A DNA stretch of 64,000 nt, taken from assembly GCA_951406725.2 (NCBI GenBank), contig OX597822.1:92318001-92382000 (forward strand), written 5' to 3'. A model generated the notes under the pieces. That model saw only the letters and a list, made by a program, of their open reading frames with translations. It ran no database searches and had not been told where the DNA came from. This document shows positions 1-64,000 of this stretch, one piece after another (within the stretch, counting starts at the first letter, position 1; each line of letters begins with the position of its first letter). The position numbers and the translations under genes were made by a program. Source of the DNA: Octopus vulgaris (lineage: Eukaryota).

Positions 1-683
1 ACCCTTGAACATGATGCCCCATAATAGCCCTAGTCCAATATGTGAAATCAGTAAAAGAATAAAAGAATGTATTTGTATAAGGTGCAGGTATGGTTGTGTG
101 GTGTTCAGTTTGCAGCTACATGGTTTCAGGTTCATTCCCACTGTGCTGTACCTTGGGCAAATGCTGTCTACTATCACTCTGGGTTGATCAATCTGTTGTA
201 AATCTGGTAGACAGAAACTGTTTTATGCTTGTCTTGAATGTGTCTGCATGCTTACTTACATGCATACATACATGCATGCATGCATGCATGTGAAATATAA
301 AGAAAATACAATAATTCTTTACTTGAGAAACCGGTAAGGATTGGTACCCAAAAGAGCATCCAGGTGGAAAAGCCTGTTTCAGAATCAATTTCGATCCAAT
401 CTAGCCTGGGAAAAGAAATGGACATGAACAAATTTTGATTTGTCACAGAGTCCTTGTTATTCTGAACTCTTTTTCTCATGGTCCATACTGTTGTGCTAAC
501 AATACTATGTACTAGCACAGCCTTGTTATCCAACTATAATTACTTTACTCTTCTTAGTTTATTCACTTCTCTCTTAGTCATGCATCAACAGCATAAAAAC
601 ATTTTATTAATACTATTGTAATTTTATGTTCTGTTCATCTCATCTTTCAAGATGAGACTTTTTAAAAATATTTTTATCTAATC

Positions 684-2180
684 CTTTGATAGAGTACCCT
701 GATGTGTGATATGGTAGGGTCTGAGGAAGCTAGGGGTAGACAAGGGGCTTCTGAAAGCTGTACAGGCCATGTACAGAGTCTGTGCCAGTAAAATAAGAGT
801 TAACCATGCGTACAGTGATGAATCTGGTGTAAAGTTAGGCATTCATCAGGTCTCAGTTCTTAGTCCCCTCTTTTTGTTCATTGTCTATGAGACCATAACA
901 GAGGAACTCCAAACTGGCTGCTCCTGGGAACTGCTATATACTGATGACCTTGTTCTCAATGCAGATTATGTATCAGAACTGGAAAAGAAATTTGAGGTGG
1001 GGTAGTAAAACCTGGAATCGAAGGGTATTAAGGTTAACTTAGCAAAAGCTAATGTTTTAGTAAGCAAGAAAACAGACAGGACCCTACTTCCTTCAGGTAA
1101 ATGGCCCTGCTCAGTATGTAGGAAAGGTGCAGGCAGGAATTTCATGAGATGTGTACCCAGTGCAAGCTATGGACACTTAAAAAGTACAGTGAAATAATAC
1201 GAAGGTTATCAGAGAAAGTAGTTTTTGTATGTGAAGCCTTAAAAAAACTACAGATACTCAGAAAATTGATTCTTTCAAATACCCCAGAGGCTCTTTAGAG
1301 GTACTGGATGATTTCTGCTACATAGGGGACCTAATTAGTAGTGGAGGAGGATTTACAGTAAGTGTAATTGCTAGAATAAGAATAGGATGAAGAAAATTCA
1401 GAGAGCTTTTACCTCTCTTGGCAACCAAAAGGTGTCTCTCTGCAAGTGAAAGGAAGATTGTATGATGCATGTATACAAACAACAACACTACACTTTAGTG
1501 AGATATGGACCCTGAATGCAGAGGACATGCAAATATGAAGCTAGTTTGCTCTGCTGGATGTGTAATGTATGTGTACAAGTGCAACAGAGTGCTAGTCTAT
1601 TGAAGGAAAAGTTAGGCTTTTGAGGAATTAGATGTAGTGTTCAAGAGGGAAGACTACGTTGGTTTGGTCTTGTGAAGCATATGGATGTATACAGCTTCAT
1701 AAAGAAGTTCTGATCACCTAAAGTGGATAGAACTAGTGGAAAAGGGAGACCCAAAAAGACATGGGATGAAGTATTGAAGACTGATCTTAAAATGCTGAGC
1801 CATATAAAAGAGATGACAAAGAACTGAGATATCTGGCGCATTGCTATACTCAGGAAGATCCATTCACCACAGTAAAATTGTTAATGCTTCCCCCTTCACA
1901 CACATACACACTCAGCTGAAGGGGGTTTTGCTTTGTAAGTGCCTGCGTGCCAGTCCACATAAAAAGCACCTGTACTGTTCCACATAAAAGTGCCTGTACT
2001 GGCCCACATAGAAAGCACACTTTAAAGTGATTAGCATTAGGAAGGGCATCCAGTCATAGAAACCAAGCTAAATCAGACTACTGGAACCTGGTGCAGCTTT
2101 CCAGCTTCCCTGCTCTGGTAAAACCATCTATGCTAGCATAGAAAACAAATATGTTAAATACTGGTGATGATGATAATGAT
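684..2180 (+). mobile_element. Decayed RTE-clade LINE (RT C-terminal part and 3' tail)
   Basis: FDRVP-like start, GIHQVSVLSPLFLFIV, WELLYTDDLVL (YADD motif) and a GRPKKTW-like end. Multiple stops and a (gat)n tail near 2165-2180. Confidence 0.85.
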
Positions 2181-4135
2181 CTATCTACATGACATTTCAA
2201 CTATTTTATCTCTAATAATCATCAGTGATTAGTGTTTATAGGACTAAATTGGATTTGAACTAGGGACTTGTATTTCTAAACTAATGGTAGTAAGTTTGCT
2301 GTGCCACTGACAATGTACTGTAAAAATTGGTTCATCTCTAAAGGTTGTTAATAATGTGAAAAATCATAAACTCATCTCAGATATTTAATCAACATTTTAC
2401 TAATTTTACCTAACCATTGTTAATTGATGCTTAATGTTCAAAATTTGTTCAAACAATTTATTTTCAAAATACATTAAATTGTTCCAACTAGTCTAATGTT
2501 CCTGTTACTGTCACAAATGATGCAGTGACTTATTGTGTAATGCATCTTGAAAAAATAGATGATACGGCCCAAATGTATTCCATTTACGTGGCTCTGAGAT
2601 TCACTCTTCATTTCCTTCCTGCAGAATGATGACTAACAAAATAGGAATTGGTTTTGGATTCTAGCCAGGATTTGTTTTTGGAATTTATTTGTAATAATCA
2701 CCAAAATGTAATAACCAAAATAAGAGAAATAACTAATAAATAAATTTTTTAAGAACTACAGCTATAAATATATTGCAGATGTTTCTTGATATAATAATTA
2801 TTGGTTAATGAGTTCTCTCTGTGTATTAGGTGGGGCCTTTCAAAACTAGTTTACATGGAAGAGATAAAATAGAAAAGAAGACAAGTTAGTAAAACCACCA
2901 TCAGCTCATAGTTTCATGAATTTCCACTGCAAGTATTTCAGTGTGTCTGCTAAGCAAGGCATTTAATCTGAGTGCTTTAGTTCACCTAATTAATGTAAAG
3001 TATAAGGAACAGCTATTCTCCTTGTTTTCCTTCTTTGGAAAACTTCCTACAACCAATATATATCCTCTCCAAAGCAAGGCTGGTTTCTCACTGATCTGAC
3101 TTCTCTCTGTGTTAGGGTTCATCTAAGCAGGGCTAAAAACACAGCCTCTAAAGAACAATTAAAGTGATTTTTCTCACCAATTTGATGTCATGATCAATTT
3201 TATATTTGAAGATTTTTGGTTGATAATTTAAATATATTTTAAACCTCCAAATCAAAATCTGGATTTTTTATTTATTCTATTTGATTAAGTTCAAAACTAA
3301 TTAAAGCACTTAAGGCTTATCTTTATGGCATGTATGTGATGTGCGAAAGGAAAATATCCTAGTGGATAAGGGGCACCAGTCAGGTCATAAGATGTAAACT
3401 CATGCTGTTATTTAGTCCCTGTTCGCAGACCAATTATCATAGGTATTTCATTCATGATCATCCAAACATTTTGTATTTCTAGGACTTACACTGGCCTGTA
3501 TGCTTTTCTTTTTATGAAACATAGGGAGATCTGGCTGCTTTTTCTAGCAGGTTGAACAGTACTTAGCAATTTCCTTCACCGTGTACTTATCTACTCTAGA
3601 TGTTTTGTTGTGTCTTATGAACATTCTGTATTCTAAATGTCACAATTCAACTAATCCTTAGAGTAGGTACCAAACCATTTGGGAAGGTTATATAAGTAGG
3701 TGTACTAAGTGAATGTGGAGCTTAACATCATTATGCATGTATGAGTGTGGGCAGACATGGTAGAGTGCTTAAGAAGTTTGCTTCTAGGTCATGAGATGCC
3801 AGATTGGATCCTGCCATGTGGAATCATGGACAGGTGTCTTTTACCATAGCCTCGAGTTGACATTGGCCTTGCAAGTGAAACTAGACTAGTGGAAATTCTT
3901 TAGAAGCCCATCAGATGGACTCTACATGTAATTGAAAGGGGCTACTATTGTCTCACTTTTAACTTTTTAAGTTAACTTTTCTTAAGGTTTACATTCAATG
4001 TTACAAACATCTGTGGAATACTCTGTCACATGAGCTATAATTCTATGAGTAAGAAGTTCTTTTGATTGAATACTCATCATCAAACTTAAACAAAAAAAAT
4101 TACTAAATCTATTTTATTTTTACTTTGTATATATA

Positions 4136-4865
4136 CCAGGTTGAATCAAAAACTTTAATTGATATTTCAAGCTTTAATTGATGGTCCAAACAAATTACTT
4201 ATGAAAAGCATTTATTCATCAAAATACATCCTGTCATATTCTATTGTCTGTTGCCATTGTTGTGCCAGAAGCTCAATTCCATGCTTGTTCCCAAAAGCTC
4301 CTTGCACCTGTTTTCAATCTTATCCGCATTGTTGAATCTCCATCCATGAAAAAGGTGTTAATCTGATGGTGTGAGACTGAGCTTATGGAGATGTCAGTTG
4401 ATGGTGCTTTGTGAAGGACCAAGTTCTGCTGACAATGTATGAGTGCTTGTGCTTGGCTGCTGTTCATCCATTTCAAACAAGGCCTCATTTTTCACAGCAG
4501 AAGGTTTCTCTGACCTTAGTTTGTTTTCAAAACTGATGTCACCTTCCCATCTTCCTCGAAGCATCTTTGTCACACATTCATTAACAGTTCCTGGACTTTC
4601 CACTTCATTAATTTCTTTTATTGCTGCCTTTGTACTCAGTCCTTTTTTCCACAGGTAGCATAAAATGGCACTAATTGCAATTTTTTCACCACTTATTATC
4701 AGAGCTGTAAAATAAGGAATAAACAATTAATGTTTATATGTTATATATGAAAATAAGGAATAAACAATTCGGCAATGATTGGACTATTTGTATCAAACTA
4801 ATGATATAACACGGAGATACATGTTGCTAAAACGCATCAGTGAAAAAGACACACTTTTGACCTGG
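4136..4865 (-). mobile_element. Internally deleted mariner-type DNA transposon
   Basis: ORF 4394-4726 resembles a mariner N-terminal HTH (YLWKKGLSTKAAIKEINEV...EGDISFENKLRSEKPS). Short degenerate inverted ends (ccaggttgaatcaaaa / ttttgacctgg). Confidence 0.7.
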
Positions 4866-5199
4866 TGTGTCTTTGTGCCTGGATGGTTATAAATGAACAT
4901 CATTGCCATACAAGTGAGATTGTCCATTTTTAGTCTTCCGTGATTCCTTGAAAACATGTTTGGCTATGGAGAAGTACATCCAATTGTAGAAAATCTCCAA
5001 CAAGCATGGAAAAGTGGGCAGTAAATAATTTTTACACATACACGCTTATATATATATATATGTGTGTGTGTATAAGTGTGGTGTTCTGAAAGTTCTTTAT
5101 ATATTTATTTTTTGTTATATTTTTATATTTGTATTTTTATGTTTATATTTTGAATTTATTTCCATAATTTGATTTTTTTGAAAATTGTTTAATCTATTT

Positions 5200-5230
<31 letters not shown>

Positions 5231-5366
5231 ATTTAATCCATGTTTCTCTGAATTTATTTGAATTCACAAAACATTTTTTTTACTCTAATGTTCCAAATAC
5301 TCCAATTTTACAAAATGAATAACACATTAAAATACCTCCAGACTCAGATTACCGTTTTGTTTTCAG

Positions 5367-5756
5367 ATTCAGTGACAGAGACAGAAGAAGTAGGTGCTTC
5401 GTCGTCGTCGTCAGGTGATTGTGAGCTAGCAGTGGCTAATCTCAGTATCTCCACCAGCAGATGTGGGGACACCGTTGTCACTACAGATAGCCATTCCTCT
5501 TCAGACCTAGCTATAAGCCCCCAGGTGGTGCAGACTTCACCTTTGCCTACCACTTCTTCTTCTTCATATTCCCAAACCACTGAGAGCATGGCTGCTGTAT
5601 CAACGGTGACTGTGCACAGTTTCCATGGTGTTCAGTCATCAAATTATGGTACTCAAGATGTGATTACTGGTCTGCCTTCATTCCCCACAGACAATAATAA
5701 TGCTGTTGCCCTTAATACAGATATTATTTCTTCTTCCAACAATCCCATACCAGTTG
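5367..5756 (+). CDS. PHACTR: PHACTR coding exon (Ser/Thr-rich low-complexity region), phase 1 to 1
   Basis: Acceptor ttttgttttcAG at 5365-5366 and donor GTaagt at 5757. Open frame DSVTETEEVGASSSS...NNPIPV. Phase matches the exon at 15324. Assigned by splice-phase continuity, not by a recognisable domain. Confidence 0.7.
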
Positions 5757-8700
5757 GTAAGTTCTAAAAATACACATAGCTCTATCACTCTCCTTCCCCT
5801 TCTCTTGCTTTTTATAATTTTTTTTTTTTTAAGATATCAAAATTTACTAATTAGTACACCAGAGCATATAGTGAGGTTGTTATGTCTCTTGCCATGGAAT
5901 AAACAACTTAACGTTAAGTAATATGTCAACCAGTTTTCAATCTATTTCTCACTATTAATCTTTACAGTTTTTTTTTTTTTTGCTTGTTTGCTTTTTCTTT
6001 TTCATTTTCTTAGTAAGTAAATAACTTTGAGAACCTTCCATTTCATTACTTTAGAGTACCTACCAAGGGATTTTGCTATTTAAAATGAGGCACACAGCAC
6101 TAATGGAAAGAACAACTGGTCAAAAAAATTCACGAGACTCTAAATTTATTGAAATATTTGATACAAACCAGCTTACAAAAAGAATTACTCCTAACATGTT
6201 GAAAAATAAGCATTTTGATAGCATTTTACCTGACCTTTCACTATTAATTTTTAGTATTTTTATTTGATAATTAGTGCAATATAGTTATTGGTCTCTCTCT
6301 CTCTCACACACACACACGCACACACTCACAGTGATTTTGCAAACTGAGATATGAAGTCAAATATTTCTCATAAGTTCTAAAGTTTGAATAGTAAATCAAT
6401 GTCTTGTGTTGCCTTAAAAGATGAATCTTTAACATGACCTGCTACACCATCTTTAATTGGTATGTAGTTGTTCTTCACCTTCTCTTGAATTTACCATTTA
6501 ATAAATAGGAATGGTAAAGGTGCATAAACTTCATCTTGCCAAACTGTGCCTTGAAGTCTTTAATTATATTCCTTTACATTCTTGGTCCAAACATTTTTTT
6601 CTCATCAGTAATATAAATACCAGTCAAATATTGAGTTGCCATTTTGTACTGGTCAGTGTTAGCTTTACTTCTCATTCTTCAGAAATTGATAAAGTATCAG
6701 TAATAATACATATGTCTATTATACACCCTCTACTACAGATGTCTAGTGTTATCTCAGTGTAAAACATTAACATCTAATTTTTACAATCCTTGTAGCCTCT
6801 TTGATTCTTTGTGTCTATATTTATCATTTTCAATACATCAGCTTAAAGTATTTAGTATACTTAGTGTTAATAGACTATCCATCTAACTCTGAAAAACAAA
6901 ACTATTCATTATTGGAAAATTATGAGCTTCTGAAATGAAGTGGCACTCCTGTAATGAGACAAGTAGATAATTGTATAATGTGTAGCTTATTCTACTGCGC
7001 TTCAGCTTTTAGTATCTGATCATTTTATTTTAATATATCACTTAGCATGGGTTGGCAGAAATGCAGCTCATCATCATCATACTAGACATCTTGATTTTGA
7101 TCTAAGCTCAGTGGTTGTGAGAAGTAGATAGGCCTTGATAAGAAAACCTACTTGGTATAAATGAAAATACTCAATGGATTCAGTCAATCTGACCTTATTT
7201 CTATCACCATCCTAATTGGTTTAAACCATTGTTCTAAACACATATCTTGTTAACCAGGCTACATTATTTGGTTTCTTTAACTCTTAAAATGCATAATAGA
7301 ATCATGTGTTCTTAGCTAGAAATGCATCAGAAATGCAGACACTAGTACAAAATCTAATGGTTCTCTTCACCCTAATATTCTCCTGTCCAAGCTTTCTGCT
7401 AACTTGAAATCTTTGTCATTTCCCTTCTGTTCATCAATTACTAGGCATAAAATCTTTGCCACAGACTAATTTATTATGCTAACAACTAGTTAGAAAACCA
7501 TTCATTAATAAAATTACAATTACAATTTAATTAATTATATCTGCTTACAAGATCTAAAATATTCAGGTGTTCTGAATATTTTAAATTATTTATTAAAAAA
7601 TATTTTAAAATTATATTTTGAGCAAGACAGCTAAAGAAGTTTAGAACAAAGATATTCTACAAAAATAAATTATTACATACTAGTAATAATTTTTCTTCGA
7701 ATGCCTCATTATTATATTAATATCGTCTAAAGAAAATTTTGTAAGAGTAACAATTTAAAAGTGGTATATATTTGTTGCTGTTAACAGTCAATTAACTAAA
7801 TGGATAAATTTTGGGCTTTTGCCTATAGCCACGGATTTATATCCTCTCTTTAGCACTCGCAAAATAATGAATGCCTTTATCAACAAGCAGAGTAGTTATG
7901 AACCAAGTAAGAACAATGTAATAATGGAACACTGATATGTTTTGTTTCTGTTCTTGAATTGAGGCATAAAATTGAAGGATTCCTACCTACTGTAAACAAG
8001 GTGACAATACTATCGCAACATACTTTTGACAGTCTGACTATGGCTTCATTGAAAACAGATTGAGCAAGTTTTAGATAGCTGTAAACTGGATTGCTTCAAA
8101 ATAATGCATGCCTTACTAACAAATTTTGACAAGCATACTAATATACAAAAGATAAACACTAATATATTGTGAAATCAATGTTTTTGTCTACTTCCTTGAT
8201 TTTATAGCATGGCTGACTGATTTTTTTTTAATCTGTATAATATATATATAATATAAATTTAATTTAGTGTTAATAAATTCAGGTGTAAAAAATTTCTACA
8301 GAATATTTCAGAAATGTTTTTAATATGTTAAAAAGTAGTCCATTTCTTCAATGTAAATTTGAATGCCTCAAATTGTACAGAAATTTTATAAAAAGAAATA
8401 TTTATATAAAAACTCTTTTGTCAATCTATTCACTAACTTAGAGAATGTAAGACAAGTAAATAAAATGAGTGATATGGAGCAGGCTATTACACAAGTTTCC
8501 TCTTTCTCAAATATCCAGTAAAAACTTTTAATGGTCTTTCCTTCAGTTGAGAATATATAGAGACCATTTCTATTCCTAAAAATCCAATGGCAATTTTTTA
8601 AGAACACAAAATCAACAGTTTGCAAGAATTTATTCAATATTCCATGGCTTTCAGACTACAAAATCACCACCTCACTATACTGGAATAGTCTATTACACTG

Positions 8701-10002
8701 CCATACAATGTTGACAACCTCTATTCACACAGTGAAGAGTTTCTTTATTCATAGAATCCTTCACTCTACTCTGCGGGGATTTCCCTTTTATCTAAACTTC
8801 TTTTATCTTTCATTTTCTTCTACTCAATTCCTTTCTAATCTCTTTTTCCTATTCTTTTCACATATTTGTCTCCAAACTTCTCCTATGCCATCTTTTCCTT
8901 GCTACTGTCATTACATCAGAGTTGAGGCTCCTTTACCGTTCTCTTTCTCTCTCTCCCCCATCTCTTCTTTGATATATTACTTCCAACATATTGGTACTTT
9001 CAATTGCCAGATAATACTGTACTCATTAAAACCTGCAGTAATTGTCCCTATCTTATCATTTTGGCTATATCTCTAACATGGAATAATAATATCTTCTTCA
9101 CTGGCCCTGGCATTCAACATTCTTTGTACCAATTGTTCTTCAATTTAAATTCAAACTCAATAAGCTTGGTCTGCTATGTCTTCACCTAATAGCTTCAGGC
9201 TTGTTCTTCTTCCCTGTTTCACTTGGCACTTACAAATGCTTTTCTCTTATTTCTTTTCCTCTCCCTTTCTCCTACTCTCTCTCTTTCTCTCTTATCATAA
9301 CTTTCTATTAAAATACCTTAACTAAATATTTATGTACTGTTTGCTAAATATCTAAATATATTTCATATTTCTCTTTAATTTTAGTAGTGCTTTCACCAAA
9401 TATATCAGTTTATCTGAAGCTGTTCAACAAATATTCCTTGTAAACCATGCTTTTATTTTAGCCAAGCTGTATTATTTTCTAATAGATGGCTCTACATGTA
9501 ACCCTCCCACAAAAAAAAAAAAAAAATGAGCAGATTTGTTTTAAAAATATGTCTACAAATATAAATTGATTTATCTTTTCAAATCCCCTTTCCACTCAGA
9601 TTTGCAATGTTGATGTTTTCCACTACAGCTTTATCTATGTCTGTTAACTGATTGCAAATTAATAAATTTTACACTAATATTCATTTAATTGAACAGTCAT
9701 CTGACAATTTGCAGTTTGTTCCCTTCTGTTTCCTTTTCCCAATGGCATTCAGCTGAATCATGAATTATTCATGTAAATTGGATTTCTTTTCAGACTTGTA
9801 TTATTCCTGCTTTTTATTTTTTTTTTTTTTTTTTTTTTTGGTAATTGAATTCTGCATGTCTGCGATATCCGGCTTCCCAATATTTCTGGTTTCTAATCTT
9901 CTCAACACTTCAACTCCTTGGTGTGGTGCCTCTGAAATACTTGTAGTTTTACTCACTCATAAGATATCAAATGTCCGTTTTAATAATAATACATTGTAAG
10001 AG

Positions 10003-10155
10003 TCTGGAACATTATTTACTCCCCATGGATGGACAATAACCACCCCCAAGGACAATTACCCCTGTGGACAACAGATGATGATTTAAGACTTCTTAATATA
10101 TTGAAGAGTGGGTAATTGTCCTAGGCGGTAGTTGTCATCAGGAGGAATTGTCCTA
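10003..10155. mobile_element. Small palindromic MITE-like element with ggacaattacccc subrepeats
   Basis: Left ggacaataaccacccc and ggacaattacccc are mirrored by right gggtaattgtcc, gtagttgtc and ggaattgtcctatgggg. Confidence 0.5.
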
Positions 10156-10424
10156 TGGGGTGTAATTCAAAAGGTACAGCTTTGTCATACACTGTGTCAC
10201 ATTGCTTCTGCTTGAGAATTATGCTAATAGGCCATCTATTTGTAGAATATTCAGCTACTTGCAGGTTAACTCAAAGAGCAGACAATTCAGTTGATTGAAC
10301 AACTGAGTCCTCTTTGTCAGATGATGGAAATATGCATATATATATATATTAAATATTTCCATTGATGGAAACTGAAAAAAAGCTTGTGTGTATTTATATA
10401 TGTATATGTGTGTGTGTGTATGAT

Positions 10425-10725
10425 AGACTCTCCTGTTGTCCTGTCAAAGCTAATGTATGAGCATTCAGCTTTTTCCAAATGACCTGCTCAAATGATTTGT
10501 TTACAGTGATCAAATATTCATACCACACATTAGCTCACTCTCTCCATCAAATTGACATTGTCTGAACAGGTGCACAGTGTCCCATATGTCAGGTGTCGAA
10601 GTGATCACGGAGCAATGTGAGATGAAGTGTTTTGCTCAAGAACACAATGCACCACCCAGTTGAGGAATTGAAATCACAATCACTAGATTGTGAGTGCAAC
10701 ACCCTAATCACTAAATCATGCACTC
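10425..10725 (-). mobile_element. tRNA-derived SINE
   Basis: Near copy at 16990-17275. The reverse complement has a tRNA-like head followed by the tgtgttcttgagcaa...cactt core also seen at 58089. Confidence 0.75.
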
Positions 10726-10729
10726 TCAC

Positions 10730-10770
<41 letters not shown>

Positions 10771-10829
10771 CAAGCACATGCACACATATCTATCTATCTA
10801 TCCATCCATCCATATACAAACATTTAGAT

Positions 10830-11000
10830 CAATAATAATTGGAGCGCATGGTTTTGTAAGTAAATGCCTAACTGTCAGTCTGGATAAGCTTGGATTTTCA
10901 GGAAAAGAAATCAGCCAACTGATTTGCACATTACAAATACAATCTGTAAGTGGAACAATAAAACTGTGCAAGACTTTTCTCAGGTTTAGAATGTGGCGTT
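10830..11000 (+). mobile_element. 3' end fragment of a restriction-like-endonuclease LINE
   Basis: IIIGAHGFVSKCL...LQIQSVSGTIKLCKTFLRF resembles the C-terminus of R2/R4-group ORFs. Confidence 0.45.
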
Positions 11001-11173
11001 GTTTTCACTATCTACATTTCAAAGATGAAGCTTTGCACCTTTGTTAGAAACTAGCTCCTTCTTCAGAGGAAAAATTTAAAATTAAAAACAGAAGAGACAC
11101 ACATATATATACATATATATAGAAATATATATATGAGTATATATATTCGCACACACACATATATATATATTTA

Positions 11174-11224
<51 letters not shown>

Positions 11225-11360
11225 TCGCATACACACTCACGCACATACATACAAGCAAACAATTCACTGTTTCAAATTAGGCATAGCAATATTGATAACT
11301 TGTTAGATTTCAATACACATATGCTTCAGAATAAAGTATTGGTTGGGTACAGAGCATAAC

Positions 11361-11634
11361 ATGAAATTAAATGACAAAGAAACAGGAAATTATGTAATCA
11401 ACTTCATTAACTTGCAACTGTTTCTGTTATAAGATGCAGTGCACTTACACTTGAGTGCTTGTGCATCACCTTATAGCTTCCTTGGAGCTTCAAAAATGAA
11501 GTGCAAGGAAGGATGTTATAAGGTGATGTACAGGCAGTCAGCTCTGAGTGTACTGCATCTTATGGCAGAAATGCTGTTGGTTAATGAAGTTCAGTGCATA
11601 ATTTCCTATTCCTCTTTCATTTGTTTAATTTCAT
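11361..11634 (+). ncRNA. Long intronic RNA hairpin (putative miRNA/hpRNA precursor or ADAR substrate)
   Basis: 11421-11477 pairs with 11515-11571, giving 46 Watson-Crick pairs, 8 G-U pairs, 3 mismatches and no A-C. There is an upper stem and an AAAA loop near 11493-11496, and outer stems extend to 11361/11634. Confidence 0.6.
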
Positions 11635-12448
11635 ATGTACATATATTTGTGTGTGTGTTTGTGTTTCTCTTCAGATTAAAAATATATATATTAAAATACA
11701 ATATTGTTTTTTTTTTTTGTTGTATTTTGTTTAGCCTTATCTAAATAGTTTTTCTATCTGATAGTATTGGTATATCTTTGTTCACGTACACTAATCAAGT
11801 AGTTGATTTCCAGTTTTCCAAGTATATTTACATTTTTGTTTATCTTTAAATCTGTCTATGTGACCATCCCACTGGAGTGCCTGTCCACAAATAGACACTC
11901 CTTCTTTGTTACATTTAATTTACAGGTAAATATTCCTTCAAAAGACATATTTTGCGAAGACTTTTTCTCCTTTTTCATTTTCCTTTTCTTTTTTCTATGT
12001 TAAAATAGCCAAATAATATCTATCTTGTATATTTTATTTTATTTTAAAAGTTGCTATATTTGCTCTGCTATAATAGTTTTCTTAAGAACTCACAAAAAGG
12101 AAAAAAATTGGGTTTCTACCATTTTGTCATGTCTTTTTCTTTTTTTCTTTTCTTTTTTTCTTTTCTCATAAATACACACATGCATACACTTTATTTTTTT
12201 TTCTCTTCTAAATGCACAGACACACTTTATTCACACTAATTGCTTCATTCTAACATATATCTCTTGCTTTTCTTTTTAACAATTTTCTTTTGTCACTAAT
12301 AATATATATTTTTTAATTGTTTGTATTTATTTAATAAATAATAATTTATACATTTGACCATCTGTTATTGTTTACATGCTAGCAACATTAGAATTTTGTA
12401 GATGTTGAAAAACAAATTATTATTTTATCCCTTCATTTTTCAATTGTC

Positions 12449-12500
<52 letters not shown>

Positions 12501-13286
12501 CACACATGTTGGTAAGTAAAAAAAAAAAAAGCACCTATTTTTAATTTTTTACTTTAATCATGTCTTATAGTAGTAGTAGCCGAGTTGGAGATTTAGTGTC
12601 TGTAGTTCTTGTAGATCTGTCTGGAAGAGCATTACAGTCAGTCTGAAGAGAATTGTGAAGGCCAATAGCATTTTTATATTCTCATAAACTGGACAGAGGG
12701 ATGACTGACTGAAGTAATAATTGTAGTTTAGCCCTAGGCTCATATTTTATTGAGTAGACCTGTGATCACAGGACTATCTTATTCACTGTGTCTTAACTAT
12801 TTTTCAGGCAGTAAGTAAGAATAGATTGGAGGAGGTTAACTGTTATTCTCAATAGTTCAAGCAACTAAGCAGAAGCATAGTGGCTTCTTTGATTTAAAGT
12901 GGGACAATTAGTATTTGATTTGTGTTGCTGCGGATTGTAAGAAGAAATGTAGACAGAAAAGAAGTGCCTGATAGATACATATCAGTAGGAAGAACATTAA
13001 TTAGAAATTAGTATTTAACAGGCTGGATCTGGAATGGAGAAAGATTGGCAGGTGATAAATGGAAAGAGTGAATGTTTAAACAAAGGAAGTAACTTTGTCT
13101 CTCTTAGGACAATGGTGTTGCATTGAGAAATCAGGTGCTTCTTGAACTGAATGATGGTTGTGGGTTATAACTGAGCTTCCCTTTAAAAATCTGGTACTTT
13201 ATCAGTCTCTTTTGCTGAACTACTAAGTTACAGGGATGTAAACAGACCAGCTGTCAAGCAGTGGTGGGACACACACACACATACAT

Positions 13287-13332
13287 GAAACTCTGAGTAA
13301 CAGCTTTTATATTTCTGCTGGTTTTAAATAAA

Positions 13333-13366
<34 letters not shown>

Positions 13367-13391
13367 CTGCTGGTTTTAAATAAAGTATATA

Positions 13392-13428
<37 letters not shown>

Positions 13429-13475
13429 TTTATTTAAAACCAGCGGAAATATAAAAGCTATTACTCAGAGTTTCA
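13287..13475. repeat. Inverted pair of the gaaactctgagtaacag...aaataaag element around a (TA)n tract
   Basis: 13287-13333 and 13427-13475 are reverse complements. Same family as 63106-63310. Confidence 0.75.
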
Positions 13476-13499
13476 CGTTCACACTCACACAGAAGAATA

Positions 13500-13941
13500 A
13501 AACACATACACATATACACTTGCAATAAGATTTTAGTATCCGTAAGCAACACTTTCACACACATATACACATATGTGAACACGGACATGCACACACCCAC
13601 ACACACCACCCCGAAATTACAAATCACATTCACACAAACACACACGCATTTATGCACACCTGTACACACACACAATGTGCCCGCACCCCAGTAATAAAAT
13701 AACACACACACACACACACACACATTCAAAAGAAAAAAACACACATACACGCACATTACAACCACAACAAACATTCACAAACATACATACACACAAGCAT
13801 GCACACACACAATGACACACACCTCCCCGACAAATACAAGACACATAAACACACCCACACAAACACTCCTACACGTATACACACACATTGCACTAACAAT
13901 ACAAACAAAACAAATCACTCACAAATGCAACACAGACTTGT

Positions 13942-13980
<39 letters not shown>

Positions 13981-14460
13981 CTACAGAACTACATAAACCA
14001 TGCCCACATATATACACACACACAAACATACTCAATACCAACACACACAAAACACATATACACACACACGCCACCCAGATAAACCTGACACACAGAACCC
14101 CTGATAAATACAACACACACATACACATCCACACACACCCACACACATACACATGCCCCCTCACACACATACGGTTGCTCACACATACACTCACATATAA
14201 CATCCCCACCAACACAAAAAACAAACAAACATACACACACGCACATACAGACGCACATATACACACATGCGCACACACAGCACCATGACAAATACCAATC
14301 ACACACCATGACAAATACATGCGAACAAACACATACACGCACTAGCGCACACACAACACACTAACAAACATTAACCACACACACACACACACACACACAA
14401 ACGTGCACACATATATACACACACCATCCTACCAAATATAAAACACACAGAGACACATTT
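13500..14460. repeat. Degenerate (CA)n-rich low-complexity tract
   Basis: About 1 kb of interrupted acacac repeats. It is the source of spurious THTH/VCVC ORFs. Confidence 0.9.
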
Positions 14461-14561
14461 ACTTTTGTGCCCAATATTTTAATGAACTTGTTAAACTTTT
14501 TTATATTTTCCCAAGATTTTCACTTGTAAACTGTTCTTAACATGTTCTTATTATCAAAGAA

Positions 14562-14615
<54 letters not shown>

Positions 14616-27101: not shown

Positions 27102-28333
27102 GTAGGTTTGCTGTCATTGATATTCTGTGGTTGTATTTTATTCTGTGTTTTTTTTTTTTATGTGTGTGTGTTTCCTATGAATGTTCAGCCTTGTTTCTAA
27201 CATATATATATTTTTTGTTGTTCAACTACACCACATCAACAACAACATTCTCTTCCTTTATTCCGTTATTCCGTTATTCCAAAATACCAAGTTGTATTTC
27301 ATTTTATTCCAGAATTAATCCACCTAATAGGGTTGTTTTTCAAAGCGATTTCTTGGGGAAGAAGAAGCTTTGCATGTACAGAGTCAAGGAATAGTAAGTT
27401 GGAGTACCTGTCTTGTAGAGTGGTGATGGTAAACACACTGAAAGCTATGCTTACTATATGGTTCCAGTTTTCACTTAAGCTATTGGGCCATTTCTCTTAC
27501 ATGCTCACTCTTTGTATTTCTGGCTGTGGTTGAGTCACATGATGCCTCTTGCTTGGAATCTCTTTTCATTAAAAATCACATTATCCTATTATTTTCTTGT
27601 ATGCTCTCTGGTTGTTTATCATCAATGATCTGACCATCCCTAGTCATATTGCAGTTATGTTATCATCATAAAGTTAACTAGGCAATGAATCAGCTGGGTT
27701 GTTAGAGCATCAGATAAAGCAGCTTGCAATTTTTGTTCTAAATTGAGCCAAGTTCAAATCCTACCAAGGCTAATTTTACTTTTCTTTTTTCATAGTTGAT
27801 AAAGAAGTACCAATCCATGATAGTATATTGGCAGAACTCTTAGAATGCCAGGCTGGATGCCTTGTATTCATTCTAGCTCCTTGCATTTTGAGTTCAAATC
27901 CCACCATGGTCTACATGCGTGGTAAACTTGATCCATCAGCCAGTGTGATATCACTACCTGGCATTTTGGATACCTTGAGTGGAATCTCTACTGATCAACG
28001 TCATATCCTCCCCGTCCCAACTCGCTCCTTCCATGTACTGTAACTAACCCTATCCCTCACTAATTCTCTGTCCACTCAAGTAACCCACCACCGAAAATAA
28101 AATGCTGCATCTGTTTAAGCTGAACATGAACCATATCAAATCTCTCCAGTCTCAGGGACCTACAAAAATCATGGTTACTTCCCCTCTTTTGATTATTTTC
28201 TTAGAAAACAAAATCTCTCAGTCCTTTTCTACATCTTCCTATCTATCCAGCTAGCTGTCTGTCTATATCTCTTTTTGTCTTTTTATCTGTCTGTTTACCT
28301 GGCTGTCTGTCTACATACCTATTTATCTAGCTA

Positions 28334-29611
28334 CAATGCCATATCAAAAAGTTCCTGAACTAGTTCTGTAGTGTTCTAACAGATGGCAGCACATGGTTGT
28401 GTGTGCAGTGAGAGCTAGCAGTGACCTTCATGAAGCAGTGTGCTGAGTGACATCCTTGTGTTTACTTTGCAAGTTGTGAAATTTGTGTTTTTGTCATCAC
28501 ATGTGTGCTGCAGTCTGTAATTTTATCATGGACAGAAAGTTGGAACAAAGAGCCAACATGAAATTTTGCATTAAACTTGAGAAGTCTGCTACACAAATAT
28601 TGAGCAAGTTTACGGCAATGAGGCAATGCGTCATATGCAATGTTTTGAGTGGTATGGGTGCTTCAACAGCAGAATAATGTCTCTGAGCAATCTGGAAGAC
28701 CTGTCACAAGTGTCACTCCCAGAGATCTGGAGAAAAATTCATCAGCTTGTGCATGAGGATTGTCAGAGGACAATCAATGGCATTGCTGATATTGTTGGTC
28801 TGTTGTATGGCTCCGTGCAGGCAATCCTAATGTCTGAATTGAATATGCAGCATATCTCTGCCAAGCTTGTCCCTCGCTGCTGACTACCGAGCAGAAAGAA
28901 CATTGCTTTGAAGTCTGTCAAGATCTCTGCTAGCACACTGCTGATGAGCCATCGTTTATGTCGAGAATTATCACTGATGGTGAGAGTTGGGCCTACAGGT
29001 ATGATCTTGAGATGAAGCAGCAGTCATCACAGTGGAAGAGCCCTTCATCTCCACAATAGAAGACGGCACAACAGAGCTGCAGTTCAATCAAGAGCTTACT
29101 CATCATCTTTTTTTAACATCCACGATATTGTACATCAAGAATTTGTCCGGTAGAGCCAGACTGGCGATCAAAAGTTCAACTGCAACATTCTAAAGCATTT
29201 GATTGAGGACATTCAGCAAAAGTGACCAGATCAGTGGGGCGTGAAGAATTGAATTCTTCACGGTGACAATGCACCCCATCACTGAGCTCTCTTGACTTGT
29301 GAGTTTCTTGCCGAAAACATGGCATCACTTCTGTACCCAACCTATTCGCCAAATTTAGCACCTGCACACTTCCATCTCTTCCCCAAGATGGTAATGCAGC
29401 TCATAAGTCACCGTTTTAACACCATTGTGAAAATCCAGTGTGGATCACAGAAAATTACTCCCAGGCCGGACTCAAAAAGTGGCCAGAATGTTGGGACCAG
29501 TGTATTGCTGTGAAAGGTGACTATTTTGAAGGAGATGGTGCTAAGACTTAGGTCAATAAATTATTTTTTATTAAATATAACTAGTCCAGGAACTTTCTAA
29601 TACTACCTCAT
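28334..29611 (+). mobile_element. mariner-family transposon, pseudogenised
   Basis: TIR cores atcaaaaagttcctgaactag / ctagtccaggaactttctaat. Motifs EQRANMKFCIKLEKSA, ISAKLVPR, LHGDNAP and YSPNLAPAHFHLFPKM. Confidence 0.9.
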
Positions 29612-30709
29612 GTATGTTTACCTATCTATTAATCTGTATGCCTATCAATCTATCTATTTGTCTTTCTCTATGTCTGCCAGTTTGCATGTCTATCTATTTA
29701 TATATTATAGTGGGGTAGGCTGGTTTATGGGGTTACCCTGGGTTTCTCACTCATAGCCTTACAGCGTATCTTCAGACCCCAAACACTGCTGGCCTGAGGG
29801 GGAAAAGCCTTGTTTTTAAGGGTAAAGCCCTAGGTGATAATCTCCATTGATCTTCAGCTGTGCTGCCATCTTGCAGTCACCAAAGCACCACGAAGGTAAA
29901 CGATTATCTCCCTTCAACCTAGGCTATTGGTTTCTGGCTGTGGTGCTGCCATGTGGATTCCAAAAGGCCAGCAGGAATTTTCTAAAATGCAGGCATGTGT
30001 GTGCATTTGTCTGTCTTTATATTTCCCTATCAAACTAGCTATTTATTTCCCTTTCTCTCACTTATAAACACTTTTATAATTTTATAATCAATAAATAAAA
30101 AGTTTGTGTACATGTATGTGTGTTTAAAATTAACTTCAGTAACTGTCAAAAGGGGAAGGGCTGATATGCTAGATAAATGAGAATCCAGCTTACAAATGAG
30201 GTGGGGTAGTAGACTTCGGAGAGAGAGCTGGTGAAAGATAGTTAGTTTTAAAGAGACAGAGTAGAGAGAGACATGGCTACACTGAGATAGACAGAATAGT
30301 AATTGCTAATAAGAAAGAAGGGGGAATAAAAGAATAAAGCAAAAACATTGAAAGGTAACATGGAAGGAAGTTGAGAGAGAAGAGGCTAGATAGAAAGAGT
30401 AGCAACAAATGAAGAAGAGTTTGGTGTGAGGAATCCAGTGTGTTTGAGAAAGACAGACAGATAGAGCTACTGAAAGACGTTTTTAACAAACTGTCATAAA
30501 TTTTTTCAAATTGTTCCAGTTAGATTTTGTTGATAAACCAGTTAGCTGCATGCAGTTGAACCAACAATCATTGGTTTACATAATTTAGTCATAAACCTTT
30601 AATTTATTTTTCATGGTATGTCACATTTATTTAGATAGAATTCTGACTGTTGTTTGAAGTGTGTAGTAACACCGTAATCCTATTTGTATAACTAGAACCT
30701 GTTTGATAA

Positions 30710-31885
30710 CACTGGTCAACAAAATTCAAACTTTTTGCTGTCCCATGAACTAAAGAAAGTGAACTTTATAGTACTTCAATGGCAGGTTTTGAATCTGCTT
30801 TTAGAATTTTTCTATCAGGCATGGTTTAGCAAAATCACCATGCCGAGCACAATAAAAACTAACTTTGGTCTCTTTCTGGAAAAGATTCCAGCCCTTTAAC
30901 CTGGAACCAAGAAGTTTAGCTTGCTTTTTTGACAAGTTTAAATCCCATCCAAGATATTATTAAGATCTCCCTGACTCAACAAATGTGGTTCACTTGAAGA
31001 ACAGTTAGGCTCAAAGTCCATGTCTTCTGCTTCTCTCTCCACATTTTCATCACTTGACTCATCACCACTAAGTGTCATTTTGTTTTGGAGGGTCAGATAC
31101 AGATAAGTGTTGACTGTGAAGTACTAGTCTCATAGCAGATTGTAAATTAGGATATTTTACAGTATGCTTGGATTTTGATGTTATACCTTGTATATTCGTC
31201 ATACAGAAATATCAGTCTGAAGCGTGAGCTTTGGGCTCTCTCCAAATCATAGGGATGGCAAAAGGCATATGGTGTGAACCTTTGGCCCATGCATTTGAGA
31301 AGACTGACACAGGTTACACAACACACATGAGGTGCCCAGCTTTTATCCTGGTCACCCACTTTGCAGTCAAAATAATGCTCATAACACTTTTTAATCAATA
31401 GCATGAAACACTGTCTTTGTGACTTGAATCTTAAGTCACCACAAATATAGCAAAAGTTGTTTGCAATGTTTATACAGTTTCTTGACATTATGAAGGTGAA
31501 TGGAATATGTGAACTTAGTACACAACCTCACGCCTACACTTCAAGCACAGTACTGACAAAGCATTGGTGAATCATCGACTCAGTGTTACCAAGCTTCAGT
31601 GACTCATTGATTCAAATGGCTAGATTTATGATTTCATTAGGTTAACTCTATTCATAAGCATTTAAATTAGGAGTATTTCTTAAAGCATTAGTTTCACATT
31701 TCAACAGCTTAACTGAAATTTAGCCCATGTAACAGGAACTGAGAGGGATATCATGGAACAGAGAAACTGTGGGCGATACAGATAATTTGACATTATTTTT
31801 GAATTCTGCATGGAAAAAACATTTATGATACAGGTGTTCTTTTTTTTTTTTTTTTTTTTTGGTACAAATTCTTTGTCAACCTGTG
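30710..31885 (-). mobile_element. Chapaev3-like (CMC) DNA transposon, internally deleted
   Basis: Termini CACTGGTCAACAAA / TTTGTCAACCTGTG with a TAA duplication on both sides. N-terminal transposase remnant FCYICG...YFDCKVGDQDKSWAPHVCC at 31147-31488. Confidence 0.8.
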
Positions 31886-32625
31886 TAATTGATTAATTGT
31901 TTATTATTTGTGACACAAAGTAATTTAAATAAGTCTACAGCAATGATAAGTTGTCCTGTACACTAACAAATAAGCATTTACATGGCTTACATGGTAAAAG
32001 TTATCCTTGTACAGTAGTGAAATCTGGACTCTACTGCATACAACAGTAGAAAGTCATTGTCGGCCACTTTAGGTATGTATTGTCAATGCCAAGTCTAAGT
32101 TAAAGGGATAATTTCTTTAGCACCCAGTGCTGAGATTAAAACAGTATATGTAGCTGTATAGTTTTTTTGATATATGTCTCAGATGGATAAGTGTAGATTG
32201 ACAAAGGATACCTCCTGTTTGAGCAGCTTAGATGTGGCACATTTAAAAGTACTCATCCTAATTTCTACTTCAGGGCTATTTTGAAGCTAGACCTTTTGTA
32301 CTTTATGTTACACCTGCTAACTAGTTAAATGAGATGACTATTACCACAAAAAAAAAAACATGGGGGGATTGATCAAGCAGAAGGAGGCTGTATCCCTGAT
32401 AAACTGCAAGTTATGCAAGGCAGACCATGAGAAATGACACAATTTTTTATAATGGAATAGGCCATATCATACAGATATTTAGTAGTCTAATGGAAAATGA
32501 ATTATATCAACTGCACTAAATTATATTGGCATTATTTCTCACTTATCTAAAATAGACATTTCAACATAATATCTGTGAAAGCTAGCATCTTCCCTATTTC
32601 TTTATTTTTTATTTATTTATTCCAG

Positions 32626-32782
32626 ACTCTTTAGGTGCCAAAGTCGCTCGACATGACAGCCTTGCTCGATTCTTGAACAATCGTCCATCTCGACGAGAAC
32701 TTGTTGAGAAAAATATCATTCCGATTAAAACAGAGAAGGAGAAACAGGAAGACCGAGAGGCAATTGGTACCAAACTGACAAG
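32626..32782 (+). CDS. PHACTR: PHACTR exon encoding the first C-terminal RPEL repeat (RPEL2)
   Basis: Acceptor ttattccAG at 32624-32625 and donor GTaaaa at 32783. Manual translation is (N)[51 protein letters not shown](R), closely matching PHACTR1 [24 protein letters not shown]...IGTKLTR. Not in the ORF track. Confidence 0.95.
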
Positions 32783-34444
32783 GTAAAATATCTACCATAA
32801 TTAGTTGTTTTCTGATGGTATTTAGCCCGTTCACCTGTCATCATAAAAGTCATTGATGACTTTGTGAAATTCAAGTATAGATGGCTTTGTTTCTTGGATG
32901 AAGTTGCCAAATGTAAAATTATGACTTCATTTTGTAAACCAATATTAGCAGTGTTTGTAGAATCTTAATGTATGATCATGGAAGGTGTTTGGATTAATAT
33001 CTTATTGAGAAATCTGTGACTTAAATTGTCGATTCTGTTGAAATCCTTAATGCTATTATTTTCGCATTAACTTCATATACACTGAGCTGCTAAATAAATA
33101 AAGTATAATTGATAGTTCAAACAGGCATGGCTGTGATTATGAAGTTTACTTTGCAACCATGTGATTCCAGGTTCAATTCCACTTTGAGGCACTTTGACAA
33201 GTGTCTTCTACTTGTCTTATGCTTACCAATGCCTTGTAAGAGAATCTAGTTGATAGAAACTCTGTGTGAGTGTGGGTGTGTGTGTGTGTGCATTGGTTTT
33301 ATATCACCATAACTTAAATGTTTGGCAAAAAAAGAACCAACAGAGTAAGTAGCAAACTTATTTAATATAAGTAGTGGAGTCACTGTAATCGATTTAAACC
33401 ATTCAATTCAGTGCTCCAGCATGGCTGCAGTTCAATGACTGACACAAGTTAAGGAATGATAAATAGAATTATTGTACAATAAAATTTATATTTCCTGCTT
33501 TGTTGTAATTCACTGTCTTGAAGTTCATAACTACTACTGTTCACTAAGCTATATGTGTGGCATTTTGTCCTTAATAGTTTTATTGCCTTTTGTTGATTTT
33601 TATCAACAAAATAGTAAGCAGCTTATCTGAAAATCTGACCAGGAGTCATAGCTTTAATCTGTTAATATATTCTCGCTTTCAACTAAGTTGTCTTGCCTAC
33701 ATTTTCTGTTTAGAAACCTTATTCAAACGATCCGTATCTACTCTAGTCTTTATTAATATCTGTTAGTCATTAGTAGTAGTTGTAATACAATCCACCAAAT
33801 AGTGACAGAATTGAGTTCCATTAGTGGCAGTCTGGATTGTGATCACAACCACAGCAAGAGTTTCTGTCAACAATCACAGGACCACAGGTATGACAGCTTA
33901 AATAATATGAACATCTTCAACAGGCTGTTGAAGTTAATATTGCTGTCCACTAGTATATACAGCCTATAGTTCACGTCATCGTTATACTTGAATTGATCAG
34001 TGTGTAGAATGAGGAGAGTGTATGTTTGTAATATAATATTTATATATAAACAATTGATGTTGTGTGTGTGTGTGTGCATGCGTGCATACATACGTGTACG
34101 TACACATCAATTTTTCAGAACCTTTGACAGAGAGCTGTTTGGATTCCAACTGTCTGTTGTGGTATGGTGTCTATGGCTGGATGCCCTTCCTAACGCCAAT
34201 GATAAATTCGTTACTGAAGTCATTGCTGATTTTCACTTAATTTACTTCATCTTTGTACATAGCTCCTACAGCCCTCACATGCCATTTGTCTACACCTGCT
34301 TTCCCTAGTGACTATCAAATGTGCTACTCTGTCAAACACCTCCAAATCAACAAATGCCAGGAATGATGGTCTACTCTTCTACGTGTGTGTACATATATAA
34401 AAGTGTATGTGTGTGTGTATATATATATATATATTTTTTCAAAA

Positions 34445-34648
34445 TGTGACCACGTGTGTACCGTTGGCGATATTTTTTCCTCCGTCTTCACTTCTTTGGA
34501 TCTTTCCTTTTCCTATGTTTCTGACGAAGAGCTCTGCTCAAAACGTTAAACTCTCCTTCTTTCCTTCTTTCTTGAGCGTCCAGTAATACTATACTTGTTC
34601 CACGTCCTCGCGTTGTTGTATTTTCTCTTTGTGTTTTCATGTTTGGAT

Positions 34649-34655
<7 letters not shown>
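34445..34655 (+). mobile_element. Short TA-repeat-associated element carrying a minimal hammerhead ribozyme motif (34517-34551)
   Basis: gttt-CTGACGA-a-gagc-tct-gctc-AAAAC-GTT-aaac. Stem I gttt/aaac, stem II gagc/gctc and palindromic ACGT stem III. GAAA is mutated to AAAA. Flanked by (TA)n on both sides. Confidence 0.65.
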
Positions 34656-34684
<29 letters not shown>

Positions 34685-35689
34685 AATACATGTAAATTTA
34701 CATGCAAATATATGTGTGTACAATTTATACTGTGTGTATAATAATACTTAAGAAATATTGATTTTTTTTAAACGACAGGTTAGTGTTTGTAGGTTCTCTC
34801 AGACCTGGTGCTGCTGATGCAATTAATGTTCAGTTTGAACTTCTACATATTGCAGTAATGCTTTGACAGAGGGATTAGATAAGTTTTTATTAGAGACCAA
34901 GGAATGAAAGATAGTTGGAGAGAGAGAGAGAGAGAAAAAGATATTCCTGTTGGGGAAAATGTGTTTAAAATGTCTATGCATGTATGTTAGCTGCAGTGTC
35001 ACAGATATGTGGGCATTCTTTTTGCTTTATAGGAGGATAGTGAAATAGGTGGGGGTGAGCTAAAATATTTCTTAAAACAAGAAACAGAAGCCTAATTTTG
35101 AGTTACAGTCTTGGTTATTTTCCAGTTTTGAGAAATGTTGAAGCTTGGTTTAAAATTTGGATTAGTCTAAAAAGTTGAAGTAAAACTGGTAGCCCAAAGA
35201 TAGATAATTTCAGTTTTATTCCTTATAGAAACAAAATGGTTTAGTAGGAAAAGGAGAATAAAATGGTTCTTGAAACCAATATTGTGTTCTACCCAGAGAA
35301 TATTTCAAACAAAAGGTTTGATTTATCATCTTTCACAGACCTAAATTATAGAACTCTCAGCATATAGCCATTATTTCAGAGAATATTTTTGGGGTTGACC
35401 ATTGCACATATTTTCTCTCCATGTTGTTCTACCTGCTGGCATTGTTAAAAATCAACAAAAACTTCTTTATCCAAAGTCGTCACACTTCACCTTTGTTTCA
35501 CCTTCATTTACCTGCACCAATTATTCTCTTAATTTCAGGTATCTACTTTTCAAATGGCTTTGAATCCTTGCTTTCAATTCATGTCAGCTTGTGTCTGACG
35601 TTCTAATTTCACTTCACATTACTCTTATTTAGTGAGTAAATAAACAAAAGTTGAAGTTGAAGCTGCTGTGAATTAACATCACCATCTGG

Positions 35690-36315
35690 TTGTGTTTAAT
35701 GCATGGATTGCTGTGACTTATTCTCTCCAGTCAGTCTGGTTAGCCATTGCAACTGGAAGGTCTTCTCGGGTGCATTTGGGGTCCTCGCACTGTTGCTTTG
35801 TGTAGGCTTGATGTGGTCCACCAACATTTGCATACCCATGCTTTGGTTCTCAAAGAAGAACATCGCTGATTTCATCCTTTGCTCTTCTGTAATGTTCAAC
35901 GAATTTTGTTCTTTCTCTGAGGAAGTGATATTTGTGGTAAATTACCCTAGAAAAGCTCTTTTGTAGGGTGTTGTCTCCAGGAGATGTCCAGAGCAGGTCA
36001 AAGCATTCTTGTATAGATTCTGTCAATTTTCATTTCAAGACACTTTGTTAGAGTCCATTATGTATATCTATATAACAGAACTGACTGCACAACCACCTGA
36101 TTTATTTGAAGCTGCCCAGGCCACTTGTGGACAGATCTTCCTTTGTGATTTTACTTCTGAGTTGTGTGAATTTGTCAACATTTTCCAAGGATTTTCCAGA
36201 TGTGGAGTTAATGTTGCCACTCTGGTTGTACATCATATATTCTGTTTTGCCAAAGCCTTACTGCAATATGTAGAAGTTGAAACTGAACATTCATTGCATC
36301 AGCAGCACTAGGTCT
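35690..36315 (-). mobile_element. Decayed RTE-X-like LINE 3' fragment
   Basis: The minus strand reads ALDISWRQHPTKELF..NLPQIS and further degenerate C-terminal motifs, with many stops. Confidence 0.5.
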
Positions 36316-36539
36316 GGGAGAACCTACAAACACTATGGACTCACCTGTCTTTTGAAAAAATCAATTAATTAATTTCTTTATTATTATGATATACACAGTA
36401 TAATGTACACACATATATTTGCATGTATATATTTACACACATGTATTTATATGACTTTTTCTATTCCTGAGCGTTATACTACATCTGTTTGTTCTGTACA
36501 CCACCTATCTTCGTCTTTTGTTTTTTTCGTAAACTCTCC

Positions 36540-36573
<34 letters not shown>

Positions 36574-36649
36574 CACACATGCACATATATATATGTATGT
36601 ACACACATGCACATATATATATATATATGTACACACATGCACAAGAGTA

Positions 36650-37420
36650 GACCTCCATTCCTGGCATTTGTTAATGTGGAGGCGTTTGACAGAGTAGCAC
36701 ATTTGATAGTCACTAGGGAAAGTAGGTGTAGACAAATGGCATGTGAGGGCTGTACGAGCTATGTACAAAGATGAAGTAAATAAAGTATCAGTGACGAATT
36801 TATGATTGGTGTTAGGAAGGGCATCCAGCCATAGAAACCATGCCACAACAGACTGCTCTCTGCTAGCCAGCTCCATGTCAAACTATCCAACCCATGCCAA
36901 CATGGAAACCGGACATTATCCAATAATGGAGATGCTGATGATGTAGAAATTCATCAAGATTTAGACTTCAATCTTCTTTTAGTCATTGACTTCACATAGG
37001 CCACCACAAAGGGGTGTAATGATTTGGTTGTCATAGCTGCATCTTTTGTGGAGTTAGAGAAGAAATTCCATGCATGGAAGCTGAACCTAAAAGCAATTGG
37101 TTTAAGATTTTAGTAAGTAGAAAAAGAGATAAGATCCAGCTCAATGTGCAGGAAAGGAGGAGGTAAAAAAAAAATCATATTCACTGAGACTATTTAAGCT
37201 ATGAGGACACACCAGAGGTGATGTGGAATGCGTGAGCAACAAAGTACAGATGTACTGAAAGAAAAACTGGCATATCAGATGATGTGTGCAGAAGAGAAAA
37301 CTGAGCTAATATGGGCATGTGATGCATATGGATGAGGTAGCTCTATAAAGAAGTGCCAATCACTAAATATGAAGAGGCATGAGATTCTGGACATCGTATG
37401 GTGAGGATAATGATAACTCA
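36650..37420 (+). mobile_element. Highly decayed RTE fragments with an embedded RTE-tail-like repeat
   Basis: LAFVNVEAFDRV and gagttagagaagaaattccatgcatggaag resemble the RTE copies at 684 and 61256. aggaagggcatccagccatagaaacc at about 36815. Confidence 0.6.
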
Positions 37421-37914
37421 TGTGCATTGACTTGTATAGATCAGGAAATGGGGAGCTTTTATGTGGTTGCTCTGTCTGCTAGAAATAATAACCAAACCTT
37501 TCTTAAATCAAACCATACTCTCTTACAAATGGTAAAAATACTTTAATGTAATTCTAGACACTGTGTAAAAAATATTGGATGATCACAACTGGAATGATTT
37601 AATCAGGTCTGTGACCCAGGTTAAACATGTATATTTATTCTTCACACATGTACACTTAACACACCTGAATTTGTGAAATCAAAAAGAATTTGCCAACTCT
37701 TTTAAAAATCCAAAAATACAATAAAGATGCTAGATTGTAAAAAAAGACATTCAATTTATTGATTTTTCTACTTGCTCAGTATTGCCATAATGTTCCTTTG
37801 TTATTTTGCCTAATTCTCTTTCAATATTTGTATCAGTCAATACTAAGATCAATACTGATTTTAATTATTCTGTTTTGTTATTGGAAGATTCTGTAATGAT
37901 GGGAACACAATTAT

Positions 37915-38540
37915 CATCATCATTGTTTAACATCCATTTTCCATGCCAGCATGTGTTGGACAGTTTGACAGGAGCTGGTCAGCCAAAGAAGTGTCTAGGC
38001 TCCAATTGTCCGTTTTGGCTTGGTTTCTGTGGTTGAATGCCCTTCCTAAATCCAACCTCTTTGCATAGTGTGCTAGGTGCTTTTTACATACCACCAGCAT
38101 GAGTGCAGTTTACATGGAACCCACACCTTCAAGACAAAGATATCTCAGCTTGAGCATGGCCATAAAGGATACGCCTTTATGTATGGACAGCCACAATTTT
38201 ACTTAGCTTCATGGGTCTTGTCAAGTACAGCAAATCAGCACAAGTCTTGCTCCTTGTCATCTTCTCAGTGAGACCTAGCATCTGAAAATCCTTTCTCACC
38301 ACTTCATCCCACATCACCCTCAATCTACTCCTTCAACAGGTTTCCTCCACAATTAGAGATTGCATTTTATGCAGCTGTCCTCATTCATATGCATCACATG
38401 ACCATACTAGTGCAGTCTTCTCTCTTGCACGCAATATCTGATGCCTCTTGTATTTAGTTTTCCTCCTAAATCATTTACACTCTGTCATATGTACTCCAGC
38501 AGAGCATGTTGCTTCATTTCTTTCAAGCCTTTGCCCACCC
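37915..38540 (-). mobile_element. RTE 3' end fragment
   Basis: Homologous to 60480-60960 (caccacttcatccca, tgcatcacatgacc) and ending in a catcat tail. Confidence 0.65.
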
Positions 38541-38708
38541 ATCTAAGGATGACAAGTGGTTAAATAATTATATTCACCTCTCATACCTCCTGACATTTTA
38601 TGCTTTATATATTCCTCTGTATTGGATTACTATGTGGTCTGTTAGCTGAATCCACTTGAGGATTTTTCTGTAATAGCTACACGATTCTATGAATCCATTT
38701 ATTTTCCA

Positions 38709-38817
<109 letters not shown>

Positions 38818-39009
38818 TGTTTTTGGATTTGGTTTGCAAGATTCTTTATATGAGTTTGTGTGTTGAAGCATATTCTATTGTGTCTGGGGAGAGTCATTTT
38901 CTTTTTGTGCCTTATTATGTAACACACTCACTGGTAAAGTTTCCACATTTTTCTTATTTTTATTGTCCTAAAATTTTTGTTGCGTCTTGCAACCTTTTCA
39001 ATAGTTTTG

Positions 39010-41330
39010 ACTCTCAAAACTATTGAAAAGATTGCAAGTGTATGGGTCATCAGGAGAGAATATTCATCATTTCGGGGCTTACTTCTCAATGGCATCATTG
39101 CACAATGCCCCCCTGCCCCCACTGATATGAGGCCCCACTTGCTAGATCAACTTGTTATCAAATAAAACTCAATATTCTTCTAGCCATCACTCATCATCTC
39201 TTTTTAACCAAATCCAGTCGTTAGCCTTTTCCACTGTAGTTTGGATTTCGTTCATCATGGTATTTACTTTACAATGAGTTAGGCTTAACGATAACAACAG
39301 TCACCTCACGCTGTGTCCAACAAACCCTCTACATCTGACTTTAATTGGAAAATCCTCCACTTTCCAGCCTGCGTCTTCACATTCCTCAAGTGGCATCCAT
39401 GTTATGTTCATGAGGAACCGTTAACTAGATTCACCACTTTCTTTCTTTCACACCACATTAAAATGTCCGTTTTTTTTTTTTTTGGAGCTGGGATGGGAAA
39501 GAGTCCTTGGCACCCTGGTAAATCTGTAGCCACCTCCCAATAGCCATTTCATTTTTCATCACTCACAGGAAATTTCTTCTTGTTCTTTTTGAAACGGATC
39601 TGCTGTCCAGAGCACATGAAGAGAAATCTCTGGTTGGTACTTTCAATGGTTTTTTTCCACTGTTGATGAAATCAGTTGGGTTCTTTATAGCATTGAAGAT
39701 AACCCTAAGGACCAGGTTGTGTCCCCATGTATATCTATTCAATGCTAGTGAACAGTTGGAATGAATATGTTTCAGTGTTTCAACTTTTCCGTATCTGTAT
39801 ATATCATTTTCTGAGACGTTCCATCTTGCTAGATTTGTAGGTGATGGCAAGACATCATAGGATGAATGAATCATAAAACTTAGCTGAGATGTAGTCCACC
39901 TCCATATCTCATTCCAACTTATTTTTCTCTCAACAACGTTCCTCCCATCTTGTCATCTGTCCTTGGTGAGTGCGTTGGATCAAATGAAGCTCTCTTCTCT
40001 CAGTTTCCGTTGTTTTGACGCTGTAGCTAACAACAGATCTGCGTTCACTCCACATCATACTTGCAAACAGTCTGATCCAATCTGCACCAAAACTAAGTCC
40101 CTTCTGATGAATTTGTGTTCCACCCACCACATCTCTGTGTGTAAGAGAAGACAGAATATCATCAGTCTCTGCTTCTGCTTTTCACTTCCTGGTCATTTTT
40201 ACATCTGATGGATTATGCCTGATTTCTATGTCCTCAGCATCATCACCATTCATACCTTCCCTAGTTTATAAATTTTGACTATTGACACCAGTGGTAACTG
40301 CAACAAGCCTCTTTTATGATAGAGAGCTGAACTGTTCAAAATCCGAGGTAGGCCTAGCCACTTTCTAATGAGCACATTACAATTTTGTTCAGTGATTTGA
40401 ACTTGTGACAGTGCTACCTCATATATTAAAAGTGGCCACAAAAGTTGCAGATATAAGCCAAACTGTAAGCACCAAATTTTATATTTACCTGGTAGCTTTG
40501 AGTTATCAATTGCTGTTAATCCAACCTCAGCTTGTTTCATAATTTGCATCCTGCAACTTGTACCTGACAATGTTCCAGCATATACTCACCCCAAGCTCTT
40601 GAAGGGTTCTTCCTTGACTGTTGGAATGCTTTCTTCAGCTATTTGAAACTTAGCTTCTTTTTGCACTCCCTTAATAAATGTTAGACTATGTGACTTTTTT
40701 GCTCTAAATCGCATCCTTGACCACTTCACAAGCTCATCTAGTCTCAAGAGGGCACTCTACATGATTTTCTTGTCTGTTGATAGAAGTGTCATGTCATCCA
40801 TGAAGGCCTTCTTAGGTGATTGTACATGGGCGATTTGTTCTGAAAAATCCACGGCTTTCCAAATCATCTTCATGACTAAGATAAATCACGTGACGGGTAC
40901 TGTACAGCCAGCAGCAATGCCAGTCTCCAATCGGTGCCAATCTGTTGTAAAATCTCCAGTTGTAAACCTTATCTCGAAACTGTCATAATACATCCTCCTC
41001 ATTTTGCTTACTTTGTCTGGAACATGGAAGTGGTCTCTGGCTCTCATCAGTAATTCGTGTGGCACTGAGCCATGTGCATTAGCTAGGTCAAGCCATACCA
41101 TGTTCAGACTTGTCTTCTTGTTTAACATCCTGGATAGCTTTCCAAATCGCAAAACAATGCTCAACACATCCAAGGATCCCAGGGGCTCCAGCCTTTTTAG
41201 CAGATTCATCAACATATCCATTACTCTGTAAATATACCACTGTTCTCCTTGAGAGAATTCCCCTAAAGATCTTGCCTTCCACATTCAGTAAGGATATCAT
41301 CCTAAACTCTTTGGTTCAGTGAACTCTACA
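39010..41330 (-). mobile_element. Decayed Hero/NeSL-group non-LTR retrotransposon
   Basis: ISLLNVEGKIF, VWLDLANAHGSVPH, GIAAGCTV, KAFMDD (minus of 40794-40810), LPGKYKIWCLQFG..LLWPLLIYEV and ETLKHIHSNCSLALNRYTWGHNLVL. Confidence 0.85.
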
Positions 41331-54033: not shown

Positions 54034-54618
54034 GAAAAAATGAATAGAAATGGTTTTTTTGAAAAAATGAACAGAAATAGCTTTTCTTATAATTTATCCA
54101 CTTTAATAATTAGATTTTTATATATTTCAACCTGCACCAAACTTCATCCTTTTGTCAGTTTCTCTTCATGCTCTATTTGTTGCACGTAGCTTCTTCTACA
54201 GTTAATAATACTCCTGGTCTCGATATTTCAAAATATTTCAGCTCTAGGCTCTTGTGAGTTACAGTTGATTGAGATGTGTATTTTGAAGAAGTAGTTGTGT
54301 AGTGTTTCCTAAACATGCTCTTCCTGGTCCAAGAGATTACAATCACACACAGCTGACAGGCTTCCATACAGATTGGTGAACATTTAGAATTTAAGACAGG
54401 AGCTGACAAGCTGGGTGTTAGTGATTACATCAAATCTGTTCAGTGATGCCTTACTGTTGTCATTTTTTAATCTTTAATCCTTCCAGTCAGGAAAGTACAA
54501 GTAACATTAAACCATAGCTTGTTTGAAAAAATAAAAATGATATTGTTGTACTTCAGAAAAATTGGATTATTTTTATGTTTCTCTTTAAAAAAATACTCTT
54601 TATTGTTTGTTTTGATAG

Positions 54619-54674
54619 ACGTTTAAGTTTGAGGCCAACACCTGAAGAACTTGAGCAAAGAAATATTTTACACA
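54619..54674 (+). CDS. PHACTR: PHACTR exon encoding the RPEL3 core (56 nt, phase 2 to 1)
   Basis: Acceptor tttgatAG at 54617-54618 and donor GTaagt at 54675. Translates (R)RLSLRPTPEELEQRNILH, a canonical RPxxxEL motif. Confidence 0.95.
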
Positions 54675-55896
54675 GTAAGTACTTGGTTTTACACTTCATT
54701 ATACCCTTTGCTCATTTTTAAAAGTTCTATATCATCTTTTGTTTTGTGTGATTTGGTTGGACTGTTTCACCATTAACATTACCTTTATCTTCATATTTTA
54801 TATGCAGTCTTCCCATGGTGACCATCCTTTCTGATTAGAAGTTGATTGTGATTGTATTTCTTGTTAGCATATCTGAAAGTTGTAAAAAGTCCTGTCTATT
54901 TAGTCAGTGATATCGATGTCTGGCATGAGATTGGATTGATTCCTGTACAGTCTGATTAATTAAACAGTGCTATCATACTTTGGTCATGTTATCACATTAT
55001 TTGTTTTTACCTCAACAGATAGGGTCTCCTCCAGATTTTTAAGGTGTTTAGGCTGGAGTACAAGAATCCACTCCCACGACCCCAAATGAGATGCCAGTCT
55101 GTTGCAAGGTTGAAACCCTGCTACCCCAAGTGCCACTGGTACTTGTTTTCAGCTGAATGTGCTGGAACAATGTGAAATAAAGTACCTTATTGAGAAAACG
55201 ATACTTTTTTCACTATAATCATGTGCCAAAAACAAACTTATAGTGTTTCCAGACTTCTTAAGATGTAGCTCCATTAACTGTTGTTGTTTCTCTTGTTGTT
55301 GAAGTAGTTGTTTCTACAACTCCTGTTGCTGATTTTGCAAATGTATTATGGAAGCTAATAAGTCTTCCATCATTAACAACTTTGTATCACAAAAATTTGT
55401 TAACTGACCTGCGTGAGCTTCGAATCCTTATCGCCAATTGTTATAATGATACTTGTTTACATTATAATCATGTAGTAACAATAAACATATAATGAAGCAG
55501 GCTAACAACAACATAACAATCCAATAAACTCTCCACAAACTACCAAAATAACACCTTACAACTTCCTGTGATTAATACCTACTTAATAGTCAAACTGTGT
55601 GCCACCCCTTCCACAGAGTTCTCCAAGAATATTATTAAATTTATTGTAAAGCTCTAAATTTAGAGAAGATTCAGTTTTATACCCTACACCAATGTATCAA
55701 AACTAAGCCCCTTACAGATAATGGATCACAATATAACCATGTCTGAAATGCTTGCAATAGCTGTAATTTCATTTGTAGGGCTGGGTTTTGTATCAGGACA
55801 CCAGATATGTTGGATTTTCTCCATTTTGATGGAGATTTTTCCCTTTTTTTTCCCCCAGAGCCTTGCAAATAGTTTTTTTACCTACCTTCTCTGCCC

Positions 55897-56198
55897 CAAA
55901 CTGATTTAGGCCAATTTTGGGGGCACTAGGCACTTAAAAACCAATGGGAGATGCCTTTATGGTAGGAAAAAACAAATATGAATTGAAATGAAAGTATGTG
56001 ATTTAAGGGAGATTTAGCTACTGTTTCTAGCACATCCTTTGATGACCTGGTAATGAACAAGAAATAGCAGCTAAATCTCCCTTAAATTACATACCTTTTC
56101 ACCTCAAAAATATTTTCATAATTTTTTTTCCTACTCTAACAGCTTCACCCAGTGATTTTGAAGCACCTAGTGCCAAAAAATAGGCCTAAATCAGTCTG
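55897..56198. repeat. Imperfect inverted repeat (fold-back) in the intron after the RPEL3 exon
   Basis: ctgatttaggcc...ggcactagg pairs with cctagtgcc...ggcctaaatcag, and tttaagggagatttagct pairs with agctaaatctcccttaaa. Confidence 0.8.
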
Positions 56199-56718
56199 GA
56201 GGATGGGAGGGGGGAAATAAAATCACAAAACTTCCCAAATTTTTCCTCGTAAGACTTACCTCCCATCGTTTCCAATGCCATAATGAGAAAAAAAATTCAA
56301 CTTATGTTGTCTAACTACTTAAACTGCATGCTCTCTACTACAATCAGGTTTTACTCACTGACTCACTTCTTCATATCAACATTTGACTTTTGTTCTTTGT
56401 GTGTCTTTATATTTGAAACAGTACTTGGCCTGGTGGTTAGAGATTTAGACTCTTCTTCATAACATTGTGGTTTTGATTCCTAGTTTGGGAGGAACAGTGT
56501 GTAACACTTTATTTCATGTTGCTCCAGTTTACTCGGCTGGCAAAATGAATTTAAGGCTAACAGAGCGTCATGGCTAGTGCAGCAGTGGCACATTCAAGAA
56601 TGAAGAGAGTTGTTGTGTCCAGTTGTGGGCATTCAGTGGTAAACTACTATGGCCTACACTTAGTTGTGGAGTTCTCTATCCTATCTTTATCCTCTTTTTT
56701 TTTTTCTATCTCTTAAAG

Positions 56719-56780
56719 ATAAATCAGCAGAAGAAGCTAAACAAGAAAAGGAAGAAAAGAAACGATACCTCATTCGGAAG
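56719..56780 (+). CDS. PHACTR: PHACTR exon, RPEL3-RPEL4 linker (62 nt, phase 1 to 0)
   Basis: Acceptor tcttaaAG at 56717-56718 and donor GTaagt at 56781. Reads (N)KSAEEAKQEKEEKKRYLIRK. Confidence 0.92.
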
Positions 56781-56883
56781 GTAAGTTCTCTCACCATACT
56801 CTCTCTTCTCTCTCTCTCTCTTTCTCTCTCATTTTGTATGCTCTTCAGTCTTTGATTGCATGTGTGTGTCATGTCCCTTCTTA

Positions 56884-57476
56884 TTTCCATTTAAGCATCA
56901 AAAAAATTTCCATTTCATTCACATGAATGAAATATTTTTGAACAATCCTCAGAAAGATTCTTTCTCCACCACCACTCACAACATTTGTCCAAAATTATGT
57001 TTTATATTGGTTCACTACATGCATAGTGTTTTGTCTATACTGTGATTCCAAGCAGTCAGTCTCACAGAACCATGTCCACCTTGTTCTCTGCATTTGTCTA
57101 AAACTTTGTCGTTTCTTACCCCTTCATCCTACAACACATTTATTTAGTCTTTTCAACACTTTACAACAAGACAGTTCTTCATCAACACGGACAGCTATGG
57201 CCTCAATTCACCAGTATTTCTAAAGAGCGTCCTTGTTGCCATGGTGATGCTGTGGTTGAAAGAACAAGGGGAAAGAAGTGATAAAGTTTTAGACAAACGC
57301 AGAGATCAAGGTGAACATGGTTCTGTGTGACTGGCTTCTTAGAATCATAATATAAAGACACAGCACTACATATATAGTGAGCCAATATAAAACATAATTT
57401 TGAATAAATGGGGATTGTTCAAAAATATTTCATTCATGTAAATGAAATAGAAATTTTCTTGATGTTTAAATGAAAA
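56884..57476. repeat. About 600-bp imperfect fold-back filling most of the 989-nt intron before the RPEL4 exon
   Basis: acatgaatgaaatatttttgaacaatcc / ggattgttcaaaaatatttcattcatgt, aaaattatgttttatattgg / ccaatataaaacataatttt, and cacagaaccatgt / acatggttctgtg. Confidence 0.88.
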
Positions 57477-57769
57477 GGAATATGATGGGTAGTCTGGAAT
57501 TAACAAGATACAATTTAATTAATCCACTTTACTCTTTATACATGTTAATATAGATACGCACATTGATATTCTTCAATGAAATTATTGTAAATCTGTTAAA
57601 CAAATTTCTGTTGGGAAATTAAATCACTGCAATTTGACTTGAGAATATGAGTTCCTTACTTTACAACTGACATGTTAAAGGGTGGGTGTGTAATGGTACG
57701 CAACATATCAGGCTCATTATAAATGAGCTGTCTGTAGATATTTCACATATTGCACATTCTTTATTCCAG

Positions 57770-57907
57770 CTAAGTTTCCGACCTAGCATAGATGAATTAA
57801 AGGAGAGAAAAATTATAAAATTTAATGACTATGTGGAGGTGACTGAAGCTCAAGATTATGACCGGCGGGCTGACAAACCTTGGACCCGGTTGACCCCGAA
57901 GGATAAG
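57770..57907 (+). CDS. PHACTR: PHACTR exon, RPEL4 and start of the PP1-binding domain (138 nt, phase 0 to 0)
   Basis: Acceptor ttattccAG at 57768-57769 and donor GTaaag at 57908. Reads [46 protein letters not shown], the hallmark PHACTR C-terminus. Confidence 0.97.
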
Positions 57908-58055
57908 GTAAAGTAATGCTAGTTTTTCAACTAAATATCACCAGCCTTTTGTGCTGATTGTAGCAATATACTAACATCATGCCCAACCTTGTAAAATCAT
58001 TATATTTACATTCATTTCTGTAGTGGCTACATTTTATTGAGAAATTTCTTTTTAA

Positions 58056-58086
<31 letters not shown>

Positions 58087-58087
58087 T

Positions 58088-58410
58088 GAAGGCGCATTGC
58101 TCAGTGATTAGAGCGTCAATCTTACGACCGTGAGGTTGTTAGTTCAAATCCCAGACCGGGCTGCATGTTGTGTTCTTGATTGAGCAAGACACTTTATTTC
58201 ACGTTGCTCCAGTTCACTCAGCTGTAGAAATGAGTTGTGACATCACTGGTGCCAAGCTGTATCGGCCTTTTCATTTTCCTTGGATAACATCAGGGGTGTG
58301 GAGAGGGGGAGACTGCTGGCCTTCCACAAACAACCTTGCCCAGACTTGTGCCTCGGAAGGTAACTTTCTAGGTGCAATCCCATGGTCATTCATGACCAAA
58401 GGGGGTCTCT
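58088..58410 (+). mobile_element. tRNA-derived SINE
   Basis: ggcgcattgctcagtgattagagcgtc...agttcaaatccc tRNA-like head plus the gagcaagacactttatttcacgttgctccagttcactcagctg core. Related decayed copies at about 41870-41970 and 56420-56550. Confidence 0.8.
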
Positions 58411-59676
58411 GATATACACACACATCATCGTCATCATTGTCTTAATGTCTCCATTTCCATGATCACATAGGTCAGACAGACTTTGTTGAAGCATATTTTT
58501 CTACAGGCAAAAGCCCTTCCTCTCACCAACTCTCACTTGTTTTCATGGAAGATCAGAACTGAATGACAGTGACACTTGTTTACAATTATCGAGACAAGGA
58601 AACAATAACAAACACACGTACACATTCGTGTGTGTGTGTGTGTGAGACAAACTTCTTTCATTTTCCATGAAGCAAATCTATTGACAAGGCATTGGTCAGT
58701 CCAGAGCTATAGTAAAAAAACACTTACTCAAGGTGCCATGTAGCAGAAGTGAACATGAAGCCATGAGGTTGGGAAGCAAACTTCTTACCACGCAGCCATG
58801 CCAATGCCCAATATATATGTATGTATGCATGACTTCAAACTGAATCTGGTAGTTGGGCCCTATTTTAGTATCTTCAGGGTTTTGAGGAGTGTGAGACCAC
58901 TTCTTAACCACTATTGTTTCCAGTTCTCTCTGAGGGTCCCAACTATAGGTTAATTAACATGTCATGGAATTGCCTTCTAAAGGTCACTCACCAGACCTAG
59001 GGCAGATGATGCTCTCTAGCACTTTTTGTTGTTTATCTAAGTCAAGATAACTCTATACAAATCCTGCATTCTGGTAACTACTGGCCACATAACACTGTTA
59101 AACCTGACCTGTACAAGTTTGAAGGACAAGAGAATGGGATTGGCCTTGTACAAACCTTACCCACTTGTACAATTTTTTCTGTTAATGGCAATAGGGAAAG
59201 AGGTGATAGAGACAGGTAGAGGATGCTACTGGAAGTCTTCAGCTCTGACCCTGCAGCCAGGTAGCCAAAGGGTGATGATTGTTTTCTACTGACCTGTAGC
59301 CAATGTAGATTTTGTATCTCAGTTATGTCTTTCTGAACTTTCATTCATCAAAGTAACAAGAGAAACCACTATTTCATTGTGTAAAAAGAGACTGATACGT
59401 CGCTGTTAGACTGTTCTTAAATAGTCTGCCTTGATTATTGGGTAACTAATGAATTATAAAAAATAAAACTTAATTTGACAAAGAGCAAGAAGACAGTTGT
59501 CTTTGAAAACAATAGATATATGAGTTTTGTCTCTTTTGAGAACCAATTGCTCTCTTTCTGTCACAAATTAGTGTTTATATCATTTGTATGAATTCTTGTA
59601 TGATCTCTCCGTAAAACACTTATATGCACAAGATCCTTCTTTTTTAGTGACAGTATTTGGTTTTGTTTGTTTTCAG

Positions 59677-59753
59677 GCTGCCATCCGAAAGGAATTAAAT
59701 GAATACAAAAGTAAAGAAATGGAAGTCCACGAAGATAGTCGACATTTAACAAG
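59677..59753 (+). CDS. PHACTR: PHACTR exon, PP1-binding tail (77 nt, phase 0 to 2)
   Basis: Acceptor ttgttttcAG at 59675-59676 and donor GTaatt at 59754. Reads [25 protein letters not shown](R). The final FHRP-type exon was not found in the window. Confidence 0.96.
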
Positions 59754-60329
59754 GTAATTAGTTAGATCAGCTAATTTCAGAATATTTCTTCTTGACTTCT
59801 CTATAGTCTACCTTTTTCTAAGCCTTATCCCCTATCCAGTAACATCCCATTATTCTACGAGTTAAATATCTACAAAGCTTTGTTATATGCTTCATGATTT
59901 CTCCTTTGTCATTGTGAAGTTGTGAACCAGTGAAGTACCAAACAAGTTGAATCAGTCAAATTGTAAATTCATGTTCCTAATCATAAAGTATATAACAGTA
60001 TTCCATCTGTAAATATCAAAATTATCTTGGGTAACAGACTTAATTAAGAGAGCTACAATGAACATTTTGATCTCTTTAGTAGAAATTCACATCACTGGAG
60101 AGAAATGAACCATGATGTTGCAATGTGCTGCAGCAGGATACAGCACATCATGTTACCAAGGGAGCCCTTGGTGCAAATATTAGCAGTAGAGTGAATACTA
60201 AGAACACCCATAGACCAATAGTAATGACGTCAACCCATCAAAATTTTAAGTTTTGTTAAGTTTTTCTTAATTCAGGGACATTTAAAAGCTTTCTTCAACA
60301 AAGAAGGTTTACCAGTCAAGTTGTACTGG

Positions 60330-62665
60330 CATTAGCCACACTCAAATGGTGCTTTTTGCGTGCCACCTGCATGGATGCCAATCAGGCGGTAGTAGCATCA
60401 GCCATGTTTGAATGGTGTTTTTTTCTGCACCACCGGCATAGGTGCCAGTCAGGCAGCACTGACATCTGCCACGACTACGATTTTACTCGGTTCAACATAT
60501 CTACACAAGCATGGCATATCGCCCAACGATTGAAGGCTGCTTTTAAATGGGCCAGTTATGCGACACTAGCATCGGATACGACTACGATTTTACTTGGCTT
60601 GCTGGGTCTTCTCAAGTACAGCATATCTCCAAAGGTCTCGGTTGCTTGTCATTGCATCTATGAGGCCCAACGTTCAAAGGCTGTGCTTCACCACCTCATC
60701 CCATGTCTTCCTGGGTCTACTTCTTCCACAGGTTCCTCCACTTTTAGGGTGTGACACTTCTTCATACAGCTGTCCTCATCCATACACATCACATGACCAT
60801 ATCAGCACAATCATCTCTCCTGCACACCACATTTGATGCTCCTCTTTTCTCTCAGGGTGCTTACACTTTGTTATGCATGCACACTGACATTACTCATCCA
60901 GCGGAGCAGACTAACTTTATTTCTTTCAAGCCTTGTGCATGTCCTCAGCCCATGTTTCATTGCTATGTAACATGGCTGTTCGCACACAGGCATCATACAG
61001 TCTACTTTTGTCTCTGAACTTTGTCCAGGTTATTCTTATTCTATCAACTACTTCTAGTTTTTTCTCCTAGTATGTGATGGAATCCGTTTTCTGTACATTT
61101 TCAGTGTTTATTGCACCTGTGCATCTTCCACACACAAAAACTATCTTCCCAGTTAACCTTCCTTTGATATTGCTGCACCTCTTATGTGTCCATAGCTTAT
61201 ACTGGGTACATCTTATGGAGTTTCTACCTACGCCTTTTCTACAGATCAAGCAAGGTCATCTACCTGAAGGGATCTGTGATTTGACTGCCTTCCTACTTAC
61301 TAAGACTTTGGTTTTTGCTAGTTTAACTCTGAGGCCCTTCGATTTTAGACCTCGCTTCCACGCCTGAAACTTCTTCTCTAGTTCTGGTAGTGACTCAGCG
61401 ATTAGAGCAAGATCATCAGCATAGAGGAGCTCCCAAGGGCAGCCTGTCTTAAATTCCTCTGTTATTGCCAGGAGGTCTATGATGAACAAGAGGTGGGTGA
61501 GCACCAAACCTTGGTGAACTCCTACCCGGAATTCTTTACTATAGTTGTTGCCAATCCTCACCTTATTGATAGCATTCCTGTACAGCTCTCACCAACTACA
61601 CCTCTATTCCTAGTTTCTGAATTGACTACTAGATAAGGGATCAGGGTACCCTGTCAACAAAAGCCAAGCACAGAGGTTTACCTTTAGCTAGGGATTTCTC
61701 CTGCAGCTGTTTTACCAGAAATATAGCATCAGTGGTACTTCTCCCTGACACAAACCCAAACTGCATATCATCTTAACTAATTCTCTACCTAATTAGTTGG
61801 GCTATGACTTTTATCACATGATCCAACAATTTGATACCTCTGCAATTATTTCTGTCTAAAGCCTCACCTTTACCTCTGTAGCAGTTGACTATGGTACTGC
61901 TACACCAGTCATTGGGTTTGACTCCTTCATGTATCACCTGGTTAACTATATGGGTGACTACCCTACACCACCAGATATTTTAAGCATCTCAGTGGTGATT
62001 CCTGAATGGGCTGGGGGCTTACTTGTCTTCATACCCTTAATTGTTTTATCTACTAAGGTACTGTTGATTTGGATTGCTAGTCCCTTTGTTGTCTCCCATA
62101 CATTCTCTTTATTTAGCAAACTTTCATGATAGTGTCTCCAAGTCTCTCTCTTTGCAGCACCATTAAATGCAAGTGAGCCACCATCCATATTTCTCTCCTA
62201 TGACATTGCAATTTGAAACATTTTAAGTCTCTGGTCCTCGTGACGCAGAACATTGGCAAATGTCTTCTTATCCGCTTCCCCTCTGGCTAAGTAAGCTTGT
62301 CTCCTGGCTTCCCTTCTAGCTATCTGATACAGTTTCCTGCTATCACCACACTTCCATGCCTGTTTCTTTTCTTTAATGGCCCTGACAACTATATTGTTCC
62401 ACTACCATGTCACCTTAGGTCAAGAGGGGACTTTTCACCAGCCATAGATCTGGTCAGTAGCCCTCAGCAAATTGTCCTGTAGGAACCTCCAGTTGTCCTC
62501 CACATTATGTGATGCTATATCTGCCACTTTTTTGTTAGAAGCTTGACATAATGTCTCTAAATCTCTGTCCATTCTGAGGATCCTTAAGCTTGCAGGCCCT
62601 TCTTTCCCACACTGGTCATCTTCTGGGCAGCCATTTATCCCTGATCCTGAAGTCACTAACTACTA
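60330..62665 (-). mobile_element. Decayed RTE-clade LINE (about 2.3 kb)
   Basis: VGVHQGLVLTHLLFII...TGCPWELLYADDLALIAES and CRKGVGRNSIRCTQYKLWTHKRCS. Same family as 684-2180, in the opposite orientation. Confidence 0.9.
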
Positions 62666-63105
62666 ACCTATGATCTGAACCTCGTGTTGCAGTACATGTG
62701 TGAATTTCTTCCTTTCCACCTCACCTTTTGCCTAGTATGCTTGTCACCTAGATGCCCTTTTGGCTAAAAGGGCATCTCTCCCTACTACTCACTACCTTCC
62801 CCAGATTTTCCAAGCCTGTCACTTATCCTTTACTGCCCTGTCAACCATATCATTCCACCACCATGTTATCTTGCTCAGATTCACATCTGTTCTATAGCTT
62901 TAACAAGATTATTTTGTAGAAATTGTCAGTTTTCATCTCAGATATGAGTATCTACCTCTCTCTCTACAGTTCACATGCATCATTTATGGTTTCTCTAAAC
63001 CTAAAAGATCCTGGAATTGGGAACTACAAGATCTTTTAGTTTCCATATTATCTACTGTTTCTGTGCCTATATGTTTCTGTCACTATATGTGTGTGTATAT
63101 ATATA

Positions 63106-63309
63106 CTTTATTTAAAGCAGCAGAAAATTCAACAAAATCTGTTACTCTAAGTTTCTCGTTGCCGTTCATCGGATGAACGGCAACAAGAAACTCAGAGTAA
63201 CAGATTTTGTTGAATTTTCTGCTGCTTTAAATAAAGCATATTACTCTACCACTGGTATTTGAGTACTCTTTTTTTCCACCTTGTTTCACATTTATGTGTT
63301 TACTCCGGT

Positions 63310-63310
<1 letters not shown>
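63106..63310. mobile_element. Near-perfect 131-bp palindrome plus tail, inserted at a (TA)n tract
   Basis: Arms 63106-63170 and 63172-63236 differ at only 2 positions. Core gatgaacggcaac.agaaact. Same family as 13287-13475. Confidence 0.85.
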
Positions 63311-63498
<188 letters not shown>

Positions 63499-64000
63499 GT
63501 CCTGGTAGGGTATAAAGTCAGTGTATTTCCAATGAAGCACTCAACCCGAGTTCCGGGCTATCAAATGCTGTTAGATTTCAGGCTAATTCTTCAAGTATAG
63601 AACATCCTGGTTACATGACAGTAAAACTGTTGCATGGGTTCAGCAATGAGTAAAATATAATCCAAATAAGAGAAGGAAATAACTTTAACACATCTTTAAT
63701 GACCAGTTACAATTGTTTCTGTACCAACTCTGCTGACACCATTAGTTGAAAATTTACATAATATTTGCAGTTTTAGACATTAGTGGCATTTCATCAGACT
63801 TGCATTAAAAGTCTGCCCTTACACTGTGCATCTTCCAGATATTGTTTTTGCTTATATCGGGAGGAAACAAAAAAATGTAAATAAAAGTATGGTTAGAGAG
63901 TTGAATATTTAGTATAGGGAGCATGTGAAAAAAAAAAAAGATGTAGAGGAAGAAGAAAGGCAACAAGGACATGATTACGACAAATATGAAAGTGAGAAGG

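Follow-up and report, generated by a model that had tools for sequence, protein, structure and literature searches.

Results

A long hairpin in an intron of PHACTR

The window, by which we mean the whole 64-kb stretch of octopus DNA analyzed here, includes exons and introns of PHACTR, among them an RPEL exon with 100% identity to Octopus proteins. Using tblastn, we placed the hairpin in a PHACTR intron between the flanking exons at 5366-5755 and 15323-15493, with the + strand as the PHACTR sense strand; the upstream exon lies 5.6 kb and the downstream exon 3.7 kb away. Pfam searches with three PHACTR exon pieces returned nothing useful. Pairing positions 11421-11477 with 11571-11515, we counted 46 Watson-Crick pairs, 8 G-U, 2 C-C, 1 G-G and no A-C. 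Folding of both strands gave predicted energies of -146 kcal/mol (z -17.4) for the + strand and -121.1 kcal/mol (z -15.7) for the - strand, both far outside a background of 200 shuffles. The stem is about 125 bp long, and the predicted duplex of -146 kcal/mol lies on the transcribed strand. The window holds no second copy of the hairpin, and Rfam gave no match at the gathering score in the window. In all these respects (pairing, fold, intronic location, single copy in the window and lack of an Rfam match) we confirmed the preliminary description of the locus. We found no published work on this octopus PHACTR hairpin, and PHACTR does not occur in three supplement files of PMC9699675.

The hairpin is real, yet it represents a single, worn member of a repeat dispersed in the octopus genome, whose parts can be delimited at the locus (Table 1).

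Table 1. Features of the hairpin copy, its host intron and other elements of the window
Feature	Coordinates	Strand	Basis
Host PHACTR intron	5756..15322	+	tblastn of octopus PHACTR proteins, splice sites
TA/CA/TG microsatellite just beyond the tail, likely target context	11099..11253	.	sequence
Unpaired one-sided tail, the element's 3' end on the - strand	11270..11360 (start approximate)	-	nhmmer, consensus 7-92 at 11277-11359
Left arm, terminal repeat with hammerhead-like motif	11361..11506	-	17/151 aligned bases off subfamily A consensus
Decayed type I hammerhead-like motif	11405..11490	-	sequence read against family consensus
Fold-back junction	11504..11513	.	sequence, self-alignment, arms versus consensus
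Right arm, inverted shorter copy without tail	11510..11634	+	16/125 aligned bases off subfamily A consensus
TA/TG simple repeat, right end	11635..11668	.	sequence; family right ends
A>G sites, likely A-to-I editing	11518, 11540, 11570, 11584, 11600, 11608	+	probable RNA contigs versus DNA
Other fold-backs or inverted pairs	45293-45911, 56884-57476, 55873-56222, 53833-54033, 48317-48562		
Other fold-backs or inverted pairs, continued	63101-63241, 13283-13478, 34152-36853, 17427-20447		
Broken RT + GIY-YIG (Penelope-like) remnants	46736-47944, 18042-18383	+	
Nearly pure (TA)n, about 1 kb, adjoining the 45293-45911 fold-back	44254-45303		

In the left arm, the hammerhead-like motif has CCAAGGA as its first core box (11479-11485), GAAA at 11421-11424 and the triplet GCA in place of GUA, and it is predicted from these letters to be dead. 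The right arm holds only the 3' half of the motif, on the + strand, with GAAA at 11568-11571, and both motifs are broken in this copy. At the junction, three bases (11504-11506) fit both arms, a microhomology that is followed by a short insertion. No target-site duplication was discernible by eye, both flanks being simple repeats. The hairpin had been said to lack transposon-like termini, a statement that misleads in spirit: at about 11270-11360 there is a tail specific to the family, and the hairpin has thousands of relatives in the genome.

A repeat family with one-sided tails and inverted arms

Searching the octopus genome with its own hairpin, we obtained 1,751 candidate places, with 84 matches in the 40 that were scored. 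One family 32-mer has 87 exact occurrences, its reversed control none; the exact 32-mer is present in 4 of 136 sampled arms, giving roughly 3,000 arms genome-wide, an estimate that rests on a sample biased to good copies. The relatives, which number in the thousands, are 70-85% identical. This is the high copy number that the preliminary description had itself set against its reading of the hairpin as a selected RNA structure.

The first 159 loci fetched yielded 129 distinct loci with an arm. In the family unit, a 93-nt tail adjoins an arm of about 157 nt, beyond which lie 450 nt or more of non-coding, microsatellite-rich sequence; inverted copies bear an extra reverse copy of the arm, which ends where the tail begins. 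Among 34 inverted pairs, the tail is one-sided in 26, present on both sides in 1 and absent in 7, the inner arm ends vary between consensus positions 81 and 158, and the spacers between arms reach 661 nt; a spacer of 1.6 kb occurs at locus L100. Loci picked solely by the exact 32-mer (n = 30) comprised 9 inverted pairs and 21 single arms. A simple repeat lies within 45 nt of 57 of 80 family tail ends, against a background of 16%. Arms in inverted pairs diverge from the consensus by 16% on average. Both arms belong to the same subfamily in 25 of 26 classifiable pairs, and non-consensus bases are shared at 176/1,050 positions (16.8%) within copies compared with 2,921/37,459 (7.8%) between copies, indicating a common source for both arms of a copy. 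We also observed a full-length 5S rRNA copy (106 bits; L058:1111-1229) between the two arms of one family member.

A hammerhead-like motif in the arm

Oriented with the tail at the 3' side, the consensus motif comprises a 4-bp helix I, the box CUGAUGA or CCGAUGA, an extra A and a long helix II closed by G-C, continuing with a second extra A, GAAA, a palindromic helix III and GUA. A stricter hammerhead descriptor without the second extra A missed the consensus motif; an adjusted descriptor matched it, and found the complete motif in 3 of 67 copies. Shuffled sequences contained the motif in 0 of 20,000 cases under the strict form and in 2 under the relaxed form, a lenient comparison in that the descriptor was tuned on this motif. 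Position N7, which is free in the hammerhead core, is among the most variable columns. No Rfam hammerhead family matched up to E = 5 in 12 loci, where Rfam returned only microsatellite-driven miRNA matches, weak palindrome matches and one 5S rRNA copy. Nor did the hammerhead stems covary above shuffles in 57 copies within the family. Neither result is a surprise for copies in decay that belong to two close subfamilies.

A gapped pattern built on the two core boxes gave 1,638 exact genome matches, and its control gave 0. A sister family (L202-L261) has the same cores, a palindromic helix III and an extra A on both sides of helix II. Among the matches listed for this set, helix II differs in sequence and length and is still paired, and helix I reads GTCT/AGAC in 26 of 75 instances versus AGCT/AGCT in 12 of 75. 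Inverted and direct pairs are both present in the sister set, and no linked ORF was found there. Judged by sequence, the sister family appears to offer better support for the hammerhead-like motif than either the shuffles or the covariation. We found no published assay of a hammerhead in which helix II is flanked by an extra A at both sides.

G-U pairs as traces of decay

The lack of A-C pairs opposite eight G-U pairs had been read as a sign that the hairpin is selected as RNA on the PHACTR sense strand. For the hairpin as a whole we could not confirm this skew: the complete stem has 13 G-U to 5 A-C pairs (two-sided p = 0.096; 9:3 by self-BLAST), with every A-C pair located in the outer stem, outside the counted window (11358/11632, 11377/11614, 11380/11611, 11383/11608 and 11417/11574). 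Comparing 125 aligned positions with the subfamily consensus, we found 13 G-U, 5 A-C and 10 other mismatches, the G-U pairs having arisen by 8 C>T and 5 A>G changes and the A-C pairs by 4 G>A and 1 T>C. Since every G-U is a decayed Watson-Crick pair, the G-U pairs weaken a once-perfect stem and do not stabilize it. The G-U of the upper stem (gcttca/tgaagt), also put forward as a stabilizing feature, lies in a stem that the family consensus shares and is thus inherited.

The family as a whole has no such bias. In 25 other oriented copies we counted 203 G-U to 176 A-C (p = 0.18), and the spread over the 34 inverted copies is binomial (overdispersion p = 0.43), with no net skew. On the + strand, the other inverted repeats in the window gave a pooled G-U to A-C ratio of 76:81, and the 56884-57476 fold-back, which had served as the original control, gave 15:19. 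The chance of 1 in 256 attached to the skew ignored the choice of window; when labels are shuffled within this copy, the probability is 0.017 in one direction and 0.036 in either, and an 8:0 window turns up in at least one of 34 copies in 0.40 of shuffles. Only this copy among the 34 has a 57-column window of 8:0 or more, the next best reaching 5. The simplest account of the G-U excess is likely chance together with the choice of window. Selection on RNA structure therefore lost its footing, given the high copy number, the origin of the G-U pairs as lost ancestral pairs and the lack of skew in the family.

Probable A-to-I editing of the PHACTR transcript

By contrast, the proposal that the hairpin is an ADAR substrate on the PHACTR sense strand gained support: in low-depth contigs of two probable RNA runs, the changes listed for the right arm are A>G only, and the DNA lacks them. 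These runs, X9 and X10, are guessed to be RNA (no run holding this stretch is RNA on record) and come from two studies with two species labels; they and the DNA runs represent different individuals, their depth is 2.4-6.1, and all runs used are assembled contigs. The X9 contig (11440-11669, depth 2.4) has 5 differences, of which four are listed A>G changes and one is unlisted. In X10, three contigs (depth 2.6-6.1) have A>G at the same four sites (11540, 11570, 11584 and 11600) and also at 11518 and 11608, and two alternative contigs over 11554-11638 carry 6 and 3 differences; two of the X9 and X10 contigs have one unlisted difference each. Other listed changes in the arm (11614 and 11616 in X9) agree with the family consensus, and the contigs that carry them are deep and paralogous. 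As for DNA, the contig of X2, which bears the species label of X9, extends over 11468-11990, and none of its 3 differences falls in the hairpin; that of X7 covers 11453-11664 with 1 difference.

Across the family, the frequency of G is 0-5.5% at five of the six A>G sites, so that paralogs are no explanation there; at 11608 it is 50%, and this change is ambiguous. Five of the six sites are predicted to be paired. None of the six has a 5' G, against a low background in which only 5 of 31 right-arm adenosines do. We conclude that PHACTR pre-mRNA is likely A-to-I edited at the hairpin, probably by ADAR. Editing shows duplex formation, not function, as intronic repeats are its usual target: in the excerpted parts of three studies (PMC9989829, PMC9068888, PMC9699675), repeat-derived intronic hairpins are the known main A-to-I targets in animals, cephalopods included. 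Set beside the ADAR-edited intronic inverted repeats in the same excerpts (Zhang et al. 2023; Albertin et al. 2022; Zolotarov et al. 2022), the PHACTR hairpin shares a repeat-derived intramolecular duplex and A>G on the transcribed strand; its six changed sites lack a 5' G, as do most right-arm adenosines. It differs in that its duplex comes from one insertion, theirs from two nearby insertions, and in that its editing is seen in low-depth contigs.

Other elements in the window and the genome

The PHACTR introns of the window contain about ten further fold-backs or inverted pairs. For the Penelope-like remnants of the window, whose GIY-YIG at 47564-47941 is a weak Pfam match, the genome holds 2,241 candidate relatives, among them a younger family whose frames reach 1,151 aa. 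A further family with RT and GIY-YIG (L194:1-2350, L262-L291) is very young, its copies being 97-100% identical with 17,898 candidates; its GIY-YIG match is weak, and the hammerhead-like motif of its 3' repeat has U for A6. A third fold-back family with hammerhead-like boxes (L324:1200-4780; L106:2380-3220) lies about 2 kb ahead of a 377-aa Penelope-type RT frame on the same strand. The frames at 18981-20126 look like what we take to be a broken Tc1/mariner transposase, and a 317-aa open frame at 50719-51672 resembles the end of a LINE reverse transcriptase.

Discussion

A probable Penelope-like stump

The one-sided tail, the variable fold-back point, the microsatellite flanks and the hammerhead-like motif point to the layout of a stump of a Penelope-like element (PLE), and on this sequence evidence there is a high likelihood that the family works like one. 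Our preferred reading, to which we give a probability of roughly 80%, is that the hairpin is a decayed repeat copy, likely a PLE 3' stump with its own inverted end, and that ADAR likely edits its RNA, the hairpin being a passenger in the PHACTR transcript. Reverse transcription would start from the 3' end of the element into a TA-rich site and halt after about 240 nt; the strand might then fold back at a 3-nt microhomology and recopy the same sequence minus the tail, leaving a near-perfect palindrome. Among 125 aligned pairs, 28 are mismatched (13 as G-U when read on the + strand), and neutral point mutation would account for these. Transcribed as part of PHACTR pre-mRNA, the predicted stem would have its adenosines deaminated by ADAR.

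Much of this layout has precedents in the excerpts of the PLE literature that we consulted. Craig et al. 2021 (PMC8557442) describe PLE insertions whose 5' end carries a 5'-truncated copy in inverted orientation, with a tail of 30-40 bp that is often at one end, hammerheads in the pLTRs and (TA)n targets, and Arkhipova et al. 2013 (PMC3846280) report inverted pLTRs joined head to head at palindromic junctions and suggest self-priming. Frangieh et al. (PMC11167929) connect the tail with two start sites of the RT and report that cleavage by the hammerhead is not needed in vitro, and Cervera and De la Pena 2014 (PMC4209133) report minimal hammerheads, with opposite-strand motif pairs 100-700 bp apart. 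Like the endonuclease-bearing PLE insertions of these excerpts, the octopus copies have an adjacent, head-to-head inverted shorter copy, a tail on one side, a junction that is palindromic or a microhomology, flanks of (TA)n and, close to the 3' end, a hammerhead-like motif; unlike them, they have a tail of 93 nt instead of 30-40, and no linked ORF. In the same sources, minimal type I PLE hammerheads share with the octopus motif a 4-bp helix I, a large helix II, an extra nucleotide between A9 and G10.1, a G10.1-C11.1 pair and a palindromic helix III/loop 3. The octopus family differs from them in an extra A between C11.1 and G12, in having C often for U4 and in a helix II of about 20 bp, and the window copy in that both motifs are broken. 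The Hydra-1_Obim hammerhead, as listed, differs from the octopus family motif, and the latter was not found in the excerpted supplement of PMC8557442. Closer to hand, the young element with RT and GIY-YIG in this genome has a minimal hammerhead-like motif, about 100 nt and a (TA)n end in 29 of 30 loci.

In the family loci we found no linked frame for an RT or an endonuclease. The 42 loci with a PLE ORF held no arm except L200 (the same as L153), where a truncated PLE abuts the tail in what looks like a nested insertion. Twenty extended stretches gave two PLE matches, of which the first has the wrong orientation and the second falls outside the element. Extension upstream by about 450 nt met no ORF before the sequence became microsatellite-rich, and a further step entered another repeat.

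Alternative readings

A fold-back of MITE type, that is, a non-autonomous DNA transposon whose resemblance to a hammerhead is incidental, would also be short, non-coding and of high copy number, with long inverted arms and TA-rich flanks, and would fit with the failure to find an RT or an Rfam hammerhead. We consider it improbable, because the ends are asymmetric (the tail is one-sided), the symmetry axis varies among copies, 21 of 30 pattern-picked copies are single-armed, and the motif stands out against 20,000 shuffles and is found again, with other stems, in the sister family. Non-LTR retrozymes (Li et al., bioRxiv 10.64898/2026.07.22.740005, in excerpt) are likewise non-coding repeats with a type I hammerhead and a relation to PLE pLTRs, but those are tandem units with intact motifs, and the hairpin, a single inverted pair with dead motifs, was rejected as one of them. 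The idea that the locus is a miRNA or hairpin-siRNA precursor is the least credible of all. A miRNA precursor is expected to be a unique, short (about 60-nt) hairpin locus, and Drosha-type precursors are far shorter than about 125 bp; this stem has that length, its locus is multicopy, with thousands of 70-85% identical relatives, and no Rfam miRNA family matches at threshold. In its favor are the long, stable stem on the transcribed strand and, according to the portions of PMC9699675 consulted, the many lineage-specific miRNA families in octopus.

Two further readings grant the repeat origin and give the G-U excess a cause. One holds that the stump was co-opted: selection would keep the duplex in the PHACTR-sense RNA, tolerating G-U and purging A-C in the core stem, with the edited element affecting splicing, nuclear retention or nearby recoding. 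The 8:0 window is unique among 34 copies (P 0.017-0.036 by label shuffle), A>G occurs at shared sites in probable RNA from two studies, and the orthologous center in organism E is 97% identical against an overall divergence of about 8% (our own estimate, from a sampled-word share of 0.07). The organism E contig covers the hairpin center (11453-11563) with 3 substitutions and 1 gap in 112 nt and spans the junction of this copy, so that the insertion is older than that split; the match may leave room for constraint, but a good match was also the reason why this piece came to light. In organism E the flank is for the most part without coverage, and missing flank coverage in organisms E and F is no evidence. 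Against co-option, the whole stem gives only p = 0.096 and tolerates 10 transversion mismatches as well as indels, no pair was restored by a double change (bar one base common to both arms), and such a window has a 40% chance of arising among 34 copies. Moreover, a strand energy gap of at least 22 kcal/mol occurs in 3 of 25 other close hairpins, and the exons are 3.7 and 5.6 kb away, with complementarity between the flanking exons and the hairpin never above 10 nt. A domesticated stump, with a core stem kept pairable on the PHACTR strand and with a role as an intronic switch of PHACTR processing that is conserved and edited reproducibly, is thus unlikely; if true, it would be one case of Penelope fold-backs giving octopus genes ready-made ADAR landing pads. 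The other reading takes the excess as a mutational scar, left by a transcription-linked strand asymmetry or by edited hairpin RNA rewritten into DNA, and seems very unlikely to us. On the + strand this copy does have 13 changes of A>G or C>T type versus 5 of T>C or G>A type. However, in the other window repeats the changes are symmetric (A>G 25 to T>C 20 and C>T 64 to G>A 64 over 2,885 polarized sites), and we rejected transcription-linked asymmetry on this basis. An ADAR scar in the DNA was likewise rejected: only 5 of the 13 G-U pairs originated by A>G, A>G versus T>C is not overdispersed in the 34 copies (p = 0.79), and retrotransposition from the tail-bearing strand would produce T>C on the + strand, the opposite direction.

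Implications

The hairpin is thus a decayed, likely Penelope-derived fold-back that is likely edited, an ordinary repeat that probably serves no function in PHACTR, and editing of such hairpins is ordinary. As a single locus it has little weight, edited repeat-derived intronic hairpins being already known, and it carries a caution: when a window is picked by hand from a decayed palindrome, an excess of G-U pairs in it does not demonstrate selection. With about ten other fold-backs in PHACTR and about a third of the family copies inverted, stumps of this kind could supply much of the intronic dsRNA in octopus.
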